Shown here: piece by piece, positions 1 through 64,000 of the stretch
Layout: every line of letters begins with the position of its first letter
Position numbering within the stretch: position 1 is the first letter of the stretch
Assembly: GCA_965262915.1 (NCBI GenBank)
Contig: OZ253564.1
Location: 512,001-576,000, forward strand
Direction: 5' to 3'
DNA from: Candidatus Spongiisociaceae bacterium
GTDB lineage: Bacteria > Actinomycetota > Acidimicrobiia > Spongiisociales > Spongiisociaceae
Length of the DNA: 64,000 nt
Program-made: the position numbers and the translations under genes
Notes under the pieces: generated by a model
What the model was told of the DNA's origin: nothing
The model's input: only the letters and a program-made list of their open reading frames with translations
Databases searched by the model: none

Positions 1-1089
1 GTGCCCACCCCCGACAGGCCTGCCCCTACCCGCCTACCCGCCGGGCTGCCCCCCATCCGGCCCGCCTCCCAGCCCGCACCCGCCCACCGGGCCGACGACA
101 GCCACGACCACCTCCGCCGGATGCTGGGCCGCAGCGCCGACTACTACCACCAACAACTCCTAGCCGCCCCCGCAGCCGAACCCGCCCGCCGCTACCTCAC
201 CGGGCGGGGAATCGAACCCGCCGATTGGGCCAAATGGAAACTCGGCTGGGCCCCCGACCAATGGCGCGGACTGTGCAACCACCTCCGAGACGACCAAGCA
301 GCCGTCCAAGCAGGTGTAGCCAACACCCGACGGGGCCGCACCTACGACGTCCTACGAGGACGGGTGGTCTTCCCCATCCGAGACACAGCAGGAGACGTGA
401 TCGGCTTCGCCGGGCGGAAACTCCCAGGAACCGACGCCGGACAGCCCAAATACCTAAACACCCGCACCACCGCCCTCTACCACAAGTCCGACACCCTCTA
501 CGGCATCCACGAAGCCACAGACGCCATCCGCAGCACCGCAACAGCCGGAGTGGTCGAGGGATACACCGACGCCATCGCCGCCCACCGCGCCGGGCTCACC
601 AACGTGGTCGCCACCGGCGGTGTCGCCTTCACCCAAAACCACCTACAACGCATCATCGAAGCCGGCGCCCACCACCTCACCGTCGCCTACGACGGAGACG
701 GCCCCGGCCAAGCCTCCCAGCAGAACCTCACTGACCAGGCCCACCAGGCCGGGATACCCACTACGTCTGTGACGCTCCCCACCGGAACAGACCCAGCCAG
801 CCTTGAACCCGACGCGCTGCTCGACCACTGGCACACAGGGCTGCCCCAGCCGTGGGCGCATATCCAACAGCACCTCGACGGCGGAGACATAAACACCCGA
901 GCACGAGGCCACCGACACATCGCCGCCGCCTACCAAAACACCGACCCAACACTCGCCGCCCTCGCCGCCCACCAAGCCCTCACCCACACCTACGGAGCCA
1001 CCCCCCACACCCTCACCGCCTGGCACCGCCCCCTCACCCCCACCACCCCACAGCGCAGCCGCCGCTCCGGACCCGGCCCCGGCCTCTGA
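1..1089 (+). CDS. DnaG-type DNA primase (catalytic core + TOPRIM), probably mobile-element encoded; may continue upstream of the window
   Basis: Motifs RGRVVFPIRD, GFAGR, PKYLNT, VVEGYTD, AYDGD typical of the DnaG core/TOPRIM; no N-terminal Zn finger visible; begins at the window edge. Confidence 0.85.
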   Translation: MPTPDRPAPTRLPAGLPPIRPASQPAPAHRADDSHDHLRRMLGRSADYYHQQLLAAPAAEPARRYLTGRGIEPADWAKWKLGWAPDQWRGLCNHLRDDQAAVQAGVANTRRGRTYDVLRGRVVFPIRDTAGDVIGFAGRKLPGTDAGQPKYLNTRTTALYHKSDTLYGIHEATDAIRSTATAGVVEGYTDAIAAHRAGLTNVVATGGVAFTQNHLQRIIEAGAHHLTVAYDGDGPGQASQQNLTDQAHQAGIPTTSVTLPTGTDPASLEPDALLDHWHTGLPQPWAHIQQHLDGGDINTRARGHRHIAAAYQNTDPTLAALAAHQALTHTYGATPHTLTAWHRPLTPTTPQRSRRSGPGPGL

Positions 1090-1927
1090 ACCCAACCAGC
1101 GGACCGCTCCAGGGCGGCGGTGCGCACTGTACACCCCGGCCCCCAGAAGCCCACAGCGGAAGGGTCCTCCAGTGGCACCGAGTTTGGGTCCCGCGGAGCT
1201 CGACACCTCCCGGTGGTAGGGTCCGCCGGCATTGCTGACCCGCCCGTAGACCTGCACACGTTGCTCCGCCGGCTAGGTGGGCCAGCGGGTGGTGGCTTAT
1301 ACCGGCTACGACCTCGGCCACTCGGGTCTCCTGATGACGGTGGCCGACGAGTACGTGGTGGTCTGTGCCTGAGACCACTCGAGGCCCACAGCCGCACAGA
1401 AGCAGCAGAGTGCATCCACTAAGAGCATCCCGTAGCCATCTGCATCAACTGCGGGCGAGAGATGGACATCCATACCCCCGCCGACGTGGGCAGGTGCACG
1501 GTTGAGGCGGTAGCCGTAAGTATCCATCCCTGCCGTCTCTGCGATCGACTGCTGCAGGATCGCACCCCTCCCAGTTGGAGACCTGTCAATCTGCCTTCGG
1601 GGCTGCAGCTGCCGGCCGTCCTATGAGAGCGTGGCGGCTGCCTAACTCGCCTACTACCTGGCCGTCATATGCTTGCTGGCAACGGACGGCCACTCCGCTG
1701 GCGCCCTTGAAGTCAGGCTAAATGCGTCCCAGCTTGATAGAAGGCAGCATCAGCTCTATCGAAACGCCTCGCAGCCCTGTCCATGTCAGCGATCGCCCTG
1801 TCTCCCTCTGCCCCCAATCGCTCCACAGCCTTGTTTGATGTACCAGACCGCGAGTGCCAGCGTCCGGATAAGGGCGGAACCAAAATAGCTACCGTCGAGG
1901 CCCCGTGAGATTGGGGAGGAGGAGCAA

Positions 1928-2434
1928 GTGAGCTGGCGCAGGTTGAAAGAGGGCGTAGCTGTGGCTGGGGTGGTCCTGGTGGTGGTGCTGCTGGTCAATT
2001 GTGGTGGGCTGCCGTGGCTGGCTGAGCCGGACTACGCCAACGATCCTGTGGCCCGCGAGGAACTGGTCTTCGACCTCATCGAGGAGTTCGACTGGCCTTA
2101 CTCTGTCTTGGAGGTGGACGGGACAGCCCGTGCGATATGCGCGTGGCTTGACAGCGAGCCTCTGCCTAGGTCATCGTCGGGGTGGGCGGTTGATGGGGCC
2201 AGGGAGTACCTGCGGCAGGTCATCGCGCATCCCACGCCTGGTAGTTCGCAGGCCAGGGCTCTGTATTTCCAGTCCGTGATCGACAGCGTTGCGTTTCTGC
2301 AGGAGTGGTCTGCTGGGCGGGCCCCTGACAACGACCCGCGAGAAGGAGCGGTGATTGTCTCAGATGTGTTGATCCTGGCTGACATGTGGTGCCCGCATCA
2401 TGCGGAGCAGCTCGACCTGTTCGGCGTCCGATAA
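1928..2434 (+). CDS. Hypothetical secreted/lipoprotein (DUF732-like Cys pair)
   Basis: RBS GGAGGAG, N-terminal basic + hydrophobic signal ending in Cys, ARAIC...WCPHH. Confidence 0.55.
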   Translation: MSWRRLKEGVAVAGVVLVVVLLVNCGGLPWLAEPDYANDPVAREELVFDLIEEFDWPYSVLEVDGTARAICAWLDSEPLPRSSSGWAVDGAREYLRQVIAHPTPGSSQARALYFQSVIDSVAFLQEWSAGRAPDNDPREGAVIVSDVLILADMWCPHHAEQLDLFGVR

Positions 2435-2532
2435 TCGACATTACGACAACCAGGCCCAGGGGACGTTTCCCCAGGTAAACACCGGCGCCCTCCTAGCTCT
2501 ACACTTGAAATCGGAGAGGGGAGGAGCCACAG

Positions 2533-3333
2533 ATGACCGAGGTGCTTGACTGTACGACCTGCCGGAAGCCGCGGTCAGATCACACCCGTACCGACTGGCT
2601 GGCGTGCAGGGCCTGGGAGAGCAAGCACTGCATGATCTGTCGCCGTCCGCACTCCAACCACACCCCCGCCGAGCGGGATCGGTGCCATACCAGTTGCTTC
2701 ACCTGTAAACAGCCCACCGACAGGCACACTGCCGACCAGACGGCCGAGTGTGCCCGCTTGCGCGAGGAAGACCAGCAACGCCGGCCAAAGCCGCCGTACT
2801 GCGGGGTCTGCCTACTTGAGTGGGACCACCCAGCAGCGTTCCGCCACGTTGAGTGCGTCCGGCGGGCCGAGCTCCCGATCGACGTCTGCCACATCTGCGC
2901 TCGGCCGATGGAGGACCACACCAACGCCGAGGTAGCGGTCTGCGTGTCGGCGCCTGTCGAGACCTGCCCGGTCTGCGGTCGGCCGATGGAGGCGCACACG
3001 CCGTCTCAGGTGCAGACCTGCGCGTCTGTGTTCGGTGCAGCAATGGCGGACCGCCCGTTCCGGGCGTGGCTGCTGCGCTTCCCGCTGAACCCGCGACTGT
3101 GGGCGACGGTCGCCCTGCTGCTATGCGTCGCCGGATGGAGGGCGGGGGCGGGTCTGTGGGGACTGGGCGGGTTCTTGCTGGTCTGTGGGCTGGTCCACAC
3201 CGTCCTATGGAACACGGTTAAGAGGCTGCCCACGGTGGCTGCCCTGCTGGTGGTCGGGCTGCTGGTCGCGGCCCTGGTCTGGGCGGGGCCGGGGCTGGCG
3301 ACGTGGTGGCCGATCGGGGTCGCCATCGACTGA
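2533..3333 (+). CDS. Membrane protein with six tandem CCHC-type putative Zn-binding repeats
   Basis: RBS GAGGAG; five exact C-x2-C-x6-H-x7-C units plus one variant; about three hydrophobic C-terminal helices. Confidence 0.75.
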   Translation: MTEVLDCTTCRKPRSDHTRTDWLACRAWESKHCMICRRPHSNHTPAERDRCHTSCFTCKQPTDRHTADQTAECARLREEDQQRRPKPPYCGVCLLEWDHPAAFRHVECVRRAELPIDVCHICARPMEDHTNAEVAVCVSAPVETCPVCGRPMEAHTPSQVQTCASVFGAAMADRPFRAWLLRFPLNPRLWATVALLLCVAGWRAGAGLWGLGGFLLVCGLVHTVLWNTVKRLPTVAALLVVGLLVAALVWAGPGLATWWPIGVAID

Positions 3334-3379
3334 ACAACGAAGGACCCGCCGGTCCGGACGGCGTCCAGGGTGGGTGAGT

Positions 3380-3723
3380 AGTCGCCGGGCGCATACTTGT
3401 TCTTCGTCTGAGCGACACAGGCGGGAGGATGACCGCGGTGGTGCTGATGGTGACCGGCCAACCAACTCGGCGACCAGAAGCTCGTCGACGACGTAACCAC
3501 AGCCGGCGGGCAGACGTGGGAACTCCTCGACGGCTCGGTTTTCCAAGTGGCCGACCAAGCCCACAATCAGCTCCTCGGCCGGCTACCCGACATCGCCTGG
3601 ACAACTATCGACCGCTACCTGTCCCTTATCCAGCTCAGGCACTCCGACTTCGACAGGTTCCTCGACATACTCTTCCGGCTGAACCTAATCGAGATCAACG
3701 CCGTACTCGACGCCGTGAACTGA
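3380..3723 (+). pseudogene. Possible decayed CDS, function unknown
   Basis: Protein-like frame (LVDDVTTAGGQTWELL...INAVLDAVN*) preceded by several in-frame stops. Confidence 0.25.
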
Positions 3724-3849
3724 GCAACCTGGGCAGGGCACCTGTTTCGGACAGCGCTTACCCAAGCCCCAAAAGGTCGTCTGGCCGCAGCGGAGAACCA
3801 GCGGGGACGTGATGTCCGATAAAAGACACTATGACAACCCGGGCCCGCA

Positions 3850-4360
3850 GCGTTTCCCCAGGTAGAAGCAGGTTTCCGCCAACCAGCGGCCGGGGCGTGC
3901 ACAAACCCGCCCAGCCACGTATGGATATACACCACACAGCGCCAGTCAACAATAAGCTGCAAGACCCTCCGTTCCCCACTCCCAAACGCCCGAGTCACCC
4001 GGCGCAGACGTGAGGCGGGAGCTCCCCGACAGCCCGCCCGGCTGATCCTCAACACCTCGGCTCCCTCGGACGGAGCGGAGACCGCTCCCGGGTGCCGCTG
4101 CGCCACCGACAACTGCACAGCACGCCTATCCATCTACAACCCGGCCGACCACTGCCGCCTCCACTCCCCCAACCGATACCCACGCACATGGAAACCGCCA
4201 AGGCTGGTGAAACCACCGGACGGGTAACCGCTGTCGGCCGCCGGTCGAACCCCCAGCGGAAGGGGTGTCCGCGTCCGCCGGCCGGGCGGACAGCCATGTA
4301 GCCGGTTCCCTAAGCACGCTAACCAACATAACCCAAAGGCTAGAAGCCGATTCAAGGGCC
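3850..4360 (+). repeat. Diverged copy of an island intergenic block that includes a small Cys/His ORF remnant
   Basis: Similar to 28972-29330 and 29718-29770 (GTTTCCCCAGGTAGA, CTATCCATCTACAACCCG, AACATAAC..AAAGG). Confidence 0.7.
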
Positions 4361-4463
4361 AGAATCTCGGTTCGACAGACTGGAGGAAGGCCACTACCTC
4401 CCAGAAACGGCCAACAGTTGCCCAGCGCCGCCGCTAAGGCGTGTCTTCGCTATCAGTGGGGTG

Positions 4464-5270
4464 TTAATCGTCCTCGGCTTCCTCGTAGTCGTAAGTCGTA
4501 GAGGACATGACCAGTTTGACCAGCTTGTCTACCCGATACCGGTTGTTCCTGTCCGCCAGGCGAGCCCGGATCGACTTGACCGATTCGAGAGGAGTTCTCT
4601 CCGTGTAGAGAACCCTCACGACCGCCCTGTTCGGTATCCGAACCAGCTTGATGGGTTGGCAGTGCCGGTCCAGTTTCCCTGTCCCGATTGTCCTTCGCAG
4701 CTCGATTATCAGGCGCCACTCATCCTCGTAAGACCAGTGGCTGCTCTTGTAGGACAGGAGGAGCGGCAGATTCGACTCTGGCGAGACCAAAACAATCGGC
4801 CCGCCGATGGGGATTAGCCCGTTCTGATACTCAACACGTCGCAGGGATGCGTCCGAGCCGGCAACCTTGCGGAGCTCGCCGACGTCGTAGCCGATGGCGA
4901 ATCCGGAGCCGTCGGTGGTGTAGTGGGACCACAGCAACGGGTGTGTTGGATCTGTCGCAAAAGAGACGATGCCGAACCTTGTCGAGACCTGCTCCGCGAG
5001 AAGCTGACGCGTGAACAGGCTGCCGTACTTTTCCCTGGCGCGATGCACGTCTTTCGCAGTGACTGGTTTGCTCTCGTTGACCTGGGTCAGAATGTCCGCT
5101 AGCTGGCGGTTTTCCTCCCACTGGTCCGGGATGCAGTAATCAGTGGCAACGGCGCATTCGAACGGGTCGTTGAGGGCTGCCGGCTGGGTAGCGCGTAGAG
5201 TCCCGTCGCCCACCTCGGGGATGCAGGTCAGGGCCCTCTCATGGGTCACATACTTGTATAGGACATCCAT
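4464..5270 (-). CDS. DUF2971 family protein
   Basis: LYKY, LNDPFE, LWSHY, IGYD, K..HWSYEDEWR motifs. Confidence 0.8.
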   Translation of the reverse strand: MDVLYKYVTHERALTCIPEVGDGTLRATQPAALNDPFECAVATDYCIPDQWEENRQLADILTQVNESKPVTAKDVHRAREKYGSLFTRQLLAEQVSTRFGIVSFATDPTHPLLWSHYTTDGSGFAIGYDVGELRKVAGSDASLRRVEYQNGLIPIGGPIVLVSPESNLPLLLSYKSSHWSYEDEWRLIIELRRTIGTGKLDRHCQPIKLVRIPNRAVVRVLYTERTPLESVKSIRARLADRNNRYRVDKLVKLVMSSTTYDYEEAEDD

Positions 5271-5634
5271 GGTGCCCGATCACCCCTGTTGAACGGGATA
5301 ACTGACCGCCTGATCATAGGGCCACCTCGGCAGTTCACTACAGCGACCGGGCCGATCCCTGCCCGTAACCGGCGTCGTCGACGGAGCAGCTACACATCGA
5401 ATCCGGGATCATCACCTACGCTGGCGAAGACCTTGGACGGAACTATGACGCTTGCCGTCCTCAAACACCCGACCCGCCCAACTGGCCCCTGAGGTCAACA
5501 GCGGAAGGGTAGACCGCTGCCGCTACCCGTAAGCGGAGACCGCCCCCAGGTACCGTGAACCACCACTATCGGGTGGGTAAACCGCTGTCAGCGGCCGGGT
5601 CGAGCCCTCAGCGGAAGGGGGCACCGACGTCTAA

Positions 5635-6264
5635 CTAGCGTCCCGCTCGTCGTCTTAGTCGAACCAACCCGGCCACACCCGCGACGAGCACGAACGCGAC
5701 GCCTCCGACTACGACCACCCTGAATGGGCCGAAGCTCTCAGGTTGTTCTTCTAACACGAGCGTCGCGTCGGGTGGATACCCGGCGCCGAACACTCCTTCG
5801 AGTTCCTCGATCGACACATGGGAGAAGCACCAATGCACGTAGAGGTCACCCGGTTCTAGCTCTCCCCATTGGCTGCCTTCCTCACTCTTCTTGACGGCAA
5901 CACCGGTTGTCCCCATTCCCTGGAAGTGGGTGCCGCACGAGCCGGCACCTGGGCCGGTGCGAACCTCGATAAGAGGCCCTGCCCGGCCTTTGTACACCCA
6001 GTCGACTTCGAGTAGCCAAGCCGACCCGCCCGAGACGGAAGTACCTTCGATCTGACGACCTACGAAGGCGACCTCCACCTCGTCCGCGTAGTCCGACAGC
6101 GTCCGGTCGCGGGAGCAACTGCAGGCGTGGACGATCCGCGGAGTCACGAAAACAACAGCAAAAACGGTCACCATCACGAGAGACACCAAGATGGCTAACC
6201 GGGTCAAGGACGCACACGGCCGAACCGCCACAGATCTATCGGAGGATCGGCCCATTGTTCCCAA
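5635..6264 (-). CDS. Secreted TIMP/NTR-like domain protein with C-terminal membrane anchor
   Basis: Signal peptide then ACSC, FVG, VYKG, SCG; C-terminal TM followed by RRRR. Confidence 0.6.
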   Translation of the reverse strand: MGTMGRSSDRSVAVRPCASLTRLAILVSLVMVTVFAVVFVTPRIVHACSCSRDRTLSDYADEVEVAFVGRQIEGTSVSGGSAWLLEVDWVYKGRAGPLIEVRTGPGAGSCGTHFQGMGTTGVAVKKSEEGSQWGELEPGDLYVHWCFSHVSIEELEGVFGAGYPPDATLVLEEQPESFGPFRVVVVGGVAFVLVAGVAGLVRLRRRAGR

Positions 6265-6597
6265 CCCGGCTACCCTGCGAGCCTAACATGAGCCTTTCCG
6301 ACTCCTCGGGGTACTTCCCCGCCATGAGAACCAGTGCCTTGGGGAAACTCGAACCCCAAGGCCTCCCAGCGGAAGGGTAGACCGCTGTGGCTGGCAGCTA
6401 ACCCTCTGGTCAGAGTACGACTCAGAGCCGGTTCAGGTGCTCAAGTCCCACATGCGGTCCCACTGCCCCCCGGAATGCCCCGGCGCAGTCACGGGGCTAG
6501 ATCTTCTCGACCTTCAGCCATTTACCCGTCTTGCCTGGCAGGTGTCACACATTCCGTCTGCGACGATGGCTCACGGTGGAACATCTTGGGTGTTGGG

Positions 6598-9396
6598 CTA
6601 CGGACAGACGGGGTCCAGTTCGAGCAGTTCGGCCAGGGTGCCAGATCCGTAGCCCGTGTCGGCCTGCCAGAACGTCCACCCGTCTGTGACGCCGTTGTCG
6701 ACAGCGGCGGCCGCGTGGTCCGGTGATTCGTAACGGATGCCGTCGATGAGGATCCCGTAATCGCCGGACACGACAGCTCGGGCACCACCGGGCCCGGTGA
6801 GTGTGTCTCCATCGCCGAGGATCTCTATATCGAGGAGGTGGGCAAACTGCTTGTCCCGGCGCAGACTCCAACCGCCAACTGTCCGGGCGGCGTCCTCAGC
6901 CGTCAGGTAGCGAAGCGACGGCTCCTCGAAGGTGCGGAACTTCCAGACAGCGTCGTTCATCTTCGTGTCGTTGAAAACGCCGGCGTCGACGAGTTGCTCG
7001 AAGTGCTTCAGGCGGAGACTCGTGACCTGCTCGAACAGGTCCGGTTCGTCCTGAGCGATGATCTCTTTGATCGTCCGCTCCCGGTCGTCGGTCAGGTACA
7101 TGAATGCCGGAATGCGGGTGATGAACCGCTGGAGACGCTTCTTGAGGTTATCCCGCTCGGTCTTGGCTGCCTTCTCTCTCTTCTTCTCCTTCGGGGTCAG
7201 CTTTTCTTTAGTCAGCTTCTTCTCCCGGAGTTCCTTGTTCGCGGTGATAATTGTGGTGAGGTCATTTGTGATGTTGCGGAACATCTCGACCTGTTCCAGT
7301 GATTCCAACAGCTCCTTGTTCGAAAGCAGTGACTCCATCGCCTTCAGGTCGAGGCGGATAAGCTCCACCGAGTTCCAACGGCGGGCGAGCATGCTGGCGC
7401 TGATCCCCGATGTCACATGGTCCAGCACATCCTCGGCACGGAGCTGCGACATGCCCGACCCGTCGAACGCCAGGACCGGCAGGAACCCCATGAACTCGTC
7501 GATCGCGGCGACAGGGTCTCTTACAGACGTCGAGTCGGCTCGCAGCCGGGTGGCGTAGTCGACGATTTGGGTGAGCGCACGGTTCAGTGAGAAGTCGATG
7601 ACGTAGCAGTGCTCCTTGTGGACAAGTTCTGTCTCACCGCCCTCCACCGTGTCGACCATGCGGCTCACCCACCGCGACTGGACACGGAACGCCGCTTGGA
7701 AGTACGACTCGGGACTCTTCAGTTCTCGCAGCATGAAGATCCCCGCCCAAGCTGGAACCGTCACGCCTGTGAGCAGCTTCCCGCACGACAACGTGATCGT
7801 TTTCGTGTCTTGGGGGACCTTCCCGATGGCCTGCTGCACCGGGGGGAGGGCTTCGATGCCCACACCGGCGCCCGGCCCGGCGGCGACCATCACTGTGTAG
7901 TCGCGGTACGAGGTGTTGCGTTGAGCTTTGATCAGGTCCCTCATTGCCAGGCACGCGTCGACGCCGGGCAGGCACCAGATCGTGTGCTGCAGCGCGCGAA
8001 GAAGGCCGGGATCCTCGTAGGGCAGCGGCGGGGCCTTCAGGTTGGCGACATTCGACCACAGTCCGGTCAGGTCCTGACCACGAAGAACATCTAGGAACTT
8101 CTGGACGGAGCCTTCGTGTAGGAACCGGGGAACGTTCTCATCGTCACGTTCGGTCCTGAAGAACTCGGTCAGCGAGAACTGTGACTGATTGTTGATCGCC
8201 ACTTCCCGCAGCTTCGGCGGCATTTCGTAGGCGAGGAGATGCATCTTCGGCAGACCCTGGTATGGGTTGGTGCCGGGTCCAGCCCAGTTCTTCTTGGCTC
8301 CCTGCTCGTCCGAATACGTCCAGTTGAACACCTGGTCCTCGAGGAACTCGCCGTGGGTCAACGCCCGGAACGGGGTCCCGGACAGGTACAGGTAGTGGCG
8401 TATGTCCAGTTTCCCGCCGAGTTCCCTTTTGAGGTTCTCTTGGAAGTCGTCGTCCAGGTCGGGGGTGTCCAACTCCCGCTTCTCGGAGAGGTCTCCGGCG
8501 ACGCCCTCATCATGGGCCGCCCTGTCCGACACGTACAGGCTGCGGGCAGCGTCTCGCCACGCTCCAAAGTGGTACTCGTCGATCACCACCGCATCCCACG
8601 TAGCCTCATACAGGCCCAGGTTCTTCGCCTTCGGGCTGCCGTTATGGTCGGTCCCGAGGACATCTTGGAACGAAGCGAACCACACCAGCGGAGAAGCATC
8701 GTTGACGTCAGCGGGCGGATCGTTCTTCCCCTTGAACCGCCAACCGTCGAAGTCGACGTGACCCTCAAGATCGTCCCGCCAGGCGTCCTCGACCGCCGGT
8801 TTGAACGTGAGTACCAGAACCCGTAGCCAACCCATCCGCTTCGCCAACTGGTACATGGTGAAGGTCTTTCCAAACCGCATCTTGGCATTCCACAGGAAGT
8901 GCGGTCGGTTTTCAGGGTCGGAGTGCCTCTCGAAGTACATGAGAGTCTGCGTGACGGCGGCTTCCTGTTCCGGCCGCATCGGGAACGCCCGTCTCGCTCG
9001 TAGCGAGCCGCTCTGCTGGCCGGTCCGAACTTCGACAACGGCCGCTAAGAGCTCGTCTTTGGTGCATTCGAACCACTCCGTCGGCCTGCCACTGTCGGGG
9101 TCTGACCTCCGATGGACGGCTTTGCGTTGGAGAGCCTTATGAACAGCATGGTCCGTGAACACATGCCCGTCGTCGGTTATCGCCCGCTCCACCAGCAAAA
9201 CGTCATATTGCACAGACGTTGGCATCTTCACCTGATACAACTGTTCCCTGATCCGAACCTCGGCGTCCTTCTCCGTGTACCCGACCTTCAGAAGCCCGCT
9301 TCCAGTCCGGGGGCCCTCCCACAACATGTCGGCATAGCGATCCAGCGTATAGGCGTAGATCTTCGGGTGTCTGACACCGTCGGCCAGAACACTCAC
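6598..9396 (-). CDS. Restriction endonuclease-like protein: GIY-YIG/T5orf172 N-terminus, SF2 helicase, RAMA-like C-terminus
   Basis: KIYAY..LKVGYT..EWF; MRFGKT Walker A; DEYH; LSGTPF; YFQAAFRVQ; tail IDGIRYESP..AA..DGWTFW. Confidence 0.85.
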   Translation of the reverse strand: MSVLADGVRHPKIYAYTLDRYADMLWEGPRTGSGLLKVGYTEKDAEVRIREQLYQVKMPTSVQYDVLLVERAITDDGHVFTDHAVHKALQRKAVHRRSDPDSGRPTEWFECTKDELLAAVVEVRTGQQSGSLRARRAFPMRPEQEAAVTQTLMYFERHSDPENRPHFLWNAKMRFGKTFTMYQLAKRMGWLRVLVLTFKPAVEDAWRDDLEGHVDFDGWRFKGKNDPPADVNDASPLVWFASFQDVLGTDHNGSPKAKNLGLYEATWDAVVIDEYHFGAWRDAARSLYVSDRAAHDEGVAGDLSEKRELDTPDLDDDFQENLKRELGGKLDIRHYLYLSGTPFRALTHGEFLEDQVFNWTYSDEQGAKKNWAGPGTNPYQGLPKMHLLAYEMPPKLREVAINNQSQFSLTEFFRTERDDENVPRFLHEGSVQKFLDVLRGQDLTGLWSNVANLKAPPLPYEDPGLLRALQHTIWCLPGVDACLAMRDLIKAQRNTSYRDYTVMVAAGPGAGVGIEALPPVQQAIGKVPQDTKTITLSCGKLLTGVTVPAWAGIFMLRELKSPESYFQAAFRVQSRWVSRMVDTVEGGETELVHKEHCYVIDFSLNRALTQIVDYATRLRADSTSVRDPVAAIDEFMGFLPVLAFDGSGMSQLRAEDVLDHVTSGISASMLARRWNSVELIRLDLKAMESLLSNKELLESLEQVEMFRNITNDLTTIITANKELREKKLTKEKLTPKEKKREKAAKTERDNLKKRLQRFITRIPAFMYLTDDRERTIKEIIAQDEPDLFEQVTSLRLKHFEQLVDAGVFNDTKMNDAVWKFRTFEEPSLRYLTAEDAARTVGGWSLRRDKQFAHLLDIEILGDGDTLTGPGGARAVVSGDYGILIDGIRYESPDHAAAAVDNGVTDGWTFWQADTGYGSGTLAELLELDPVCP

Positions 9397-10913
9397 GCAG
9401 GCATCTCCTTGACCGTCTCCTCAACAAACTCTCGCTCCCCCGCCGTGATGCCGTAGCGCTCGTACAGCGCCTCGTCCGTCCACATGCGGTCCATCGGAAG
9501 GTCCGGAACGAAGGCATACACACCCCGGGCAGCGTCTTGTGTCACCTTGCGCAGCGAGATGAGAAAGCGAACAAATCTAGTCCGAAGATAGGCGGCGAAC
9601 AACTCCGCCTCCTCCTTTGACGGGACCCGTGCTGCGACGATGTATGTTTCGGTGCACGCCTCGCCAGGGCCAGCGATGATCGGCTTGCTCAGGAACATCG
9701 TCTCAACCGCTGCGCTGGTGCCCTGTGCCCTAGTCGTGAGCACTTTCCAGTCGTCCACCCACTCGACGTTCCGCGGGATCTTCGACCGCTCGACCCACGA
9801 GATCCTCCGAGACCCATGCAACTTGACCGGATCGGTCAGACTCTTCGCTGACTTCTTGCCATGGAAGAAGGTCCGTAACCCGAACGGCTTCGCTGCCGAA
9901 ACCTGGGCGTCCAACGTGGGTTCCGGTCTCCCGTCGGGGAGGAACGATCGGACCTTTCGGATTATCGGGACGGCTTCGTTCCGTCGGATGACGATGTCGA
10001 AGTCGTTGAGGCGGCGTTTGACCGACGGCCCCAACATCTTGTCATCCCACATGGTTTGGACCTTGCACGGCCCGTCGTGATCTCGGTCCCAAAGGAAGTA
10101 GGACAGTCCGCCCCGGATCTTCACGCCGGGAATACCGTCGTACAGCTTGGGAAAGTCCACCAAAGTCCGCAGACGACTGTCCGCCATCATCCGGTCTCGG
10201 AACCGGTCGAGTCCCTTTCCTCCTGAAAACCAGCGGGACGGAGTAATCATGACGACATACCGGGGATCCATGTCGATCGCCGCTTCGACGAAGTGATGGT
10301 AGATGGGCGATGCGCTGGGTCCATGTCCGCCGTCGTCGAGCTGATACGGCGGGTTGCCGACAATCACATCAAACTTCATGTCGAACTCCTCCTCCAGCAT
10401 GTCTCGGCCCGCCTCGTGAATGAGCGCGTACGCATGGTTTTCCCCACCGCCCTCGAACTGTGCCTTCTTCGCCGGGCACTCAGAGCACTTCCCTTTCCGG
10501 TAGGCGTGCTCGACCCTACCGAACCACAGGTTCCCCGCTGGAGTGGGCATAGCCACGACCGCCTTGGGGCCGTCAGCTCGTTTCGAGCAGTACAGGGTCC
10601 TACGGGACATCAGTCCGGTAAGTTCGGTGATCGCCACTCCGAACACCATGTTCTTCAGAATGTGATCGAGCCGGTCGCGCTGATCGGGAAGTTCCGGCTC
10701 TAGCCCGACCATGAGCCGCTTGGATATCTCCCGGGGGAACACACCGGTCTTACAGGCGGGGTCAAGCCACCGAACGTTGGGGTCGGTCCAGATGTGTTCG
10801 GGGAGCAAGTCCAACATGGCATCGACCAGCCGGGGAGGTGTGCGCACCTCATCGCTGGACAGGTCGGCAATGACCTCGAGGATGTCAGGCTGGTGACGTC
10901 GGGTCTGCAGCAT
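9393..10913 (-). CDS. Eco57I-like N6-adenine DNA methyltransferase with TRD
   Basis: DEVRTP, LDPACKTGVF (motif I), VGNPPY (motif IV); ATG at 10913 overlaps the upstream stop (TGATG); stop overlaps the helicase start. Confidence 0.9.
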   Translation of the reverse strand: MLQTRRHQPDILEVIADLSSDEVRTPPRLVDAMLDLLPEHIWTDPNVRWLDPACKTGVFPREISKRLMVGLEPELPDQRDRLDHILKNMVFGVAITELTGLMSRRTLYCSKRADGPKAVVAMPTPAGNLWFGRVEHAYRKGKCSECPAKKAQFEGGGENHAYALIHEAGRDMLEEEFDMKFDVIVGNPPYQLDDGGHGPSASPIYHHFVEAAIDMDPRYVVMITPSRWFSGGKGLDRFRDRMMADSRLRTLVDFPKLYDGIPGVKIRGGLSYFLWDRDHDGPCKVQTMWDDKMLGPSVKRRLNDFDIVIRRNEAVPIIRKVRSFLPDGRPEPTLDAQVSAAKPFGLRTFFHGKKSAKSLTDPVKLHGSRRISWVERSKIPRNVEWVDDWKVLTTRAQGTSAAVETMFLSKPIIAGPGEACTETYIVAARVPSKEEAELFAAYLRTRFVRFLISLRKVTQDAARGVYAFVPDLPMDRMWTDEALYERYGITAGEREFVEETVKEMPA

Positions 10914-11680
10914 CAGCCACCAGCTCCTGTCACCATGAACTGGGCGTCGACGGGAGCCCGGTAAAGATCGACTGCGGGCCCCGACCACTTGACGGGTGGA
11001 CGCTCGTCCATGAAATCGAACAGCGACACTACGCCAGCCCAATCTGCGGCCTGCGGTTTCATCACGGCACCCAGAGTTGTCGTCTCCACGGTCACCTCCC
11101 GGGTATCGGCGTCCCACACGTACTCAACCAGCGGGAGCCGGTTTCTGCCGGTCGGTGTTCCATCCGCGTTCGACTCAAGCATGTTCCCTACTAAGACGTT
11201 CCGGTCCACAATCCAACGAGCAGACCGAACAACAGGCATCCGAGCAGACAGCCTCACACCGAACACCTGCGCCCACCAAGCCCCCAACACTCCCAGCAGC
11301 CGATCCCGCGCCCCGACTTCGTGGCCTGGTGTCCCACCGATGACGTTGTCGGGAGAAATGTCGACGGCGTACACAGAGGCAAGCGCTTCCAGAGCGTGAA
11401 ACGCTCCCGCGGCCTCGCCGGATCCGGCCGCCAGACCGCCGACGACGAGTGCCCCCGAAACGGCTTCGAGCTTGCGGGCGAGGATTGCGACGAGGAAGTT
11501 CCCGTCACCGCAGGCCGGTTCGAGGAACGTGGCGGACGGGTGAATACCCCACACCGTCGAAGGCAGGAGATCAAGCATGTCGGATACGACCCCCGCCGGT
11601 GTGAACACCTCCCCAAGGTCACGCACACGCTCGGTTGACTTGACAAGGCGTTCGCTGCCGGGGAACGACAACACGGTCAT
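10913..11680 (-). CDS. SAM-binding DNA methyltransferase-like subunit lacking NPPY
   Basis: RVRDLGEVFTP, FLEPACGDGNFL, YAVDI; no motif IV seen; coupled to the downstream MTase. Confidence 0.8.
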   Translation of the reverse strand: MTVLSFPGSERLVKSTERVRDLGEVFTPAGVVSDMLDLLPSTVWGIHPSATFLEPACGDGNFLVAILARKLEAVSGALVVGGLAAGSGEAAGAFHALEALASVYAVDISPDNVIGGTPGHEVGARDRLLGVLGAWWAQVFGVRLSARMPVVRSARWIVDRNVLVGNMLESNADGTPTGRNRLPLVEYVWDADTREVTVETTTLGAVMKPQAADWAGVVSLFDFMDERPPVKWSGPAVDLYRAPVDAQFMVTGAGG

Positions 11681-11814
11681 CGCCTCGCCAGTTCTAGTAA
11701 CCGCTGATGCTTCACCGTCGAGCGCAGTAAACGGCACCAGGTGGCCTTGCCGTAACCTGTAATCTCGCTAGCTTCTCGGACCGTCCCAGAGTCATCCCGC
11801 CACCATACCAATGC

Positions 11815-12070
11815 GGCTCTTCGGAAATGAGATGCTTCTATGTCTTACAAAATCGGTTCTGGGGTCGGGTTGGTGAGCCATTGTTGGTATCGACTGGCGA
11901 GTTGGTGGTTGCGGTCGAGGCCGCGTTCAAGTCGTGACAGTACGGTCGCGTGAGCGTCGAGGCGCTCCGTGGCGTGGGTGAGGGGTTATTCGGGCGGTCG
12001 GGGTGAACCGCCGACTTGTATCTGAGGGCTGAACTGTCCCACCCATCCGGTTCCGCCGGTGGGCGGAGCA
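11815..12070 (-). mobile_element. Remnant of a diverged IS110 right end (HTH tail) abutting an ISL3-type terminal repeat
   Basis: Minus strand ends ACATAGAAGCATC, like ACATAGGAGCATC of the IS110 at 31394-31406, and encodes TVLSRLERGL..HQLASRYQQWLT; flanked by GGCTCTTCGGAAATGA (11815-11830). Confidence 0.65.
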
Positions 12071-12160
12071 CCAGCTACACCTTCGCTTCATTCCCCTAAG
12101 ACGCACCTGCGGGTGCCGGCGGCGACTTCCATCTCTTGTCCGTAGTTTGCTGGGAGAATC

Positions 12161-15100
12161 GTGGTTGTGGCACGAAGGAAGAAAAAGGGCAGACGACGCC
12201 CCAGCCGTGGACCCAGTGCGCCCCGGCAGCAGAAGCCGGTAGTAACGGTTCGGGACTCCGGTGCGACGGCTGGGGCAGATGCGGCAGCGGACGGTGGCCG
12301 GAGCGAGCTCCTCTTCAAACGGTGGGGAGAAAGCAGGGCCGGTGCCCGGGCTGGGCGCGGATTCAACTTCCAGAACACGGTTGGCGCTTGGCTAGCAGCC
12401 CAGATGGCGTCATCCAGGATGGCTGCGGATGTTCTAGTACCTGAAGGGTTCGAAGACATGTCTTTGGAAGGTGCCAGCCCCCTGCATATCCAAGTCAAGT
12501 CCCGTGTTCAGCGTCGTGACCGTTTCCCGATATGGGAAGCGACCAAACACATACTCGACGCGTGGGAAAAGCATCTGAGCCGCGGGAAGGATGATTCGAT
12601 TCTTGTGGTCGTGCTCGAACGCGGCGTCAAGGGCGAAGAGAACCTGGCCGGCTTCGGTCGGCCACTCGCTGACTCGTTGTCGAGCGACTCCGGGCTGCGA
12701 GCCGGGCTCCGCCGCGCCGCGGGCGCACGGGGGATCAACTCCGATGGCATGGACAGGCTCTTGTCTTGCACCGTAGTTGTGGGCGTCACCTGGGAGGAAG
12801 TGACTGCCGGTACCGTTGCCGAACTCGACTGCCTCGTTGATCTCCCGCCCTCCGGTCTTGGTCTTGTTGAACGCCACCTCCGCACTATGGTCGCGGACGC
12901 TGCCGACGCTAATGCAACAACCGACTATGAGCATCGTCGCCGTCTCAGCAGAACTGAACTGGTCGAAGAGATCGAAACCACCGCTGGATTGGTCGATATC
13001 TCCTCACTCGAGTTTGCTGTTAGAGAGGGTATCTGCGAACCGCTGGACCTGACTGGGTCGGTTCCCGCAGACGACCGTTTCTATGAGGGCACAGCAACCC
13101 AGCCGCATCATGTAGCAGCCGGCCTGGTGGTACCCCAGCCCACGGTGATGGACAAGATCCTGTTCGGGCTTGACGAACGGTCCGCTGTGGTCATCAGCGG
13201 CCCTTCCGGTGTCGGCAAGAGCGCAGTCCTGTGGACGGTACCGTTGGCGCTTTCGGGTGTGCTGTGGTACCGGGTTCGACGCCTAGCCGACGGAGACGTA
13301 CCGCATCTGATACGCCTCGCCCGGGCCTACCGTGCCACCCGGGAGACACCGGTCGGTTTCCTGGTCGACGCTGCCGGAACGGATGCGTTGGGCGGCTGGG
13401 CTCGTCTACGCGCCGAAGCGGCCACTGTTCCTGGTGTGCTGCTAGTAGGCACGGCACGGAGCGAGGACCTGATCACTCTGGGTGACCTATCCGATTGTGT
13501 GAGGATACCGATACGACTTGATGAGACCGCAGCGGAGACCATCTTCAGGGGCCTGGAGCGACGTGGTGCTACCACGGTTGCGCATTGGGCGGAGGCGTTC
13601 GCCAACTCCGACGGTCTGACTCTCGAGTTCACCCACATGCTGACACGTGGACGACGGCTCCACGATGTCATCAGCGAACAGGTCCGGCGTCGTATCGCCG
13701 ACAAGCGGCGCCACTTGGAGTTGGAAGTGCTGAGTCTCGTCTCGGTCGCTGACCGCTGGACAGTCTCCATCTCGACACCCGACCTAGCAGCGGCCTGTGC
13801 GGTCACCGACTTCGAACTCCGCAAAGCGACCAGCCGACTTGCCCACGAGCATCTCGTTATCGAACGCGACGGCGCCATGTCGGGTCTGCACCGGCTGCGG
13901 TCGACGGCGATCAGCGACGTCATCCATGACCAACCGCCACCGGACCTCCACAGCACGGTCCGAAGGGTCCTAGATCTGGTCCCCGACTCCGAATTGTGTC
14001 GCTTCGTGGCCAATCTGCTGCGCGACGAGCCATCGGCGAAGGAGACCATTATCAACGCTGCCAGTAGTGACGTCCCCAGCCCGGGTCGTTTGGTCGCCTA
14101 TCTACACGGTTTGCGCCTATCCGACTTCCACAAAGTCGCGAGGGTGTGGAAAGGAATCGCCGATGACCACCGGATACCCGAGTCGTCCCAGGCGTTGCTC
14201 TTCTACTACACGGCAGTAGGCGTCCCGGTCCCAGATTTGCTCCCGCACGAGATCCGCGCCGCGCAAGAGGCGATGAACACGGCACCGGTACCTACGTCCC
14301 GCGACGACCTGGTGGCCGTCGTCGGAGAAAAGACCATCGCTGAACTTCTGGCATTGATCAATGACGTAAGCGAGGCCACGGCGATGTTCGCGGTTCTAGA
14401 GACCGGCACCCCGAACCTGGTTTCCGCTATCAGACAAACCCTGAATGATGACTCGCCGCTAGTCCGGGCCCTGGACACTGCACCCGTGGATCAACTGGCC
14501 GAGCTTATGGCGACCGCTCGGTCCTGTGACCGAACAGTTGCCGAGCACCTAGTTGGCTTGATCGGCGGCCGGGACACTGTTCTTCTCCGCGTGCGGGCCC
14601 ACAATCCGTGGATAACCGAACTTGAGATAAGAGCAGGAGAAGATGGCCCCGTCGCGTACGGCAGGTTCCTTCACGTCTCCGACATTGTGCAAGGCAACGC
14701 CCAGGAGGAAGCCGTCGCACTCGGACAGGTGCTGCTCCGATGCCTCCCCAGCATCGAATCCGTCGACATCCAAGCTCTCACACCGGGCGGTCAAGAGATC
14801 CGGATCGGGAACCGCATCTTCGGGGTCACCCATCTCCAGCGTCAGTACGACCACTCTTTGTCCGGCATCGCGTGGAACCAGGCCCGCATCCGCGGGGCAC
14901 TCACACTCGTCGGCGAAGCCGACACAGTCCGACTGGCCAAGGCACGGCCGCTACTTGACCAGGCAGCTAGCTTGACCTACGAAGCAGGAACCCAACTAGT
15001 AACTGGCACACCCCACAATCTTGGTCCCAGACAACTCACCGAGCAGATCAACGAACTCCACGAGCTTGGACAGTCGCTCGGCCCCCGACGTGAGACGGCT

Positions 15101-16261
15101 GAACTCGACGAGACGCTCATCTCCCAGCAAGCGTCCGTGCTGAACACCGATCATCTATCCGCGCTGATCCACGCGCTGACAGGTAACGTCTTTCGTCGGC
15201 TGGTAATGCCGGATCAGTACAGAAGGCTGGCGGCGTACCTCACCGACACGGTGATCGGGTATCACCTCGAAGGTGCCCGGAGCGAACCTTGGACCCTTCT
15301 GGGTATGGATGGGCATCCAGCCAGCCTTGACCGACTCAGCGAGCTTCTTAGCGATATCCACGCGGTTGTCAGCGAGCTGGCAACCAATGACACCAACGTT
15401 GCGAATGTATTCAGGAGCGTACGTTCCGGAGGAAAGGGACAAGCGCTCCACCGAGCTGCTCGCACTAGTCGGCGTCAACACCGGCAACGTGTCAGTGCCC
15501 GCTGCCGGGCTTTGCAGAAGGTGTGCGACGCCACAGGCTTGAGCACCAAGGTATTGCATCGCCAACCGGAGCAGACTCCTCTCCTCGAATTCGCCATAAC
15601 CGTCGAACTCGGCTCCCTCGTCGAATGGGAGGACGCGCACTCAACACTGGAAGCAGCCCTAGGACCGAACCGGCCCCCCGCGGAGATCTACCTGCTCGTT
15701 CCGCTCCGGGGTCAAAGGTCAGTACCAAGCCAGGCGATGCAGTTGATCGACTCTCTGTTACATTCGCCGGATCCGGGCGACTGGGCGACCACGGTCTCCG
15801 AACCCGCCCCTAGCGAACTCGCCGACACTTTCAGCGAGGCGCAGGAAGCGCTTCAGGTCCTCTCGGGTATCTGCCACGTCCCAGAAGACCAGCAGACGCA
15901 TCAGACAATTCAGACCGCCGTGGAACAAGCCACGTCCCGATTCCGGAAAGCATACGAAAGGCTTCTCGAACTACCGTCGGATCCACTGATCGACGAACTG
16001 GTAGCAGTTGTTAAAGCTCTGGCAGCACAAGTGCAAGCAGAACTCGACGGGACACATTCCGGCCTGAGCCTCGCTGAGAAAGTCGCTCTCGGCGTATTCC
16101 AAGGTGACCGAACAGAGGAGTTCGACACTATCTTGGGTGCCCGATGCCTGGCCCTAGAGTGGGAAATCGATCCCAAGGCCGCTCTGGCAATGTTCGCTGA
16201 CCTTTCAGAGGCTGCGCGGAAATGTGGGGTGGGTGGGTTGAAATCCTTGGAATGGGGGTGA
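12161..16261 (+). CDS. Large PD-(D/E)xK (Cap4-like) nuclease - P-loop NTPase protein, putative anti-phage effector; last codons derive from an ISL3 end
   Basis: AGRGFNFQ..EGFED..HIQVK nuclease motif; SGPSGVGKS Walker A; FLVD Walker B; long helical C-terminus. Confidence 0.75.
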   Translation: MVVARRKKKGRRRPSRGPSAPRQQKPVVTVRDSGATAGADAAADGGRSELLFKRWGESRAGARAGRGFNFQNTVGAWLAAQMASSRMAADVLVPEGFEDMSLEGASPLHIQVKSRVQRRDRFPIWEATKHILDAWEKHLSRGKDDSILVVVLERGVKGEENLAGFGRPLADSLSSDSGLRAGLRRAAGARGINSDGMDRLLSCTVVVGVTWEEVTAGTVAELDCLVDLPPSGLGLVERHLRTMVADAADANATTDYEHRRRLSRTELVEEIETTAGLVDISSLEFAVREGICEPLDLTGSVPADDRFYEGTATQPHHVAAGLVVPQPTVMDKILFGLDERSAVVISGPSGVGKSAVLWTVPLALSGVLWYRVRRLADGDVPHLIRLARAYRATRETPVGFLVDAAGTDALGGWARLRAEAATVPGVLLVGTARSEDLITLGDLSDCVRIPIRLDETAAETIFRGLERRGATTVAHWAEAFANSDGLTLEFTHMLTRGRRLHDVISEQVRRRIADKRRHLELEVLSLVSVADRWTVSISTPDLAAACAVTDFELRKATSRLAHEHLVIERDGAMSGLHRLRSTAISDVIHDQPPPDLHSTVRRVLDLVPDSELCRFVANLLRDEPSAKETIINAASSDVPSPGRLVAYLHGLRLSDFHKVARVWKGIADDHRIPESSQALLFYYTAVGVPVPDLLPHEIRAAQEAMNTAPVPTSRDDLVAVVGEKTIAELLALINDVSEATAMFAVLETGTPNLVSAIRQTLNDDSPLVRALDTAPVDQLAELMATARSCDRTVAEHLVGLIGGRDTVLLRVRAHNPWITELEIRAGEDGPVAYGRFLHVSDIVQGNAQEEAVALGQVLLRCLPSIESVDIQALTPGGQEIRIGNRIFGVTHLQRQYDHSLSGIAWNQARIRGALTLVGEADTVRLAKARPLLDQAASLTYEAGTQLVTGTPHNLGPRQLTEQINELHELGQSLGPRRETAELDETLISQQASVLNTDHLSALIHALTGNVFRRLVMPDQYRRLAAYLTDTVIGYHLEGARSEPWTLLGMDGHPASLDRLSELLSDIHAVVSELATNDTNVANVFRSVRSGGKGQALHRAARTSRRQHRQRVSARCRALQKVCDATGLSTKVLHRQPEQTPLLEFAITVELGSLVEWEDAHSTLEAALGPNRPPAEIYLLVPLRGQRSVPSQAMQLIDSLLHSPDPGDWATTVSEPAPSELADTFSEAQEALQVLSGICHVPEDQQTHQTIQTAVEQATSRFRKAYERLLELPSDPLIDELVAVVKALAAQVQAELDGTHSGLSLAEKVALGVFQGDRTEEFDTILGARCLALEWEIDPKAALAMFADLSEAARKCGVGGLKSLEWG

Positions 16262-16550
16262 GGGTTCGCTGGAATCGGTGAGTTACTAAATCGCCGGTCC
16301 AGGGAGCCTCGATGTCTCATGTCATGTCCGTTCGGTTGCACCTGTCGGGTGTTCGCGTGTTGGAGGTGGGGGTCGATTCGGATGGTGGCCGCCATCATGG
16401 GGTGGGGATGGCATCGGATCATGGGCTTGGTGAGAGTTCACTCGGCTTTGGTGGCGGAGCGTCACCGGGCCCGGCCGTGTCGTGTGCTGCTGGTAGACGA
16501 AACATCGATCCGGCGCCGGTGTCGGTATGTGACCGTGGTGGCCTGCGGTG
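16208..16550 (+). mobile_element. Internally deleted ISL3 remnant with an uninterrupted left IR
   Basis: GAGGCTGCGCGGAAATGTGGGG then high similarity to 31407-32010 (MSHVMSVRLHLSGVRV; LLVDETSIRRR). Confidence 0.85.
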
Positions 16551-16785
16551 ACGCACAGCCATGTATTGGGTCACTAGGTATGATTATCCCGCCCGGCTGG
16601 GAAGGTAATCGTAAATCCGTGTGGACATGCGGCCCGTGTACGGATAGCGACATATCACCGGCCAGTACTGGAACTCCGGCGTTGGAGTGGAAGATGACCG
16701 TCAATTGGTTAGCCTCACCTTAACCTAGAACTAACTCCACGAGTCGGCTAGGAAGCGCCGCCGACGCTCGATCCCGCTCAGTTCG

Positions 16786-17741
16786 TCATTCGCCACCGAA
16801 AACTACACGCACCGGCTCCCCGACACCACCGGACCCCCGGGTAACGACGGCTCGGGTCATACTCTGCGGTGAGCGGCCACCGCTTCGATACCCGGCCGTA
16901 CATACCGATCCAGGGCTGCGCAGGCTCCAGTGGCGGCTTTTCGCCTTCAGCAGCGGTGCTCCTACTCCCCTCTCCCCCAGGTGGGTGAGCGCAGAGTGGC
17001 GCAGCTGGTGCAGCGTCCAACCCCGACGCGTCGCGGAACAGCGCCCAAGCCTGCTGATACGACAGCCTCCCCCGACCGGTGTCGAGACATAGGTCTGGAA
17101 GCGCTGGCGCCTGGTTGGGCCGGCGGTGAGTGACGAACACCGGACCCCGACGACGGCCGCCCAGATAACGGGGCAGCAGGCGGGCGGTTCCCGAAGCCCA
17201 CACGACTTCTCGGCGGTGGCCGCCTTTGCCCCTGACCACAGCCTTCCTGGCTCCGAGGTCGAGGTCCTCGACGTTGAGGGCCAGTATCTCGTTAGCACGG
17301 GCCGCTGTTTCGTACGGCATTCCTCCACAGGGTCTTCTCACGTACGTGAACATCCGGCCGGGTCCACAGGGTGTGCTGCTGCTCGTAGCGGATCGGCGCG
17401 GTGTCGTCGCGCACCTGTGGGCGGCGTTCTATCCCCGCCAACGGATCCTCGGTTATCCAACCTTGTGCCTGTACCCAGCGGCGGAACGACCCCACCGCGG
17501 TGAGACGGTTGTTCCACGTCGCCGACGAAGCATCACCCCAGTGATCCTCAAGTACGCGGCGTACCCGCTCGGCGGTGAACCCGTCGAGGGCGAGGTCAGA
17601 GCCGAGGTCCCCGACCACGGCTCCGAGGGTGTGGGCGTAGCTGCGACGGCCTTTGGCCGATAGCGGTTTGGCCGCCAGTAACTGCTCGACGGCTCGGCCT
17701 AGGGAGGGGACACGGTGTGGGAGGGCTAGGACTTCGGGCAC
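16786..17741 (-). pseudogene. Tyrosine recombinase, frameshifted
   Basis: Three overlapping frames give the N-terminal SAM-like domain, YETAARANEILALNVEDLD..VRGKGG and LHQLRHSALTHL. Confidence 0.8.
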
Positions 17742-17830
17742 CGTATCAGCGGTTACCAGAGATATCCGACAGGGTTCACAGGGGTGGAGGCTACCCGAAC
17801 CGCCTGCATGATCGGGGTAACGGTCGGCTG

Positions 17831-17863
17831 TTACGAGAGATACTCCGCCAGTATCTCTAGTAA
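17831..17863. promoter_or_regulatory. lox-like recombination site 1 (13-7-13)
   Basis: TTACGAGAGATAC-TCCGCCA-GTATCTCTAGTAA, arms 12/13 inverted; 90 bp upstream of the recombinase; extra half-site TTACCAGAGATAT at 17753. Confidence 0.7.
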
Positions 17864-17926
17864 GGCACAGGCACAGCGCTCCTCCCTATTCTGAGCCGTA
17901 ACCGACGAACCGAGCCAATGCTGGCG

Positions 17927-18235
17927 TCAGTGCGCCGGAGCCAGATTGACCGTGACCGTCATATCGATAGCTGCCGCGGCCTTGTGGAGAGTCGTGAGCG
18001 TGGCGCTCGTGCCGCCGGCCTCAAGGCGGGCAACCGCCGCCTGGCTCGTCGACATGCGAGCGGCAAGGTCGCGCTGTGTCAGCCCCGCGGCTTCTCGCGT
18101 GTCGCGTACCTTCTCCCCCACCTCCATAGCCAGACGAGCCACAGCAAGGGCCGCGTCGAACTCGGCACGCTCGTTGACGCTCATCGTGTTGAGCCGTCTC
18201 TGTCGCAACTCTTCAAACGTTGGGCGCGCCATCAT
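17927..18235 (-). CDS. XRE-family HTH antitoxin (HigA-like)
   Basis: REAAGLTQRDLAARMSTSQAAVARLEAG; overlaps the toxin stop. Confidence 0.85.
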   Translation of the reverse strand: MMARPTFEELRQRRLNTMSVNERAEFDAALAVARLAMEVGEKVRDTREAAGLTQRDLAARMSTSQAAVARLEAGGTSATLTTLHKAAAAIDMTVTVNLAPAH

Positions 18236-18570
18236 TCCTCCTCAGGTGAGTGTCCCTCAGCGATGCACCGCCGAATCAACCCCGAGCCCGCCGGACTTCG
18301 GCCCGCTCGTTCTGCCTCTGCTTGCGAAAACGTCGTCAACAGAATAATCCGCCGGTCTTCCGCGAAGTAGAACGTGACCCGTCGCGCGACGCGGCCGAGG
18401 CCGACCCGAAGCTCGAACAGCCCATCGCCCAACGACCGCGATGCCGGGAACCGCAGACGGCTGCCATCCTCGGCGAGTCGTTCGACCGCCGCCGCCACCG
18501 TCGCGAACTCTCCCACGGAAAGCGACTCGATCCATTGCTCAACTTCCGGCTCGACCTCCACCAACCACAT
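18232..18570 (-). CDS. RelE/Gp49-like toxin (HigB-like); C-terminus may carry compensating indels
   Basis: LRFPASRSLGDGLFELR..RVTFYF..IILLTTF; toxin-first order. Confidence 0.8.
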   Translation of the reverse strand: MWLVEVEPEVEQWIESLSVGEFATVAAAVERLAEDGSRLRFPASRSLGDGLFELRVGLGRVARRVTFYFAEDRRIILLTTFSQAEAERAGRSPAGSGLIRRCIAEGHSPEEE

Positions 18571-18740
18571 GACATCAAACGCCGACGCCCCGAAGCCAGC
18601 GACGACACGAATTGCGAACGGGAACCCCTAACCGGACAGCCCCACTACCCCACCCAAACGCCGCCGGAGCCAGGATGGGCTACGAGCAGCTGAACAGCAG
18701 GCTAAGAACCCACGGGCATGTTCGAGGTTTCGTTCCACCG

Positions 18741-18773
18741 CTACCAGAGACACTCGGCCAATATATCTCCACT
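18741..18773. promoter_or_regulatory. lox-like recombination site 2 (degenerate)
   Basis: CTACCAGAGACAC-TCGGCCA-ATATATCTCCACT, same orientation as sites 1 and 3. Confidence 0.45.
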
Positions 18774-18848
18774 TGGATGACGGGCCATGAACAGCAGTCT
18801 TGGGAAGGTAGGGTGCGGCGCCTGGGCTCGCTACGGAAACGGCGTTGG

Positions 18849-19808
18849 CTACCAGTCCTCGGTCTCAACGAACAGCGGCGCGTACCGGTAGACGGCTGCG
18901 AACTCCTGCGCATCCCTAGCCGGGATCCCTGCTACGGATGCGGCTTCTCTAACCTTGTCGCGTGTATCCGGTATCGCGCTTAGGAGGTGTTGTACCTCGC
19001 GGCGGGTGAGACGAGGTATCTTGATCTGGCAAGGTTCTTCGCCGGACCGAGTGAACTCGAGGGTTCCTATCCTGCATTTGTCCCACTGGTGGCGGTCGAC
19101 TTCGGCGACGAGAGCACCGCCAACCGTGAGCATTTGCGCTCCGTCGGCGTGGACCATATGGAACATTTGATGGAACGTGATGTGTTTTTCTTTGGGACGT
19201 GCCGCGTTCCGTGAGCCGAGCGCTGCTCTGATTTGTTCCCGCAATATCCGATACGAGAACTGTGCGTATTCGGCCCTTGTACGCGGTTCCGACCGGCCGT
19301 CTCCGACCTCGCTTAGCCAGCCCTCCCGTTGATCATCAGGGGGCCGTTCGGCGTTGATAGTGACTATCAGCACGCTTGCCGAAGCGCATCGTCCTACGGC
19401 CTCTTCTATATCGGAGAGCACGCCCTTGTTGACTCGGCTCTCGTAGTCAAGCCATACGATGTGCGGACGGTTCTCAAGTCCTATCTGTGGTAACGCATCG
19501 CCAGTCCTCTTCATTACTACTTCGATACACGCTAGCGGCAGGTTGAACCTGACGCGGTCTTCAGCCCGTGGGTCGCCCTCGATGGTGATCATGTCGCAGA
19601 TCCCGAGCCGACGGTGGACGACCTGGAAGTCGCGAAAGTAGGTTGACCCCATCCCAACGTACCGGTATTTGTCAACGGGCATGAGCGGAGTTAGCCGGGC
19701 TAGAGCCTCGACGATCATCCGGCGCGACGTTGCTTTCGCAGGGCGGAGGGAATAGTCGACCTTCGGTCGGAAGGGTGGCATACCGGTCTCAGCTGATTTC
19801 GTCGGCAT
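18849..19808 (-). CDS. Putative methyltransferase-fold protein
   Basis: DYSLRPAK..RRM, YRYVGMGSTYFRDF, IVWLDY; overlaps the upstream ATPase. Confidence 0.7.
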   Translation of the reverse strand: MPTKSAETGMPPFRPKVDYSLRPAKATSRRMIVEALARLTPLMPVDKYRYVGMGSTYFRDFQVVHRRLGICDMITIEGDPRAEDRVRFNLPLACIEVVMKRTGDALPQIGLENRPHIVWLDYESRVNKGVLSDIEEAVGRCASASVLIVTINAERPPDDQREGWLSEVGDGRSEPRTRAEYAQFSYRILREQIRAALGSRNAARPKEKHITFHQMFHMVHADGAQMLTVGGALVAEVDRHQWDKCRIGTLEFTRSGEEPCQIKIPRLTRREVQHLLSAIPDTRDKVREAASVAGIPARDAQEFAAVYRYAPLFVETEDW

Positions 19809-21129
19809 ACAGCCGCTCGAATGCCTCTTCCCCGATCTGCCGGTTCGTGGTGAGGTGAAGAGCTTTCTTGAGTTCGTTCACGCGGGAAATATCTGCCGGG
19901 AACTGGATGCTGGTCGTCCGCGGGCGGGCTTGAATGGTCCGTAGTGTGTCCCGAGACCGCTCAGGTACTCGGAATCGGCCAATCGGCACGTCGCTGACCG
20001 GCGTGGGTTGCGCCATCATCAGCGCTGTCCGAACGGCTTGCTGCATCTTGCCGTCGCTCTCCTCGAACTGATGCCGTTCTATGACCAGCTCGTTGGTGAA
20101 AGTCGCGAATTGGCGGAGGACGGAACGCATCTTGCCTAGAGCATTCCTGTAGACGTCCGAAGAGGCGTCGATTTCAGTCTTTGTCGTCGTCCACGGTAGC
20201 GCGGCCGGAGAATCGGAAGCAAAGAACACAAAACCCCGAAACCGCGCGTATTGCGGATGCCACGCTGGCACATCGGGTCCGTCGAGCCCGGCCGTGCCCC
20301 AGCCGGTAAGTCCTGTGCGATCAGCCTTCAGCACAAGGCGGCCGTTGCAGTAAACGTACCAACCGGATTCGGCAACCGACCTCCGCTTCAGACCGATGCC
20401 AGCGATGATTCGTAAGTTGACGCTCTGATCCCCGGACAAGAGCACCGCGCTCTGGTTTTCGGGCCGTATCCCTCCGCCTACAAGAAGTTTATGTATGCGC
20501 TGGTCCGCCGGTTCCATGTTCAGTGAGATCGTCAGTCCCGCCTTGATCGCCTCGCCGTGCCTATCCGCGACATCGTGCAGCATCCTGCGTACGTAGCCGT
20601 CGTCGGCGAATGACTCACTCACGCCCTCGTGCAGATTCTTCACTTCGACCGTCGTACCTGCTTCGTCGGCTGGGGTATCGATGATCTCCATCGGAAACGT
20701 CCAGTCGCCCTCCTGCTCGCGCCACTGCCCGACATCCAATCCAACAACGAACCGAGTATGGGTTGTCGACGAGTCGACCTCGAAGTTGCGCCCGAGGCGA
20801 AAGACGGCCCGTTTCATCCCGATCCCGAACTCGCCTATCCGCGTTGTCGGATTGAACCCCGGCGCCCGGCCGAACCTGAACGCGTAGTGCCGGGCCGTGT
20901 CGATGTCAATGCCCCTACAGTTATCGCTGATCTTGAAGTGATCCCGATCAAGTATCACATTTATGTAAAAGTCGTCAAGGCCCCCGCCCGGCGTGCGGTG
21001 CGCGTAGGCAGCGTCGACAGCGTTGTCGATCAGGTCCAGGATCGCTCCGTCAATACCAATGTCCCGCACCAGCATGTCGACAAAGAATCCTCTCGTCGCA
21101 CTCGCGTCGGCCGTGGATCGTGTCGTCAT
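19789..21129 (-). CDS. GHKL/MORC-type ATPase (HATPase_c_3)
   Basis: ILDLIDNAVD, ISDNCRGID, IGEFGIGMK, GTTV, YCNGRLV; ATGA overlap with the dcm stop. Confidence 0.85.
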   Translation of the reverse strand: MTTRSTADASATRGFFVDMLVRDIGIDGAILDLIDNAVDAAYAHRTPGGGLDDFYINVILDRDHFKISDNCRGIDIDTARHYAFRFGRAPGFNPTTRIGEFGIGMKRAVFRLGRNFEVDSSTTHTRFVVGLDVGQWREQEGDWTFPMEIIDTPADEAGTTVEVKNLHEGVSESFADDGYVRRMLHDVADRHGEAIKAGLTISLNMEPADQRIHKLLVGGGIRPENQSAVLLSGDQSVNLRIIAGIGLKRRSVAESGWYVYCNGRLVLKADRTGLTGWGTAGLDGPDVPAWHPQYARFRGFVFFASDSPAALPWTTTKTEIDASSDVYRNALGKMRSVLRQFATFTNELVIERHQFEESDGKMQQAVRTALMMAQPTPVSDVPIGRFRVPERSRDTLRTIQARPRTTSIQFPADISRVNELKKALHLTTNRQIGEEAFERLYADEIS

Positions 21130-22220
21130 GGGCCAGCAGCCTCGTTCTCGTCTACCGCACGCCACACCGCGGCCGCCACCGCGCGGGCGAGCAACGGGGG
21201 CACGGCGTTGCCCACTTGCATATAGCCACTCCACTTGGTGTGGTCAACCCAGAACCAGTCGGGCATGGACTGGAACCGCCGCGGCCTCACGCACCGTGAT
21301 GACACGAGGAAAGGCATGTGGATCGGTCTCGGCGCCGTTTGGCTACCGCGGCCTGGCAACGTACCAGCGCGGATAGTGGGCGCCGGCCGGTCCGGGTGCA
21401 ACCTCAAGAAGCGGCTGATCGGCTCCGGAGTACCCGGACTCACTGATCGGAACCGCTCCTCCACAGCAGGCGCTTGCCTGACGCGGTCGCAGCCCGTGAG
21501 AGCTCCAGGGAGCGCCCGCGGACGCGCTCTGTCACCATCGTCCGGCGCATCGCCGCCGGAGCCGCAAAGCGTAGGAACTGGCCTGCCCAAGCGCGCCGTC
21601 ATGCTCCCCGTACAGTCCAAGCCGGCAGTTCTCAAGCAGCTCAAGATCACCAATTGCATCCCGCCGCCGGTCGGCGTCGCCGCGCCGGACTCCTGCGGCG
21701 CCTTGGGTAGCGGCAGTCCGCTCCGAGCGCCCACCATAAACACTCGTCGCCGACGCTGCGGAACGCCGAAGTCTGCAGCATTGAGCAACCACGGCTTGCC
21801 CAACTCGTAGCCCGCTCGCCTCATATCGCGATCGAACCCCTCGGCGATCCCCCGTGCCCCGGGCAAAAGGATGCCAGGAACGTTCTCCATGACGAAGTAG
21901 CGCGGGCTGGCCTCGCGGACGAGGCGGCCGAACTCTTTTGCCAGTCCGCCGGCGATCATCATCCTGCCGCCTGAGCCCACCGACCGAGAACGCAGCGCAA
22001 GGAGGCCCTCCGATCAGCACAGTGCAGGAGCGTAGACCCGCGGCGCAAAAACTCTGGCGTCGGCGGCGAGCACAGCCGCGTCGGGAAAGTTTCGAGCGTA
22101 GGCCCTAATAGCCCGCTCATCGCTGTCCACACCGAGGGCGGGCACGAAGCCCGCCTGCTCGAAGCCGAGCGAGAAACCGCCAGCGCCAGCGAACAAACCG
22201 ATGACGGTCGTATGCTCCAT
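21126..22220 (-). pseudogene. dcm: C5 cytosine DNA methyltransferase, frameshifted (decay or sequencing indels)
   Basis: LFAGAGG, GGPPC..FS, MENV, VPQRRRRVF and QVGNAVPP spread over different frames. Confidence 0.85.
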
Positions 22221-22281
22221 CGGAAACAACACTACCCGCTGTCCCCCCAGCCGCCTGCATAATCCCGGTATCACCTTCGCG

Positions 22282-22314
22282 TTGCCAGAGATACTCCGCC
22301 AATATCTCTACTTT
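22282..22314. promoter_or_regulatory. lox-like recombination site 3
   Basis: TTGCCAGAGATAC-TCCGCCA-ATATCTCTACTTT, spacer identical to site 1. Confidence 0.65.
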
Positions 22315-22529
22315 GGCGGCGGGCCCCTGAGTACGTCCGAACGAGCCGTCGGATCGTTAACCAACATAAGCCAAGCGGCTGGAAGCCGATTAACGGGCCG
22401 GGTGTTCCCCCCAAAGGGTGGGGAAGGCGCGTTGGTGGTATACTGGTGGGGCTGTGGGCAGTAGCCTGCGGAAGCGGGGTTCGGTACCTCTCCGGACGGT
22501 GAGTGGCCGGACTTTCGCGCGTCTGGGGG

Positions 22530-23024
22530 TCAGCGTTGGTCAACGTCGCGGACGTATTCGAGGATGTCGCTGATTCGGGACCGCCAGTTGCGCTGGGCTC
22601 CGTATGACCACGCTACGGCGTCGGCTACCCATAGCAGGGGTTCCTCGTAGCCTGATAGGTGTTGGTAGGACAGAGCGGCTGGTGCGTTACCGGCGCGGAT
22701 GGCCGCCGCGATCTGGCGGCGTTCTTGGGTGTCTTGGCCGGTTTCTCGCCGTTCGATGACGATCCGTCCTATGTCGGTGTTCCCCGAGTCGCTCAGTATC
22801 GCCGCCAGGGCCTGCCGGCGAGCGAGGGGCTCTTTTTTGGTTGAGGTGTACACCCGGGCGCGGACGGGGAGTTTGGACATCGCTGCGAGCAGCCCCCGAC
22901 GGCGGCGGGCGCTCTCGTTGACGAAGTGCAGCCGCCGTTGGCCTGGCATCAGCAGGGCTCGTAGTCCCACCCGGACGGCGGGTAGGTCACCGGGGTTGAC
23001 CAAGACCACACAGACCAGATAGAG
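22530..23024 (-). pseudogene. DUF3800-like protein, 5' end removed by IS30
   Basis: YLVCVVLV..RRLHFVNE..EPLLWVADAVAW; N-terminus runs into the IS30 end. Confidence 0.55.
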
Positions 23025-24476
23025 CCCGGGTTCAAGGGGTCGTTGCAACACTGCCTTGTTGGAGGGAGTGTAGGTGCTCGTTGAGGGTCTCGGCGGGGGT
23101 CTTCCAGTTGAGGGTTTTGCGGGGTCGGCTGTTGAGTGCTGCAGCGACGGCGTCGAGGTCGTTGCGTGAGTGTCTGTGGAGGTCGGTGCCTTTGGGGAAG
23201 TATTGGCGTAGGAGGCCGTTGGTGTTCTCGTTGGTTCCGCGCTGCCATGGACTCTGCGGGTCGCAGAAGTAGATGTCGAGGTTGGTGTCTGTGCGGAGCT
23301 GGGCGTGTTGTGCCATTTCGACTCCTTGGTCCCAGGTCAGCGAGCGGCGGAGCTGTTGGGGCAGGGTGATGATCGACGCAGCGATAGCGTCTCGTACGGC
23401 TTGGGCGCCGTGGCCGGCGAGAGGGGGCCCGTTGTGGACCCGTTGCTGTTTTCGGTGGCCTGGCATGGGTGGGAGGTGCAGCAGCATCGTGAACCGGGTG
23501 GTCCGCTCCACCAGTGTTCCGATCGCAGAACTGTGGAGTCCGATGATCAGGTCGCCTTCCCAGTGGCCTGGCACTGCCCGGTCGTCGGCCTCGGCGGGGC
23601 GTTGGGTGATCATGATCTCGGGAGCAACGAACGTCTTGCGTCGCCTCCGGGTTCGTGCCCTGGGGACCCGCAACGCTCGCCCGGTCCGCAAACAAGCCAC
23701 CAACTCGCGTTTGAGCGCACCCCTGCCTTGCACATAAAGCGCCTGGTAGATCGCTTCGTGGGAGATTCTCATCGACTCATTATCGGGGAAATCGACCCGG
23801 AGCCGGTTCGAGATCTGCTCAGGGCTCCACGACGTTGCCCACCGTCGATCCTTTCGGGGCCCATGACGGCGACCGACCCAGCGCACCTGGGGGCCTGGCA
23901 CCAGCTCACCATCGGGGCGGGCGATAACGCCACCGAGACGATCTTGGACGTACCGGCGAAGCTTGTCGTTCTCAGCGAGCTTCGCCACCTTCGGACGGCA
24001 GGCACGCCGATCCGAATGCCACTGCGCGGTCGTGGCCCGATACTCCAGGCCTCCGCTACGGGTTGCGGCGTTGCGGCGCAACTCACGTGAGATCGTCGAC
24101 GCACACCGACCCAGGCGGCGGGCGATCTCACGCACCCCACAGTCGCGGGCGTGGAGAACCGCGATCTCTTCCCGCTCAACAAAAGATAAATAGCGTCCCG
24201 AAACAGGGACGAAAGAAAATGGGACCATCCCACCATTCTCGCGGAACCAACGCGAACCAACCGCGGGCGACACACCAGCCGCCACACCGGCATCCTCGCT
24301 CGACAACCCACCAGCGATCCCTTCCCAAAACCGCTCCCGATGCTCACGCCGCCCGACCGGCGGACGACCAGGCGACCGCATCGCCGGCCGCAACGCACGA
24401 TCAGCCCTACGAACCTTCCTTGCTCCCATTGCAACTCCTCACTCTCGAGACGTTGCGACGACCGTTTGAATCCACC
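23025..24476 (-). mobile_element. IS30 family element (copy 1)
   Basis: Ends GGTTCAAGGGGTCGTTGCAAC / GTTGCGACGACCGTTTGAATCC enclose the transposase. Confidence 0.9.
23032..24429 (-). CDS. IS30 family transposase
   Basis: WSPEQIS, ISHEAIYQ, GHWEGDL, TWDQG, SPWQRGTNENTNGLLRQYFPKG. Confidence 0.95.
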   Translation of the reverse strand: MGARKVRRADRALRPAMRSPGRPPVGRREHRERFWEGIAGGLSSEDAGVAAGVSPAVGSRWFRENGGMVPFSFVPVSGRYLSFVEREEIAVLHARDCGVREIARRLGRCASTISRELRRNAATRSGGLEYRATTAQWHSDRRACRPKVAKLAENDKLRRYVQDRLGGVIARPDGELVPGPQVRWVGRRHGPRKDRRWATSWSPEQISNRLRVDFPDNESMRISHEAIYQALYVQGRGALKRELVACLRTGRALRVPRARTRRRRKTFVAPEIMITQRPAEADDRAVPGHWEGDLIIGLHSSAIGTLVERTTRFTMLLHLPPMPGHRKQQRVHNGPPLAGHGAQAVRDAIAASIITLPQQLRRSLTWDQGVEMAQHAQLRTDTNLDIYFCDPQSPWQRGTNENTNGLLRQYFPKGTDLHRHSRNDLDAVAAALNSRPRKTLNWKTPAETLNEHLHSLQQGSVATTP

Positions 24477-24812
24477 CAATATCTGTCCATTCGCTACACG
24501 AACCGGCTGGCGGAAGCCGGCATCGAGCCATCGGTCGGCTCGGTTGGGGATTCGTACGATAACGCCCTCGCCGAATCCGTCATCGGTCTGTACAAGACAG
24601 AACTCATCCACAAACGCGCTCCGTGGAAGGACCTCGACCAGGTCGAGTACGCCACCCTCGAATACGTGGACTGGTTCAACCACCGCCGGCTTCTCGAACC
24701 CATCGGAGACATCCCACCAGCAGAAAAGGAGGCCAACTACCATCGTCAACAGGAACGAGTCCAGCTAGCTGGACTCAAGTAAAACACTCTCCGGCAAACC
24801 CGGTACGGTTCA
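24477..24812 (+). mobile_element. IS3 family 3' fragment with right IR
   Basis: [30 protein letters not shown]; ends CCCGGTACGGTTCA. Confidence 0.9.
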
Positions 24813-25036
24813 CTCCTCGCCTACGACACCGAACTGCTCACCTGCACAGGTGGCGTCGCCGCCCACCAAGCAGCAACCCCCGAATTGCTCACCGAACTCG
24901 CCGGCAGCAACAACCATTGGATACGACGCGCAGTCGCCCAACACCACAACACCCCACCAGAAATACTCGAACAGCTCACCACCGACCCAGACCCCTCAGT
25001 ACAGTGGGCAGCCGCCACCAACCCCACACGCCCTGA
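24813..25036 (+). pseudogene. LRV/HEAT-repeat protein 3' fragment
   Basis: Frame reads TPELLTELAG..WIRRAVAQHHNTPPEILEQLTTDPDPSVQWAAATNPHTP*; 5' end cut by IS3. Confidence 0.6.
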
Positions 25037-25323
25037 ACCCACTATCCGGTCGCGCTAGCCAACATCCCCTCCGCCCACAACTCGGGTACTTCCGGGAGTA
25101 CCTCAGGGAAAAGAAGCAACAACAAGCCCCTGGACCGTAGATCTCAGACAACTACGGATCCAGGCGCTACATGTAGATCTTGCCCTGAGACTTGAGCTAT
25201 TCGGATCTGCTGCCGCGGGCGGCCACAGGACCGGCGTGTCTGCAACTCGGGGTCTTCGCGTGTTGTGGGCTGTTGAGTTCGCGGGTTAGGGGTGTTGGCG
25301 GGGATTCTGGCCTATTTCAGTAG

Positions 25324-25671
25324 TCAGCCCAGTTCAGCGATCAAGGTAGCCACTTCTTCCCGCAGAACCGGTATTCCGTCCTGTAGGTTGTGCCACAGTT
25401 CTGTCCAGTCCCGCGTGAACAGCCGGTGGGACATCACGTTGCGAGACCCGATGAGCGACCTGCGGCCGGTTATCCGGTGCCTGTAGTCGGGGAACTTGGT
25501 CGTCATCTGGTTGACCGCTTCGCCGATGTCGTGGTTCCATGCGAAGGCGCGGTCCTGCGCGTCGGTGTCGTTCAGGAACTCTTCCAAGGTCATGCCCGCT
25601 AGCAGGCTCGCTGCCTGTTCGCATCTACGGCCGATCAGGTCTAGGTAGGCGCGGGGGTCAGGGACGGGCAT
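25324..25671 (-). CDS. HepT/DUF86 HEPN ribonuclease toxin
   Basis: MTLEEFL, IGEA, RNVMSH (R-x4-H), LW. Confidence 0.8.
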   Translation of the reverse strand: MPVPDPRAYLDLIGRRCEQAASLLAGMTLEEFLNDTDAQDRAFAWNHDIGEAVNQMTTKFPDYRHRITGRRSLIGSRNVMSHRLFTRDWTELWHNLQDGIPVLREEVATLIAELG

Positions 25672-26089
25672 ACAGTTCGACTTTGGTGGCGTCCACCGAC
25701 GCTTGGAAATACTTGTTGTCGATGAACTTGTAGGAGCCTATGTCGATCTGTTCGCGGCCTTCGGTTTCGGTGAGCCACCCGTCGAAAACGTCTCGGAGGG
25801 CGGCCCGGAGCGCACGGTAGTTGACCGGATACGCCGACCCGGGACGGGTTGGGGGTCCGAACGGGCAGTGTTCGGAAGGTCCGTCGTAGGCCATGCCCGC
25901 TCCCGGCGCGAACACGACCATGAAATCCAAGTCTGATAGTCGGGGCTGATAGTCGGGGCTGACAGCCGACCCGTACAGCCACAGCCGGTCCACGTGGAAC
26001 TGTTCGCACGCTGCCCGTATCTGCGGCAGCCGGTCGCGGACGAAACGGGGAAGACGCGGCGTGAACGGAACATCGACAGTGACAGCCAT
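25658..26089 (-). CDS. Minimal nucleotidyltransferase (MNT) antitoxin
   Basis: LWLYGSAV..SDLDFMV; overlaps the HEPN gene. Confidence 0.8.
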   Translation of the reverse strand: MAVTVDVPFTPRLPRFVRDRLPQIRAACEQFHVDRLWLYGSAVSPDYQPRLSDLDFMVVFAPGAGMAYDGPSEHCPFGPPTRPGSAYPVNYRALRAALRDVFDGWLTETEGREQIDIGSYKFIDNKYFQASVDATKVELYARP

Positions 26090-26419
26090 AACCCCGCCCA
26101 TTCTACCAGCCGACAGGTCGGAGAAGGGTCTTGTGGCAGCGGGTCAGAGGGGCCTGTCGGGGCTGCAGACGGACCATCATGCACCGAGGCCGCTACATCC
26201 CGGACGGCGGGGCGGTATCGCTCTCTCAGAGCAGCAGCGGGGGTCTCAGCCCCGCTAGGAGATATGCGCTGTTCGGCCGGGCCGAACCGGACCGTCCCCG
26301 GGTTCGACACCACACCGGACGGCAGTCCCAATGATGATCCCAGTCGCCGTCCGGGGACCGGCGCGGGATACCGAGCTTCGAGAGGGGGGCTGCCCAGCAG
26401 TTGCTGTTGAGCCCACCGG

Positions 26420-26658
26420 CGCGGGCATAGGTGATCAGCTTCCCGAGGTGGCCATGGTCGGTCGTCTCCAAGAGGTTCTCCACGACGACTCGCTGGCTCG
26501 TGTTCGTGTCCCGAAGAACCAGGTCCGCGGAGAACGTCCCGACGGGGACTTCTTCGCCTTCGAGCTCAAGGTCCATCTGGAGTTCCTTGCCAAGCAGGTT
26601 TGGGTTGGGCGCGAGCCACGGTGTGAAGTCTCGGGCTTCGTCCCGCCACACCGACCGA
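26420..26658 (-). pseudogene. DUF4268-associated PD-(D/E)xK nuclease N-terminal fragment
   Basis: WRDEARDFTPWLA..VGTFSADL..VVVEN..TDHGHLGKLITYA; truncated on both sides. Confidence 0.7.
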
Positions 26659-26994
26659 TGAACCGTACCGGGTTTGCCGGAGAGTGTTTTACTTGAGTCC
26701 AGCTAGCTGGACTCGCTTTTGTTGACGATGGTAGTTGTCCTCCCTTTCTGCTGGTGGGATGTTCCCTATTGGTTCGAGGAGTCGACGGTGGTTGAACCAG
26801 TCCACGTACTCGAGGGTGGCGTACTCGACCTGGTCCTGGTCCTTCCATGGTCCCCTCTGTCGGATGAGTTCGGCCTTGTAGAAGCCGATGACTGATTCGG
26901 CCAGGGCGTTGTCGTAGGAGTCTCCGACTGATCCGACCGACGGTGAGATGCCGGCTTCCGCCAGCCGCATGCTGTAGCGGATGGACAGGTATTG
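26659..26994 (-). mobile_element. IS3 family 3' fragment with right IR (inverted)
   Basis: Starts TGAACCGTACCGGG; [18 protein letters not shown] on the minus strand. Confidence 0.9.
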
Positions 26995-28784
<1,790 letters not shown>

Positions 28785-28971
28785 AACTGGCACATCTCCA
28801 AGGTAACCAACGGACCCACCGAAGCGCTCAACAACCTAATCAAACGGATCAAACGAGCAGCGTTCGGGTTCCGCAACTTCGCGAACTACCGAATACGGGC
28901 ACTCCTCTACGCCGGAAAACCCAACTGGGACCTACTCGCGACCGTCACTCCCCACTAAAACGCGATGAGCC
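28785..28971 (+). mobile_element. ISL3 family 3' fragment with right IR
   Basis: TNGPTEALNNLIKRIKRAAFGFRNFANYRIRALL; ends CGCGATGAGCC. Confidence 0.85.
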
Positions 28972-29116
28972 TGTTTCCCCAGGTAGATGGCGGTTTCCGG
29001 CGGTCGGCGGCCGGTGGCGTGCATAACACGGTCGAATATACGACGGTTACTACTGGTCAACGATGGTCAGCAGAGACCCGGCTAGTAGACGATCTCCCGC
29101 GTACCGTGAACCCCCT

Positions 29117-29284
29117 ATGAGCAGAGTCCGTCCCCCAGGGCGCCCACCACCCACATATCCCCCCGGCCGCTACTGCACCACCGACAGCTGCACGGCGCGC
29201 CTATCCATCTACAACCCGACCGACCACTGCGGCCTCCACTCCCCCCGCCGACACCCACACAAACGGAACCGCCGAGGCTGGTGA
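29117..29284 (+). CDS. Small Cys/His (putative Zn-binding) protein
   Basis: C-x4-C-TARLSIYN-x4-C-x2-H, conserved in the paralogous block at ~4090-4210. Confidence 0.5.
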   Translation: MSRVRPPGRPPPTYPPGRYCTTDSCTARLSIYNPTDHCGLHSPRRHPHKRNRRGW

Positions 29285-29864
29285 GACTATCGGGCGGGTA
29301 GCCGCTGTCGGCGGCCGGTCGAGCCTCCCGAGTCCTTTCAGAGGTTGGGAATACGGCAGTAGGTGGGAGGGGCCGTTACGTGGGGGGAAACGGCCCGAGG
29401 TTCCCGGGCCCAGAACGCTGCTCTACCCGCGGGCTCGCCGGATGCGGGACACCATCGACCACCACTCCCGATCCGCCACCGGCGCGTCTTTACCCACCAG
29501 CACCCGCAGCGACACAAGCAAGAGCCGATATTGGGTGACCACCATTAGGCTGCCCCTCGTCGAGACCATACCAACCGACACGAGCCCCCAGCGGAAGGGT
29601 GCTCCGCTGCCGCCACCCGGCGAACAGCCATGGAACCGGGTTCCCCAGCACGCCGTTGGTGGCTCTCCCCCTCGAGGGGTTTCGGACGGAAACGACCCCG
29701 AAACCGTCCCAAACCGGCCCTAAGATCGTTAACTAACATAACGCAAAGGGCTGGGAGCCGTTTTGCGGGCTGGGAGAACCCTGCCATGAGCCGGGGAGGC
29801 TTGGCCGTCCTGGTTTGTGTCTTCTTTTCTTGGGCGTCGGCGGGTGGGCCTGTCGGGGGTGTCC

Positions 29865-29914
29865 ATGCCCTGCCATGCCGCGCCGAGCCCAGCCACGCCA
29901 CGCCCAGCCAAGCC
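29865..29914 (-). ncRNA. (GGC-NN)x10 pentamer array, candidate guide RNA
   Basis: Minus strand GGCtt GGCtg GGCgt GGCgt GGCtg GGCtc GGCgc GGCat GGCag GGCat; the array is seen directly, its RNA function is inferred. Confidence 0.6.
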
Positions 29915-29954
29915 GCGAAGAAGGTTGGCCCTGCGCGAAAACACTCATACTTAT

Positions 29955-30135
29955 AGGGTTTCCGGTTGGGGCCGGGTCTGACTCACGCGAAAACTGGCCT
30001 TTGGTGCCTTTCCCACGATCTGTCGACCTGGCCCCGGCTAGGAACCCTGAACCGGGGAGCGGGGTGACTTGATAGGAGCCTTCGACTTCTCCACCGTGAG
30101 TGTTCTGTCCGCCGCTCTGCCCGGCTCCGGGGGTT
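29955..30135 (+). ncRNA. IS110 bridge RNA (target-binding loop, then donor-binding loop)
   Basis: Two hairpins with internal loops holding CGCGAAAAC/CCCACG (match the target) and ATAGGAGC/TGAGTG (match the circle junction). Confidence 0.75.
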
Positions 30136-30166
30136 GGATTCTAGGCAGCCGACGAAAGGCGAGCAC

Positions 30167-31399
30167 ATGGCGGAGCAAGTTAGGGCCGATGGGGTAGGTG
30201 TGGTTGGCGGGGTGGACACACATCGGGATTTCCACGTTGGGGCGGTGGTGGATGGCGCGGGTCGCCTGTTGGGATCCGATCAGTTCGGCGCTGATACCTC
30301 CGGTTATGCCCAACTGGTCGCCTGGATGGAGTCGTGGGGTCGGATCACACGGGTCGGGGTGGAAGGAACGGGCAGCTACGGCGCTGGGCTCACACGTCAT
30401 CTTGCCGAGGCGGGTATCGGTGTGGTGGAGGTGAACCGTCCCAACCGCCAGCTTCGCCGGCGGCGGGGCAAGGATGACACCACCGACGCCGAAGCAGCAG
30501 CCCGGGCTGCTCTCAACGGTGAAGCGACCGCCCTACCCAAGACGGGCGACGGACCGGTAGAAGCCACCAGGATGCTGCGGGTAGTTCGCCGCTCCGCGGT
30601 CAAAGCCCGCACCCAGGCCGCCAACCAGCTGCACGCTCTGGTAGTAACCGCTCCTGAGCAGGTCAAACACCAACTCCGGGATCTCCCGACCCGGACACAG
30701 GTCAAGGTCTGTGCCCGCTTCCGTCCGGGCACAGCGCAGACCACTGCGGCATACGCCAAGCGGGCACTGCGGCTTCTAGCCCGCCGATACCAGAATCTAG
30801 ACACCGAGATCACACAGGTCGACAAACAGATCCGCGGTCTCTGCGCACGGGCCAACCCTGCGTTGCTGGCCGCCTACGGAGTAGGACCCGACACCGCCGC
30901 TGCTCTGCTGGTCGCTGCTGGTGACAACCCACGACGTATGAACTCAGAAGCAGCCTTCGCGGCCCTCTGCGGTGTCAGCCCCGTAGCCGCATCATCGGGA
31001 CGGATAGTGCGGCACCGTCTCAACCGAGGCGGCAACCGCCAAGCAAACAACGCGCTATGGCGGATCGCTACCAACCGAATGCGCACCGACGCTGCCACCA
31101 AAGAATATGTCACCAGACGCGAAGCGGAAGGAAAAACCCACACCGAAATAATCCGCTGCCTGAAACGCCACATCGCCCGCGAGATATACCACCTCCTCAC
31201 CGACCCGCCCCCAACACCCCACGGAACCGACCTACGCCACCGCCGAACCCAAGCCCGAATCACCCTCACCCGCGCCGCCCACCACCTCGACACGCAGCCC
31301 ACCGTCCTATCACAACTCGAACGAGGCCTCCACCACAACCACCACCTCGCTACCCGATACCAACACTGGCTCACCCAACAACCGATTTGCAAAACATAG
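30167..31399 (+). CDS. IS110 family recombinase with C-terminal XRE-like HTH
   Basis: GVDTH, GVEGTGSYG, GKDDTTDA (DEDD), GVGP, SSG..RLNRGGNR; RBS GAAAGG. Confidence 0.95.
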   Translation: MAEQVRADGVGVVGGVDTHRDFHVGAVVDGAGRLLGSDQFGADTSGYAQLVAWMESWGRITRVGVEGTGSYGAGLTRHLAEAGIGVVEVNRPNRQLRRRRGKDDTTDAEAAARAALNGEATALPKTGDGPVEATRMLRVVRRSAVKARTQAANQLHALVVTAPEQVKHQLRDLPTRTQVKVCARFRPGTAQTTAAYAKRALRLLARRYQNLDTEITQVDKQIRGLCARANPALLAAYGVGPDTAAALLVAAGDNPRRMNSEAAFAALCGVSPVAASSGRIVRHRLNRGGNRQANNALWRIATNRMRTDAATKEYVTRREAEGKTHTEIIRCLKRHIAREIYHLLTDPPPTPHGTDLRHRRTQARITLTRAAHHLDTQPTVLSQLERGLHHNHHLATRYQHWLTQQPICKT

Positions 31400-31498
31400 G
31401 AGCATCGTGGGTTGGGTGGGGTGAAATCCTTGGAATGGGGGTGAGGCCCCGCTGGAATCGGTGAATAGCCAACATCGCCGATCCAGGGAGAGGCCTCG

Positions 31499-32695
31499 AT
31501 GTCTGATGTTATGCAAGTACGGCTGCACCTGTCGGGTGTTCGCGTGATGAGAGTGCTGGTCGACTCTGTTGAGCGTCTTGAGGTTGAAGTCGAATCGGCT
31601 CGGGAGTGGTCGCGGTGCCGCCATTGCGGGTTCCGCTGCTATCGGGTGTGGGACCGACGGCCCAAGAGGGTTCGTGACCTGGGGGTGAGCGGCCGCCGCA
31701 CCACGCTGGTGTGGCGGCGACGCCGGTTCGAATGTGGGAACTGTGGCGAGCGGCACCTCGAGGACCACGACCAGTTCGAAGCTGGCCTAACCCGCCGGTT
31801 CGCCCGTCGCCTGGTGGCGGATGCAACGGTGATGTCGATTCGGGCAGCGTCCCGCCATCATGGGGTGGGGTGGCATCGGATCATGGGCCTTGTCCGCGCG
31901 GAGGCGGCTCAGGTGGCGCAGCGTCGCCGGGCCCGGCCGTGTCGTGTGCTGTTGGTCGACGAAACGTCGATACGGCGCCGTCACCGGTATGTGACCGTGG
32001 TGGCCTGTGGCGACAGCGGCAAGGTGCTGGCGATGATCCCGGGCCGTACGAAAGGGTCGCTGGCCAGGTTCTTTAGGGATCAAGGACCCCAGTGGTGCCG
32101 GCAGGTGGAGATAGTCGTGAGCGACGGGTCCCGCTCATATCAGGCCGCAATCGCACAGTATCTGCCAGCTGCTCGCCATGTGCTCGACCGGTTCCACGTC
32201 GTACGCTGGTTCACCCAAGGCCTCACTCTGGTACGCAGAGAGCTGCAGCGCCGCGACCCCCACCGGCGTCCCCCAACGTTCGAGCCGGATCTGTCCCGAG
32301 CCCGCTTCACCCTCCTGCGCCGGGCCGATCACCTAACCGAAGCCCACCAGGCGCACCTCGACAGACTGTTCGATGCTCATCCCCGTCTCCGCACCGCGTG
32401 GGACGCTCTCCAAGAGCTCTACCAGCTATATCAGGCAGACGACCTCGACGGGGCCAACCAGGCGCTCGGACGGTTCGCCGACCTCTACGCCACCGGCCAG
32501 ATACCCCAATACCACCAAGTCGTGGACACCATCATCGCATGGGGAGAACAGATCTTGGCCTACCACACCACCCAACGACGGGTATCCAACGGACCCCCCG
32601 AAGGGATCAACAACCTCCACCAAGTCCTACGACGCGTCGCCCACGGCTTCACCAACTACGACAACTACGCCGCCCGAGGAATCCTCGTAACATGA
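31499..32695 (+). CDS. ISL3 family transposase
   Basis: N-terminal CxxC..CxxC, LVDETS, VVSDG, LDRFHVV, SNGPPEGINN. Confidence 0.93.
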   Translation: MSDVMQVRLHLSGVRVMRVLVDSVERLEVEVESAREWSRCRHCGFRCYRVWDRRPKRVRDLGVSGRRTTLVWRRRRFECGNCGERHLEDHDQFEAGLTRRFARRLVADATVMSIRAASRHHGVGWHRIMGLVRAEAAQVAQRRRARPCRVLLVDETSIRRRHRYVTVVACGDSGKVLAMIPGRTKGSLARFFRDQGPQWCRQVEIVVSDGSRSYQAAIAQYLPAARHVLDRFHVVRWFTQGLTLVRRELQRRDPHRRPPTFEPDLSRARFTLLRRADHLTEAHQAHLDRLFDAHPRLRTAWDALQELYQLYQADDLDGANQALGRFADLYATGQIPQYHQVVDTIIAWGEQILAYHTTQRRVSNGPPEGINNLHQVLRRVAHGFTNYDNYAARGILVT

Positions 32696-32736
32696 CCCCA
32701 CACCGAGCGCCAGCACAGCCAAAACCCACGATGCTC

Positions 32737-33969
32737 CTATGTTTTGCAAATCGGTTGTTGGGTGAGCCAGTGTTGGTATCGGGTAGCGAGGTGGTGGTTG
32801 TGGTGGAGGCCTCGTTCGAGTTGTGATAGGACGGTGGGCTGCGTGTCGAGGTGGTGGGCGGCGCGGGTGAGGGTGATTCGGGCTTGGGTTCGGCGGTGGC
32901 GTAGGTCGGTTCCGTGGGGTGTTGGGGGCGGGTCGGTGAGGAGGTGGTATATCTCGCGGGCGATGTGGCGTTTCAGGCAGCGGATTATTTCGGTGTGGGT
33001 TTTTCCTTCCGCTTCGCGTCTGGTGACATATTCTTTGGTGGCAGCGTCGGTGCGCATTCGGTTGGTAGCGATCCGCCATAGCGCGTTGTTTGCTTGGCGG
33101 TTGCCGCCTCGGTTGAGACGGTGCCGCACTATCCGTCCCGATGATGCGGCTACGGGGCTGACACCGCAGAGGGCCGCGAAGGCTGCTTCTGAGTTCATAC
33201 GTCGTGGGTTGTCACCAGCAGCGACCAGCAGAGCAGCGGCGGTGTCGGGTCCTACTCCGTAGGCGGCCAGCAACGCAGGGTTGGCCCGTGCGCAGAGACC
33301 GCGGATCTGTTTGTCGACCTGTGTGATCTCGGTGTCTAGATTCTGGTATCGGCGGGCTAGAAGCCGCAGTGCCCGCTTGGCGTATGCCGCAGTGGTCTGC
33401 GCTGTGCCCGGACGGAAGCGGGCACAGACCTTGACCTGTGTCCGGGTCGGGAGATCCCGGAGTTGGTGTTTGACCTGCTCAGGAGCGGTTACTACCAGAG
33501 CGTGCAGCTGGTTGGCGGCCTGGGTGCGGGCTTTGACCGCGGAGCGGCGAACTACCCGCAGCATCCTGGTGGCTTCTACCGGTCCGTCGCCCGTCTTGGG
33601 TAGGGCGGTCGCTTCACCGTTGAGAGCAGCCCGGGCTGCTGCTTCGGCGTCGGTGGTGTCATCCTTGCCCCGCCGCCGGCGAAGCTGGCGGTTGGGACGG
33701 TTCACCTCCACCACACCGATACCCGCCTCGGCAAGATGACGTGTGAGCCCAGCGCCGTAGCTGCCCGTTCCTTCCACCCCGACCCGTGTGATCCGACCCC
33801 ACGACTCCATCCAGGCGACCAGTTGGGCATAACCGGAGGTATCAGCGCCGAACTGATCGGATCCCAACAGGCGACCCGCGCCATCCACCACCGCCCCAAC
33901 GTGGAAATCCCGATGTGTGTCCACCCCGCCAACCACACCTACCCCATCGGCCCTAACTTGCTCCGCCAT
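32737..33969 (-). CDS. IS110 family recombinase with C-terminal XRE-like HTH
   Basis: Identical to 30167-31399. Confidence 0.95.
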   Translation of the reverse strand: MAEQVRADGVGVVGGVDTHRDFHVGAVVDGAGRLLGSDQFGADTSGYAQLVAWMESWGRITRVGVEGTGSYGAGLTRHLAEAGIGVVEVNRPNRQLRRRRGKDDTTDAEAAARAALNGEATALPKTGDGPVEATRMLRVVRRSAVKARTQAANQLHALVVTAPEQVKHQLRDLPTRTQVKVCARFRPGTAQTTAAYAKRALRLLARRYQNLDTEITQVDKQIRGLCARANPALLAAYGVGPDTAAALLVAAGDNPRRMNSEAAFAALCGVSPVAASSGRIVRHRLNRGGNRQANNALWRIATNRMRTDAATKEYVTRREAEGKTHTEIIRCLKRHIAREIYHLLTDPPPTPHGTDLRHRRTQARITLTRAAHHLDTQPTVLSQLERGLHHNHHLATRYQHWLTQQPICKT

Positions 33970-34000
33970 GTGCTCGCCTTTCGTCGGCTGCCTAGAATCC

Positions 34001-34181
34001 AACCCCCGGAGCCGGGCAGAGCGGCGGACAGAACACTCACGGTGGAGAAGTCGAAGGCTCCTATCAAGTCACCCCGCTCCCCGGTTCAGGGTTCCTAGCC
34101 GGGGCCAGGTCGACAGATCGTGGGAAAGGCACCAAAGGCCAGTTTTCGCGTGAGTCAGACCCGGCCCCAACCGGAAACCCT
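34001..34181 (-). ncRNA. IS110 bridge RNA (copy 2)
   Basis: Mirror of 29955-30135. Confidence 0.75.
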
Positions 34182-34218
34182 ATAAGTATGAGTGTTTTCG
34201 CGCAGCCTCAGAAGGTTT

Positions 34219-34818
34219 CTACGGGAGCGGTTCGATGTCCTCCACCTCGTACCGGCCGTACTGTCCCGATTTTTCGGGTCGCCAGTCCCCAACCCCGACC
34301 CGGCGTCCCCCAATGTCCAACCATCGCAGCAGCTGGTCGCGGTCTACGAGTTCGGGGTCTACCTCGACGAGGATCGTGGCTGCCCACTGGTCGAACCGGG
34401 CCCGGGTACGCAACAGACGGCTCCCCCCGACTCTCACCCCGGTGGTGAACTGGCAGCTGCGGGCCAGCTCCTCGGCGGTGGTGCCCGGGCTCCGGTCGTG
34501 GTGGAAGCGCTCCACTGCTTCCACCACCAGCCCTTCCCGAACTTTGGGGCCGTGCCGCAACCCCCAAGGAGAGGGACGCCGCCTCATGAGGGCTGTGCCG
34601 CAGCTGCGTGTGCCAGTCACAAGGCGAAACTGAACACAGCCTCCCTCCACTACCAGCCGGAACGCCCACCGAGAGACAAAGCACGACGGATCAGAGCAAA
34701 AGCCATCCCACAAATCAGCGACGAACTCGCCCGAGCTGGCGGAACCGTCGAAGGCATGGGAACCCATCAACGCCAAAGACCGCCGACAACCCGTCCCCGA
34801 ACGTGGCATCACCCACAC
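34219..34818 (-). CDS. RAMP/Cas7-like Gly-loop protein of phage/MGE type; only the C-terminal ~120 aa look genuine (probably 5'-truncated)
   Basis: RTRARFDQW..VDPELVDRDQLLRWLDIGGRRVGVGDWRPEKSGQYGRYEV; originally directly upstream of the GGC-NN array. Confidence 0.6.
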   Translation of the reverse strand: MWVMPRSGTGCRRSLALMGSHAFDGSASSGEFVADLWDGFCSDPSCFVSRWAFRLVVEGGCVQFRLVTGTRSCGTALMRRRPSPWGLRHGPKVREGLVVEAVERFHHDRSPGTTAEELARSCQFTTGVRVGGSRLLRTRARFDQWAATILVEVDPELVDRDQLLRWLDIGGRRVGVGDWRPEKSGQYGRYEVEDIEPLP

Positions 34819-35104
34819 GTCGGCTTAAAACCAGGCTCGGGAAGAACCTCCGATACGGGACGGGTACCGGTCCGCCCGCGGCTTCCTAGCGTAGGAGGTC
34901 TGTACTCCCTCGAGTTCTGCACTCCCGGCGTCCTCGAGGAGATCGGTCGTGTGCCGATATTGGGTGACCACGAGGTCGGCCGCAACAGCGATACTGCCCA
35001 CCGAGATCAGGGCTACGTTCTCAGCGAACCATCAACGGCGAGACCTCAACCCGTTCGATATGCGGTGTCAAACACAAGATGCGTGCGCAGGAGCCGCTGC
35101 GTCA

Positions 35105-36334
35105 TCATTCGAGAGCGGCGGCCCACCGGGACAGATGATCCAACGGAATCCGGACATTGCCGGGTATTCGTCTCCGAGCCCTGGTGGCTCGCGCCTCGTC
35201 CTCGCGCATTGCATCCCGTAACTGTGAACTCTCGTTCTCTTCCGATAGCTGCATTTCCCATGCGCGTGCGAGAGCGAAGTGCCGTTTCAATTGGTGATAG
35301 TCAAGCTCGTTGGGGCGTCTAGCGCCCCCGCCGCACACACTACACTCACACGCAAACGCTCGGTCCACTTCCACCAACGAGGTGGCTGCAGCTGTTGGCA
35401 TATAAGCGTGCAGCTTCCGCACATAATATCGAGCAGGTGCAGCACCAGTAGCATCTAGTGTCGGCCAGTCTCGTGACTCGCTATATCCCAATCCGTTATT
35501 AAACCCAGCTAGCCCAACCTTACCCAAGAGTATGCTGAAGTATCCACCGTAGAGGTTCATAAGTTTACGGTTCCCACTCAGTACAGATATCGTCGCTCTA
35601 AGTGAACGAAGATCAGCTACAGACCTCGTACGCTCATCGAATCCTGGTACCCAGAAGAAGATCCTGGAGGAGAGATGATCTGGGACGCAGAGAATTGCTT
35701 CTTCAAGCATCGACAACTCGGTGATCGCAACGACAGGTGAGATTTCATTTGGACGATCAAGACGTTGAGCTGAAGCCCAGAGCCGTTGTGTCACCTCCCA
35801 CCAATCGCTTGATCTGGTTCTAGCCGCGAAGTACGGGCACAACAAGTATGTCGGGCTCTTCGCATCGCTTTCGGATTCCACGTTGCCAGACCCACCTTGG
35901 GCACGATCTAACAGGGACTTATAGCGGTTCAACTTCTCAGCTATATGTTCGGCTCTACCACCGTAGTCGCGTTGAAAGCTGATCATCGATGAGACTACTT
36001 CGTCGCATACGTCAGAGGAATAAAACTCGGCCGGGAACCGGACGCCCTGACCTTCTTGCTCTGACGGTCGACCGAGTCTCTCTACCACCGATTGACCCAT
36101 CGTAGATGCAAGGGTGTAGTGTGAGGCACGCGGATCTCTGATAACCTCCTGGAAGAGAGGGGTTCGCGGCTCAATGAAGTAGTCAAGTCCTGACGACAGC
36201 ACGAAGCCCGCAGTCGCGTCCTGATAATACGAAGCGATCGTAGACGGAACACTCATCACGTCAAAGCAGCGTCGGACTTCTAGATTACGAAAACTAGCTT
36301 GATCTGAGTTCCCGTAGGCGAGGCAATGGAGCAT
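35105..36334 (-). CDS. Hypothetical protein, possibly TIM-barrel/TGT-like, with C-terminal CxCxxC..H Zn site
   Basis: 409-aa ORF, lower GC, CECSVC..KRH; start overlaps the upstream stop. Confidence 0.7.
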   Translation of the reverse strand: MLHCLAYGNSDQASFRNLEVRRCFDVMSVPSTIASYYQDATAGFVLSSGLDYFIEPRTPLFQEVIRDPRASHYTLASTMGQSVVERLGRPSEQEGQGVRFPAEFYSSDVCDEVVSSMISFQRDYGGRAEHIAEKLNRYKSLLDRAQGGSGNVESESDAKSPTYLLCPYFAARTRSSDWWEVTQRLWASAQRLDRPNEISPVVAITELSMLEEAILCVPDHLSSRIFFWVPGFDERTRSVADLRSLRATISVLSGNRKLMNLYGGYFSILLGKVGLAGFNNGLGYSESRDWPTLDATGAAPARYYVRKLHAYMPTAAATSLVEVDRAFACECSVCGGGARRPNELDYHQLKRHFALARAWEMQLSEENESSQLRDAMREDEARATRARRRIPGNVRIPLDHLSRWAAALE

Positions 36335-36756
36335 CAGACGGATGCTCCCATACTCGCTTCCTCCATATTGGAGTTCACGAGTCGATCACGGATCCGTGTG
36401 ACCGGTGGCGTTCGGATTGCTTGCTGAACTATGCACGTTCTTTCAGTGTCGACGGAGACAACGCCGATCCGATACCGCGCTGCTTCACTCAGCCTCTCTG
36501 GGGTCACCTGGTGCACAAGGATCGCTACGTAGACGTAGTCTACACAGTATTGGTGCAAGAAGGCCTGCGCCAATAGGCGCCCCCAGTGTGAGAGCTTGGC
36601 CTCCACGGCAAAGAGCGCTGACGGTGTTTTTACCAAGATGTCCATCCGTGCTTGATCATGGCAGCGTACCTCTACATGACTGCTAGCCTCTGCTCCCCAT
36701 AGCTCGGCAACATCTCGTCGAAGGTCGGCAACCATCTCAGCCTCAGAATTGTACAT
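36334..36756 (-). CDS. Small PD-(D/E)xK nuclease-like protein
   Basis: EV..MDILV..AVEAKL..W..LAQA..DYVYVA. Confidence 0.7.
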   Translation of the reverse strand: MYNSEAEMVADLRRDVAELWGAEASSHVEVRCHDQARMDILVKTPSALFAVEAKLSHWGRLLAQAFLHQYCVDYVYVAILVHQVTPERLSEAARYRIGVVSVDTERTCIVQQAIRTPPVTRIRDRLVNSNMEEASMGASV

Positions 36757-37343
36757 TAGCTTGTCTCCGGTCCGTGCCGGACGAGGGCAGTCAGGCGCCG
36801 CTCAGTTAAGCGAGCGTAGATGAGCAGTATGCTGTATCCCATGGCAGCAACAATGGTCGCTGCAAACAGCGCCCAAGAGCCCTTCGATAGAGTGACTCCG
36901 TCGTTCCGGAGCGCAATCACCAACGGCACTATGAATCCTAGGAAACACAAGCCGCCAACGATAGAACATAGTCGTCGTGCCCGTCTCAGCTGACTTGAAC
37001 GCCTATATAGAGTGTCGAACTCGAATACGTTGAAGTGGTACGCAGCGATAGCGTCCAGAACTTCCGGTTTGTCAAAGGTGTATTTTAGTTCCGTCTCCAA
37101 ACGGTCTTCCTCGCTTTGCTGAAGGTATAATCGCCTGATGGGGATCATATGCGTGTACAGCAGCCTGATCATTTGTGATCCTATGCTGTTCCGGAGCATT
37201 CGTACCTGCTCGTTTAAGCTATTACCTCCTGCCTTCGTATCGCGGCGATCGTGTCGCCACATAAGCGTGACACTGATCACTGCAACAGCGGCGATAACGA
37301 TATCGTAGACGGTCTGCCAATAATTAGGCATAGCCTGCGACAA
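36756..37343 (-). CDS. Membrane protein (about 3 TM)
   Basis: One N-terminal and two C-terminal hydrophobic helices; coupled to neighbours. Confidence 0.7.
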   Translation of the reverse strand: MSQAMPNYWQTVYDIVIAAVAVISVTLMWRHDRRDTKAGGNSLNEQVRMLRNSIGSQMIRLLYTHMIPIRRLYLQQSEEDRLETELKYTFDKPEVLDAIAAYHFNVFEFDTLYRRSSQLRRARRLCSIVGGLCFLGFIVPLVIALRNDGVTLSKGSWALFAATIVAAMGYSILLIYARLTERRLTALVRHGPETS

Positions 37344-37349
37344 GCCTCA

Positions 37350-37889
37350 CTAGTCGGAGTGAACTATCTTGTCACGAATAACGGATCTGACTGCATAGTC
37401 AGGATACTTAGTGTATACATAATAGATCAGAGTCTGCAGAGGCAGGCCGGCATAAGTGTCCTTGATTCGTCTGATCTCAGCCTCAAGCTGAGGACGATTA
37501 CGAAACAAATAACGAGCGATACTTTTACCATCGTCGGTGAGTATGAACTGGCGCTCGTAGGATATTTCTGTCGCCATACCTGAGTAAAGCAATTCTTCAG
37601 CACGATCAAGTTCTGAATCAGTGAAGTTCCGCTGCTCCTCTATTAGGCCAGCCTCCTCTAGGAGTTCGACGGCCTCGTATACCTCTTTGGAGTAAGGCCC
37701 GTAGTGATAAGGCACAAAATCGAAGGTCTCATCGAGAGCTTCCCCATAGTTGCATTCTTTGTCTACGAGGAACAAGAGTTTCTCGAGGCGCGTGATTCCG
37801 TTGATTCGATTGGTAGCTTGTTCCCAACGAGTTGAAGTTGCCAGTAGCAAAAGCACCAGATCTGGAGCTATCAGCGGTTCGTTCTCCAC
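37350..37889 (-). CDS. SocA/Panacea (DUF4065)-like winged-helix protein
   Basis: GITRLEKLLFL, FVPYHYGPYSKEVY..L..GLI, YVYTKYP. Confidence 0.75.
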   Translation of the reverse strand: MENEPLIAPDLVLLLLATSTRWEQATNRINGITRLEKLLFLVDKECNYGEALDETFDFVPYHYGPYSKEVYEAVELLEEAGLIEEQRNFTDSELDRAEELLYSGMATEISYERQFILTDDGKSIARYLFRNRPQLEAEIRRIKDTYAGLPLQTLIYYVYTKYPDYAVRSVIRDKIVHSD

Positions 37890-38792
37890 AAGACGCTCCT
37901 ATCGTGACTAGGCTGCGGACTCAACCGAATGGTCGACTCGTGCTCGCTATACAGTACCTCGCAGGGACGCTCCGTATCCGTACGAGGTGCTAGACGGAGT
38001 TTACTCAAACGAGGTCCCGATCCGGGTCGGTTCTGACTTCCAGATATGTGAAGGAGTGGGGGAGTGTCCCCTCTCGAATGTCGTCCGTATCGATGGTCGG
38101 GGGAGGAGTTGATCAGCGAATGGTGGTACGAAGAGTGGGACTTCACCACTCGGCTGCCGCCTACCACAGCCGATTACCTGACTGTTCACCCCTGTTCGGC
38201 AACGGAGGATTCCTCCGCTGGGAGGGTTCAGGACGTGGCGGGGAGGAAGCAGACCAGGTTTCTCACGACAACTAGCACCATAGCTCCCCATCGAGGTCCT
38301 CGCGGGGTGGGTGATGATCCCGGACTCGGCGTGGAGCTGTCCGTCGGCGTCTACGGTGACGGCCGGGGCCGGGCCGCCGTCTACTACCTCGATGTGTCCG
38401 TTCTGGTCGATGCGGAACAGTACGCTCACGGCCATGCTCATTCCCCTTCCGTGCCGGTGGGTCTGAGGGTACCGGGAGGGTGTGACAGAACGGCCGACGG
38501 GGGCGTTGCGCACGTTGGGTCCTTCGTCATCGGACGGGTTCGTGCCGCATCGGGCGAGCGTTTGCCCGGATGGGGTTCCTTGGTAGGTTCGGCCCGGCGC
38601 GAGTACGTGGCCGCCACCGTCTAACAGGCAACCACACGGGGCGCAGAGCACTGCGTTATCACGTTTCGCCCCGGCTGCGCCTGCTAACAGCAGCGATCAG
38701 ATTGCCATCACTGGACCGCTCCGGTGGATAGTCCTGATCTTAGGGAGGCTTGAGTGGTCGGGTGGGTTCTGGGTTGGTGGGTGAGGGCTCTC

Positions 38793-38806
38793 TGAACCGT
38801 ACCGGG
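38793..38806. mobile_element. Isolated IS3-type IR
   Basis: TGAACCGTACCGGG identical to the IS3 ends at 26659/24812/28784. Confidence 0.5.
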
Positions 38807-38914
38807 TCATTCACACCATCCAGGTTCAACAACCGAAACCCTCAACAACGACCACGAAGGCAAACAGCGATCGCTGGCCCCTCCCCTGCTAAACGAAGTA
38901 CGGCCGGTCCAGCA

Positions 38915-39071
38915 TGGCAGCGGCGATGGTGCTGTCGGAGAAAATGTCTCCCCAGGAGGCGACGCTGCGGTTGGTGGTCAGGATTATGGAGCCTTTCTGG
39001 TAGCGGCGGGAGATGACCTGGAAGAGGGAGGCGGCGTCTTCGGCGGGCATGGGCAGATAGCCGAGTTCGTC
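38915..39071 (-). pseudogene. istB: IS21 helper ATPase fragment
   Basis: DELGYLPMPAEDAASLFQVISRRYQKGSIILTTNRS. Confidence 0.8.
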
Positions 39072-39176
39072 GGCCTGGTATGTTGATAAGGGGGCAGGAT
39101 GGTCGTCCCTGGTCGACTGTGGGTCGGATTGTGGGACAGAGCGGCTAGAATAGCCGTTTATACTGGGGTTTTACCC

Positions 39177-39223
39177 TCCCTGATAAGGATGAGGTCCCTG
39201 GTTCAAATCCAGGTGGGCCCACC
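39177..39223 (+). other. 3' half of tRNA-Ile(GAT); probable att site of the island
   Basis: CTGATAA anticodon loop, CCTGG-TTCAAAT-CCAGG T-arm, TGGGCCCACC; no D-arm or 5' acceptor strand upstream. Confidence 0.8.
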
Positions 39224-39346
39224 CGGACGGTGTTATCCACGCCGGGCGTCGAACCTGGCTCCGTTGGGTTGGAGCACCGCTGCCGTGACGTCAGGCATGT
39301 GTCACCGTCTGCGATCACCAAGTACTGTCGCTTGAAGGAGCGCCGC

Positions 39347-39766
39347 ATGACCGCATCGGGCAGCAGCGAACGGATGATCACGTTGGAGGACTTCCACCAT
39401 TCCCTCGATGACGAGACCACCGTGAAGGCGAAGCCGTCAGACACGGTCGACGAGGTGGAAATGCGGATGGACAGTCACAACATCGATCAGGTCCCGGTCG
39501 TCGATCCGAAGTCAGAACTGATGGTACTGACCCGTAGGATGATCTCGAGAGTGCCTCCGATAGAGAGGACTGCCATGCGGGTTTCCCAGGTGCCGGACAT
39601 CGACCAAATGCCGTGGGCGTGGCCCGCCTCCACACTGCTGCCCGACGCGGCGCCGGATCTCGTCGAGCACGACTGGGTCATCACCACCGACGAGGATGAC
39701 AAGCCGGTAGGGCTGGCAACGGTAGGTGATGCCCTCAAGGAGGCCTTGTCTCGCCTTAACGGTTGA
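39347..39766 (+). CDS. CBS domain protein
   Basis: RBS AAGGAG; M..HNIDQVPVVD, DKPVGLATVGD. Confidence 0.7.
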   Translation: MTASGSSERMITLEDFHHSLDDETTVKAKPSDTVDEVEMRMDSHNIDQVPVVDPKSELMVLTRRMISRVPPIERTAMRVSQVPDIDQMPWAWPASTLLPDAAPDLVEHDWVITTDEDDKPVGLATVGDALKEALSRLNG

Positions 39767-39930
39767 GGAGCCGGCCCCTAACCCACCGCTCCCGTTGATC
39801 TCACCACCGAACATCGGGTACCAACCGGGTTGCTCGCAACACGCTCATCGGCGTGGGCGAACGTGGAGGCACTGCGGGCAGTGGTGTGTAAAGACTTCGG
39901 ATAGCCTCCAGTAGACTCGGCCGCACGCCG

Positions 39931-40326
39931 ATGACTCTCAGGGGAGAAACTGAATTGGTAACCGCGGGGTCTCTTCGAGTGGTGGACTATCCGCCTCCGT
40001 CCGACAAAGCAGTGGATGAAGCAATAACCAAAGCCGTCGCGGGCTATAGGCGAGTATTCGGCGAACGGCTAGCTCAGGTCTGGCTCTTCGGTTCGCGAGC
40101 ACGGGGGGACCATCGACCCGACTCGGATGTTGATCTGTTGGTCGTCCTACATGAGGAAGGCCCGATGCACTCGGAGTCCAAGCTGCTATGTGCCGTCTCG
40201 GGTCCTATCCGTCTGTCCTCCGGCGTGTTCATCGACGGGCATCCGACTACTCTGGCGTGCTTCGAAACAGGCAATGACGATTACCACTACTTCATCAGAC
40301 GCGAAGGGCGGCGAGTAGATGTATGA
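39931..40326 (+). CDS. MNT nucleotidyltransferase antitoxin
   Basis: LFGSRARGD..DSDVDLLVV. Confidence 0.85.
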   Translation: MTLRGETELVTAGSLRVVDYPPPSDKAVDEAITKAVAGYRRVFGERLAQVWLFGSRARGDHRPDSDVDLLVVLHEEGPMHSESKLLCAVSGPIRLSSGVFIDGHPTTLACFETGNDDYHYFIRREGRRVDV

Positions 40327-40700
40327 AGGGGATATCACCTTCCTGATGGAGTACTGCCAACGGGACTTGGGCTACGCGCAGGGTCTGATCGTGAAAGGAG
40401 ATTACGCCAAGAGCATCGGGGAAAGCTATTACGCCGTGTTCTATGCGGCCAAAGCAGGACTGCTTCACCTGGGTATCAGATCAAAGAGCCACCAGAGCGT
40501 ACAGGCGGGGATAGACAGTATCGTTGAGAGAGATTCTGTCTCCTGCCTTGGGAAACGTACCCGCAATACTCTTGAGCATGCGCAACGAGGCGGTCTATCG
40601 CTTTGCAAGACGTGATTGGAATGTGCACGACGCCACCAATTGCTTGACCATGGCAAGAGGATTCGTAGAGGTGATAGAGGCCATCCTTGCTACTTCATAG
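40319..40700 (+). pseudogene. HEPN domain protein, frameshifted near 40530
   Basis: SYYAVFYAAKA..KSH, then RNEAVY..IEAILATS* in another frame. Confidence 0.75.
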
Positions 40701-40842
40701 CTAGTAGGCATCCTGAGGAAGATTGTGTCGAACGGTCATGGAGAGCGCTGCTCGCGGATAACCCGGCGGCACCGTGGCTTCGGTCAGTGCGCGCTATTCG
40801 CGCTCGCGGGCCGTTCGATCACCACACCGGAGCCTACGGCTG

Positions 40843-41427
40843 CTACCGGCTCCGGCCCAACCTCCGGCTGCGCGCCCAGGACAGCGCCACGCTTGAGGTC
40901 ACCGCCATCATCGCTGCCAGGACGTTGAACAGGATGTCCTCGGGATCGAAGACACGGCTGGGAAGGAACGCCTGGACACATTCGTCGATCACTCCGACCA
41001 CGGACGCCGCGACAACGGCGATCAAGGCGGGTATCGGGACGGGGCGACCCTGTTCCACCCGCTCCTTCAGTGCTTCGTGGATGAAGACGGCAACTACTCC
41101 GTATTCGATGAGGTGTGTGCGCTCCTCCGGAAGCGCCATCCGGACGAGCACCATGAAGTACGCGGCCCCGATACCCAGCGCGATGCCTATCTCTGCGGCG
41201 CCCGGCCGCCTCCTCAGCCCCTGGACCAGGACAGTTGCTCCGACGAGGAGCATACCGAGGGCGAATGAGGCTACGAGTACCCCCTCTTCTCGCAGCACCC
41301 CGGACAGAGTTCGCGCCAGGCCCAGAGTCGAGTAGATCGCCACCACGACAGCCAAGGTCCATGCCCAGAGCCGCCGTTCCCGACCCGAGGTGAACATGGA
41401 CGACGAGGACCCCTCGTCGGATGTCAC
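40843..41427 (-). CDS. VanZ-like membrane protein
   Basis: EERTHLIEYG, GVIDECVQAFLPSRVFD..DILFN; start uncertain. Confidence 0.75.
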   Translation of the reverse strand: MTSDEGSSSSMFTSGRERRLWAWTLAVVVAIYSTLGLARTLSGVLREEGVLVASFALGMLLVGATVLVQGLRRRPGAAEIGIALGIGAAYFMVLVRMALPEERTHLIEYGVVAVFIHEALKERVEQGRPVPIPALIAVVAASVVGVIDECVQAFLPSRVFDPEDILFNVLAAMMAVTSSVALSWARSRRLGRSR

Positions 41428-41462
41428 CGGGGTATCTCCTCAGTGTTGCGCCTGGCTCTCAG

Positions 41463-42701
41463 TCATTCGATGATGGCGAGTTCCCTGGTGTTGGAGGTGA
41501 GTACCTCGGCGCCGTCTTCGGTGACCGTTACCGTCTCGCTCACTCCGACGCCTGCGAAGCCGACGTGGCGGGCCATGGCGCGTACGTGGAATGTGTGGCC
41601 GGGTTTGAGGGTCGCGTAGCTGGCGGGTCTCGGTGAGGGCAGGTATTGCTCGGTGGCGATCTGCAGTCCGGGGCAGTCTCCCCACCCGGCCGGGAAGCTG
41701 AGCCCCATCGAGTAACCGCGGTTGCCGTCCACGTATACCCCTTCGGGGAGTGAGAACAGCCGCTGGGAGGCCTCCTCGGCCAATGGCGTGACCTCGGCGC
41801 CGGGTCGCATGAGCCGGATGGTGTTCTCCACGGCGTCCTTGCACGCCTCCCACATCTCCACCCACAGCGGGTTGTTGGGCTGTCCCAGGAAGCCGGCCCG
41901 GATCATCGGTGACGTGTAGCGGTTCACGCAGGCCCCGAACTCCATGAGGATCGCCTCGCCCGGTTCGATCGGTTTGCGGCGGAAGGTGGTGTGGGGGATA
42001 CCCGAACGCCTGCCCACCGTCACGATGGGTTGCAGGCCCATCCGCTCGCTCCCGCCGCCGATGATGGCGTCGTAACCGGCGTTGGCTATGTCGTTGTCGA
42101 TGGCGCCGGGGCGGATGGCTTCGCGGGCCGCCTCCATGCCGAGCACCGTCAGGCGACCGGCCCGGCGGTGCTGCTCGATCTCGGCGGGGCTCTTCTGCGA
42201 GCGAGCCTCCTCGAGAACGTTGCGCATGGGTACCCACTCCGCATCGATGGCGTCCGAGACGCCCTCGAAAACGTCGACCGCGGCCCGGTTGTAGTCCCAG
42301 CCGAGCCTCTTGCCGGACAGCCCGCGGTCCTTGGCCAGGTCGATCAGGCCGCCGGTGGTGTTGGCGGCCCAGGGGAAGGTGACCACGTCCTCGACCCACG
42401 ACGAGGTCAGGGTATTGAAAGCCTCGAAGTCGTCGATCATCAGCGTCGGTTCGCCCTCGGCCGGGATGACCAGGGCGGCCGGCGCCCCGGCGGCCAGGGT
42501 CTCGTATCCCGTTATCCAGCAGATGGGCGGCAGGTAGGTGCTGAACAGGTAGTCGAGGCCCGCGTCGGTCACCATCTGCTGGACCTTGCGGTAGCGGCCC
42601 CGGTACTCCTCGAGCGGGAAGGTCAAGCGGAGCAGGTCCCCGCGGATGGCGTCGACATGGGCCGGAGGCTCGAACACCTTGTAGCGCTTGCTATCCCCCA
42701 C
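41463..42701 (-). CDS. M24 family (Xaa-Pro peptidase/creatinase-like) hydrolase
   Basis: RBS GGAGG; KSPAEI, PH, YTSPMIR, GYSMG, GVSETV. Confidence 0.85.
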   Translation of the reverse strand: MGDSKRYKVFEPPAHVDAIRGDLLRLTFPLEEYRGRYRKVQQMVTDAGLDYLFSTYLPPICWITGYETLAAGAPAALVIPAEGEPTLMIDDFEAFNTLTSSWVEDVVTFPWAANTTGGLIDLAKDRGLSGKRLGWDYNRAAVDVFEGVSDAIDAEWVPMRNVLEEARSQKSPAEIEQHRRAGRLTVLGMEAAREAIRPGAIDNDIANAGYDAIIGGGSERMGLQPIVTVGRRSGIPHTTFRRKPIEPGEAILMEFGACVNRYTSPMIRAGFLGQPNNPLWVEMWEACKDAVENTIRLMRPGAEVTPLAEEASQRLFSLPEGVYVDGNRGYSMGLSFPAGWGDCPGLQIATEQYLPSPRPASYATLKPGHTFHVRAMARHVGFAGVGVSETVTVTEDGAEVLTSNTRELAIIE

Positions 42702-42944
42702 GACCGAACCTCCTCTCTGGAACGCGGCCGACTGTAACAGGGGGAGGATGCGGGCATCGGAGCGAACGTAACGGCGGCATGACCGTAGGAGGGTGCTGAG
42801 CAATCCATCCGCGGCCCACCACTCAACTCTTGAATGCCTGGTCGGCGAGTGGTGGGCCCTGGCAATCGTCACTGTTCAGCACCCTCCTAACCTGTTGGAC
42901 CGAGCGTTGATGTAGCCGGGTGGTCCGTCGAGGGAGGAGTCCGG

Positions 42945-43478
42945 ATGGCTGAGTACGTGGAACTGCTCGAGTTCCTGAGGAGCGAGGGAACCGCCGAGGT
43001 CCAACATTCCAAGGTCGACTTCATGGCCCACCTGGTCGGCGTACATCAGGTTCTTGTCTCGTGGCAATGCTCCGAAGCGGTGTGCTTGGGAGGCCTGTTC
43101 CACTCGATCTATGGAGCGGAGGGTTTCAGCGACGGAGCGCTCGATCTCCGGCGCCGGCCGGAGATTCGAACTCTCATCGGAACCGCAGCCGAGCACCTCG
43201 CTTTCGTGAACAGCTCGATGACTTACGACTCCTTCGACGCGACCCTACGAGAAGGTCCGCCTCACCGCGTGGTCAATCGGTTCACCGGTGCGCCCATCGA
43301 GTTGACCGACCAGGAATTCGCCGATCTCTCCCGGATACAACTTGCGGACTGGCTCGAACAGGTCGAGCGTTTCCCGGACAACTGGGACTATCGACGGCAG
43401 GTCTACCGCACCATCGCAGAACGCATCGGAGGCCGGGCATCGGCTACCTACGAAGAGGTCTTCTCCCGCGAGCCCTGA
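42945..43478 (+). CDS. DUF6817-like HD-related protein
   Basis: HS..FMAHLVGV..GLFHSIYG..LIG..AE. Confidence 0.75.
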   Translation: MAEYVELLEFLRSEGTAEVQHSKVDFMAHLVGVHQVLVSWQCSEAVCLGGLFHSIYGAEGFSDGALDLRRRPEIRTLIGTAAEHLAFVNSSMTYDSFDATLREGPPHRVVNRFTGAPIELTDQEFADLSRIQLADWLEQVERFPDNWDYRRQVYRTIAERIGGRASATYEEVFSREP

Positions 43479-43502
43479 CGGCCGGCCTTCCGGGTGGAAC
43501 CC

Positions 43503-44330
43503 CTACCCCGCAGCTGGCAGGGATCTCCAATGAGCGTTGATGTCCTCCCCGTTTGCGATCCAAGCGTCCATCTCCCGGGCGTGCATGATGGTGCGCCGTA
43601 GCGTGTCGATCCGGTACGGACGGCCCGTGACCTGGGGATGGTTGACGAGGGTGAACAACCCGCCCACCTCCCGGATGCCTTCAAGTTCGGACGACCACAG
43701 CGACACGACGTGGTCGTTGGTCATGACCGGATTGACGTGCGGCGCCGGGTACGCATTGGGCGAAACCATGGCGAATCCCCAGTCGTCGGCTACCCAGTGC
43801 ATCGGGAGTTCGAGAAGTGACAGGCCCTCGAGATCATGAAAGTACGGAATGACAGAGTCCATGTGGTGCGACGTGTACTCGACGCCTCGCTCGGCCAGTA
43901 CACGGTTGGTTACCGGGCTGATCTCCGCGACCGGGGCGCGGTGGCCGATGGGCGACCGGCCCGACATCTCGCTAAGGATGTGGATACTCCGCTCGACTAC
44001 CTCGACTTCCTCATCTTCCGACAGGAGATCCGGTCGCTCGTGCATGTGGCCGTGCAAACCGAGCTCGTGTCCCCCGGCGAGGATCGCTTCAACCGCTCCC
44101 GGATAGCGTTCGGCCACCCACGTGGGTACGAAGAAGGTGGACCTCACTTCGAGTTCGGCCAGCACATCGAGGATGCGGTAGACGCCAACCTTGGGGCCGT
44201 ATGCGGCCTGCGACATGGTGATCGGGAGATCGGCGTTCCGCCGGTCGACCGAGAGCAGCCACGACTCGCCGTCGAGGTCGAACGAGAAGAATGCGGCTAC
44301 GTTCCTGCCACCGGGCCATTTCGGGTCCAT
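43503..44330 (-). CDS. Polysaccharide deacetylase (PuuE-like)
   Basis: SFDLD, YGPKVG, TFFVP, GHELGLHGHMHE, RAP, DDW. Confidence 0.9.
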   Translation of the reverse strand: MDPKWPGGRNVAAFFSFDLDGESWLLSVDRRNADLPITMSQAAYGPKVGVYRILDVLAELEVRSTFFVPTWVAERYPGAVEAILAGGHELGLHGHMHERPDLLSEDEEVEVVERSIHILSEMSGRSPIGHRAPVAEISPVTNRVLAERGVEYTSHHMDSVIPYFHDLEGLSLLELPMHWVADDWGFAMVSPNAYPAPHVNPVMTNDHVVSLWSSELEGIREVGGLFTLVNHPQVTGRPYRIDTLRRTIMHAREMDAWIANGEDINAHWRSLPAAG

Positions 44331-44358
44331 CGTGTTCCTCCTTCGCAATACTGGGTTG

Positions 44359-45465
44359 TCACGGGGCTCTGACGGTCAACAAGCGGCGCGGGTTCGCTAC
44401 CAGCAGCTTGTCGATTACATGCTCCGGGACACCGAAGACATCCCGGAACCTGGGCATCACCCTCCGGATCACATGGTCGTAGCCCATCCCGCCGAAGGAC
44501 TTGAGCATGCACTTCATGCAGATGTCCTGGCCGACGACCAGCTGGTCCTCGAATCCGGCGTCGATTAGTCGTGCCAGCATCTCGAGGCGTTGCAAGTCGC
44601 TCTTGGCCTTCCATTCGGCCGTGAAGTAGAAGTCCTGGCCGAAGCTGTCGAATCCCAGGGTCGCGCCTGTTTCGAGAACAGCCGAGAGGTACCGGACGTC
44701 GTCGATCTCGTCGAGGTGTGACAGGTAGACCCGGCGGAGATCGAGGCCGGCGTCCGACAGAGTGGCGAGGATGTCCAGTGCCACTGCCTGTTCGGGGGGA
44801 TGGGTGTGGATGTTGACGGCCAGACCGGTTGCGTCGGCGACCCGGGCGCCGGCAACGAGAACCCTCCGCTCCACCTCATCCAGTTGTTCCGATGTCCCCA
44901 ACTCACCGATGACACCAGGCCTGATGTCCGTACCGGAAAGGCCGTTATCCACCTCGTTGCGGAGGTACTCCTCGATGCGTTCGGTGGACATGTCCCTCAA
45001 CCACTCCGGGTGCGAGGGGGCGACGTAGAACCCGCACGCTGAAACGATGTGGAGATCGAGTTCTGTCGCGACGCGCTGCAGTAGCAGGGGCTCGGGTTTC
45101 AGCCCCACGTTGGTGACATCGACGATGCAACTGCCACCGCCTGCCTTGAAGTCACCCAACTCTCCGGTGATCGTTTCGTAGTCATCCGGACTCAGCAGGA
45201 GGTTGTCGCGGATTGCGAACGTGTTCCAACGGGCAATCCCACCCAAGCGCGGCTCCATCGGGCGCGACCCCAAATCCGGCTGGCTCGATGGGTCCGGCCG
45301 GAACCATGCTGTTGCCGCATCGACGAACACATGCTCGTGCATCGAGGTAGGCCCGAGACGTGCCGCATCCAACGGTCCGAGGACGGTCATGATCTGGCCT
45401 CCCTCGGGACCGTTCCGGCCACGCCCGTCACCCTCAGCACTAGGGATCCCGGATTCCGAGGTCAC
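44359..45465 (-). CDS. Phosphotriesterase-related amidohydrolase
   Basis: LGPTSMHEH, VDVT, GVIGE, IHT, SH, GQD, NPRRLL. Confidence 0.9.
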   Translation of the reverse strand: MTSESGIPSAEGDGRGRNGPEGGQIMTVLGPLDAARLGPTSMHEHVFVDAATAWFRPDPSSQPDLGSRPMEPRLGGIARWNTFAIRDNLLLSPDDYETITGELGDFKAGGGSCIVDVTNVGLKPEPLLLQRVATELDLHIVSACGFYVAPSHPEWLRDMSTERIEEYLRNEVDNGLSGTDIRPGVIGELGTSEQLDEVERRVLVAGARVADATGLAVNIHTHPPEQAVALDILATLSDAGLDLRRVYLSHLDEIDDVRYLSAVLETGATLGFDSFGQDFYFTAEWKAKSDLQRLEMLARLIDAGFEDQLVVGQDICMKCMLKSFGGMGYDHVIRRVMPRFRDVFGVPEHVIDKLLVANPRRLLTVRAP

Positions 45466-45767
45466 GGGCAGGAGTATACGATCGCCCGGAGGTCGACGAA
45501 GGTTCGGGTGGTAGCGACGGGGGTCTGCTCCTGGCCACGGGCGAGGTCCGAGCTTCGCCGACCACCATAGGTAGCGTATGGTCTACGTATGAAGAAGGTC
45601 CCGAAGGCGGAAGCAGCGGAGCGCGTAACCGAGACTTTCGAGACCGCGCCCGTCACCATCCCGGTCGTCGCCGCCAGCGACGACTTCACCCACCGATGGC
45701 AGCCGGGTGGTCGCCTTCTCGCCTGCCGGGCGGAGGGCGCCGCCGCCGCGCTCCCTTCTGACGGCTG

Positions 45768-46910
45768 ATGCCGCAACCACCCCCGGACGAGTTTCGCAAC
45801 CGCGTCATGCGGGCTCGATCAGCTATGGGCGATGCCGGCCTGGTCGGCTTGGTGGTCTCGACGCAGGCCAACTTCGTCTACTTCACCGGTCTCCGGTTCG
45901 ACCCGCTGTGGTCCTCGGCCACCAGGTCGATGATCGTGGTGATCCCGGCGGTGGGTCCTCTGCAGCTGTGCCTTCCGGCCTTCGTCGCCGATGAAGCCGA
46001 GGCGGCATGGGCCGACGCCGTGGTCCACCGATACGACGTACCGCCCCAGAGCGTGGTGCCGTACGTGATCGATGCGATCAGCGCCCTTCCGGCCGGCGCA
46101 ATCGGTTTCGAGTTGGGTAAGGAGGCCAGGACGGGAGTCACCCCCGTCGATTTCCGGGCCATTACCGGGAGTGTCGACGACCCCCGGGTCGTCGATGGCC
46201 AGGAAGTGCTCTGGTCGCTGCGGACGATCAAATCCCCCTACGAGATCGCCTGCCTACGGGCAGCGGGCCACGCCACAAGCGCAGCGTTTGCAGAGGCTCT
46301 GTCGGGGACCGTCAGCGGAGCCACCGAGCGTGAACTGGCCCGCCGCATCGCGTCGGCTGCGATCGGTGCGGGAGCCGACACCGTGGGCTGGATCTCCATG
46401 ACTTCGGGGTCCGGATCGTACGACCGGTTCGTCAGCGCGCCGCGCAACCGCGTCGTCCGGGAGGGGGACCTGGTCTGGGCCGATGTCGGCGTCCGTGTGG
46501 ACGGGTACTGGTCCGACTTCTGCCGCGCCGCGGTGGTCGGTGCCCCGAGCCCCCGGCAGTTGGAACTGCACGAGGCCGTGGTCGAGGCCACCAACGCCGG
46601 GATCGGAGTGGCCCGCGCCGGTACCGCGGTTGCCGAAGTGGCCGCCGCGGTGCGGGATCGGTCGAACTCTTTGGGCCTCGCCTCGCTGGGGTTCGGACGG
46701 CTCGGCCACGGTATCGGCCTCGATGCCACCGAACCCCCCAGCATCGCCGAGTTCGACGAGACCGTCCTGGCACCGGGCATGGTGGTGACGGTCGAGCCGG
46801 CAGTCGTGGACGAGACCGGCCTCTATTGCGCCGAGCAGGTGCTCGCCATCACCGACGGCGCGCCCGAGGTGCTGTCGAGGGCTCCGACATGCCTGCGCAC
46901 GGTTCGATAA
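45768..46910 (+). CDS. M24 family Xaa-Pro peptidase
   Basis: IKSPYEI, D..GYWSD, GHGIGL..EPP, TVEP. Confidence 0.9.
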   Translation: MPQPPPDEFRNRVMRARSAMGDAGLVGLVVSTQANFVYFTGLRFDPLWSSATRSMIVVIPAVGPLQLCLPAFVADEAEAAWADAVVHRYDVPPQSVVPYVIDAISALPAGAIGFELGKEARTGVTPVDFRAITGSVDDPRVVDGQEVLWSLRTIKSPYEIACLRAAGHATSAAFAEALSGTVSGATERELARRIASAAIGAGADTVGWISMTSGSGSYDRFVSAPRNRVVREGDLVWADVGVRVDGYWSDFCRAAVVGAPSPRQLELHEAVVEATNAGIGVARAGTAVAEVAAAVRDRSNSLGLASLGFGRLGHGIGLDATEPPSIAEFDETVLAPGMVVTVEPAVVDETGLYCAEQVLAITDGAPEVLSRAPTCLRTVR

Positions 46911-46949
46911 CGCTGAGAGAAGGTGCCGTGATCGGTCGGCCTGGTCCCC

Positions 46950-47681
46950 TCAGGCCTGGTGGCTTTGCCATCCGATGCCGAGGAGCCGTTGGGAGACCAG
47001 GGGCGACCGCATACCGATCGATCCCAGGGCCGCCCACATCGTGACCTGGTTGGCGGTCAGCACCGGCATTCCTAGGTCGGCCTCGAGAGGGGCGATCAGA
47101 TCGATGGTCGGGACGCCCGTGCAGGCTAGAAAGACCGCCTCCGGACGGCCGGCCGTGGCCTGGCGCGCCAGGTCGATCACCGCGTCGTCGGCCACCGGGC
47201 CGATCACGTCGTGGAGTTCCATATTGGTGACGCCCGTCACGTGGTATCCGGCTTCGGTGAGGAAGGATCCGAGTCTTGCGCCGACCGACTCTGTGTAGGG
47301 CGTCCCGAGCCCGATCCGCTCGATTCCCAGCGCGGCGAGCGCATCGAGGAGCGCGCCGCTGGTGGTCTGGGCGACCGCAGCTCCCGCATCCTCCATCAGG
47401 GTCCGGATCCGGGATTCGCCGTCGAGACCGAGAACGAAGCTGCCGGACGTGCATGCAAAGCTGATGACGCCCGGGGCGATCTTGGTGAGGCTGCGGGCCG
47501 CGTAGGCGATCTCGGACGGTGAGGACACTCCCAGGATGAAGTCGAGATCGAGATCGCCGGCGTGGAAGCCGGTACGGGTCAGGTGAACGGTGGCTTCTTC
47601 GGGGAGGTAGCGGGGGTATTCCGCATCGAGTGTCAGATCGCACGGGACGATCAAGCCGATCCGCCCGCGGCTGGTTACCAC
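46950..47681 (-). CDS. Asp/Glu racemase superfamily (maleate isomerase/arylmalonate decarboxylase-like)
   Basis: IGLIVP, FACTSGSF, TPY, FLACT, PVLTANQ. Confidence 0.85.
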   Translation of the reverse strand: MVTSRGRIGLIVPCDLTLDAEYPRYLPEEATVHLTRTGFHAGDLDLDFILGVSSPSEIAYAARSLTKIAPGVISFACTSGSFVLGLDGESRIRTLMEDAGAAVAQTTSGALLDALAALGIERIGLGTPYTESVGARLGSFLTEAGYHVTGVTNMELHDVIGPVADDAVIDLARQATAGRPEAVFLACTGVPTIDLIAPLEADLGMPVLTANQVTMWAALGSIGMRSPLVSQRLLGIGWQSHQA

Positions 47682-48190
47682 CGCCGTATCCCCCGGCGTG
47701 CCCAAGTGATTCCGGCCGCGCTGCCCTCCGCTTGCCGTCCGGGATTCCTTGAGCGAGAGTTCGACAAGTCCGTGCCGGTGCTCTCCCTTACCTGGCCTTC
47801 CAGGCCCATGCCGGCTCCCGCGATCGCAGAACTGCATTGTAACTTTGGTCGGTGGTCGCCTCGGCAAGCTCCCCGGCCGGATCCAGTCGAGCCGGTGGCG
47901 GCTGTGCCCGCGGTCGTCCTCTGATGGCCCCCCGTCAATCGATCATTCCGAGCCACCTGCATGCCGAGACCGTCGGGCGACCCGCCCCGCAGAAACGCTC
48001 GATCGCCGCCGAGCTCCTCAGCGAGCGAGCCTGCTCCGGTATGCAACTCGGGAATCCAATCGGCGTCGACGGATTTCTGCAGGTATGGCAGGTGCGGCGC
48101 CCATTGACAGCGGGGGGTTGAACGACGATGATTCTGGTGTATATCGACAGGCCGACGGGGATTCGGTACTGATTCCGAGTGGAGGGCGAA

Positions 48191-49162
48191 ATGGATTGGG
48201 ACGCACGGAAAGCGGAGATATGCGGGCCTGCCTCGCTGGCGATGATTCCCTGGAACGACGACTTCAGCCCCGACCTCGGCGCCTTGGAGGACAACATCCG
48301 GTGGATGGTCGACGGGGGCCTGGTAACCGGTCGTGGCTTCGTCATCTCCCCGTCCGGGACAGGTGAGCTCGTCCACCTGAACAAGGAAGAGCACAGCCAG
48401 ATAGTCGAGGCGTCTGTCAAGGGTGCCGACGGGAAACTCCCGATCGTGGCCGGAGTGGGCTCCTGCAGCGTGTTCGAAGCGATCGAGATGACCCGAAACG
48501 CCCGTGAGGCCGGGGCCGGCCATGTGATGCTGACCCCGCCGTTCTACTACCGCCTTGACGACGACAGCTTCTACACCTTCATAGGCATGGTGGCGGAAGC
48601 GGTTCCGGACATGGCGATAATGCTGTACGACCAGCCCTGGCGCGGGAATCTGGCCACCAGCCTCACCACGACGTTGCTACAGCGCGTGACCGACATACCG
48701 AACGTCCTATCCCTCAAGTTCGGGGGTCCGGGCATATACGTCCAGATGATCAGCACTATCCCCATGTTCAAGGACCGGTACGCGTTCATCGACAACTCGC
48801 TGGGCTTTACCTCGTCGGTCGGCCACATCCACGGCAGTGCCAGCTTCATCTCGGGTCCGGCAAGTTGGTGGCCCGAGTTCGAGCTCGAGTACTGGGACCT
48901 GCTGGAGAAGGGCGACTATGGCGAGGCGGATCGCATGCACGCCCGGTTGGCGCCCTACATGCACTTCTTCATGGGAGAGGAGTTCACCACCGGCGAGCCG
49001 TACCCGTACTACTTCGGGGCCTCGGTCATCAAGGGGACCCTCGACTACGTAGGTCTGAAGGGCGGGGCTGTCCGGCCACCCTTCAGCGCTTTGGGTGACG
49101 ACGACAAGAAGCTCCTTTTCCGGATCCTCGACGACATCCCCTACGACGGCCGCCGCGTTTGA
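48191..49162 (+). CDS. Dihydrodipicolinate synthase family lyase
   Basis: GTGE, PIVAGVG, PPFYY, MLYD, PNVLSLK. Confidence 0.88.
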   Translation: MDWDARKAEICGPASLAMIPWNDDFSPDLGALEDNIRWMVDGGLVTGRGFVISPSGTGELVHLNKEEHSQIVEASVKGADGKLPIVAGVGSCSVFEAIEMTRNAREAGAGHVMLTPPFYYRLDDDSFYTFIGMVAEAVPDMAIMLYDQPWRGNLATSLTTTLLQRVTDIPNVLSLKFGGPGIYVQMISTIPMFKDRYAFIDNSLGFTSSVGHIHGSASFISGPASWWPEFELEYWDLLEKGDYGEADRMHARLAPYMHFFMGEEFTTGEPYPYYFGASVIKGTLDYVGLKGGAVRPPFSALGDDDKKLLFRILDDIPYDGRRV

Positions 49163-49202
49163 CCACACAGGCAGCCTGACAATTCAGAACGGTGGTTTGT
49201 GG

Positions 49203-49574
49203 TCAGGCTCTCATCAGCTTGACGCCATACTGGCTCAACGCCCGATCCCGGCTCACCAGCGTCAGGTCGCGCGCAAGAGCCTGCGCGACGAGCATCCTGT
49301 CGAAGGGATCGCGGTGATGTCGCGGCAGAGAACCGGCTGTGCGGGCATCTGAGATGGTGATATGAAGAGGCTCGAAGTCTTCGTAGACGATCGTGTAGAA
49401 TTCGTTACTGATAGTGAGCTTGCCGATGGTCTGCTTGATGCTGATCTCCCAGATGCTGGCCACGCTCACGTACACGAGATTGTCGGGATCCGCGATGACA
49501 TCCGCGGCTCCTGCAAAGAGACGATCCTTGTTGAACCACCACAACGCTGTGTGGGTGTCGAGCAGTAGGTTCAC
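49203..49574 (-). CDS. vapC: PIN domain toxin
   Basis: LLLDTH, SIWEI, HRDPFDRMLVAQA. Confidence 0.92.
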   Translation of the reverse strand: MNLLLDTHTALWWFNKDRLFAGAADVIADPDNLVYVSVASIWEISIKQTIGKLTISNEFYTIVYEDFEPLHITISDARTAGSLPRHHRDPFDRMLVAQALARDLTLVSRDRALSQYGVKLMRA

Positions 49575-49804
49575 TCCCGACCCTCGAAAGCGTCGAGCAG
49601 CCAGCCGGGCGTGGCATCGAAGTCCTCGGCCATGACGATCTTGCCGGCCAGCCTGCCCGGCACCCTTGGAGTCCGCTTCGCGACGAAGGGAACGAGGCGG
49701 GCGACGGGCTTGCCCGCCCGGCCTATCACGATCTCCTCACCGTTCAGAACCCGGTCGAGGAGCTTGGAGAGATGGGTCTTGGCTTCGTAAACGTTGACGA
49801 TCAT
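49571..49804 (-). CDS. Phd/YefM antitoxin
   Basis: VNVYEAKTHLSKLL..GEEIVI..GKPVARLVP. Confidence 0.9.
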   Translation of the reverse strand: MIVNVYEAKTHLSKLLDRVLNGEEIVIGRAGKPVARLVPFVAKRTPRVPGRLAGKIVMAEDFDATPGWLLDAFEGRE

Positions 49805-49816
49805 GCGGTTAATCTA

Positions 49817-49850
49817 TCTGACTAGACCAGACTTGACCAGATTCTGACCA
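49817..49850. promoter_or_regulatory. Probable TA operator repeats
   Basis: Three GACCAG direct repeats just upstream of the antitoxin start. Confidence 0.4.
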
Positions 49851-49909
49851 GGGGCACTGCCGGGCGTAGCGCTATTCGGGCTGCCGGTCGATTGGCCGAT
49901 CGGCCGGAG

Positions 49910-49971
49910 GTGGGCGATCCTCGGACCCGTCACGATCCCGCTCAGGCTCGGGTGGTGGTCGATAGCCGCGA
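49910..49971. repeat. 62-bp copy of an internal piece of the amidohydrolase gene (51431-51492)
   Basis: 60/62 identical by eye. Confidence 0.85.
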
Positions 49972-50062
49972 CCTGCGCGTCAAAGGGCTTCGGGTTAACC
50001 CCTTCGACACATGGAGCCATGTAGTTAGCTAGCCTAGCTAGGCTTGGGTCTGGGTACCGGAG

Positions 50063-50314
50063 GTGACAGTGATGCTGGTCAACATGCATGAGGCCAAGTC
50101 ACAGCTATCCAAGCTCGGAAGGCTGGCCTGGGAGGGCGAAGAGGTCGTGATCGCCCGCGCCGGCAAGCCCTACCTGCGTCTCACGCCGTATGACGAACCC
50201 GATCGCAAGCTCGGGCTCTTGGAGGGCAAGATATGGATTGCCGACGACTTCGATAAGACACCACAGGATATCATCGACTCCTTCTACGAGTCCGACCTGG
50301 ACGATTATCTTTGA
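50063..50314 (+). CDS. Phd/YefM antitoxin
   Basis: VNMHEAKSQLSKL..GEEVVIARAGKP. Confidence 0.9.
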   Translation: MTVMLVNMHEAKSQLSKLGRLAWEGEEVVIARAGKPYLRLTPYDEPDRKLGLLEGKIWIADDFDKTPQDIIDSFYESDLDDYL

Positions 50315-50691
50315 GACGCCTCTTACTCGACTCCCACGTCTTGCTGTGGGCGCTGTCGGACGTCCCGAGGTTGCGTGTGGACGCGCGGGACCTGATTGCC
50401 GACAGCAGCAACTACGTCGCGGTCAGTGCCGTCTCCGTATGGGAGCTGAGAATCAAGGCTGCCCAGGGCAAGCTGTCGGTTCCCGATACATTGGAGGAGG
50501 CGACCCGCCGGAGCGGCTTCGCGGAACTGCCGATTACGTTTGACCACGCCAAACGAGCCGCCGCCCTGCCTGCGGTCCATGGTGATCCCTTCGACCGGAT
50601 GCTCGTGGCGCAGGCGCAGATCGAGCAGTTCGAAATCGTCACGCGAGACCGTATCCTCGTCGAATACGGCGTCGGGGTGGTTGCGGCGTAA
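50311..50691 (+). CDS. vapC: PIN domain toxin
   Basis: LLLDSH, SVWEL, HGDPFDRMLVAQA. Confidence 0.92.
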   Translation: MRRLLLDSHVLLWALSDVPRLRVDARDLIADSSNYVAVSAVSVWELRIKAAQGKLSVPDTLEEATRRSGFAELPITFDHAKRAAALPAVHGDPFDRMLVAQAQIEQFEIVTRDRILVEYGVGVVAA

Positions 50692-50884
50692 CCTGGATCT
50701 GGAGGGCTTGCCCGAGGTTATGTACAGATGATCGCTTGACGCGTTACCGACGGTCGTCATACAGTGCCAGCATCTGCTCCCCGCCCGCTGGACAGTAAGC
50801 CAAGGCTCTGTCCCCGGGCGGGTGTTTCGTGATATGCGAACCCTCGTCCTCGATCGGAGGTCAAACCGGCGGGCCTCGGAATCT

Positions 50885-51889
50885 TCAGGTCAGCCGGAAG
50901 AGAGCGGAGGCGGTGCCTGCGAAGATCGATTTGCGGGTTACGTCGTCGATCGCACCCATTGCGCCCTCGGTGGCTTCGGCATCCTCGATGGAGAATGGGT
51001 GGTCGGTGCCAAACATGACCCGGTTGCTCCCGACCATGGCGATCGCTGCCTGGAACGGGCCGGCCGAGTAGGTGATGGCGTCGACGTACAGTCGGGCGAT
51101 CGATCTGGACGGTGGTTCCGGCAGTCTCGTACGGCCGATCTCGTCCGATCGCCAGGCGGCGTCGAGGCGTCCTACCAGCGCCGACAGGGTCCCACCACCG
51201 TGCGAGACGACGATCTTGAGATCCGGGTGGTTGAAGAGCACGCCACCGAACACGAGACGGCTTACCACCGCGGTGGTCTCCATCGGGAAACCAACCCCCA
51301 CGGGCAGGACATGTCCGTAGCCCTCGAGGAGGTCCAGACCGATACCGTCCTGGGGGTGCAGCAGCACCGGGAGATCCCGCGACTCGAGTTCGGCCCACAC
51401 CGGTTCCAGCTCCGGATCGTCCAGCCGACAGTGGGCGATCCTCGGACCCGTCACGATCCCGCGCAGGCTCGGGTGCTGGTCGATAGCCGCGATCTCCGCC
51501 AGCGCGTCCTCGACACTGGTTGCGGGAAGGGCTCCGAGACCCACCAGGCGCCCTTCGGTCATCTCCTCCAGAGCGCCTAGTTCGTCGTTGACCACCCGCG
51601 TGAGCTCGACCCCCTGCTGACCCTCGAACGGCTCCATCCAGGGGTTGCCGAGCGAGATGACTGAACGCGAGATCGCTTTGCGGTCCATGAAGCCGACCTT
51701 GCCGGCGATGGTCCACCACCCATCCTCGATGGGCCGACCTATGCGCGGATTGGCGTGCTCCTCCGGGAAGATCACGAACCGCCTGACCGCACCGTCCCTG
51801 TACACGCGAGGAATGTCTTGTCGTTGCTCCAAGGCGGTGAGGTAGGACTTCGGGTAGAAGTGGGTATGAACATCGATTCTCATACTCAT
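50885..51889 (-). CDS. Amidohydrolase-2 family (ACMSD-like) decarboxylase/hydrolase
   Basis: IDVHTH, LLHP, FPMETT, SHGGG, FGTDHPF. Confidence 0.9.
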   Translation of the reverse strand: MSMRIDVHTHFYPKSYLTALEQRQDIPRVYRDGAVRRFVIFPEEHANPRIGRPIEDGWWTIAGKVGFMDRKAISRSVISLGNPWMEPFEGQQGVELTRVVNDELGALEEMTEGRLVGLGALPATSVEDALAEIAAIDQHPSLRGIVTGPRIAHCRLDDPELEPVWAELESRDLPVLLHPQDGIGLDLLEGYGHVLPVGVGFPMETTAVVSRLVFGGVLFNHPDLKIVVSHGGGTLSALVGRLDAAWRSDEIGRTRLPEPPSRSIARLYVDAITYSAGPFQAAIAMVGSNRVMFGTDHPFSIEDAEATEGAMGAIDDVTRKSIFAGTASALFRLT

Positions 51890-52677
51890 ACTGAGTTGCC
51901 TCCCCGGTCGGCGGCTTCGGCGAGTACCAGGGCGTCGAGTGCGGCGAGAATCACCTTGTCGATCAGAGTAGCCGACTCTTCGGGTGTCAAGCGGGTGGAC
52001 GCGTCGTGCGAGCTGGCCACCATGCAGATGGAGCCCGTTCTCAGCCGGAGCATGGACCCGAGGATAAACAGGGTGGAGGTCTCCATCTCCGACGCGAGCG
52101 CCCCGCCCATCCTCCAGGCCGCTCGCTTGCCTCGCAGTTCCTGTGCCACCCCTACCCGGTCCGGATCTCGGTGGGAGTAGAACGAATCCTTGGAATGGAG
52201 TACGCCGACCCGTACCGGCAGGCCCAGTGCCTCGGCCGCCTCCCGCAAGCATGCCGTGATGTCGAGGTCCGCTACGGCCGGGAACTCGATCGGAAGGTAC
52301 GACGTTCCGGTTCCCTCCTCCCGTACCGCGGCCGTTCCGACGATCACCTCGCCCGGTTTCACGTCGGGGGTCATCGACCCGCTGGTCCCGGTTCGTATGA
52401 GGGTCCTGGCGCCGACCTTGGTGAGCTCTTCGACCGCAATGGCCAACGACGGACAGCCGATGCCGGTTGACGTGACGGACACCGGCATGCCCCGGTAGGT
52501 CCCGGTGTAGGTGGTGTATTCGCGATTGGTGGCGATGTGGCGGGCATCGTCGAGAAGCTGTGCAATGCGCTCGGCCCTCTTGGGGTCACCGGGTAGGAGC
52601 ACCTTGTCGGCCACGTCACCCGGAAGGCATCGGATATGGTGCTGGGGTTTGTCGGTGCTCAACGGGTCGAGATTCAT
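51886..52677 (-). CDS. udp: Uridine phosphorylase
   Basis: LLPGDPKRA, NREY, STGIGCPS, EEL, IRTGTSG, DSFY, EME. Confidence 0.88.
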   Translation of the reverse strand: MNLDPLSTDKPQHHIRCLPGDVADKVLLPGDPKRAERIAQLLDDARHIATNREYTTYTGTYRGMPVSVTSTGIGCPSLAIAVEELTKVGARTLIRTGTSGSMTPDVKPGEVIVGTAAVREEGTGTSYLPIEFPAVADLDITACLREAAEALGLPVRVGVLHSKDSFYSHRDPDRVGVAQELRGKRAAWRMGGALASEMETSTLFILGSMLRLRTGSICMVASSHDASTRLTPEESATLIDKVILAALDALVLAEAADRGGNSV

Positions 52678-53480
52678 GGAGTTGGACCTCCTGCGGATCT
52701 GAGATGTTCCTCCAGTTCATCCACGCTGTGGATGGGAGGATCGAGCCCGAGCCCCTGCGAGACCTGATGCATCGTGGAGGGTTCGACACCGGCCTCCGCC
52801 AACCGGGGATCGCCGAGGACCGACATCGGATCGCCTTCGAGATGGATGTCGCCCTCCCGGAGCACCAGAACGCGATCGGCGCAGTCGAAGGCCAGGTCCA
52901 CGTCATGGGTGACCACCACGCAGCCATGGCCACGGCGCTGCGTGTCCGTGATGAGGTCGACGAGAATGCGGGTCCCCTCGGCGTCCTGCCCGCCGGTAGG
53001 TTCGTCGAGCACGAGAATCGGACTACCCATAGCGACGACCGACGCGATTGCGACTCGCTTGCGCCACGAGAGGGAAAGATCGTACGGGTTTGAATCGGCG
53101 ACCGACTCGAGGCCGAGCAGCGCCATCGCTCGTTCGAGCCGTGCGGTCGTGTCCTCGGACCCGGAGCCGTGCTCGGCCCCGAAAGACACCTCGTCGGCGA
53201 CCCGGTCGCGGAACAGCTGCGTGTCGGGGTTCTGGAACACGAGCCCGACAGTGCCTGACAATTTAGCGGTCCTCACTTTTCTCGTATCGGTACCGGCAAC
53301 CGTAACGGTCCCCGTACTGGGCTTTATCAGCCCGTTGAGCAGACGGAGCATGGTCGACTTGCCGGCGCCGTTGTGGCCGAGAACGAAGAGAGCCTCACCT
53401 GTGGATATGTCGAGGTTGACCTTCCGGATCGCCTCAACCCCCTTGGGGTATGTGTAACTCACGTCACGGAGCTGTATCAC
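52674..53480 (-). CDS. ecfA: ECF transporter ATPase
   Basis: GHNGAGKST, VFQNPD.QLF, LDEPT, VTHD. Confidence 0.88.
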   Translation of the reverse strand: MIQLRDVSYTYPKGVEAIRKVNLDISTGEALFVLGHNGAGKSTMLRLLNGLIKPSTGTVTVAGTDTRKVRTAKLSGTVGLVFQNPDTQLFRDRVADEVSFGAEHGSGSEDTTARLERAMALLGLESVADSNPYDLSLSWRKRVAIASVVAMGSPILVLDEPTGGQDAEGTRILVDLITDTQRRGHGCVVVTHDVDLAFDCADRVLVLREGDIHLEGDPMSVLGDPRLAEAGVEPSTMHQVSQGLGLDPPIHSVDELEEHLRSAGGPTP

Positions 53481-53484
53481 TGGC

Positions 53485-54380
53485 TCAGGCCCCGGACCGA
53501 GCCAGTGCTTGCAGCGAAGCCACCAGCTGATCGGTCCCCAGAGGCGCAGTGCGGCTCGGTACGATTCCTCTCTCGCGTAGCTCTGCCCAGATCGCAACGT
53601 ATCGGGGAAGCATGATCATGTCGGCAAGGGGCCCTAGGTCGGCCAGCAGTGACGCCGGCTCCCCGTCAGCTATGACGCGCCCGCCGTCCAGGATGACCAG
53701 CCGATCGGTAATCCCGAGCCAGTGACTCAGGTCTTGAGCTACCACCAGTACCGTCGTGTGCCCTTGCCGGAGTGTCTTCACCATGGAGACCACTTCCGCC
53801 GTACCGGTGGGATCGAGTTGTGAGGTCGGGTCGTCGAGAATCAGGATGGGTTTCCTCTGGGCCAAGGCGCAAGCTATCGCGAGGCGCTGCGATTGGCCGC
53901 CCGATAGGCGGCGGGGATGATGGCCGGCCATTTCGGCCAGTCCGACACTCTCCAATGCTCCAAGAACCCTTGCCACGATCTCCTCACGTGGCAGACCCTC
54001 GTTTTCCAATGCGTAGGCCGTCTCGTCGAATGCCGTCCTCGTAGCGGCGGTCAACTGATCGAACGGGTTGTCGAACACCATGCCGATGGACTCGGTGATC
54101 GCGTTCAGTGGGGCGGACTCAACATCGTGTCCGAGCACCTGGGCCGCACCCTCGATCTTGCCATGCAGAATTCGCGGAACGAATCCGGCCACAACGCGCG
54201 CCAGCGTTGACTTGCCGCTTTCGGAAGGCCCGGTGATGAGGGTGAGTTGATCGCCATACAGCTCCAGGCTCAGACGGGTCAGCGACGGCGTGGAGGCAGT
54301 GTCGTAGGTGACGCTGAACTCGTTGAAGGTGGCAAAAGCGGCGGTCTCCGACCCTTTGGAGCCAGACGAGTTGGCGCCGC

Positions 54381-54387
<7 letters not shown>
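53485..54387 (-). CDS. ecfA: ECF transporter ATPase
   Basis: GPSESGKST, LSGGQ, LDDPTSQLD. Confidence 0.88.
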
Positions 54388-57651
<3,264 letters not shown>

Positions 57652-58261
57652 ATATATTCATGTGTTCTTGTGGTGTCTATTCACAGTTTCTATGGTCTGG
57701 CCAGTCTCTAATTGCTGGAACACCGGCAGCCCACCTCAGTTGTCTAGGAAGCCTTGCAATTGTAGACGTTTCTTACGCCTAGAGATCGTTCCCAGCGTTG
57801 CCGATGCGCATGTGGTTCGTCGTTGCGATGGTTGCCATCAAGCGAAGCGCTTCCTCGCAGTAGCGATCGGGATGGACTTCCACCCGGTCATCGCCGGTTG
57901 CGCCATCCACACCACACCTGGTTGAAGCATGTGACCGCGCCGGCTGGTTCTAACCATGTTGACCTATTCGATCCGGATGCTCGTTGTACAGGTGGAGAAC
58001 GAGTTGGTCGAGGTCGTCGCTGCGACTGCCGCCTAGGAGAATGCTGAAAAACGGGGTAGCGGTCGGCCTTCCGTCGGCTGACCAGGTAGTTTGCTATCGG
58101 CCCTCGGGCCAACAGGGGGTTTCTCAGCACTCTTCCAGCAGACCACGGTGTCCACCTGCTAGCTGTACTCCCAGGCTCTCGGCGGATGTGTGACATCGTC
58201 CTGCGGGCTGGTTCTCCCGCCCCCGGGGGGAACCAGGTAGCGACGGTGACCTGACCAGTGG

Positions 58262-58588
58262 TCACCGATCACCTGCTACTGACCATGGGTGGTTCAAGGC
58301 CTTCTCCAGGTTGGAGAGGTACTCGGCGAAGGCGCGACGGCCCTCCGGTGTCGCCCTGATCCAGGTGCGCGGTTTGGAGTCACGGAACTCCTTGGTGATG
58401 GCCAGGTAACCGGCGCCTTCCAGCTTCCGCAGATGGGTGGTCAGGTTGCCTCCCGTCAGGTCCAGCGTCTTCTGGATGAAACCGTAGGCGAGCCGATCCG
58501 TGTCTGGTTGGAGGACCAGCATGGACATTATCCGCAGCCGGGTGGACTGATGGATGGTCTCGTCGAGGACGATGGTCTCTTCTGTCAC
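58262..58588 (-). CDS. Winged-helix transcriptional regulator
   Basis: LDETIHQSTRLRIM..LTGGNLTTHLRKLE.AGY..KPRT. Confidence 0.85.
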   Translation of the reverse strand: MTEETIVLDETIHQSTRLRIMSMLVLQPDTDRLAYGFIQKTLDLTGGNLTTHLRKLEGAGYLAITKEFRDSKPRTWIRATPEGRRAFAEYLSNLEKALNHPWSVAGDR

Positions 58589-59220
58589 GCCATGTCGTTC
58601 TTGCGGATCCACGCCCAACCGAGCCCCGCCACGACCAGCGTCGCGACCCCCGACACGGCTGGTGCAGCATCGCCGGCGAGGTAACTGGGAAGGTAGAAGG
58701 AAGCTGCGATTCCTAGACCCACCACTGCCAAGGCCGGACGGAACATTATGCCGAACAAGACGTATCCAAGCCCCACGATGCCGACCACGACGTAGGGTAT
58801 CTTGGCGGCGAGTTCGGCGTTCCACATTCCCGCTGCGCCCGGGACGAGGAACGCCGTGGTTATCACCGCCAGCCAGAAGAGAAACACCCGGATCCCGGCG
58901 CTGCGCGCGTCGACCCCAACGGCGATCCTCCCGGTTGCGCGGTGTCCGATGATGGCGCTGCCCACCATCCCTCCGACACCGAGTGCTATCCAGAGCGGCA
59001 GGGGAATCCAGGGCCGGCGCGCCAGGAGATCGGTAGCCAACGTCTGCGATGCGTACTGCCAGAAGTATCCGAGGGAGACTATGGCGCCCCAGAGGAGCAG
59101 GATCGTCTCCATTCCGGCGGCGTACATCGAACTCCGCGATCGGTCCAACGTCTCGTGGATCGTGCCCCAACTCTCTTCCGGCGTAAGTGCCGCCGTACCT
59201 CCGTCAGATCTCCCCATCAT
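58585..59220 (-). CDS. Multi-pass membrane protein
   Basis: About six hydrophobic helices; GTGA overlap with the regulator. Confidence 0.75.
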   Translation of the reverse strand: MMGRSDGGTAALTPEESWGTIHETLDRSRSSMYAAGMETILLLWGAIVSLGYFWQYASQTLATDLLARRPWIPLPLWIALGVGGMVGSAIIGHRATGRIAVGVDARSAGIRVFLFWLAVITTAFLVPGAAGMWNAELAAKIPYVVVGIVGLGYVLFGIMFRPALAVVGLGIAASFYLPSYLAGDAAPAVSGVATLVVAGLGWAWIRKNDMA

Positions 59221-59375
59221 CCGCCTCCCTTTCCAATCGGGCGGGCCCTGCCTCGCCTCGCTTTGGTTTGTGTCGCAAACCACTTTAGGAGAGGTCGGTT
59301 TGCAATGCAAACGAGTTTGCAGAATTCACAGAGGGTTGTTCAACTGCCACCTGCGCGAACAAGAAGGAACATCAT

Positions 59376-59571
59376 CCGACTACCGACTACCGACTACCGA
59401 CTACCGACTACCGACTACCGACTACCGACTACCGACTACCGACTACCGACTACCGACTACCGACTACCGACTACCGACTACCGACTACCGACTACCGACT
59501 ACCGACTACCGACTACCGACTACCGACTACCGACTACCGACTACCGACTACCGACTACCGACTACCGACTA
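59376..59571. repeat. (CCGACTA)28 perfect heptamer tandem repeat
   Basis: 196 bp = 28 units read directly. Confidence 0.95.
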
Positions 59572-60689
59572 CCTAAGACTTCCGTCATCCGCCTGGCCAC
59601 CACGTCGGCGTCGCCCGGCAGCATCGTCATCGGGTCGATCACGATGGCTTCTCCGTCGGCCCGCATCGCGATCGAGGGTTCCCCGGCCAGGAGTTGGTCG
59701 ATGATCGATGCGGCCGGCGGTGTCTTGGCGGGATCGAACGTGACGTATCCGCGAGCGACCGCGGCGGGTGCAGCCGCGTGACCCTTGGAGCCCACCTCGG
59801 CCTGTACCCCGTCGATCGTGTTGAGGACGGCGGCGATTGCCTCCAGGTCCTTCCTCCAGCGCGCCAATTCCTCTTCCTCGTCCGCGGCGAGGAACAACTC
59901 GACGGCGGCCAGCAGACCTACGATCTCCTCCTTGCCCACCTTCATGCCACGGCCGATAGCAGTGAAGGGGTTGGCGTTCAGCCGGACCGCCTCCACCAGG
60001 TCGGCCTGCCCGAGGACCAAGCCGGTGCTCTGCGGTCCTCTGATCGCCTTACCGCCACTGAAGACAACCGCGGAAGCCCCCAACTCGAGAAGGGATCTCA
60101 GGTTGGACCGGGGCGGAAGTTGGGCAGCGGCGTCGACGATAAGCGGTACGCCGCGCTCCGAAGCGGCGGAAGCCAACTCGGCCAGGTCCTGCTCGGACTG
60201 CAGGCCGTAGAACAACACTACGGCCGCGGCGCGCGGCCCTATCGCAGCAACCATATCGGCGGTGCTCACGTCTGTCCGGCTACCGACCTTGATCAGCTTC
60301 CCGCCCACTGACTCGATGCCCTGATGGACGAACACATGGGGGTCTATGAGACTGATCACGAACTCATCGGGAAACGCCTCGGTATGCGGCAGGCTTGCGA
60401 TCCTCTCCGGGTCTCCTTTCGTCATGCAGGCCGCCGCGCACATCGCCACGCCACTGGAGGCACCGCACGAGATGAAGGCGGCTTCGACACCGATCATCTC
60501 GGCCAGCTTCTCGCCTGCCTTCCGGTGCAAAGCGTTCAGGTCGATGAACGATCGGGCTGCGGCGGCCATCGCTGCGACCACCTTTTTCGGCATAACGCTG
60601 CCCCCCAGCGTGGTGGAGTTTCCTGACGCGTTTAAGAACGGTCGCAGACCAAGGAGTCTCCGGTAAGGATCGTCGTCGCATCTGCCCAT
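59562..60689 (-). CDS. SelA-like PLP-dependent enzyme (DgaE-like)
   Basis: NASG..T.LGGS, VDAAAQ, FSGGK..GPQ, IGRGMKVGKEEI. Confidence 0.88.
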   Translation of the reverse strand: MGRCDDDPYRRLLGLRPFLNASGNSTTLGGSVMPKKVVAAMAAAARSFIDLNALHRKAGEKLAEMIGVEAAFISCGASSGVAMCAAACMTKGDPERIASLPHTEAFPDEFVISLIDPHVFVHQGIESVGGKLIKVGSRTDVSTADMVAAIGPRAAAVVLFYGLQSEQDLAELASAASERGVPLIVDAAAQLPPRSNLRSLLELGASAVVFSGGKAIRGPQSTGLVLGQADLVEAVRLNANPFTAIGRGMKVGKEEIVGLLAAVELFLAADEEEELARWRKDLEAIAAVLNTIDGVQAEVGSKGHAAAPAAVARGYVTFDPAKTPPAASIIDQLLAGEPSIAMRADGEAIVIDPMTMLPGDADVVARRMTEVLGSR

Positions 60690-60959
60690 GGTCGTCCCCT
60701 CCGTCTACCCGGATCTCACCATACCGAGATCGACAGTTCCGCTCCGGACGGGGCCGCATGGATACACAAAAGCCGCAATATCGGTTGACGGTCCTTTTCG
60801 CTTGCTCCTAGAGTCAGAAGAGAGCAGTGCCCGGTCGTTTAAGGGAGGAATCGAGGAAACTCACGTCGAGCCCACTTCAGTCGTCTACGGCCGTGGCCCG
60901 GGCACGCCGAGCATCAGCCGCGGTGGGTAGGTCGATTGGGGAATCCCGGAGGAGAATCC

Positions 60960-62738
<1,779 letters not shown>

Positions 62739-62747
62739 CAGGCGGTA

Positions 62748-62910
62748 GTGGTCTGCCTGCAAAACAACTTGGCGTGCCCTGCTTGCCAGCGGCGCCCCTC
62801 GCTGCGTTCCGTCTCCTCGACGTACCGCTGTGGGTACGCCTTCGTCGGCGGGCCTTGCGAGGAACGTCGCTGCCGGCGCATACCACGGCACTGTTTCGCA
62901 GACAGACCAC
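62748..62910. repeat. 163-bp MITE/REP-like element, copy 3
   Basis: GTGGTCTGCCTG..CAGACAGACCAC, homologous to 55188-55350. Confidence 0.85.
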
Positions 62911-63113
62911 CGTCGAACTTGTCCGCCGCTCGTCGACCAGTGATCGTGTCGTCGAGCGGCAGACCGCGGGTGTCTTGGTCCACCGCTTGCCGGTGGCGTT
63001 TACACGAACCCTGACCGTGTCGATCGGTTGGGCGAGGGAATTGCCAGTGCCTCGTATCCCGCTCCTGCGAGTGGAACCATGCGGGCAGCATGCAGCCTGA
63101 TTGTGGTTGAGGC

Positions 63114-64000
63114 GTGGGCTCCTACATAGTCCGCCGGCTGGCGTGGGCGGTCGTGGTCACGGTCGGGGTGACCACGCTCGTCTTCTTCCTGATCCGGGCC
63201 ATCGGTGGTGACCCGGCCCTGATCAGGTACGGCGAGATGGCCCGGGAACATCCGGAGCTGGCAGACGAGTTCCGGCGCCAACACGGGCTGGACAAGCCCT
63301 TGGTCGAGCAGTACTGGGTGTTCGTGACCAGCGCGGTCAAGGGTGACCTGGGTAACTCGCTCTACTCCGGCCAGCCCGCCTTCGAGATCCTCAGACGGGG
63401 TCTCCGAGTGACAGTCCCGCTGGCCATCATGTCATTGGCGTTCTCCGTCTTGATTGGGATGTCGCTGGGCATGACCGGCGCCTTCAACCATCGAACCTGG
63501 CTCGACGGTGTCTCCTCGGTCGCCTCGTTGGTGGGCGTTGCCCTGCCCAGCTTCTACCTGGCCATGTTGCTCCTGCTGACGGGGGGACTCTGGCTCGGCT
63601 GGTTTCCGATCATCGGCAGCCTGGGAATAGACCCGCTCGGCGATCCGCTGGGAACCGCCCACAGCCTGTTCCTTCCTTCCCTGGCGGTGGCCATGTACAG
63701 CGCGGCAGCCGTCAGCCGCCTGCTCCGGTCCAGCACGCTGGAGGAACTCCGGAGGCCCTACGTGCTGGTAGCCCGCGCCAAGGGTCTTCCGTCCAGCGTG
63801 GTCAACACCCGCCACGCGTTGCGAAACGCCCTCATCCCCACCGTCACCATCATCGGTCTCCATGTAGCGGACCTGATCTCGGGTCTGATATTCGTGGAGG
63901 TGGTTTTCACCCTGCCGGGCGTGGGACGGCTGTTCCTCGAAGCCGTGTCGTCGCGCGACTACATCGTGATCCAGGCGGCGGTTTTCTTCTTCGCTATCTC
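63114..64000 (+). CDS. ABC transporter permease (DppB/OppB-like), runs off the window
   Basis: YIVRRL..GDPA, GLDKPL..QY, GDLG.S, YVLVARAKGL, HALRNALIP, VEVVFTLPG.G. Confidence 0.9.
   Translation, partial: MGSYIVRRLAWAVVVTVGVTTLVFFLIRAIGGDPALIRYGEMAREHPELADEFRRQHGLDKPLVEQYWVFVTSAVKGDLGNSLYSGQPAFEILRRGLRVTVPLAIMSLAFSVLIGMSLGMTGAFNHRTWLDGVSSVASLVGVALPSFYLAMLLLLTGGLWLGWFPIIGSLGIDPLGDPLGTAHSLFLPSLAVAMYSAAAVSRLLRSSTLEELRRPYVLVARAKGLPSSVVNTRHALRNALIPTVTIIGLHVADLISGLIFVEVVFTLPGVGRLFLEAVSSRDYIVIQAAVFFFAI

What the first reader, a model, noticed from the sequence alone, without database searches (positions are those of the whole stretch)
16786..22314. Tyrosine recombinase followed by three co-oriented 13-7-13 sites delimiting gene cassettes
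Seen: sites at 17831 (arms 12/13 inverted, spacer TCCGCCA), 18741 (degenerate, TCGGCCA) and 22282 (TCCGCCA), plus a half-site at 17753. They fall precisely between modules: recombinase | HigBA-like TA | Dcm-MORC-MTase |. Established: lox/dif/TnpI-IRS sites have this architecture and need matching spacers. Inference: a cassette-capture platform analogous to pdif modules or integrons, accumulating defence and TA cargo. The recombinase is frameshifted in this sequence.
Basis: partly seen in the sequence, partly recalled or inferred. Interest (0 to 1): 0.72.

Follow-up and report, generated by a model that had tools for sequence, protein, structure and literature searches.

The report
Decayed Tn3-type resolvase with repeated sites
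The broken recombinase is the tyrosine resolvase of a Tn3-family transposon relic, and extra copies of its resolution site bound a toxin-antitoxin pair and defence genes, which hints at how such genes come to sit beside resolution sites.

Summary
Three co-oriented 13-7-13 sites lie at 17831, 18741 and 22282, where shuffles expect none. A half-site lies at 17753. The sites sit exactly between gene modules.

The recombinase (16786-17741, minus strand) is a pseudogene with at least four frame changes. It belongs to a family that, in relatives, lies divergent to a Tn3-family transposase inside elements bounded by 38-bp inverted repeats. The palindromic site lies between the two genes, and a half-site lies 77-79 bp from the core. 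So site 1 is a TnpI/IRS-like resolution site.

A HigBA pair beside it is the usual Tn3-family arrangement (PMC7157771). Sites 2 and 3 keep the core and about 45-65 bp of left flank but lack the half-site.

Homology to a second array in this genome and to a same-genus genome breaks inside the site spacers, and left and right flanks occur in different combinations. That points to past recombination at the cores.

Cargo differs between loci and is mostly defence or toxin-antitoxin genes. Multi-site arrays were seen in only two genomes of one genus. No excision junction was found, and this locus is decayed.

Verdict: a new variant of a known kind. A dedicated integron-like platform is possible but not shown.

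The parts
16786..17741 (-). Pseudogene of a TnpI-like tyrosine resolvase, with an N-terminal SAM-like domain and a catalytic domain
   Evidence: Pfam PF02899 and PF00589 match the two ORF pieces. tblastn with the intact 302-aa paralogue shows the reading frame changing at about 17322, 17022, 16915 and 16872. Contigs from the source sample reproduce 16500-17207 with no differences.
17753..17765 (+). Accessory half-site TTACCAGAGATAT, a direct repeat of the left core arm, 78 bp from it and 12 bp from the recombinase start
   Evidence: The 77-79 bp spacing is conserved in 11 of 20 foreign loci and 4 of 5 loci of this genome.
17786..17830 (+). Conserved left region of the resolution site, between the accessory motif and the core. 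It is also present left of sites 2 and 3.
   Evidence: Alignments. In 19 of 20 sites from G000 and G001 the left 45 bp fall into one cluster, although the threshold used was loose.
17831..17863 (+). Site 1: the recombinase-proximal core, 13-7-13, spacer TCCGCCA
   Evidence: nhmmer E = 2.8e-18.
17927..18235 (-). HigA-like HTH antitoxin
   Evidence: PF01381 HTH_3 at 43.1 bits and PF13744 HTH_37 at 30.3 bits.
18232..18570 (-). Gp49/HigB-like toxin, upstream of the antitoxin in the operon
   Evidence: PF05973 at 38.5 bits.
18741..18773 (+). Site 2: a degenerate core-only copy, spacer TCGGCCA, with no clear accessory half-site
   Evidence: 2 mismatches. nhmmer E = 2.6e-15. Homology to the G001 locus L018 ends at 18761, inside the site.
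18849..19808 (-). Methyltransf_35 family protein, annotated as a putative O-methyltransferase
   Evidence: PF20553 at 269 bits. No PADLOC or NCBIfam match.
19789..21130 (-). GHKL (MORC-like) ATPase. The likely ATG at 21130 overlaps the Dcm stop.
   Evidence: PF13589 HATPase_c_3 at 39.2 bits. The start position is read.
21126..22274 (-). C-5 cytosine DNA methyltransferase (Dcm-type) pseudogene, in three frame pieces
   Evidence: PF00145 matches ORFs 22014-22274, 21532-22020 and 21126-21980. PADLOC MTase_II. Contigs from the source sample cover 18727-22310 with no differences.
22282..22314 (+). Site 3: a core-only copy, spacer TCCGCCA as in site 1, about 60 bp upstream of the Dcm start
   Evidence: Homology to the middle junction of array 2 begins at 22299, inside the site.
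22530..23023 (-). Fourth module: an ORF of unknown function with its N-terminus cut off. A full-length 199-aa paralogue lies between two sites in array 2.
   Evidence: 93% DNA identity to genome 4379546-4378859. tblastn. No Pfam, PADLOC or NCBIfam match.
23024..24476 (-). IS30-family insertion sequence that truncates the array
   Evidence: HTH_38 plus rve transposase at 23032-24429. More than 20 copies in the genome.

Best explanation
The locus is a decayed piece of a Tn3-family transposon resolution module.

What each part is:
- The recombinase was a TnpI-like tyrosine resolvase.
- Site 1 with its accessory half-site is that resolvase's resolution site, comparable to the IRS of Tn4430: an inverted-repeat core where strands are exchanged, plus a directly repeated recombinase-binding motif that would favour resolution.
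- The HigBA pair next to it is the addiction module that Tn3-family transposons typically carry beside the resolution site.
- Sites 2 and 3 are copies that keep the core and the left region but lack the accessory motif.

How the array arose (inferred): by analogy with TnpI, core-only sites recombine in a relaxed way, between molecules as well as within one. On this reading, sites 2 and 3 are the footprints of resolvase-mediated core-by-core recombination. That recombination spliced other site-bearing modules next to the resolution site: the Dcm/MORC-like/methyltransferase operon and the 199-aa ORF.

Present state: the locus is inert. The resolvase and Dcm are pseudogenes, site 2 is degenerate, and an IS30-family element cuts the array.

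Shown here: the family assignment, the site architecture, breakpoints inside the sites, and variable cargo. Inferred: that the resolvase made the joints, and that the left region carries a promoter for the gene to its left.
For: Family and Tn3 context:
- The intact paralogue and 14 homologues keep the residues I read as the R-K-H-R-H-Y catalytic set (R148, K172, H244, R247, H270, Y279; all are invariant columns).
- In relatives at about 60% identity, the gene lies divergent to a Tn3 transposase (DDE_Tnp_Tn3 with or without DUF4158; E as low as 1e-138) in L051, L053, L058, L079 and L045. These account for 6 of the 24 proteins scanned.
- Those elements are bounded by 38-bp GGGG inverted repeats: L051 at 6856/13978, L079 at 6860/13300, L053 at 6852/20413, L058 at 6853/13404, L057 at 20/7400.
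- Two of two plasmid relatives examined (43-46% identity) lie within about 5 kb of an annotated Tn3 family transposase.

Site architecture:
- A RAGATA-N9-TATCTY palindrome lies 103-168 bp upstream of the recombinase in 21 of 80 metagenome loci. It is also present in G019 and G005.
- The accessory motif lies at 77-79 bp.

Literature:
- Toxin-antitoxin pairs, including Gp49-HTH_37 and PIN_3, sit directly beside the res/irs site in Tn3-family members (PMC7157771; passages and the Discussion read).
- TnpI recombination at core-only sites is relaxed, both within and between molecules (PMC2847244; abstract and passages read).

Breakpoints at the sites:
- Window 17890-18761 matches G001 L018 at 84%, and the match stops inside site 2. 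L021 repeats the order recombinase, site, toxin-antitoxin pair, site 2, and then diverges.
- Homology of the window to the array-2 middle junction starts at 22299, inside site 3.

Flank combinations (my reading of the flanks printed and the alignments): recombinase-proximal left flank with the right flank of site 1; proximal left with the right flank of site 2 (genome 69307); proximal left with a site 3-type right flank (G001 C8); site 2-type left with a site 3-type right (L018); site 3-type left with site 3-type right (window, array 2).

Cargo:
- It varies between loci: Dsr1-like SIR2 proteins (two loci; the L018 one matches PADLOC Dsr1), GmrSD/HEC-05, an AIPR protein, type I restriction-modification, PIN_3-HTH_17 and AbiEii.
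- The Dcm/MORC-like/methyltransferase DNA was not found in the 60 relatives searched.

Tn3 relics in this genome: inverted repeats at 68809 (beside site 69307) and at 4390814 (7 kb from array 2), plus transposase fragments only.
Against: - No Tn3 transposase gene or inverted repeat was found in or next to the window's array. Its transposon origin rests on homology.
- Arrays of two or more sites were seen only in G000 and the same-genus genome G001. The loci from other sources that had enough flank show one site.
- Site 2 is degenerate in all three copies (window, L018, L021), as expected for a relic without selection.
- Sites 2 and 3 carry about 45-65 bp of left-flank homology that stops short of the accessory motif. 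Simple crossover at the core does not explain that.
- No consensus sigma-70 promoter was found at the sites.
- Relatedness to Tn4430 TnpI itself was not tested.
- Only one accessory motif was found, against two in Tn4430, and the recombinase and transposase genes are divergent rather than colinear.
- No recombination has been demonstrated.
Confidence: 0.62

Rival explanations
1. A dedicated capture platform, similar to an integron in function. The recombinase and proximal site act as a docking site into which circular cassettes integrate. Each cassette carries its own core site at the 5' end of its operon. Selection maintains arrays of defence and toxin-antitoxin cargo in these genomes.
For: - Two arrays in G000 and two in G001, with different cargo.
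- Modules flanked by sites on both sides: the HigBA pair, the Dcm operon, the 199-aa ORF, and the SIR2 gene together with the toxin-antitoxin pair.
- The 199-aa ORF module occurs in two arrays behind different neighbours.
- Cargo is almost all defence or toxin-antitoxin genes.
- Flanks are combinatorial.
- Sites 1 and 3 have identical spacers.
Against: - Only 1 of 8 recombinase/site loci in G000 has an intact gene, and its own site is 2 bp short.
- Site 2 is decayed in all copies.
- Of the family's loci with enough flank to judge, most have a single site, and where the element is whole it is an ordinary Tn3-family transposon.
- Arrays are short (2-3 sites) and confined to one genus.
- In L018 the spacers of the two sites do not match.
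- No circle or deletion junction appeared in contigs of the source sample. Contigs can miss rare forms.
Confidence: 0.17
2. Sites 2 and 3 are not recombination footprints. They would be copies of the resolvase promoter/operator region that were duplicated or co-opted upstream of other operons, or leftovers of nested and deleted transposon copies. The match with module borders would follow only from their being 5' regulatory regions.
For: - Each distal site lies upstream of the operon to its left, in the position that site 1 holds relative to the recombinase gene. The Dcm start is about 60 bp from site 3 and the HigB start about 176 bp from site 2.
- The left-flank homology of 45-65 bp extends beyond what a crossover at the core requires.
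- res/irs sites are known to hold promoters and to be bound by the resolvase as a repressor (PMC7157771, passages read).
- The genome is full of IS elements and rearrangements.
Against: - Homology between loci ends within the core or spacer, not at the edge of the regulatory region.
- The same left flank occurs with different right flanks and the reverse.
- The array-2 middle junction keeps only a right half-site joined to unrelated DNA, which is typical of recombination at a secondary site.
- No promoter consensus was found.
Confidence: 0.15
3. The sites are attL/attR-type junctions of small integrative elements, and the recombinase is an ordinary integrase.
For: Direct repeats of a tyrosine-recombinase site flank DNA segments.
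Against: - The recombinase lies outside all three intervals, and no site lies beyond its 3' end.
- In relatives the site is internal to transposons bounded by inverted repeats, between the transposase and recombinase genes.
- No tRNA or other usual target is involved.
Confidence: 0.03

Closest known systems
[quoted passage not shown]
   Same: - A tyrosine recombinase serves as the transposon resolvase.
- The site lies directly upstream of its gene.
- The core is an inverted repeat, with a directly repeated accessory motif on the side of the recombinase gene.
- Tn5401 carries a toxin-antitoxin pair beside the irs.
(PMC2847244 and PMC7157771, passages read.)
   Different: - One accessory motif was found instead of two, at a fixed 77-79 bp.
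- The arms are 13 bp around a 7-bp centre, against 14-bp motifs with a 4-bp spacer in Tn4430.
- In relatives the transposase and recombinase genes are divergent with the site between them, not colinear.
- Sequence relatedness to TnpI was not tested.
- The window copy has no transposase gene or inverted repeats and carries extra core-only sites.
Toxin-antitoxin modules embedded in Tn3-family transposition modules (Lima-Mendez et al. 2020, PMC7157771)
   Same: Gp49/HTH and PIN_3 pairs sit immediately beside the resolution site, next to the point of strand exchange.
   Different: Here the toxin-antitoxin pair is bounded on its far side by a second, degenerate copy of the site. The paper does not describe this in the parts I read, and it states that the mode of acquisition is unclear.
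Integrons (IntI, attI, attC cassettes)
   Same: - A tyrosine recombinase gene is followed by a proximal site and an array of site-bounded modules.
- The cargo includes toxin-antitoxin and defence genes.
   Different: - The recombinase scores far below the integron/XerA model cut-off (66.8 against 220 bits).
- The sites are simple double-strand palindromic cores with no attC-like folded structure.
- The site lies at the 5' end of each operon.
- Arrays are short, at 2-3 sites.
pdif modules (XerC/D sites flanking resistance and toxin-antitoxin modules in Acinetobacter plasmids)
   Same: Short recombinase core sites bound small toxin-antitoxin or cargo modules.
   Different: - The enzyme is not XerC or XerD (71 against 335 bits and 63 against 330 bits).
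- The sites are all co-oriented. From recall, not from any call, pdif sites alternate in orientation.
- Here the recombinase is encoded at the locus.

Membership tests
Tn3-family tyrosine resolvase system (TnpI/IRS type) | Tyrosine recombinase with an intact R-K-H-R-H-Y catalytic set | tested here: not met
   The window copy is broken by at least 4 frame changes. The feature is met in the intact paralogue and 14 homologues, where R148, K172, H244, R247, H270 and Y279 are invariant columns.
Tn3-family tyrosine resolvase system (TnpI/IRS type) | Encoded inside a Tn3-family transposon: a DDE_Tnp_Tn3 transposase and about 38-bp terminal inverted repeats | tested here: inconclusive
   - Met for relatives: L051, L053, L058, L079, L057 and L045, and 2 of 2 plasmid relatives examined.
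- Not met at the window locus. No transposase gene or inverted repeat was found there, and G000 holds only transposase fragments and scattered inverted repeats.
Tn3-family tyrosine resolvase system (TnpI/IRS type) | Resolution site directly upstream of the recombinase gene: an inverted-repeat core plus directly repeated accessory binding motif(s) | tested here: met
   - Core at 17831-17863 and accessory half-site at 17753-17765.
- The same layout occurs in 21 of 80 metagenome loci.
- The spacing is 77-79 bp in 11 of 20 foreign loci and 4 of 5 G000 loci.
- Only one accessory motif was found, where Tn4430 has two.
Tn3-family tyrosine resolvase system (TnpI/IRS type) | Sequence relatedness to TnpI of Tn4430 or Tn5401 | not tested
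   No reference sequence was in hand. The one Bacillus plasmid hit examined (24% identity) had no Tn3 transposase within the 5-kb flanks shown.
Tn3-family tyrosine resolvase system (TnpI/IRS type) | Resolves cointegrates by recombination between directly repeated sites | not testable with these tools
   Needs an in vivo or in vitro recombination assay.
Integron | IntI-type integrase | tested here: not met
   NCBIfam NF040815 (XerA/integron integrase) scores 66.8 bits against a cut-off of 220.
Integron | attC sites that fold as imperfect single-strand hairpins at the 3' end of promoterless cassettes | tested here: not met
   - Single-strand DNA folds of the three sites give z-scores of -1.6, +1.8 and -0.9, and only the short core palindrome pairs.
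- The sites lie at the 5' side of the operons.
Xer/dif (including pdif modules) | XerC/XerD recombinases acting at dif-like sites | tested here: not met
   TIGR02224 XerC scores 71.4 bits against a cut-off of 335. TIGR02225 XerD scores 62.9 against 330.
HigBA-type (Gp49/HTH) type II toxin-antitoxin pair | Gp49/RelE-fold toxin gene followed by an HTH (HTH_3/HTH_37) antitoxin gene in one operon | tested here: met
   PF05973 at 38.5 bits (cut-off 23.9), PF01381 at 43.1 bits (cut-off 23) and PF13744 at 30.3 bits (cut-off 27). The two ORFs overlap by 4 bases: 18232-18570 and 17927-18235.

The most novel reading that the evidence does not exclude
Tyrosine resolvases of this Tn3-family clade, acting in relaxed mode on core-only copies of their resolution site, would be a general module-capture mechanism. 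On this reading, toxin-antitoxin pairs and defence operons are mobile site-bearing cassettes that integrate at the resolution site. That would explain why toxin-antitoxin genes always sit beside res/irs. In sponge-associated bacteria it would have produced small arrays of defence cassettes that resemble integrons but are independent of IntI and attC.
Probability: 0.2. Interest if true: 0.75.

Novelty: new variant of a known kind. Interest (0 to 1): 0.48.

Why it matters
Tn3-family transposons are major carriers of accessory genes. How toxin-antitoxin pairs and other passengers come to lie exactly beside the resolution site is stated to be unclear (PMC7157771, Discussion read).

This locus and three related arrays show such modules bounded by extra copies of the resolution-site core, with breakpoints inside the cores and shuffled flanks. 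That gives a concrete and testable mechanism: relaxed resolvase recombination at core-only sites.

The work also defines a widespread and, as far as my searches show, little-described clade of tyrosine resolvases. These have a divergent transposase / site / recombinase layout and a single accessory motif at a fixed 78 bp. The literature searches were made, and none returned a description of it. The clade is spread across MAGs labelled as different phyla.

If the arrays are only relics, the finding is a tidy annotation of a decayed mobile element and nothing more.

Tried and rejected
- Excision or circle junction. I laid Logan contigs of 4 runs (one sample, probably the source of the assembly) on 16500-23200. 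No joint links site 1 to site 3 or site 2. The joints seen (18578/23171 and 22769/18004) look like other genomic copies of the toxin-antitoxin pair and the IS elements, though I did not trace them. Contigs drop rare variants, so this says nothing about absence.
- RNA. No RNA holder was listed.
- Promoter in the conserved left region. The consensus sigma-70 scan found none at the sites, so the promoter idea stays an inference.
- attC-like folding: none.
- Rfam: no family reached its gathering score in 16000-25500.
- Continuation of the array after the IS30-family insertion. Nothing homologous to array 2 lies beyond 24812.
- Inverted repeat or transposase at the window locus: not found.
- Other copies of the toxin-antitoxin module (genome 1388409 and 3681156, 85-89% identity). 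Their homology starts at 17891 and ends at 18578, and no site was detected beside them.
- Flank clustering at 62% identity with single linkage was too loose to define the right-flank types. The types in the report come from reading the alignments.
- Link to Tn4430 TnpI through Bacillus plasmid hits. The one hit examined had no Tn3 transposase in the region shown.
- Chance, an antitoxin operator and integrative-element att sites were considered and rejected, for the reasons given under the rival explanations.
- Supplementary tables of PMC7157771 (res-site maps, figure S2) were not opened. They could show whether doubled sites have been seen before.

Full report
**1. The observation**

The region was read. 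The pattern AGAGATAY-N7-RTATCTCT with up to 2 mismatches hits the 64-kb window three times, all on the + strand: 17836, 18746 (2 mismatches) and 22287. One hundred shuffles gave a mean of 0.00. A 25-mer with up to 3 mismatches hits sites 1 and 3 only, and no shuffle gave a match.

Written as 13-7-13, the sites are:
- Site 1: 17831-17863, spacer TCCGCCA.
- Site 2: 18741-18773, spacer TCGGCCA, arms degenerate.
- Site 3: 22282-22314, spacer TCCGCCA.

The half-site TTACCAGAGATAT at 17753 is not significant alone (10 hits against 8.2 expected).

ORFs and Pfam matches confirm the modules:
- A recombinase in pieces (PF02899, PF00589), 16786-17741, minus strand.
- An HTH_3/HTH_37 antitoxin (17927-18235) and a Gp49/HigB toxin (18232-18570).
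- Methyltransf_35 (18849-19808).
- A GHKL/HATPase_c_3 ATPase (19789 to about 21130).
- A C-5 cytosine methylase in three frame pieces (21126-22274).

All of these are on the minus strand. An alignment of the sites shows that conservation extends about 45 bp to the left of each core.

**2. The recombinase is a pseudogene, and the genome holds many relics**

tblastn with an intact paralogue shows that the window copy changes frame at about 17322, 17022, 16915 and 16872. Contigs built from four runs of one sample reproduce 16500-17207 and 18727-22310 with no differences. That sample is probably the source of the assembly, so it is not independent. Within that limit, the frameshifts in the recombinase and in Dcm are not obvious consensus errors.

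The window lies in a 5.06-Mb single-contig genome (G000) with 64% GC. Genome-wide there are 11 sites of this type. There are 8 recombinase/site loci, and only one has an intact gene: 4930987-4931895, 302 aa, P0004. Its own site is 2 bp shorter.

A second array lies at 4383578 / 4379622 / 4378364 on the minus strand. There the recombinase is reduced to its first 40 codons.

**3. What the recombinase family is**

P0004 has thousands of relatives, annotated only as integrase or XerC/D-like. The residues I read as the R-K-H-R-H-Y catalytic set (R148, K172, H244, R247, H270, Y279) are invariant in 15 aligned members. Scores against the XerC, XerD and XerA/integron-integrase models are far below their cut-offs.

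Genomic context decides the matter. In 80 metagenome loci, a RAGATA-N9-TATCTY palindrome lies 103-168 bp upstream of the recombinase match in 21. Two more have one at -3.2 kb, and 57 have none by this strict pattern; those are mostly the relatives at 56% identity or less, or loci with little upstream DNA.

In the loci with long flanks, the gene on the other side of the site, divergently transcribed, is a Tn3-family transposase. This holds for L051, L053, L058 and L079, and as two ORFs for L045 from the same-genus genome G005. These units are bounded by 38-bp inverted repeats that begin with GGGG, 6.4-13.6 kb apart. Homology between L051 and L079 spans the inverted repeat, the transposase gene, the site and the recombinase gene, and stops at the recombinase stop codon. 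Variable passenger genes follow.

Two of two actinomycete plasmid relatives examined (43-46% identity) lie near annotated Tn3 family transposases.

The family is therefore the tyrosine resolvase of a group of Tn3-family transposons, and the site is its resolution site.

A motif like the left core arm, in direct orientation, lies 77-79 bp from the core in 11 of 20 foreign loci and 4 of 5 G000 loci. It is the only such motif in the 150 bp examined. This matches the logic of the Tn4430 IRS, which has a core plus directly repeated accessory TnpI-binding motifs on the side of the recombinase gene (PMC2847244, abstract and passages read). Here only one accessory motif is seen, and the two genes are divergent.

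**4. The toxin-antitoxin pair**

In Tn3-family transposons, type II toxin-antitoxin pairs lie directly beside the res/irs site, next to the crossover point. These include Gp49-HTH_37 and PIN_3 pairs. The authors state that how they were acquired is unclear (PMC7157771; passages and the Discussion read, supplements not opened).

The window's HigBA pair fits this arrangement. So do:
- AbiEii next to the site in L017.
- PIN_3/HTH_17 in L023, in array 2 (L011) and in L012.

**5. The extra sites**

Sites 2 and 3 keep the core and about 45-65 bp of the left region, but they lack the accessory motif. Evidence that they mark past recombination:

(a) Window 17890-18761, which is the toxin-antitoxin pair plus the left half of site 2, is 84% identical to L018 of the same-genus genome G001. 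The homology stops inside the site. Beyond it the window continues with the methyltransferase operon and L018 with unrelated DNA. In L018 a Dsr1-like SIR2 gene (1199 aa) and an unknown ORF lie between the proximal site and the toxin-antitoxin pair.

(b) L021, also from G001, repeats the order recombinase, site, toxin-antitoxin pair (with an internal deletion), site 2-like site, and then diverges.

(c) The module after site 3 (ORF 22530-23051) recurs in array 2 at 93% identity, between that array's middle and distal sites. Homology to the middle junction begins at 22299, inside the core. The left half of that junction is unrelated DNA, as at a secondary site.

(d) Left and right flanks occur in different combinations across 20 sites of G000 and G001, by my reading of the flanks printed and the alignments.

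Cargo next to or between sites differs from locus to locus:
- HigBA and the Dcm/MORC-like/Methyltransf_35 operon (window).
- PIN_3-HTH_17, a GmrSD/HEC-05 protein and the 199-aa ORF (array 2).
- SIR2-family proteins (L018, which matches PADLOC Dsr1, and L141).
- An AIPR protein (L143).
- Type I restriction-modification (G019).
- Housekeeping genes at L140.

The Dcm operon DNA was not found in the 60 relatives searched.

In TnpI, core-only sites recombine in a relaxed way and give both intramolecular and intermolecular products (PMC2847244). By analogy, this offers a route for integrating site-bearing circles. That step is inference.

**6. What weakens the platform reading**

- The loci from other sources that had enough flank have a single site. 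Arrays of 2-3 sites were seen only in G000 and G001.
- Site 2 is degenerate in all three copies.
- The two L018 sites have non-matching spacers.
- In G000, 7 of 8 recombinase copies are broken.
- G000 has only fragments of a Tn3 transposase, plus scattered inverted repeats. Among them are one beside site 69307 and one 7 kb from array 2. None was found at the window locus.
- The left-flank homology of the distal sites ends before the accessory motif, which a simple crossover does not explain.
- No fusion or circle junction was seen in contigs, no promoter consensus, no attC-like fold and no Rfam family.

**7. Conclusion**

The best reading (about 0.6) is a decayed Tn3-family resolution module. 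Extra core-only copies of its resolution site record resolvase-mediated splicing of toxin-antitoxin and defence modules.

A dedicated platform that works like an integron remains possible (about 0.17-0.2). A purely regulatory or duplication origin of sites 2 and 3 is the main conservative rival (about 0.15).

The finding is a new variant of a known kind. Its value is that it makes a stated open question testable: how passengers come to lie beside res sites.

Literature searches returned no description of site-bounded modules of this type or of this resolvase clade. That covers only the open-access library searched.

Noticed in passing
window 16207-16552: A repeat of about 350 bp just left of the recombinase remnant. 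It has at least 20 partial copies across the genome at 74-91% identity. It may be a miniature element or the end of an IS.
   Followed up: no
window 12161-16261 (+): A 1366-aa ORF with weak AAA_16 and nSTAND NTPase matches, both below the Pfam cut-offs, directly upstream of the locus. It could be a STAND-type defence gene. No PADLOC match.
   Followed up: partly
genome G000 1270157/1270511, 1466475/1466823 and 1475828-1476379: Pairs of Tn3-type 38-bp inverted repeats in inverted orientation, only about 350-550 bp apart. They resemble Tn3-derived miniature elements (TIMEs).
   Followed up: no
window 18849-22274: An operon of Dcm, a MORC-like GHKL ATPase and Methyltransf_35, with overlapping stop and start codons. 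It has no PADLOC or NCBIfam system match and was not found in 60 relatives. It is a candidate methylation-linked defence module, now with a broken Dcm.
   Followed up: partly
window 23024-24812 and 26659-28784: IS30-family elements and an IS3-like fragment, with dozens of copies genome-wide at 83-96% identity. The genome is heavily colonised by insertion sequences and rich in pseudogenes.
   Followed up: partly
L017 (record titled Acidobacteriota MAG) and L023 (record titled Acidimicrobiia MAG), against G000: Recombinase at 73-77% identity. In L017 the site has the identical TCCGCCA spacer. The record titles name different phyla, which suggests recent horizontal spread of the element.
   Followed up: no
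genome G000, many places (for example 317611, 1293920, 2361145): A recurring 23-bp palindrome-like motif, GGAGATATGGTGGAAATGCCTCC, with at least 10 copies. It is unrelated to the sites studied and is probably the end of another repeat family.
   Followed up: no
L011 4754-5353 (array 2), equivalent to window 22530-23051: A 199-aa protein with no family match. A distant paralogue (36% identity) lies at genome 4793044. The function of this recurring module is unknown.
   Followed up: partly

Follow-up and report, generated by a model that had tools for sequence, protein, structure and literature searches.

A probable relic of a VIPR system with an intact guide array in a Candidatus Spongiisociaceae bacterium

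The window analysed here, a stretch of 64,000 nucleotides from contig OZ253564.1 of a Candidatus Spongiisociaceae bacterium, carries on its minus strand the 3' part of a vipr gene and an array of GGC-NN pentamers, with a composite insertion lying between the two (Table 1). VIPR (Viral Interference Programmable Repeat) systems have been described only in 2026 preprints, whose available text suggests that CRISPR backbones may descend from them and describes their gapped reading of DNA as new (10.64898/2026.04.26.720920, 10.64898/2026.04.26.720927). The original prediction for this locus had likened it to such phage GGY/NN systems and proposed that one subunit binds each pentamer while the NN pairs together read a gapped target; the systems do exist in print, and for phage SUSP1 the same available text reports both properties from experiment (10.64898/2026.04.26.720920, 10.64898/2026.04.26.720927). 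The locus lies among restriction-modification, toxin-antitoxin and IS genes, and neither cas genes (Pfam on 53 window ORFs, PADLOC on 8) nor a CRISPR-like array (Tandem Repeats Finder) was found in the window, as had been anticipated for its vicinity. A search with a 409-aa neighbouring protein returned unnamed clusters only.

Table 1. Features of the VIPR locus, in window coordinates.
Feature	Position	Strand	Basis or content
19-nt perfect direct repeat, left copy (GCCGATATTGGGTGACCAC)	29524..29542	+	brackets the remnant with the right copy
GGACA, the GGA boundary typical of clade arrays	29860..29864	minus	directly after the last unit
vrRNA-type guide array	29865..29914	minus	ten perfect GGC-NN pentamers
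TCGC and left target-site duplicate (AGAAGGTT, + strand), from the original 13-nt gap	29915..29926	minus	sequence
Composite insertion, 4283 bp, parting the vipr remnant from the array	29927..34209		flanked by 8-bp direct repeat
IS110-family transposase gene, left arm	30134..31399	+	DEDD_Tnp_IS110 7.9e-24, Transposase_20 7.9e-19 (Pfam); transpos_IS110 5.2e-59 (NCBIfam)
ISL3-family transposase gene, unique centre	31499..32695	+	DDE_Tnp_ISL3 3.8e-59 (Pfam); transpos_ISL3 1.4e-84 (NCBIfam)
Second IS110-family transposase gene, right arm	32737..34002	minus	translation identical to left-arm gene
Right copy of the target-site duplication, AGAAGGTT	34210..34217		sequence
vipr remnant: stop codon and ~112 C-terminal codons (thumb, last strands, G-loop GVGDWRPEKSG)	34219..34559	minus	homology
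Replaced 5' region: 86 open codons, not Vipr	34560..34818	minus	no homology to relatives in any frame
19-nt perfect direct repeat, right copy	34953..34971	+	brackets the remnant with the left copy

The array reads GGCTT, GGCTG, GGCGT, GGCGT, GGCTG, GGCTC, GGCGC, GGCAT, GGCAG and GGCAT, which are the units that the original prediction had listed. The GGC is invariant while the dinucleotides (in order TT, TG, GT, GT, TG, TC, GC, AT, AG, AT) vary freely, 7 distinct ones occurring in the 10 units. A run of this length is far beyond chance: the next-longest GGY run with a 5-nt period on either strand of the whole window has 4 units, 200 dinucleotide-preserving shuffles gave longest runs of 3 units (111 shuffles), 4 units (84) or 5 units (5), and the number of 10-unit GGC runs expected from the GGC frequency is 4e-11. 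That the stretch encodes no guide, and is instead a microsatellite produced by slippage, a piece of a coding repeat or a structural element rich in G that stands beside the gene by chance, is almost certainly wrong. The genome is GC-rich and Tandem Repeats Finder detects the stretch solely as a repeat of period 20 (82% matches), but free variation of NN around a fixed GGC speaks against slippage, a codon repeat is impossible at a 5-nt period, the ORFs across the array match no family, and the same architecture, with different NN, recurs beside this protein in 79 of 80 related loci from many phyla.

Copies of AGAAGGTT at 29919-29926 and 34210-34217 form an 8-bp target-site duplication, and removal of the insert with one copy restores, on the minus strand, the TAG stop codon (34221-34219), a 13-nt gap (A, then AACCTTCT, then TCGC) and the first GGC unit, the arrangement that the original prediction had described. 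The insert had been named an ISL3 element. An ISL3 transposase gene and the duplication are indeed present, and 8 bp is the size typical of the ISL3 family; the element is nevertheless not a plain ISL3, since two inverted arms of 1483 nt each (29931-31413 and 32723-34205, 100% complementary) carry IS110 genes on either side of the centre. Nothing in the plasmid collection matched the ISL3 centre, so that no uninterrupted copy came from it to define where the IS110 parts had inserted.

Arms this perfect could be an assembly artefact. Inverted repeats at 100% identity are a structure that assemblers can create or collapse, and the region is full of repeated IS copies, so that the truncation, the inverted-arm element or both might be spurious, or belong to a minority variant, and the real locus be an intact VIPR. 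We consider this very unlikely, given the clean 8-bp duplication around the insert and a vipr 5' breakpoint ~350 nt away from the IS and unconnected with it.

The open reading frame at 34219-34818 matches PDB chain 36pp_D, annotated as SUSP1 Vipr protein, in phmmer (E 2.1e-7, query 115-193 on chain 112-188). Its family comprises 1763 representatives at E <= 1e-3, of which the best are ~200 aa long and align only to query residues 86-198, and a 30-sequence family profile matches 36pp_D over its full length (E 5.3e-32, 3-195 on 4-190). No family in Pfam, NCBIfam or PADLOC was assigned to the window ORF or to a full-length relative; the Vipr family is not yet in these libraries. As proposed in the original prediction, we compared AlphaFold models with RAMP/Cas7 folds in Foldseek. 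The model of the full-length relative P0001 (pLDDT 95.2, pTM 0.89) gave 34 PDB chains at E <= 0.001; the matches listed all belong to class 1 or type VII CRISPR effector complexes (Cas7, Csm3, Cmr-beta), with Cas7 and Csm3 chains at the top, TM scores of ~0.45-0.55 and sequence identities of 10-16%. The window ORF itself gave only weak Csm3/Cas7 matches (best E 1.9e-3, hence no match at E <= 0.001), in line with its holding half a fold. Together, the SUSP1 match, the profile and the Cas7-like fold of the relative bear out the RAMP-like Gly-loop protein that had been suspected, with one correction: it was said to end at GRYEV, whereas EDIEPLP follows before the stop.

The loss of the N-terminus had also been foreseen. 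Homology of the ORF to its relatives starts at residue ~87 (nucleotide 34559) and runs to 198, and nucleotide homology to two related loci (L001 and L026) stops at the same nucleotide, making a sharp breakpoint at 34559/34560. The Vipr N-terminus, including a frameshifted form of it, was absent from every upstream frame in tblastn, blastn and tblastx comparisons with the relatives. Codon-position GC is coding-like in 34219..34559 (0.75/0.48/0.81) and not coding-like in 34560..34818 (0.57/0.64/0.67). The ORF model reaches pLDDT values of 86-94 at residues 90-170 and 190-199 and 78-80 at the G-loop residues 171-190, and falls below 50 at residues 23-42, 46-55 and 65-82. A confident strand at residues 11-19 was rejected; tblastn, blastn and tblastx are empty there, and we ascribe the strand to forced alignment columns. 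That the frame stays open for 199 codons, the normal family length, is treated as a coincidence.

In total ~85 N-terminal codons are gone, comprising RRM strand 1, helix 1 and the helical bundle, and the window copy thus lacks the complete minimal RAMP of ~200 aa (RRM core, thumb and Gly-rich loop) that its relatives have. The window locus is therefore the remnant of a VIPR member and not a working one. The available text of the structure preprint gives H17, R138, D177, W178 and R179 as the GGY contacts of SUSP1 Vipr. R139, D178, W179 and R180 of the window ORF align with the last four, while the equivalent of H17, a conserved H in the relatives' consensus PLIMHxG, falls in the lost part, as do those of K33 and helix 1.

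The architecture of intact members was read from 80 related loci, collected with a 10-sequence alignment. Their hosts are uncultured bacteria of the Dehalococcoidia, Caldilineaceae, Binatia, Acidimicrobiia, Vicinamibacterales and Alpha- and Gammaproteobacteria. The original prediction had suggested looking for GGY-NN arrays just downstream of homologues: in 68 of the 80 loci an array with 5 or more units starts on the vipr strand between -30 and +100 nt from the vipr stop, and 79 have an array within -1500 to +1000 nt of it. The first array begins a median of 10.5 nt from the stop, and 198 arrays lie on the vipr strand versus 10 on the opposite one.

Upstream of vipr, 60 of the 80 loci carry an HNH-type ORF. 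The HNH reading frame continues past the vipr start for ~80 codons, in the +1 frame. An HNH-Vipr fusion protein was sought among the longer matches and rejected, as P0025, P0113, P0142, P0011 and P0007 all lack an HNH motif. The window remnant starts 2 nt from the end of the relatives' HNH/vipr overlap. A vap accessory gene is absent from the window, and neither the sequence upstream of 34559 nor the four genes at 35105-37889 have a counterpart in the 80 loci. The 19-nt repeat pair that brackets the remnant (0.03 matches expected by chance) occurs in none of these loci, and no att-like repeats were found around L001, a relative that bears an integrase.

With ten units, the window array is short for its clade (median 15, quartiles 13 and 17, range 8-39), and it lies inside the range of 9-16 given in the available text of the discovery preprint. 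Among relatives' arrays with at least 8 good units, the 3' boundary is GGA in 79 of 146 and GGG in 18 of 146. Beyond the GGA of the window array, the array with its 3' flank has no significantly stable fold (z = 0.03), and a conserved 3' tail resembling the SUSP1 pseudoknot was not recognised there; the tails of close relatives differ from one another. Rfam gave nothing at the gathering score in 28500-35500, its single sub-threshold match being attributable to chance, and scans of the surroundings of the array and of the vipr remnant revealed neither promoters nor terminators. To search for targets, we required at least 16 of the 20 NN bases to match (at least 80% NN match) with one skipped base, and also tried 0-3 skipped bases. 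No site reached 16/20 at the 1-nt skip in the window plus the 80 related loci (0.85 Mb), and across 0-3 skipped bases the only hit in the same sequences was the array against itself at skip 3.

All ten GGC triplets are perfect, which implies either that the damage is recent or that the array is still under selection. In a rival reading the array would be a live orphan guide, transcribed from its own or an IS-borne promoter, loaded in trans by an intact Vipr encoded elsewhere in the genome and still directing targeting. The intact GGC triplets and GGA boundary fit this, several relatives' genomes hold two VIPR loci (L060/L065, L012/L013, L071/L077, L058/L080), and 13 of the 80 loci have arrays upstream of vipr and at a distance from it, so that read-through from vipr is not needed. 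We nonetheless regard it as unlikely, since a recent insertion predicts an intact array just as well, no second vipr was found in the 64-kb window and a scan near the array showed no sigma-70-like promoter. A more elaborate version is also unlikely: the HNH gene and vipr would be coupled by their conserved ~80-codon overlap, through dual coding or a frameshift joining nuclease and filament protein, and the remnant would be a free-standing C-terminal module with an orphan guide used in trans by an intact Vipr elsewhere in the genome. If it were true, VIPR guides would be interchangeable units, comparable to CRISPR arrays, that survive the loss of their own effector gene.

Our preferred reading, to which we assign a probability of roughly 0.85, is that the window holds the relic of a VIPR system from a clade whose members sit mostly in the chromosomes of uncultured bacteria, its array intact and the system itself broken twice and no longer functional. 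An intact member would consist of a small HNH-nuclease accessory gene, then vipr (~200 aa, a minimal Cas7-like RAMP), then one or more GGY-NN arrays a few nucleotides past the stop. By analogy with SUSP1, as described in the available text of the preprints, Vipr protomers would polymerise on the transcript, one per pentamer, each GGY being held by the thumb arginine and the D-W-R of the G-loop, and the displayed NN dinucleotides would pair with double-stranded DNA, every third target base being skipped. The HNH partner of the clade may then cut the bound DNA, making the outcome defence and not silencing.

The first break has removed the ~85 first vipr codons, including the His that reads G1, together with the accessory gene, with unrelated sequence now in their place; with its N-terminus lost, the truncated protein should be unable to form the RAMP fold. 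In the second, the 4283-bp ISL3/IS110 composite has landed in the 13-nt gap between vipr stop and array, and the insertion has cut the array off from the upstream transcription unit. Judged from the sequence, the locus is thus probably non-functional, and the early suspicion that this copy may be dead agrees with the missing vipr front and accessory gene and with the element that splits gene from array.

The VIPR kind is already published, and the window locus adds nothing new in kind. It illustrates that VIPR-type systems can be recognised by a reader from raw sequence alone, that a large chromosomal VIPR clade with an HNH partner is spread over many phyla of uncultured bacteria, and that VIPR loci, like those of CRISPR, may decay by truncation and the arrival of IS elements, leaving orphan guide arrays. 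The relatives' conserved HNH/vipr overlap is the one item that might merit separate attention.

For comparison with known systems we considered the Vipr homologue, the full RAMP, the GGY-reading residues, the vrRNA, its 3' tail, the vap gene and the absence of cas genes; a vrRNA of roughly 100 nt co-purifying with Vipr is a further VIPR feature. With the type II VIPR of Escherichia phage SUSP1 (PDB 36pp), the window locus shares a homologous Vipr with the thumb Arg and the G-loop D-W-R, a GGY-NN pentamer array adjoining the gene, and the lack of cas genes or a CRISPR array. It differs in its chromosomal defence-island setting, in being truncated and split by an IS, and in the accessory gene of its relatives, an HNH nuclease in place of the DNA-binding Vap1 that the available preprint text gives for SUSP1. 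The relatives' arrays start 3-45 nt past the stop and end in GGA and a short spacer, with no pseudoknot tail seen, and the closest full-length relative, L001, is ~26% identical to Felixounavirus-type phage copies.

Possible published parallels are types III and V, which, according to the available text of the discovery preprint, are enriched in defence islands, alone encode predicted nucleases and have vrRNAs matching viral sequences; a figure legend there lists HNH domains among Vap proteins. The HNH-type ORF upstream of vipr in the relatives (60/80) and the position of the window locus among defence and mobile genes would fit these types; the ~80-codon, +1-frame overlap goes unmentioned in the available part of that preprint. 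Cas7-type proteins likewise assemble along guide RNA at a fixed period (10.64898/2026.04.26.720920, 10.64898/2026.04.26.720927, available text). With the class 1 CRISPR-Cas backbones (Cas7, Csm3, Cmr4 and type VII Cas7) the Vipr relative has its fold, and only its fold, in common: the window has neither a repeat-spacer array nor a cas operon (Cas5, Cas6, Cas7, large subunit, adaptation genes), and Vipr has a period of 5 nt with 2 bases read, whereas those backbones have one of 6 nt with 5 read.

The 199-codon open reading frame (ORF) on the minus strand matched no Pfam, NCBIfam or PADLOC model, and a phmmer search of PDB sequences returned one significant chain, 36pp_D, labelled 'SUSP1 Vipr protein' (E = 2.1e-7), from the Escherichia phage whose type II VIPR (Viral Interference Programmable Repeat) system is characterised. 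The alignment pairs ORF residues 115-193 with residues 112-188 of this 202-residue chain, GVGDWRP included. Scanning 1.84 billion representative proteins, we found 1763 relatives with E <= 1e-3. The strongest of these are about 200 amino acids long, have 53-60% identity and align only from their residue ~86 onward, to ORF residue ~87; a profile of 30 family members matched the SUSP1 chain across its full length (E = 5.3e-32). The RAMP/Cas7 fold that the original prediction had proposed was recovered in a full-length relative, P0001, whose AlphaFold model (pLDDT 95.2, pTM 0.89) gave 34 Foldseek matches at E <= 0.001 (TM about 0.4-0.55) in a PDB copy older than the VIPR structures; the matches listed all come from CRISPR effector complexes of types VII, III-A and III-B. 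Given the profile match to SUSP1 Vipr and the structural matches to CRISPR effector complexes, the family is Vipr, a minimal Cas7-like RAMP. Residues R138, D177, W178 and R179 of SUSP1 align in the phmmer alignment with R139, D178, W179 and R180 of the window ORF, so its C-terminal half was once a normal Vipr.

The vipr gene in the window is truncated at its 5' end. Searches by tblastn with eight full-length relatives matched only residues ~84-198 and found no N-terminal Vipr part in any frame of the window, and nucleotide homology with the loci of the two closest relatives, L001 (74% identity over 112 residues) and L026 (73%), stops at 34559. Neither sensitive blastn nor tblastx matched 34560-35104 to the relatives' upstream regions. 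Codon-position GC is 0.57/0.64/0.67 over the first 86 ORF codons and 0.75/0.48/0.81, the usual coding pattern, over the rest; the structural model of the ORF is confident at residues 90-170 and at 190-199 (pLDDT 86-94), reaches 78-80 along the G-loop (171-190) and falls below 50 at residues 23-42, 46-55 and 65-82. The missing part comprises RRM strand 1 with its conserved His (consensus PLIMHxG), the helical bundle and helix 1. From sequence, we infer that the window VIPR locus is dead.

The array consists of ten perfect GGC-NN units (GGCTT GGCTG GGCGT GGCGT GGCTG GGCTC GGCGC GGCAT GGCAG GGCAT). No other 5-nt-period GGY run in the whole 64-kb window exceeds 4 units, the longest run in 200 dinucleotide-preserving shuffles was 3 units in 111, 4 in 84 and 5 in 5, and the number of ten-unit runs expected from the GGC frequency is 4e-11. 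In one scan of the GTDB species genomes, 115 loci were confirmed and the best 80 retained; these come from uncultured Dehalococcoidia, other Chloroflexota, Caldilineaceae, Binatia, Acidimicrobiia, Vicinamibacterales, Alpha- and Gammaproteobacteria and others. Among these best 80 of 115, a same-strand GGY-NN array (counted at >=5 good units) starts between -30 and +100 nt of the vipr stop in 68, at a median distance of 10.5 nt, in line with the original expectation of arrays just downstream in homologues, and 13 loci have an array upstream of vipr. Within -1500 to +1000 nt, 79 of the 80 have an array, and one locus (L066) has none. These loci have 198 arrays on the vipr strand versus 10 on the opposite one, and the third base of the triplet is C in 1647 of 1961 units. 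Arrays with >=8 good units (146) have a median of 15 units (quartiles 13 and 17, range 8-39), followed by GGA in 79 and GGG in 18. The window array, with 10 units, all GGC, and then GGACA, is within this pattern, at its short end. The array starts 9 nt after the stop in L001 and 3 nt in L026.

Several relatives (L024, L004, L051, L049, L072 and others) have trains of 3-7 consecutive arrays only ~10 nt apart, often separated by GGAC and about 6 nt, a layout that points to the processing of one transcript into multiple guides whose tails are very short. Copies from the phage collection share at most 32% identity with L001, and those from the plasmid collection 36% in a partial match and no more than 34% where >=80% of the query is covered; the annotated phage and plasmid matches listed are all labelled hypothetical or phage protein.

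In the window, the sequence AGAAGGTT is present twice, at 29919-29926 and 34210-34217, with 4283 bp between the copies, and removing these 4283 bp and one copy leaves 13 nt between the vipr stop and the array, as originally predicted. The insert had been described as an ISL3; an ISL3 transposase gene is indeed present, but the structure is more complex, with two perfectly complementary inverted arms of 1483 nt, each bearing one IS110-family transposase gene (NCBIfam label 'RNA-guided transposase'). This composite looks like one IS110 copy inserted in each terminal inverted repeat of a single ISL3; later homogenisation is an alternative origin for the same structure, and misassembly, which may have produced the inverted arms, is another. 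The composite IS lies inside the 13-nt stop-to-array gap. Since this gap in the relatives leaves no room for a separate promoter, the array would normally be transcribed from upstream of it, and the composite IS would have severed the array from that transcription.

Additionally, 60 of the best 80 of 115 loci have an ORF starting about 270-360 nt upstream of vipr, with an invariant CxxCG...HH...CxxCH...RR pattern in its first ~110 residues. As a profile, these ~110 residues match the HNH domains of ZRANB3 (6.2e-5), HNH-bearing CasD (1.4e-4) and IscB (6.2e-4), and 10 of 22 members have a Pfam HNH hit; no part of this HNH-type gene is present in the window. The remaining vipr neighbours vary between the best 80 of 115 loci (a tyrosine integrase and an AlpA-like gene are near that of L001), so the conserved unit in the relatives is a compact two-gene cassette plus arrays, in agreement with VIPR in general as the preprint describes it (10.64898/2026.04.26.720920).

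The HNH-type ORF (4660-5259 in L001, with equivalents in 60 of the best 80 of 115) has no stop ahead of vipr and stays open in the +1 frame ~78-86 codons into it; in 56 of the 60 its end falls between +225 and +297. Across 76 loci, +1-frame stops average 0.82 per first 80 codons, compared with 3.21 per 108 later codons and with 2.34 for the other frame; four-fold sites show a third-position entropy of 1.41 versus 1.59 bits (p = 0.009). The overlap could be real, or could reflect frameshift coupling. The homology break in the window lies 2 nt from the end of the overlapping ORF in L001.

Features of the window around the vipr remnant
Feature	Position	Remarks
vipr remnant	34219-34559 (-), within ORF 34219-34818	
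GGC-NN array	29865-29914 (-)	
Composite IS	29927-34209	8-bp duplication on both sides; terminal 4 nt unlike (GGCC/GAGG)
ISL3 transposase gene	31499-32695	between the two 1483-nt arms
Three IS30-like transposase genes	23032-24429, 27002-28402, 56244-57644	HTH_38 + rve
Low-GC block	35105-37889	four co-oriented genes; GC 49-55% vs 63% overall
Genes of the block	within 35105-37889	409 aa of unnamed family; 140 aa; 195-aa membrane protein; 179-aa Panacea/SocA-like protein (PADLOC PDC-M19A 7e-16)
Methylases and large proteins	first 40 kb	Eco57I-type methylase; T5orf172/ResIII protein; 1366-aa AAA_16 protein; C5 methylase; HATPase_c_3 protein
Pairs and fragment	first 40 kb	HepT/MNT and HigB-like/HTH pairs; integrase fragment
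19-nt direct repeat	29524-29542, 34953-34971	perfect
Heptamer tandem repeat	59376-59573	(CCGACTA) x 28.3, perfect; just upstream of SelA-like gene

No cas gene, CRISPR array or tRNA gene was found in the window. The low-GC block was probably acquired separately, as a toxin-antitoxin or defence module, and none of its four genes has a counterpart beside vipr in the best 80 of 115 loci. An IS graveyard adjoins the VIPR locus: the three IS30-like transposase genes and 94-95% identical flanks (repeats 24001-24751 and 27971-28723) are inserted among IS3-type transposase fragments. The VIPR remnant lies between the two copies of the 19-nt repeat (0.03 expected by chance), which is absent from all of the best 80 of 115 loci; the copies may mark where a once-integrated cassette ended, or the edges of a deletion. 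Downstream of the array, 28973-29653 is partly repeated at 3852-4319 in three blocks of 78-85% identity, the array-side copy having ~250 extra nt, 19-mer included, as an unclassified repeated element.

As the VIPR preprints describe it, vrRNAs, the guide array transcripts, carry 9-16 YNNGG repeats (10.64898/2026.04.26.720920), each bound by one Vipr protomer, and base pairing of the NN positions with double-stranded DNA skips every third target base (10.64898/2026.04.26.720920; 10.64898/2026.04.26.720927). G1 is read via H17 and D177 and G2 via R138 and W178, and the pyrimidine pocket includes R179 (10.64898/2026.04.26.720927). Under this 1-nt-skip rule the predicted gapped target pattern of the window array is TTnTGnGTnGTnTGnTCnGCnATnAGnAT, and no site with >=16 of 20 NN matches was found in the window or in the best 80 of 115 loci.

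Characterised type II systems are described as silencing competing phages and satellites, and types III and V as lying in defence islands, with predicted nucleases and matches to viral sequences (10.64898/2026.04.26.720920); further VIPR papers are 10.64898/2026.10.15.759431 and 10.64898/2026.10.21.760802. By the preprint description, the HNH partner and the defence-island setting resemble types III and V (10.64898/2026.04.26.720920). The window locus descends from, and works like, a VIPR system; being a remnant, it lacks both a complete Vipr and the accessory vap gene, each of which is a defining feature. The VIPR kind is already in print, and the window copy is a new but decayed member.

Follow-up and report, generated by a model that had tools for sequence, protein, structure and literature searches.

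The stretch of DNA analysed here (the window, 64,000 nucleotides of a Candidatus Spongiisociaceae bacterium) carries a truncated vipr gene and, beyond an ISL3 insertion, the guide tract of a vrRNA. VIPR, described in 2026, is a CRISPR-related RNA-guided DNA-targeting system (10.64898/2026.04.26.720920, 10.64898/2026.04.26.720927). The preliminary description of this locus had likened it to such a system; the system is real, with one protomer bound to each pentamer and NN pairs that read dsDNA with a one-base skip (10.64898/2026.04.26.720920, 10.64898/2026.04.26.720927). The locus comprises the following features.

28972..29838, unstranded, multicopy repeat family of the same genome (26 matches in it), abutting the tail stub
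29839..29862, minus strand, vrRNA 3' tail stub, predicted to form no hairpin, unlike in relatives
29863..29917, minus strand, vrRNA guide tract of 11 YNNGG units, with 10 complete GGC-NN units at 29865-29914
29919..29926, plus strand, ISL3 TSD on the array side, AGAAGGTT
29927..34209, plus strand, ISL3 element of 4,283 bp, transposase at 31499-32695 (Pfam DDE_Tnp_ISL3, E 4e-59)
29942..31410 (ends approximate), plus strand, IS110 copy in the left ISL3 terminal repeat, transposase at 30134-31399 (Pfam DEDD_Tnp_IS110, Transposase_20)
32726..34194 (ends approximate), minus strand, second IS110 copy, in the right ISL3 terminal repeat, transposase at 32737-34002
34210..34217, plus strand, ISL3 TSD on the gene side, AGAAGGTT
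34219..34221, minus strand, vipr stop codon (sequence inspection)
34222..34560, minus strand, vipr remnant of 113 codons, residues 86-197 of a 198-aa Vipr (computed coordinates)
34561..34971, minus strand, DNA unrelated to vipr, where relatives have the first 85 codons of the gene and an HNH-like vap

The ORF that holds the remnant has 199 codons, of which only the 113 at 34560-34222 belong to Vipr; the 86 codons that precede them have no Vipr homology. The remnant frame contains no internal stop or frameshift. It is 73% identical to the intact Vipr of a relative, L001 (E 2e-50), directly matches the Vipr of SUSP1 (PDB 36PP, 36PP_D; E 8e-8 (7.9e-8)) and phrog_4652 (E 2.5e-18), and is recognized by a profile of 70 homologues at E 1e-43; the family is absent from Pfam and PADLOC. 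The thumb arginine, with its codon at 34410, and the GDWR of the G-loop (34290-34279) are both retained. R138 and D177-W178-R179, which are conserved in the Vipr alignment and all present in the remnant, are named RNA (GGY) contacts of Vipr (10.64898/2026.04.26.720927).

The lost codons 1-85 correspond to the initial RRM strand, the helical bundle and the greater part of helix 1, and cover the positions of SUSP1 H17, K33, R39, E71/M72 and K82. Residues 1-85 are absent from the genome, where we found no Vipr matches besides two partial ones; as the genome is 96% complete, a third vipr that is intact may have gone undetected. The DNA at 34561..34971 is single-copy in the genome, has no Vipr or vap homology and gave just one weak 28-bp match, in one of 28 family genomes. 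Its first 19 bp (34953-34971) repeat a motif that belongs to the repeat family lying downstream and that recurs at 29524-29542. The genome has no vap orthologue. The suspicion that the N-terminus was lost and that this copy might be dead is thus supported by the missing residues 1-85, vap and tail hairpin. dN/dS between the remnant and its relatives is 0.16-0.26, compared with 0.09-0.22 among the others. The perfect array, the frame free of stops and frameshifts and these ratios speak against advanced decay, and suggest that it is recent or that selection still acts to some extent on the pieces.

Intact relatives, with the layout vap-vipr-array, were found in 3 of 28 genomes of the same family, and the window protein groups with them in a tree with support of 99/97. 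L001, L013 and L015 carry an HNH-like vap, vipr and one vrRNA, with a hairpin tail in the intact form. A pattern scan of JGI metagenome contigs revealed no close relatives. The model of the L001 Vipr (pLDDT 97.7), through which the 73% identical remnant was judged, matched a Csm subunit with Z 11.7 and rmsd 3.1 over 137 aligned positions, and its top 28 structural matches were all CRISPR RAMP complexes (Csm/Cmr/Cas7 type). With the SUSP1 and profile matches, this resemblance bears out the earlier assignment of the protein to the RAMP/Cas7 type and places it in the Vipr family. The vap products of relatives share an invariant CxxC/HH/CxxCH motif; their best matches were Cas5-HNH, phage HNH and McrA at E 0.012-0.24, none reaching E 0.001, with further HNH matches at E 0.021 and Pfam HNH in two of six at E 0.024. 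The best of the matches to HNH domains span E 0.012-0.07. These sequences weakly suggest that vap is HNH-like.

When the insertion is left out, inspection of the minus strand reads from the vipr stop codon (34221-34219) through 13 nt into ten perfect GGC-NN pentamers (29914-29865), reproducing the TSD, the spacing and the NN series TT,TG,GT,GT,TG,TC,GC,AT,AG,AT as first described. In the YNNGG register, 11 units span 29917-29863. No other run in the 5.06-Mb genome exceeds five units, and the trinucleotide frequency predicts about 8e-9 runs like this array per genome. GGY-NN runs of at least five units number four, this one with its 10 and three others with 5 each; a 5-unit run at genome position 577908, within an ABC-transporter ORF, was taken as chance. 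Furthermore, examination of homologues for arrays with a 5-nt period revealed same-strand arrays adjoining 79 of 92 loci, compared with 2 of 92 on the other strand. With its uniqueness in the genome, this upholds the view that the array does not resemble a slippage microsatellite.

The predicted folding z of the tail is +0.40 here vs -2.40, -4.16, -3.71 and -0.96 in four relatives, of which L001 (-0.96) folds no better than shuffles and the other three lie at z of -2.4 or below. The multicopy repeat starts at about 29843-29838, abutting the tail stub; part of this repeat family also flanks the second vipr remnant of the genome. The Vipr G-loop substitution D177N accompanies arrays with a relaxed first G (10 of 13 loci, against 1 of 76). 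The arrays of L012 and L015 had been considered as decayed, a reading that we rejected, since both fit YNNNG (14/14 and 15/17 units).

The ISL3 element stands between the vipr remnant and the guide, and its ends agree with those of an IS110-free ISL3 copy at genome positions 689267-690610. Its two IS110 copies, one in each terminal inverted repeat, are 100% identical and form an inverted repeat of 1483 nt. The same ISL3-end site is also used by IS110 at genome positions 3638399 and 4422080. IS110-family elements enter the terminal inverted repeats of other transposons, as IS4321/IS5075 do in Tn21; likewise, one IS110 copy occupies the identical position of each ISL3 terminal repeat, whereas the target here is an ISL3 end. 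Among the titles listed in a literature search, none dealt with the pairing of IS110 with ISL3 ends.

IS-free alleles with differing guide regions occur in contigs of two other sequencing runs, X6 and X7. In one X6 contig, which lacks the IS, 34210 is linked to 29853 and 131 letters replace the window's 65; this allele may keep the full tail. A second X6 contig crosses the truncation point with one difference. We infer that truncation preceded insertion, because X6 contigs carry both the IS-free junction and the truncation point. Run X2, which may be the source sample, crosses both IS junctions with no differences.

Genes of R-M, methylase, ATPase, HEPN/MNT and PDC types lie at 4-38 kb of the window, a defence-island setting. 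As stated earlier, no CRISPR or cas genes lie nearby: we found no cas family among the 31 window ORFs within 1-40.6 kb and the 7 ORFs that were searched against Pfam. The window gave no match to Rfam, and the closest CRISPR-like repeat candidates are megabases from the locus.

Targets were sought with a 1-nt skip. In its own genome the guide matched best at 16/20, at four sites, for which shuffles gave 0-4 in one run and a mean of 2.0 with a maximum of 6 in another; sites at 14, 15, 16 and 17 of 20 numbered 178, 24, 4 and 0, compared with shuffle means of 160, 22, 2.0 and 0.3. Skips of 0, 2 and 3 gave nothing better, the array itself excepted. With up to 3 mismatches, 29 family genomes yielded one match at 17/20 vs two control matches. 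The exact 20-base pattern was absent from the viral and metagenome contigs searched. Eight-unit sub-patterns had 6 and 31 viral matches, the best extending to 19/20 in three unrelated groups of AT-rich contigs (32-40% GC); these sites are unconvincing because, by a rough estimate, extending some 26 independent matches by chance would give about this level. One site, in L149, is codon-aligned within what, by a sequence motif, may be a phage replication gene, and was not accepted as a target.

The nine-unit X7 allele had no viral match and one 16/18 site in the host, equalled by 3 of 40 shuffles, and the guide of the intact L013 (12 3' units, 3 mismatches) matched none of 201 genomes. Twelve guides of the clade gave nothing above shuffles in the genome of the window and relatives' regions, and their best matches to six vap-vipr genes, for which no shuffles were run, were far below 80%. 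Therefore, a self-targeting scar finds no support as the cause of the breakpoints. Neither the window guide nor those of intact relatives had a target above chance in sequences where viruses of the habitat may be poorly sampled.

The locus is very probably a decayed chromosomal VIPR of the HNH-partnered clade, probably of the published type III; this membership equates HNH with type III by elimination, from the published text and the legend of fig. S21. The ancestral intact form would have comprised an HNH-like vap, vipr and one vrRNA with a hairpin tail, as in relatives. By analogy with SUSP1 and P. fulva, for which the mechanism has been demonstrated (10.64898/2026.04.26.720920, 10.64898/2026.04.26.720927), Vipr would polymerise with one subunit gripping the GGY of each pentamer, and the NN pairs would read about 29-32 bp of dsDNA with every third base skipped. 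The HNH partner would then presumably act on a phage or mobile-element target by nicking or cutting it. Here, vap and vipr codons 1-85 are missing, the ISL3 with its two IS110 copies separates the guide from its operon and the predicted tail hairpin is absent; the system in this genome is presumably inactive.

The locus resembles SUSP1 VIPR in its Vipr sequence and RAMP fold, in the thumb Arg and the D-W-R of the G-loop, and in having 11 YNNGG units (published range 9-16) in a same-strand array adjoining the gene with no CRISPR array beside it. In contrast, the window gene is truncated, lacks vap and is separated from its guide by an IS; the tail hairpin is missing, the relatives' tails are long hairpins rather than the SUSP1 pseudoknot, the setting is a chromosomal island and not a phage, and no target was found. 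Type III VIPRs, as far as the source text and legend describe them, share the defence-island setting and have a nuclease vap, to which the HNH-like vap of L001, L013 and L015, each with a single vrRNA, may correspond. The locus is new, but it is a decayed example of a published system, and the novelty first attributed to it has to be lowered.

Solo vrRNAs, which arise by vipr-vap deletion, redirect Vipr in E. coli satellites and SUSP1-family phages (10.64898/2026.10.15.759431). The window, having a guide tract and no intact vipr in its genome, could likewise have kept a transcribed guide that redirects the Vipr of an incoming phage or element, as the perfect array, the published origin by deletion and the differing IS-free alleles of X6 and X7 would allow. 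We consider this improbable. The F5 satellite and SUSP1-family solo vrRNAs keep a conserved tail and target REP, vipr, vrRNA and satellites (10.64898/2026.10.15.759431), whereas the window allele lacks the hairpin, keeps half a gene and has no host decoy target, counts being near shuffle means. Moreover, the best matches to the vipr and vap genes of six relatives were far below 80%, the regions around those genes gave none above shuffles, and no sigma-70-like promoter was found in 29500-35300 (a weak test). Less probable still is a selected truncation whose C-terminal half-protein caps Vipr filaments as an inhibitor. The three remnants do start near each other, at codon 77 in L012, 86 in the window and about 88-89 in L018; those of the window and of L012 differ in their closest relatives, and the window frame stays open for 199 codons. 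However, these are three cases only, L018 carries a frameshift and is interrupted by an IS, the 86 codons upstream of the window's remnant consist of unrelated DNA, and with half of the RRM sheet gone from the predicted secondary structure a stable fold is unlikely.

In a further reading, breakage of the nuclease-armed chromosomal VIPRs in these bacteria would be a repeated, selected conversion rather than mere decay. A cut at codons 77-89 would drop the nuclease; the guide (its tail complete where strains lack the IS) and a half-protein comprising thumb and G-loop would remain and would redirect or cap the Vipr filaments of incoming elements. The two remnants of the genome would also stand for two scaffold codes, GGC with D177 and NGC with N177. 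This proposal is speculative and we hold it to be unlikely. That the array is a slippage microsatellite next to some unrelated fragment of a gene, or that the inverted IS110 copies produced an artefact of assembly, is scarcely credible: the genome is GC-rich and full of IS elements, and the 1483-nt perfect repeat could mislead an assembler, but no comparable array occurs elsewhere, the TSDs match, X2 crosses both IS junctions and X6 joins the gene and array sides IS-free. The 36PP match, the arrays at homologous loci and the run contigs refute it.

As a decayed VIPR, the locus illustrates steps of VIPR loss in a host chromosome. The discovery preprint predicts cutting by VIPR from nuclease vaps and reports no test of it (10.64898/2026.04.26.720920, 10.64898/2026.04.26.720927); L001, L013 and L015 are compact HNH-vap-vipr-single-guide cassettes in which DNA cutting could be tested. 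Furthermore, the covariation of D177N with a relaxed first G provides a testable one-residue rule for the RNA scaffold code of Vipr.

The minus-strand ORF at 34818-34219 encodes a Gly-rich C-terminal tail, and once an ISL3 insertion is removed, ten GGC-NN pentamers lie 13 nt past the vipr stop on the same strand. The Gly-rich protein end, the duplication, the 13-nt gap and the ten pentamers quoted in the preliminary description were all found again at their positions. The elements of the window locus and of the loci compared with it are as follows.

34210-34217 and 29919-29926: 8-bp target-site duplication flanking the ISL3 insertion
29927-34209: ISL3 element of 4,283 bp, between the vipr remnant and the array
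29914-29865, minus strand: ten GGC-NN pentamers (29917-29863, 11 units, in the YNNGG register)
G000:C1:1491575-1492100: L012, second remnant of the same genome (remnant entry 1491575-1491937), starting at residue 77 and accompanied by an array of 14 YNNNG units
L013:1163-2260, L001:5354-6470 and L015:1166-2280: intact compact cassettes of relatives, in which an HNH-like vap overlaps vipr, with one guide and a hairpin tail

The whole genome (5,055,038 bases, one contig) contains four GGY-NN runs of at least five units, three of five units and the window array of ten; about 8e-9 GGC-NN runs of ten were expected and one was observed. Homology of the ORF to Vipr is restricted to 34560-34222, which aligns at 73% identity with residues 86-197 of L001's intact protein (198 aa). 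This remnant matches SUSP1 Vipr (PDB 36PP; E 7.9e-8), and a 70-row profile made of L001, the Caldilineaceae relative L002 and 68 near-full-length proteins chosen among the 150 matches listed hit SUSP1 Vipr at E 1e-43, with a single further match at E 0.96. The best 28 structural matches of the L001 AlphaFold model (pLDDT 97.7) are CRISPR RAMP complexes, the best one at Z 11.7 and rmsd 3.1 over 137 residues. Sequence and fold thus agree on the RAMP/Cas7-like protein that had been proposed. R138 is invariant among homologues, and D177, W178 and R179 almost so; the structure preprint gives all four as contacts of the GGY scaffold (10.64898/2026.04.26.720927). For SUSP1 and P. fulva, the two preprints show one Vipr per repeat, NN bases that pair with dsDNA with a one-base skip, and transcriptional silencing; predicted nucleases are confined to types III and V, both in defence islands (10.64898/2026.04.26.720920, 10.64898/2026.04.26.720927).

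As anticipated, homologues carry arrays of 5-nt period beside the gene: at least five YNNGG units were found on the gene's strand at 79 of 92 loci and on the other strand at 2, in a set (10 loci from genomes, 2 from relatives, 80 retained of 399 viral) where many viral loci are near-copies. Intact vipr was found in 3 of the 28 genomes from the same family, and in none of the 32 taken from elsewhere in the order. All three intact cassettes are ordered vap, vipr, single array and tail, and two of them have an AlpA gene and a fragment of an integrase close by; the L013 cassette, with 16 perfect units, sits between the two. The relatives' vap has invariant CxxC, HH and CxxCH motifs, and HNH domains are its top matches by both sequence and fold, every one short of E 0.001. 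The window protein groups with the intact relatives (support 99/97) within an eight-row clade at 100/100. Other arrangements were also seen. In L002, four tracts (19, 15, 19 and 20 YNNNG units) form a staggered array upstream of vap-vipr at 5010-5406, and in the viral locus L045 pentamer arrays flank vap-vipr (2326-2570 and 3600-3800), with opposite strand orientation for the upstream array.

The suspected loss of the N-terminus was borne out, as the remnant begins at residue 86 and its genome has two Vipr matches, both partial, the window's and the one from residue 77 at 1491575. In the L001 model, the missing part takes in strand 1, the bundle and the greater part of helix 1, to which SUSP1 H17, K33, R39, E71/M72 and K82 map according to the structure preprint (10.64898/2026.04.26.720927). 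No vap orthologue was found in the same genome. Predicted folding of the 80 nt 3' of the window array is no better than shuffles (z +0.40, vs -2.40, -4.16, -3.71 and -0.96 in four relatives), and 20-25 nt past the array begins a repeat family that matches the genome at 26 places. This family (28972-29838) adjoins both vipr remnants and has short matches only in 4 of 28 relatives. The perfect array, the open remnant frame and a dN/dS of 0.16-0.26 against four relatives (0.09-0.22 among those relatives) speak against plain decay. The window copy is very probably inactive. Three remnants in two genomes, including the frameshifted, IS-broken L018, start at codons 77-89 (window 34560; L012:1495; L018:1390), and the clade's guides gave no match to that region.

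An IS110 lies in each terminal repeat of the window ISL3, and the two copies are 100% identical. An ISL3 copy with the same ends at genome 689267-690610 is free of IS110, and two further ISL3 ends (3638399 and 4422080) hold IS110 at the identical position. IS110 targets one fixed position of the ISL3 terminal repeat, so that with both ends occupied the window ISL3 is bracketed by inverted IS110 copies. All contigs of 4 of the 17 listed sequencing runs were compared with the locus. X2, which may be the source sample, shows zero differences and spans both IS junctions; X1 matches 34181-38398, 2 letters under the bridging rule. In X6, an IS-free contig (depth 2.2) connects 34394-34210 with 29853-29618 through 131 letters, vs 65 in the IS-free window, and its match picks up again inside the window's tail stub, which would be compatible with an allele with a fuller tail. 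Because X6 provides both this IS-free joint and a second contig that crosses the truncation point and has 1 difference from the window, the truncation is likely to have come before the IS insertion, assuming that both contigs represent the same strain. An X7 contig has an IS-free joint implying nine units with the first NN altered, on a short side of 24 letters where the caution limit is 30.

Solo vrRNAs are described in 10.64898/2026.10.15.759431, and the window array could likewise work as a solo guide with a borrowed Vipr; this is very unlikely, however, for a copy without tail and without target. For its guide, nothing above chance was found in its own genome, in 29 family genomes or in exact-match scans of viral and metagenome contigs, and the intact L013 guide had no target above chance in 201 genomes; natural targets at 80-90% match would escape the collection scans because these took exact matches only. 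L012, whose tail has an intact-looking predicted hairpin (z -3.7), is a better solo-guide candidate than the window locus. Window 29870-29894 and L015:2149-2173 have five consecutive NN units in common, though the genes differ by dS ~1.0; against 180 other tracts, the window's guide never shares more than three in a row. The five-unit match may reflect common descent, exchange of arrays or a target that both recognize.

L012 and L015 both have N177 in the G-loop and a variable first G in their array units. Scanning for the N form retrieved 20 viral loci, of which 12 are Vipr and 8 were discarded. Tracts of at least 7 YNNNG units are present at 76/91 D177 and 13/14 N177 loci, two sets gathered with different patterns. 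The first position is G in 2046/2298 D177 units vs 281/499 N177 units, and falls below 70% G at 10/13 N177 loci (two of the ten being near-copies, and two N loci nearly all G) vs 1/76 D177 loci. The N state requires nine changes on the tree, of which supported branches force at least six; several of the N rows sit on long branches. Across these loci, N177 accompanies arrays in which the first G is relaxed or has been replaced. D177 binds G1 in the cryo-EM structure, and the accessible part of that preprint mentions neither asparagine nor YNNNG (10.64898/2026.04.26.720927). YNNNG arrays are listed without a residue rule in 10.64898/2026.04.26.720920, and non-canonical motifs in 10.64898/2026.10.21.760802; the supplements of all three may hold such a rule.

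The Spongiisociaceae are sponge symbionts, consistent with their name. The locus sits in a defence island, where R-M, methylase, ATPase and HEPN/MNT genes, PADLOC candidates and numerous IS surround it. Upstream of the remnant, a low-GC cluster of four genes (35105-37889; 409, 140, 195 and 179 aa) ends in a gene similar to Panacea/PDC-M19A, and its 409-aa protein had no family in Pfam, PHROG or PADLOC; the cluster is possibly an undescribed defence operon. The region 18852-22274 holds a broken C5 methylase gene and, after it, genes for a GHKL ATPase and a Methyltransf_35 protein. A crude CRISPR-like scan flagged three regularly spaced repeat clusters (genome 3308806, 3561222 and 4165761).

The window locus, within this host defence island, truly belongs to the VIPR family and is broken in three respects. 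The ancestral cassette would have recognized a phage or element sequence of ~29-32 bp, which its HNH partner may have nicked or cut.

Follow-up and report, generated by a model that had tools for sequence, protein, structure and literature searches.

A probable bridge-RNA gene at the left end of an IS110-family insertion sequence whose donor and target share a single core base

The segment 29943-30135 on the + strand of the analysed DNA (the window, 64,000 nt in full) is very probably a bridge-RNA gene lying within the left end of an IS110-family insertion sequence that looks active and would follow an IS621-like cycle. A first-pass annotation of the window had interpreted this leader as a bridge RNA carrying target and donor guides, and the interpretation was supported by the family of the encoded protein, the predicted RNA fold, covariation of the guides in relatives, and empty insertion sites. 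The element, the element that hosts it, and the target and donor sequences are located as follows.

29943..31406, + strand: IS110-family element, copy 1, 1,464 bp with the shared C counted once, at the right end (from empty sites and an identical second copy)
32730..34193, - strand: identical second copy in reverse orientation, within the opposite terminal repeat of the ISL3 element; leader from 34193 to about 34001
29927..34209, + strand: host ISL3-family element, with both IS110 copies inside its terminal inverted repeats
31499-32695: ISL3-family transposase gene between the two IS110 copies (Pfam/NCBIfam family assignment)
30167..31399, + strand: recombinase ORF, 410 aa from ATG, with an alternative start TTG at 30134
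29934..29942, + strand: left target (LT); the left target guide has the same sequence, and the last base, 29942, is the shared core C (from empty sites)
31407..31411, + strand: right target (RT), GTGGG; the right target guide is complementary to it (from empty sites)
31396..31406, + strand: left donor (LD), ATAGGAGCAT plus the core C, at the right end of the element
29943..29947, + strand: right donor (RD), ACTCA, at the left end of the element

Comparison of occupied with empty sites defined the insert as ACTCATAC...ATAGGAGCATC, 1,464 bp long, with a single duplicated C. The first-pass annotation had taken ATAGGAGC as the right end; its match to the leader stood, but the exact end did not, the element stopping 3 nt later at ...ATAGGAGCATC with the C at 31406. 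Non-coding sequence amounts to 224 nt on the left (29943-30166) and 7 nt on the right (31400-31406), and the termini, ACTCATA... and ...GGAGCATC, do not form inverted repeats.

Both window copies read inwards, one per terminal repeat of a single ISL3 element, and are contained in an inverted repeat (29931-31413 and 32723-34205) of 1,483 nt with 100% identity. An 8-bp duplication, AGAAGGTT, at 29919-29926 and 34210-34217 flanks the whole composite. An intact ISL3 copy elsewhere in the genome likewise has an 8-bp duplication, and its terminal repeats are about 25 bp long and read GGC(C)CTGCGCG(A/G)AAACGTGGGTT. The host genome (one contig, 5.06 Mb) carries four copies of the studied element, namely the two in the window and two at 98–99% identity. 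All four lie in CGCG(A/G)AAAC/GTGGG of ISL3 repeats (slash, insertion point) in the same relative orientation; across these four copies and six empty sites, insertion was site- and orientation-specific and without multi-base target duplication. A BLAST search of the element against its own genome yielded about 30 further full-length relatives at 71–78% identity. Two orthologues in another genome (L039 and L047, 75–76% amino acid identity) have the same guides, with GGCTTCGCGAAAAC on the left flank and CGTGGG on the right, again in an ISL3-like repeat.

The recombinase ORF matched Pfam families PF01548 DEDD_Tnp_IS110 (E 7.1e-24) and PF02371 Transposase_20 (E 7.5e-19), and it scored 200.2 bits against a cut-off of 140 for NCBIfam NF033542 “IS110 family RNA-guided transposase”. 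Its stop codon, TAG, falls inside the donor sequence ATAGGAGC. When compared with solved structures, the single protein gave no match in phmmer, and only a family profile, built from seven proteins, reached the IS621 transposase (8wt6_A, E 1.9e-13), together with ISCro4 (9t56_A, E 2e-12). The catalytic motifs of IS621 are aligned with GvDt, vEGtG, DtvDa and sSG of the profile; in the window protein, D17, E66, D104, D107 and S277 align to the GIDT, IEATG, DTVDA and ESG motifs of 8wt6_A. The catalytic residues of IS621 are named D11/E60/D102/D105/S241 in the part of PMC11208158 covered here, and on our reading of the alignment together with these residue names the 8wt6_A motifs would hold them. 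Loci L037 and L041 were left out of the protein alignment because of stop codons within their matched stretches. The marks of the IS1111 group, a long RNA-bearing right end and subterminal inverted repeats of 7–17 bp, were not found, the right end being 7 nt long and the guides lying upstream. These matches support the assignment of the ORF as a predicted IS110-family RNA-guided transposase of the IS110 group (IS621 type).

Two predicted stem-loops in the leader carry the candidate guides.

29956..30047, + strand: target-binding stem-loop (TBL), arms 29956-29982 and 30022-30047 (from the MFE fold, RNAalifold and pair counts)
29996-30008, + strand: capping mini-hairpin GGC/GCC in the TBL
29986..29994, + strand: left target guide (LTG), CGCGAAAAC; has the top-strand sequence of LT and core and would pair the bottom strand
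30012..30019, + strand: right target guide (RTG), CCCAC, then G (pairs the core C), then handshake AU (complements the donor A-T before the core)
30057..30117, + strand: donor-binding stem-loop (DBL), arms 30057-30068 and 30107-30117
30072..30082, + strand: left donor guide (LDG), AUAGGAGC, a mismatch, U, U; fits the right-end sequence ATAGGAGC-A-T-C at every place but the A
30097..30104, + strand: right donor guide (RDG), UGAGU, then G (core), then handshake UU (complements the target A-A before the core)

The matches listed by the first-pass annotation were all found when read in the sequence. CGCGAAAAC at 29986-29994 is identical to the left flank at 29934-29942, and CGTGGG on the right (31406-31411) has its reverse complement, CCCACG, at 30012-30017. 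On the donor side, ATAGGAGC at 30072-30079 recurs at 31396-31403 near the right end, and CACTCA (29942-29947) has its reverse complement, TGAGTG, at 30097-30102. The right guides had been said to extend into matches with the recombined junctions, and they do so: CCCACGAT, ending at 30019, reads as the reverse complement of ATCGTGGG (31404-31411), and TGAGTGTT, ending at 30104, as that of AACACTCA (29940-29947). The arms given for hairpin 1, GGGGCCGGGTC (29969-29979) and GACCTGGCCCC (30025-30035), are also present. The donor-loop guides fit the joined ends of the element, LDG as AUAGGAGC (+U, U) against ATAGGAGC-A-T-C and RDG as UGAGUG against CACTCA. The LDG mismatch, opposite the donor A two bases before the core, is the same in all classes of guide described below. 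The LTG extends as far as the core C in four classes (A, B, F1 and H) and ends one base before it in C, D and F2.

IS621 was the model for this layout. According to the parts of PMC11208158 and PMC11208160 covered here, its LTG and LDG pair the bottom strand at positions 1–9 and 1–8, its RTG and RDG pair the top strand, CT core (positions 8–9) included, and cleavage of the top strand follows position 9. After strand exchange, positions 6–7 of the other substrate are paired by the handshake guides, the dinucleotides immediately 3' of the right guides, and a handshake guide that is paired to its own substrate blocks the reaction (same sources). The strand logic of the window guides agrees with the account in PMC11208158.

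In 20,000 shuffles of the leader, single matches were reached 157 times for the 9-nt match, 96 times for the 8-nt match, and 4,595 and 2,104 times for the 6-nt matches of RTG and RDG, respectively; all four guide matches together were never reached (0/20,000). The 6-nt right-guide matches alone are weak evidence because shuffles reach them this often, and decisive support for the guides comes from covariation in relatives and not from match lengths in a single copy.

The MFE fold of the leader (-86.3 kcal/mol) has two stem-loops with the guides in internal loops. As a single sequence it folds only modestly better than its shuffles (z -2.07, with an equally good fold in 10 of 200 shuffles). RNAalifold on 14 relatives returned the target and donor stems and, between the two target guides, the small capping hairpin, with 11 of 36 pairs changed on both sides; this alignment leaves out L036 and also F1, F2, L033 and L037, which have an extra 5' stem-loop. 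For pair counts, a structure was drawn by hand from the window copy and then scored on the alignment. Its 29 pairs were 87.6% paired, compared with 39.6–49.2% when the partner was slid by 1–3 columns, a comparison in which a structure derived from a single member favours the unslid version. Compensatory changes on both sides occurred in nine pairs, and the covariation score was reached by none of 500 shuffles, a control that is inflated by kinship among the sequences. Helix 3 of the donor stem has changes on both sides in five of its ten pairs. The folding check suggested by the first-pass annotation therefore gave two predicted stem-loops with compensatory pairing changes in relatives. Many of the pairs are G-U, fitting only the + strand as RNA. 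Both loops are closed by U-GAC/GUC and look like two copies of one module. A search of 29700-31600 with Rfam covariance models returned no matches at E up to 1.

To follow the guides across relatives, loci were collected in a scan of one genome per species, which gave 21 loci from Acidimicrobiia and “Candidatus Spongiisociaceae” metagenome-assembled genomes with 62–81% amino acid identity. Elements were found with the anchor patterns GTCTGAC.C., AT[CT]TGTCG and TAGGAGCAT, and the invariance of the anchors, including the AU handshake of RTG, is partly by construction. From 51 extracted target loops (34 from the host genome and 17 from external loci), 33 distinct insertions with a left flank were obtained, representing 18 guide classes. 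Examples are listed here.

Studied element: left guide and flank CGCGAAAAC; right guide match CGTGGG
Class B: left guide CCTCGTAAC, flank CCTCGTAAC; right guide match CATGAC
Class F1: left guide and flank AAAGAACAC; right guide match CAACGC
Class L031: left guide and flank TTGACAAAC
Class L034: left guide and flank TGGATCCAC

With one representative per class, and with LTG scored as the best of two registers for cognate and non-cognate flanks alike, LTG matched its own flank at a mean of 7.61 of 9 positions versus 4.27 for non-cognate flanks (n=302). Eight classes matched at 9/9, several at only 5–7/9, and the worst, L032, which sits in a non-cognate site, at 3/9. RTG matched its own flank at a mean of 4.14 of 5 versus 1.24 for non-cognate flanks (n=180) in the 14 classes with a right flank. 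The observed LTG sum and the observed RTG sum were each reached by 0 of 100,000 permutations. The covariation that the first-pass annotation had named as a check is therefore present, guides and flanks changing together. On the donor side covariation is weak, since the donor is nearly constant across the family.

These data bear on the alternative that the guide-like matches are DNA-level features, such as protein-binding subterminal repeats, or relics of captured targets or ends, and not RNA guides. It could draw on the shortness of the right-guide matches (6 nt) and the frequency with which shuffles reach them, but we consider it highly improbable: guides and flanks change in step over 18 classes, the stems are kept by G-U pairs and compensatory changes that are sensible only for a + strand RNA, and the protein family is known from experiment to use such RNAs.

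The reading of the leader as a bridge RNA being preferred, the core of the recombination sites can be considered. At six empty ISL3 repeats for the studied element, CGCG(A/G)AAAC is directly followed by GTGGG. Empty sites were also found for the sister classes B (2), C (9; CCGGGAAAC-C-CGGGG), D (16) and H (6), with one duplicated C each. The target reads ..A-A-C/GTGGG and the joined donor ..A-T-C/ACTCA, and only the C is common to both; the single shared core base that the first-pass annotation had singled out as unusual was thereby borne out by the empty sites. A two-base core “CA” (AAAA-CA-CTCA / GGAG-CA-TCGT) was rejected on the empty sites, AAAACGTGGG, which have no CA before TCGT. Right ends read ..GGAGC-ATC in 35 of 37 matches to the pattern in the genome, the others being one match outside an element context and one odd copy ending in ATA, and the base before ACTCATA is C in 35/35 left junctions. 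No dinucleotide identical in donor and target was found for the studied element, only the C being shared. We kept the family assignment and regard the missing dinucleotide core as variation within the family, a dinucleotide core being a mark of the characterised members and not of the annotated family.

The bases just upstream of the C are read by the right guides in a crossed manner. The AU of RTG pairs the donor A-T and not the target A-A at the first place, and the UU of RDG pairs the target A-A and not the donor T. Among 15 classes with readable donor loops, the RDG base beside the core-pairing G pairs the target base in 11 and the donor T in none, and the second place of the extension also pairs the target base in 11. 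The four misses of the handshake are classes whose target also has T, donor and target sharing T-C. The handshake otherwise tracks the target, A-A going with UU, C-A with UG (L034) and A-C with GU (C), and an extra G in the RDG of relative C is explained by the target C at the handshake place. The 2-nt extensions, which the first-pass annotation had called handshake-like, behave as handshake guides in this comparison (11/15 versus 0/15). The pattern supports the view that the base upstream of the core C acts as a handshake base, probably read by the right guide of the opposite loop.

For this natural lineage, in Acidimicrobiia-type sponge-symbiont genomes, we hold it evenly balanced whether identity between donor and target is needed only at the C, the first core position of IS621 having become a handshake position and the right guides complementing the products over eight contiguous bases. 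The crossover may then involve a 1-nt stagger, a 2-nt stagger with a tolerated mismatch, or transfer of the top strand only.

A competing account, which we find possible but rather doubtful, keeps the same bridge-RNA system and a crossover still two bases wide (positions 8–9 of IS621, here N-C) in which the first position may differ, donor T against target A or C; the mismatch would be repaired, or would never arise because the top strand alone is transferred and then copied. The covered parts of PMC11208158 and PMC11208160 report that IS621 tolerates changes at the first core base, which is less conserved, and top-strand-only or copy-out transfer is reported in those of 10.1101/2025.10.25.684509 and 10.64898/2026.08.31.748434. 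Classes F2, L033, L036 and L037 have T-C in both donor and target, and the donor's T occurs at that position in two of eight empty ISL3-repeat sites of the studied element's type. The latter two sites, however, lie in diverged ISL3 copies, where the T may be ordinary polymorphism, and we did not adopt them as excision footprints. A 2-nt stagger with unbiased repair would also leave about half of the junctions with swapped bases. None was seen, 35 right ends having ATC and 35/35 left junctions keeping the target base before the C, which argues against a two-strand exchange of that kind.

The one-base core belongs to the studied lineage and not to its host, because the genome contains another IS110-family element, “IS-X” (G000:C1:3638547-3640024, with about ten further copies), that has a CT dinucleotide common to donor and target. 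Phrase searches of the literature found no one-base core in IS110 elements, and the covered parts of the PMC11208160 supplements held no donor with the end motifs of the studied family. Bridge RNAs in IS110 elements are established, with predictions for thousands of elements and, according to the part of Durrant et al. 2024 (PMC11208160) covered here, for 85.7% of catalogued IS110-group elements, and one more member is ordinary. The characterised bridge systems are described with dinucleotide cores in the covered parts of PMC11208158 and PMC11208160, and the engineered IS621 and IS622 are used with identical dinucleotide cores, whereas the present lineage joins at a single shared base. If true, by way of a 1-nt stagger or of top-strand-only transfer, this would relax the “identical core” rule that limits which site pairs can be recombined. 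More site pairs would become available for programmable insertion, excision and inversion through a natural enzyme that tolerates a mismatch at the first core base or makes use of it. The finding also bears on whether the bottom strand is exchanged along with the top strand, top-strand-only transfer having been proposed for other IS110 elements in the covered parts of 10.1101/2025.10.25.684509 and 10.64898/2026.08.31.748434. With about 35 related copies, at least eight guide classes and empty sites in one genome, the elements form a clean natural data set on the joint change of guides, handshakes and targets.

The ends of the element also hold the two halves of a candidate promoter.

29946..29951, + strand: -10-like hexamer CATACT in the left end, half of a candidate promoter that would form only on end-joining
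31387..31392, + strand: -35-like hexamer TTGCAA in the right end, within the final ORF codons; joining of the ends would place it 17 nt from CATACT

The arrangement TTGCAA-17 nt-CATACT given for the circularised element by the first-pass annotation is correct, the 17 nt consisting of 14 nt from the right end and 3 nt from the left end. The geometry TTGNNN-17-CATANT is conserved in 37/37 elements with both ends, with TTGACA in 31 and CATAAT or CATACT in 35 of the 37. In the window copy the junction promoter has 8 of 12 consensus positions, below the scan threshold of 9. A scan of the integrated leader found no complete sigma-70-like site and no terminator-like site.

The proposed cycle is modelled on IS621. 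The element would leave as a circle in which the right-end TTGCAA is joined to the left-end CATACT at 17-nt spacing, and the new junction promoter would transcribe the leader and the recombinase gene. The RNA would fold into the two stem-loops and be bound by the recombinase, and the terminal inverted repeat of an ISL3 element would serve as target. A tetramer of the DEDD/Ser recombinase would then cut the top strands after the shared C and swap them, upon which the dinucleotides on the 3' side of the right guides, AU in the target loop and UU in that of the donor, would pair the incoming strand of the other substrate. Through this handshake pairing each right guide would match the product over eight contiguous bases and the substrate over only six, a difference that should favour insertion.

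Two metatranscriptome contigs from one study cover the leader, X18 over 29931-30009 and X19, a variant, over 29931-30144; both start at the boundary of the repeat, contain 12 nt of flank, and may be DNA. No joint of element end to element start occurred among the assembled contigs of public runs, and a search of the host genome and all retrieved loci for a right-end to left-end junction or a tandem copy, with at most one mismatch, found none. The element might accordingly be read as a dead fossil, its RNA gene intact in sequence but the system immobile, and the weak junction promoter of the window copy and the donor loop disrupted by another insertion sequence in two of the four copies fit this reading as well. 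We think it unlikely, given two copies with 100% identity over 1,483 nt at different sites in the same orientation relative to the repeat, an open ORF with conserved catalytic residues, and sister elements that reach about 20 copies.

An active-looking bridge-RNA element, as preferred here, resembles IS621 of E. coli in most respects described in the covered parts of PMC11208160 and PMC11208158. Both have a DEDD RuvC-like domain plus a Tnp/Ser recombinase domain and a long left end encoding target- and donor-binding stem-loops. In both, left guides pair the bottom strand and right guides the top strand, the left target guide has 9 nt, 2-nt handshake guides lie 3' of the right guides, and a repeated sequence is the target. 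The -35 box in the right end and the -10 box in the left end of IS621, joined on circularisation, have candidate counterparts in the window element. The differences, as far as those parts describe IS621, are several. Similarity to the window protein is detectable only by profile and not by pairwise search, and the window ORF runs to 7 nt from the end of the element with a C-terminal extension of about 60 aa. Unlike the CT core of IS621, a single C lies between the arms, and the base at IS621 core position 8 differs between donor and target and is apparently read as a handshake. The 5' stem-loop is absent from the window copy and present in relatives F1, F2, L033 and L037. The right donor guide of the window element is contiguous, and the left donor guide has a conserved mismatch. 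The window element targets an ISL3 terminal repeat, in contrast to the REP element targeted by IS621.

The covered part of Perry et al. 2025 (10.1101/2025.05.14.653916) describes the same architecture for IS622/ISCro4, in which the handshake bases must also differ between substrates; the cores there are identical (CT or GT, with site pairs filtered for identity), unlike T-C versus A-C in the window. With the seekRNA elements of the IS1111 group, for example ISEc11 (Siddiquee et al. 2024, PMC11187229, as far as covered), the element has the transposase superfamily and RNA guidance in common. IS1111 elements are described there with a guide RNA downstream and long subterminal inverted repeats, whereas the window RNA lies upstream and the right end has 7 nt. 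IS-X is similar to the studied element in its match to NF033542 (184.9 bits), its left end of about 240 nt and its own target loop matching the flanks, and differs in its canonical shared CT dinucleotide, the window element sharing the C alone. IS4321/IS5075 target the terminal repeats of Tn21-family transposons (a reference in the covered part of PMC11208160) and, like the window element, insert in one orientation into the terminal inverted repeats of another mobile element.

The ISL3-family element in the window is a nested composite: identical IS110-family copies, both facing inward, fill both of its terminal inverted repeats. Its ends also hold a site matching the guides of class H (GGTGAAATC / CCAAGG) and the site of the class B element (host contig, G000:C1:4996112-4997572), and both of these sites are unoccupied.

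Window 29919-34217: nested ISL3-family composite, with an 8-bp duplication AGAAGGTT at 29919-29926 and 34210-34217
Window 31420-31433 and 32683-32696: ISL3 ends, empty class H target site GGTGAAATCCTTGG / empty class B target site CCTCGTAACATGAC

Because the class H and class B sites lie in the same ISL3 ends, one host element carries the programmed targets of three related IS110 elements, each at a place of its own. Two of the eight empty ISL3-repeat sites of the studied element's type carry the donor's T in place of the A before the core C.

G000:C1:3670238 (-) and about 263474: T-bearing empty ISL3-repeat sites, reading ..AATCGTGGG

These sites could be excision footprints, insertion-protected variants or plain polymorphism; the T-variant could resist insertion because the handshake A of the target loop would pair with its own target. 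The flanks of one D/G-type copy at G000:C1:3663666-3665109 (-) do not fit its guides (left 5 of 9, right 2 of 6); it may have inserted off target or at a half-match.

In both non-window copies of the studied element, and in one relative, the donor loop was broken by IS-X, a different IS110-family element (NF033542, 184.9 bits) with approximately 11 copies and a CT core.

G000:C1:3638547-3640024: IS-X insertion inside a donor loop
G000:C1:4420455-4421932: IS-X insertion inside a donor loop
G000:C1:287305-288782 (L003:20-1497): IS-X insertion inside a donor loop

IS-X has a target loop of its own (AGGCTCCT ... TGATAGA) that corresponds to the donor-guide DNA GATAGGAGCC read in reverse complement, and the sister copy at C1:290128-291604 carries guides for the right end of a D-type element (..ATAGGAGCATCC). 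IS-X is thus, judging from sequence, a bridge-RNA element aimed at the donor sequences of a second bridge-RNA family. Other IS-X copies are located in (CACCTGA)n repeats. The donor loop of an external relative (L036:416-620) holds ..GAAGTGGTGGACCCCCAT|TAGGAGCC, an end sequence identical to that of IS-X and at the same place, which indicates that donor-loop attack of this type probably occurs in a second genome too.

Another relative (L031:449-653) has the guides TTGACAAAC / TCTATG, which point to TTGACAAAC^ATAGGAGC. This target combines the -35 box with the right end of own-family elements, and the relative itself occupies a site of that type. In an Acidimicrobiia MAG (L044, L048 and L049, about 420-520), one relative was inserted in the left-target-guide DNA of its own other copy (..GACTCACCTTGTAAC|ACTCATAATGG..). 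The loop DNA of such an element is a near-target for the element itself, because the guide equals the target top strand.

At the 3′ end of the recombinase ORF, the -35 hexamer falls within the last codons and the stop codon TAG within the donor sequence ATAGGAGC.

Window 31205-31399: conserved C-terminal extension of the recombinase, ~60 residues (about 347-410)

This extension has no counterpart in the stretch of IS621 that was matched, and it weakly resembles ClgR, a helix-turn-helix regulator (3f51_A, E 0.042). Four relatives (F1, F2, L033 and L037) have an additional ~40-nt hairpin after the left end and before the target loop (alignment A1, columns 12-51), where the IS621 RNA has its 5′ stem-loop; the studied element lacks it.

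Follow-up and report, generated by a model that had tools for sequence, protein, structure and literature searches.

An IS110-group insertion sequence with predicted guide RNA for the terminal inverted repeat of ISL3 elements, present in both ends of one ISL3 copy

The analysed window is a stretch of 64,000 nucleotides from a Candidatus Spongiisociaceae bacterium (assembly GCA_965262915.1, contig OZ253564.1, positions 512,001 to 576,000). At 29919-34217 it contains an insertion sequence (IS) of the ISL3 family, whose left and right terminal inverted repeats (IRL and IRR) are each interrupted by a copy of the same IS110-type element. The following features were identified:

29919-29926, unstranded: left copy of the 8-bp target site duplication (TSD) of the ISL3, AGAAGGTT, read directly; the identical 8-mer stands at 34210-34217
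29927-29942, forward strand: outer 16 nt of the ISL3 IRL, GGCCCTGCGCGAAAAC, cut off from the remaining IR by IS110 copy A
29943-31406, forward strand: IS110 copy A, 1464 bp, left end ACTCATAC..., right end ...GGAGCATC, delimited by identity to copy B and by ends kept across 31 catalogued loci
30167-31399, forward strand: copy A recombinase gene, 410 aa from ATG, with DEDD_Tnp_IS110 and Transposase_20 domains
31407-32729, forward strand: ISL3 body (inner IRL part, transposase gene, inner IRR part), from domain matches and in-silico removal of the IS110s
31499-32695, forward strand: ISL3 transposase gene, 398 aa, with a DDE_Tnp_ISL3 match
32730-34193, reverse strand: IS110 copy B, 1464 bp, identical to copy A
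32737-33969, reverse strand: copy B recombinase gene
34194-34209, reverse strand: outer 16 nt of the ISL3 IRR (reverse complement GAGGCTGCGCGAAAAC), from direct reading and IRL/IRR comparison
34210-34217, unstranded: right copy of the 8-bp TSD, AGAAGGTT, read directly

The two IS110 copies, 1464 bp each, are 100% identical and lie in mirror orientation, one per terminal IR. The locus forms a single inverted repeat, with arms at 29931-31413 and 32723-34205 (1483 nt, 100% complementary) separated by a 1309-nt spacer; a perfect repeat of this size, at homologous positions of both IRs, cannot be a product of chance. When both copies are removed in silico, an ISL3 of 1355 bp is left, the very length given in a preliminary description of the locus; its IRL and IRR share 20 of the first 23 nt, nt 5-23 being identical. 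The layout, the identity of the two inverted copies and the TSD, as proposed in that description, were likewise confirmed. The insertion point (...CGCGAAAAC/IS110/GTGGGTT...) falls between IR nt 16 and 17; it had earlier been placed after nt 15-16, because a single C at the junction between IS110 and IR may be assigned to either side.

The ISL3 transposase shows the domains PF01610 DDE_Tnp_ISL3 (E 3.8e-59) and PF14690 Zn_ribbon_ISL3 (E 2.9e-06), together with a match to PF13542 HTH_Tnp_ISL3 (E 8e-06) whose 25.7 bits are slightly below the cut-off of 27.4. A TSD of 8 bp is typical of the ISL3 family. The ends of the reconstructed element had also been said to match an empty IR at 16208: an ISL3-type IR does occur at window position 16215, but it is part of a fragmentary relic (about 16212-16552) and differs at 2/14 positions from the target 14-mer described below.

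Domains, ends and guides of the interrupting element all point to the IS110 group of the IS110 family. The recombinase, which would reach 421 aa from an alternative upstream TTG at 30134, carries an N-terminal DEDD (RuvC-like) domain (PF01548, E 7.9e-24) and the C-terminal domain PF02371 (E 7.9e-19). Alignment A3 shows no variation at residues D17, E66, D104, D107 and S277; the DEDD residues align with the IS621 motifs, and S277 with the IS621 ...ESG serine motif. Profile searches matched the transposases of IS621 (8wt6_A, E 5.5e-24) and ISCro4 (9t56_A, E 4.1e-23), while a single-sequence search of the PDB retrieved no IS110 recombinase, the similarity being detectable by profile alone. The top match of the single-sequence search, a peroxisomal enzyme, was discarded as spurious. 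The termini ACTCATAC... and ...GGAGCATC do not form an inverted repeat, and empty and filled sites differ by the element itself, plus the one ambiguous C, with no multi-base target duplication. The non-coding left end measures 224 nt and the right end extends 7 nt past the stop codon; a long left and a short right end are given for the IS110 group in the accessible part of PMC11208160. The features of the IS1111 group were not found, just 7 nt lying downstream of the gene and the guides being located in the left end.

The left end is predicted to encode a two-loop, bridge-RNA-like structure, with guides for both target and donor:

29943-30166, forward strand: predicted bridge-RNA gene, corresponding to the non-coding left end of copy A, with two stem-enclosed internal loops, from the comparative fold
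29986-29994, forward strand: left target guide CGCGAAAAC, 9/9 match to the left flank, in the same sense as IR nt 8-16
30012-30017, forward strand: right target guide CCCACG, 6/6, reverse complement of C+GTGGG (IR nt 16-21)
30072-30080, forward strand: left donor guide ATAGGAGCC, matching the element's own right end ...ATAGGAGCATC
30097-30102, forward strand: right donor guide TGAGTG, reverse complement of C+ACTCA, where C closes the right end and ACTCA opens the left end
34142-34150 and 34119-34124, reverse strand: mirrored left and right target guides of copy B

The guide segments agree with the IR target at 14/14 positions, the target 14-mer being CGCGAAAAC/GTGGG (IR nt 8-21). Within the RNA, the left target guide would base-pair to the target's bottom strand. 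This geometry agrees with the one published for the family, in which, as far as the available part of PMC11208160 goes, 8-9 nt of the bottom strand are paired by the 5' side of a loop and 4-7 nt of the top strand by its 3' side. The comparative fold comprises 36 pairs; 91.7% of the cells can pair, compared to 36.7-47.2% when the partners are slid. Twelve pairs are changed on both sides, and the covariation score was reached by 0/500 shuffles. Joining the right end to the left end (RE-LE) in silico produced a predicted promoter in 7/7 guide classes, at the same place. An Rfam scan of 29000-35200 returned no family for the left-end RNA and one chance-level match (E 0.81).

The relation between guides and targets was evaluated on 27 related copies, falling into 7 guide classes. 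Guides matched the flanks of their own copy at 14/14 positions in 18 cases, at 13/14 in 7, and at 12/14 and 6/14 in one case each, so that 25/27 reached at least 13/14; non-cognate class pairs (n=42) gave a mean of 6.31 and a maximum of 10 of 14. Across the 7 classes the recombinases share 65-75% identity, and the targets have almost nothing in common. Only two short blocks of the left end covary with the target, inside a conserved fold with compensatory pairs. The left target guide is read against the flank in two registers, 1 base apart, one used by classes T1, T2, T3 and T6, the other by T4, T5 and T7. The donor guide is offset once more relative to these target-guide registers. Targets of two sister lineages, both empty and perfect, were found inside the window ISL3 itself:

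31420-31433, forward strand: target of sister lineage T2, GGTGAAATC/CTTGG
32683-32696, forward strand: target of sister lineage T3, CCTCGTAAC/ATGAC, overlapping the stop codon of the ISL3 transposase

In the genome of another species (G007), a T3-type copy sits at the stop codon of an ISL3 gene with 84% identity. A different species of the same genus (G002) harbours three copies with the same guide as the window element, at about 77% identity, two of them in ISL3-type IRs and the third in a near-cognate site with no ISL3 end. A 17-base junction pattern was also searched in a collection of species genomes, which may omit the window's own genome or near-identical ones. Among 59 loci, 3 were real junctions (L006, L022, L041) and the remaining 56 had no IS110; since their number is about that expected by chance for a collection of this size, the scan says little on spread.

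Mapping the copies genome-wide and tabulating their flanks, as had been suggested, showed that 4/4 near-identical copies occupy the same IR position, all facing the same way with respect to the IR, and that they reside in at least 3 different ISL3 hosts. Two of them, copies C and D, are 98.5-98.95% identical in their IS110 parts and 99.26% in a nested insert, whereas the adjoining ISL3 sequences are 83.0% identical; with IS110 copies about 99% alike in hosts 83% alike, the IS110 must have moved independently. No TSD was found around the ISL3 of copy C, which therefore was probably rearranged. Of the uninterrupted genomic sites that depart from the 14-mer by no more than 1 mismatch, 8/8 have an ISL3-type IR context, and 3 perfect IR targets remain empty. 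The specialisation on ISL3 ends put forward earlier is thus supported by the 4/4 copies at one IR position, by the 14/14 guides and by two of the three G002 relatives. Targeting is not absolute, because one copy of the window's own genome (3663666) sits in a non-cognate site, with 6/14 matches, and the third G002 copy in a near-cognate one that is not an ISL3 end.

Very probably, then, the window element is an IS110-group IS acting through a bridge RNA and a DEDD/serine recombinase, its target loop programmed for 14 nt of the ISL3 IR, and both IRs of this ISL3 have been filled. Because IR nt 8-21 are identical in IRL and IRR, one ISL3 provides two targets in opposite orientation. The second insertion is recent, since copies A and B show zero differences, and the second copy would most simply derive by copy-out from the first, 1.3 kb away. 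By analogy with published work on the family, a circular intermediate would bring RE and LE together, and their junction would build a promoter with the -35 box in the right end and the -10 box in the left end, which may drive both RNA and recombinase; RNA-guided strand exchange at the target would then complete the insertion. For the IS110, IS ends would represent a neutral, multi-copy and conserved landing site. The preliminary description had suggested two alternatives for the IS110: immobilising its host, or riding on it and then excising, with the IRs restored. As long as it is occupied, this ISL3 copy would be expected not to move, since a split 16 nt from the tip would separate the end sequence used by its transposase. 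Riding is not needed to explain the distribution, because different ISL3 hosts are entered through movement of the IS110 itself, and the abstracts of recent papers favour copy-out over clean excision.

Another history, which we consider improbable, is that the IS110s moved as passengers, either within a 4.28-kb composite unit mobilized by the ISL3 transposase on the outer IR tips, or with the second copy generated by recombination or gene conversion between the ISL3 ends. Composite transposition would also leave the 8-bp duplication that surrounds the whole unit, and one public-run contig (X13) joins 29899 to 34210, skipping 4310 bases, as if the unit were absent; this joint is weak (side 24, depth 9.9) and does no more than hint at an unoccupied site in the chromosome. 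The duplication is equally expected, however, if the ISL3 landed first and the IS110s later. The composite is present only once in the genome, copies C and D represent entries of the IS110 into ISL3 hosts just 83% alike, and the IR sequence flanking each copy amounts to 16 + 7 nt only, very little homology for gene conversion.

Less credible still is an assembly artefact, in which a fold-back or chimeric read would have doubled a single real IS110 copy. Assembly errors are known to take the form of perfect inverted repeats about 1.5 kb long. The public runs (n=4) consist of short k-mer contigs, with no piece and no long read spanning the unit, and their coverage holes are uninformative; as such contigs cannot span 1483 nt, the inverted long-range arrangement rests on the assembly. 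Against an artefact, both arms stop precisely at homologous sites in IRL and IRR, the unique outer DNA differs on the two sides, the TSD copies match, and the genome was assembled as one 5.06-Mb contig. Moreover, both outer junctions are covered by contigs free of differences, the left one by X8 (29788-29956), the right one by X8 (34176-34473) and by X12, from another study (34181-34600), which enter the IS110 by 13-18 nt. Recognition of the ISL3 IR by the recombinase protein alone, with the left-end matches as by-products such as target DNA acquired at excision, is just as hard to sustain: the bridge RNA is here a prediction and guide identities could arise by recombination with the target, but recombinases 65-75% identical serve almost wholly different targets, only the two short blocks within the conserved fold track the target, and published family experiments, in the portions available (PMC11187229; PMC11208160), required the RNA.

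The reading of the window element as an RNA-guided IS110 may be compared with known systems. It shares with IS621 a DEDD plus serine recombinase (profile match 8wt6_A) and a long left end with a very short right end. According to the accessible portions of the IS621 literature, it also shares a left-end RNA with target and donor loops, a 5' guide to the bottom strand (9 nt) and a 3' guide to the top strand (5-6 nt), and a promoter split over the RE-LE junction; the IS621 targets named there are REP elements with a CT core, in contrast to the ISL3 IR. Unlike IS621, donor and target of the window element share one C only at the crossover, and its sister lineages use two guide registers.

IS4321 and IS5075 are said to have been described by Partridge and Hall in 2003 as inserting into the terminal IRs of Tn21-family transposons. 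The terminal IR of their hosts measures 38 bp. Invoked earlier as a precedent, they remain an apt analogy, as elements that enter a different transposable element's terminal IR in a site- and orientation-specific way, but belong to another subgroup. Their host is a Tn3-family transposon rather than an ISL3, and the parts of the published accounts at hand place them in the IS1111 group, with subterminal IRs of 7-17 bp and the RNA downstream of the gene, whereas the guide RNA of the window element lies upstream. ISPpu9, ISPpu10 and ISEc21, in the available excerpts, are IS110-type elements with one conserved repeated target each, and for ISEc21 dependence on a seekRNA, encoded upstream of the gene, has been demonstrated; all three go to REP or intergenic repeats rather than, as here, to ends of other ISs. 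The literature and full texts searched contained no description of an IS110 in ISL3 IRs or of an IS-targeting clade.

Without exception, the clade's 8 cognate target classes are located in other ISs. One ISL3 lineage accounts for three sites, and the IR of another ISL3 family member for one; the others correspond to an IS3-type end, a position beside an IS21-type end, the inside of an IS110-type gene, and a position 4 nt away from where IS110-b ends. IS110-b is an unrelated IS110 type found in the same genome, with the same guide logic. Its subgroups are in turn inserted into this clade, within the donor-guide DNA and within the right end; copies C and D carry IS110-b at the left donor guide, at the equivalent of 30072-30080. 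Public-run contigs show loose ends at 30073/30075, within the left donor guide. Tentatively, and with more doubt than confidence, the clade might be seen as a specialised hyperparasite of other ISs: its guides would have been repeatedly retargeted onto IS sequences that are hard to change, terminal repeats above all, its insertions would not simply exploit safe harbours but would disable host ends, and two unrelated IS110 types of one genome would target each other's donor-recognition sequences.

The element is a new example of the already known RNA-guided insertion of IS110 elements. With it, the concept of ISs landing in end repeats reaches beyond the IS1111 group with its Tn21-type hosts and takes in the IS110 group, with ISL3, IS3-type, IS21-type and IS110 hosts, and the silencing of host elements by such insertions becomes directly testable. 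In this one genome, at least 7 guide classes built on a single conserved scaffold form a graded series; filled sites are present for every class and empty sites for most. Together with the two registers and some off-target insertions, this amounts to a natural dataset on specificity. RNA-guided IS110 recombinases are under development as genome-writing tools, and natural retargeting shows what the system tolerates. If the hyperparasite reading is true, RNA-guided conflict among ISs would shape how heavy an IS load this IS-rich genome carries.

The interrupted ISL3 of the window was read base by base and is composed as follows.

Components of the ISL3 composite (window coordinates)
29919-29926: target duplication, 8 bp, AGAAGGTT
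29927-29942: ISL3 left inverted repeat (IR), outer 16 nt
29943-31406, + strand: IS110 copy A, 1464 bp
31407-32729: ISL3 body
32730-34193, inverted: IS110 copy B, same 1464 bp
34194-34209: ISL3 right IR, outer 16 nt
34210-34217: target duplication, 8 bp, AGAAGGTT

Copies A and B are identical, and a single perfect inverted repeat is formed, with arms of 1483 nt each (29931-31413 and 32723-34205) spaced by 1309 nt. In-silico removal of both copies leaves an ISL3 of 1355 bp, whose reconstituted IRs match at 20 of their 23 outermost nt (nt 5-23 being identical) and whose intact gene encodes a full-length transposase of 398 aa (DDE_Tnp_ISL3). The IS110 protein contains the DEDD_Tnp_IS110 and Transposase_20 domains. 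Repeat arms, 8-bp duplication, identity of the copies and domains all agree with the preliminary description of an IS110 pair in the IRs of an ISL3, which is thus correct. The "empty IR at 16208", also reported there, is indeed ISL3-type and empty, but is part of a fragmentary relic and mismatches the target at 2/14 positions; the relic spans 16212-16552 of the window, with its empty IR at 16215. To the right of the composite, ORFs of 199 and 409 aa are found on the minus strand (34219-34818 and 35105-36334), without any Pfam match at E 0.001.

The genome, a single contig of 5.06 Mb including the window, was searched for further copies. Exactly four were identified at an identity of at least 98%: A, B, C (3638411-3641361) and D (4422068-4419117). 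All of them lie at the same position of an ISL3-type IR (...CGCG(A/G)AAAC-IS110-GTGGGTT...), with the IS110 left end adjoining the IR tip; none occupies an unrelated target, as had been proposed for an IS110 specialised on ISL3 ends. The uninterrupted 14-mer, CGCGAAAACGTGGG, is found at three perfect sites and at five with one mismatch, all eight in ISL3-type IR context, and 4 of the 12 such IR targets in the genome are occupied. C and D each contain a nested insert of 1484 bp after nt 131-133. Comparison of these two copies gives identities of 98.5% and 98.95% for the IS110 parts and 99.26% for the nested insert, whereas the adjoining ISL3 sequence reaches only 83.0% (842/1014). Since the IS110 parts are far more alike than their surroundings, the IS110 moved site-specifically on its own into different ISL3 lineages, and was not carried there by the spread of one ISL3.

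About 30 further elements of the genome (72-78% identity) share common ends, ACTCATA...GGAGCATC, and have different flanks. Together with the window element (class T1), these sister lineages (T2-T7 and T9) make up the first IS110 clade; a short 3'-end fragment of such an element is also present at 11848-11995 of the window (about 80% identity to nt 1311-1437, tblastn match to aa 378-419). When the non-coding left ends are aligned, two short blocks vary and the remainder is conserved. The first block, of 9 nt (CGCGAAAAC in the window element), is identical to the left flank, in the same sense; the second, made up of five variable nt and a constant G, reads as the reverse complement of the last flank C followed by the initial 5 nt of the right flank (CCCACG vs CGTGGG in the window element). 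Among the conserved blocks, two correspond to the element's own ends: ATAGGAGC(C/T) to the right end, and TGAGTG, as reverse complement, to C+ACTCA at the left end.

The match between guides and flanks was scored for 27 copies, one locus being left out because its left end was attributed to the neighbour upstream. It extends to 14/14 positions in 18 copies, 13/14 in 7, 12/14 in one and 6/14 in one, compared with a mean of 6.31 and a maximum of 10 for non-cognate pairs of the 7 guide classes (n=42). One T4-guide element, at G000:C1:3663632-3665109 of the source genome (copy 3663666), has a site matching 6/14 guide positions and is a probable off-target insertion. Over the 31 catalogued loci, the 9-nt left target guide takes two registers, ending at the junction C (T1, T2, T3, T6) or leaving one extra C between guide match and element (T4, T5, T7), in which case the next RNA base, a U, could wobble-pair. 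The donor guide is shifted by a further two bases. Two further first-clade elements (loci L062:2784-3081 and L091:2450-2696, genome G021) have as left flank the guide-encoding DNA of another copy (...GGGTCTGACTCA followed by the guide). Such flanks suggest that the guide gene itself was the insertion site, the left target half matching by construction, and are reminiscent of the "half-match" insertions reported in a 2026 preprint.

A consensus fold of the predicted RNA, obtained from 11 left ends of 4 genomes, places the guide blocks on both sides of two stem-enclosed internal loops. Over the 36 stem pairs, pairing holds in 91.7% of cells; sliding the partners by 1-3 columns lowers this to 36.7-47.2%. 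Changes on both sides are seen in twelve pairs, and the observed covariation score was reached by 0 of 500 shuffles, a count which, the sequences being related, does not represent a probability. Joining right end to left end (RE-LE) in silico generates a -35 box (TTGCAA in the window element, TTGACA in four other classes) separated by 17 nt from a -10 box (CATACT or CATAAT), the latter at nt 4-9 of the left end. This candidate promoter lies at the same place in 7/7 classes, the T3 variant being weaker, and it fits the published junction promoter. A profile of 7 recombinase sequences matches the transposases of IS621 (8wt6_A, E 5.5e-24) and ISCro4 (9t56_A, E 4.1e-23), neither of which was found by a single-sequence search; four acidic residues and a serine are invariant.

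The targets assigned to each class are listed below.

Target classes of the first IS110 clade
T1: ISL3 IR, nt 16
T2: about nt 36 of the ISL3 family of T1
T3: stop codon of the transposase gene in the ISL3 of T1/T2
T4 (17 copies, largest class): 8 nt from the right-IR tip of a second ISL3-family element
T5: 61 nt upstream of an IS21-type istA/istB pair
T6: within a third IS110-type gene
T7: terminus of an IS3-type element
T9: 4 nt into the right end of the nested element (IS110-b)

Every cognate target class is located in another insertion sequence. Empty, perfect T2 and T3 sites are present in the window's own ISL3. The IRs of the T4 host differ at 4/24 positions, and the target is in the right IR only, the left being unused; one such host (G000:C1:311358-312790, L109) encodes a 445-aa transposase and has a perfect 8-bp duplication, AATAAACT.

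The nested IS110-b (1484 bp, 427-aa DEDD recombinase, 11 copies) is a second IS110-family IS, unrelated to the first clade. Three of its copies interrupt first-clade left ends.

IS110-b nested in first-clade left ends (source genome, outside the window)
G000:C1:3638544-3640027
G000:C1:4420452-4421935
G000:C1:287302-288785

The insertion site of all three is precisely the first-clade donor-guide DNA, between GGCTCCTA and CTATCA. The guide logic of the IS110-b left end is the same, the core being of CT type, and its guides match the nested site. The subgroups of IS110-b differ in what they match: the first-clade donor-guide DNA for one, the first-clade right end for another, and a CTGACAC heptamer repeat for the rest. 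Reciprocally, the T9 element (287119-290128) sits 4 nt inside an IS110-b end, so that each of the two IS110 types targets the other.

No copy above 78% identity was detected among 40 relatives searched. The same-genus genome G002 contains three elements (about 77% identity) with the same two guides, two of them in ISL3-type right IRs (one adjoining a C-terminal fragment of an ISL3 transposase gene) and the third in a near-cognate site outside any ISL3 end. In another relative, G007, an element with a T3-type guide is found at the stop codon of an ISL3 gene of 84% identity, and the source genome's counterpart is placed likewise. When one genome per species was scanned for a junction pattern, 59 loci were obtained; 3 are true junctions (Acidimicrobiia MAG, Candidatus Spongiisociaceae MAG), not counted as additional genomes because they may duplicate the relatives' assemblies. 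No claim is based on the unpublished genome G028.

Part of the window stretch is present in 13 rows from 7 studies of public sequencing runs, several labelled as sponge metagenome, and four runs were compared as k-mer contigs. Without differences, the left outer junction is covered by X8 (29788-29956) and the right one by X8 (34176-34473) and X12 (34181-34600); these contigs extend 13-18 nt into the IS110, less than the 31 letters required for a bridge. An IRL::IS110 junction with a different outside flank in X2 indicates that the junction is present at another locus too. Empty IRs are also seen at loose contig ends, on the right in X13 and X2 and on the left in X12. In X13, one weak joint (side 24, depth 9.9) skips the whole 4310-bp unit, linking 29899 to 34210 through 14 other letters, with a single AGAAGGTT; it would correspond to the chromosomal site of a related strain that lacks the composite. 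The contigs of the four runs do not conflict with the assembly, and none spans the inverted repeat.

Most likely, the ISL3 inserted at AGAAGGTT; one IS110 would then have entered one IR, and a copy of it the other IR, probably soon afterwards since A and B show no differences. Excision restoring the IRs, as initially suggested, is possible but not the expected main route, because copy-out transposition leaving the donor in place is reported in two preprints, and excision is less efficient than insertion according to a 2026 Nature paper. Only 16 nt of IR remain at the tip of each ISL3 end, and the ISL3 would presumably be immobilised by the split IR.

RNA-guided targeting by IS110 and IS1111 elements, and insertion of the IS1111 group into Tn21-family IRs, are already established. 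Full-text searching of a literature collection, limited to the main text of its papers, retrieved no description of an IS110 directed at ISL3 IRs, nor of a clade directed at other ISs. The value of the finding is that of a natural retargeting series within the known RNA-guided targeting by IS110.
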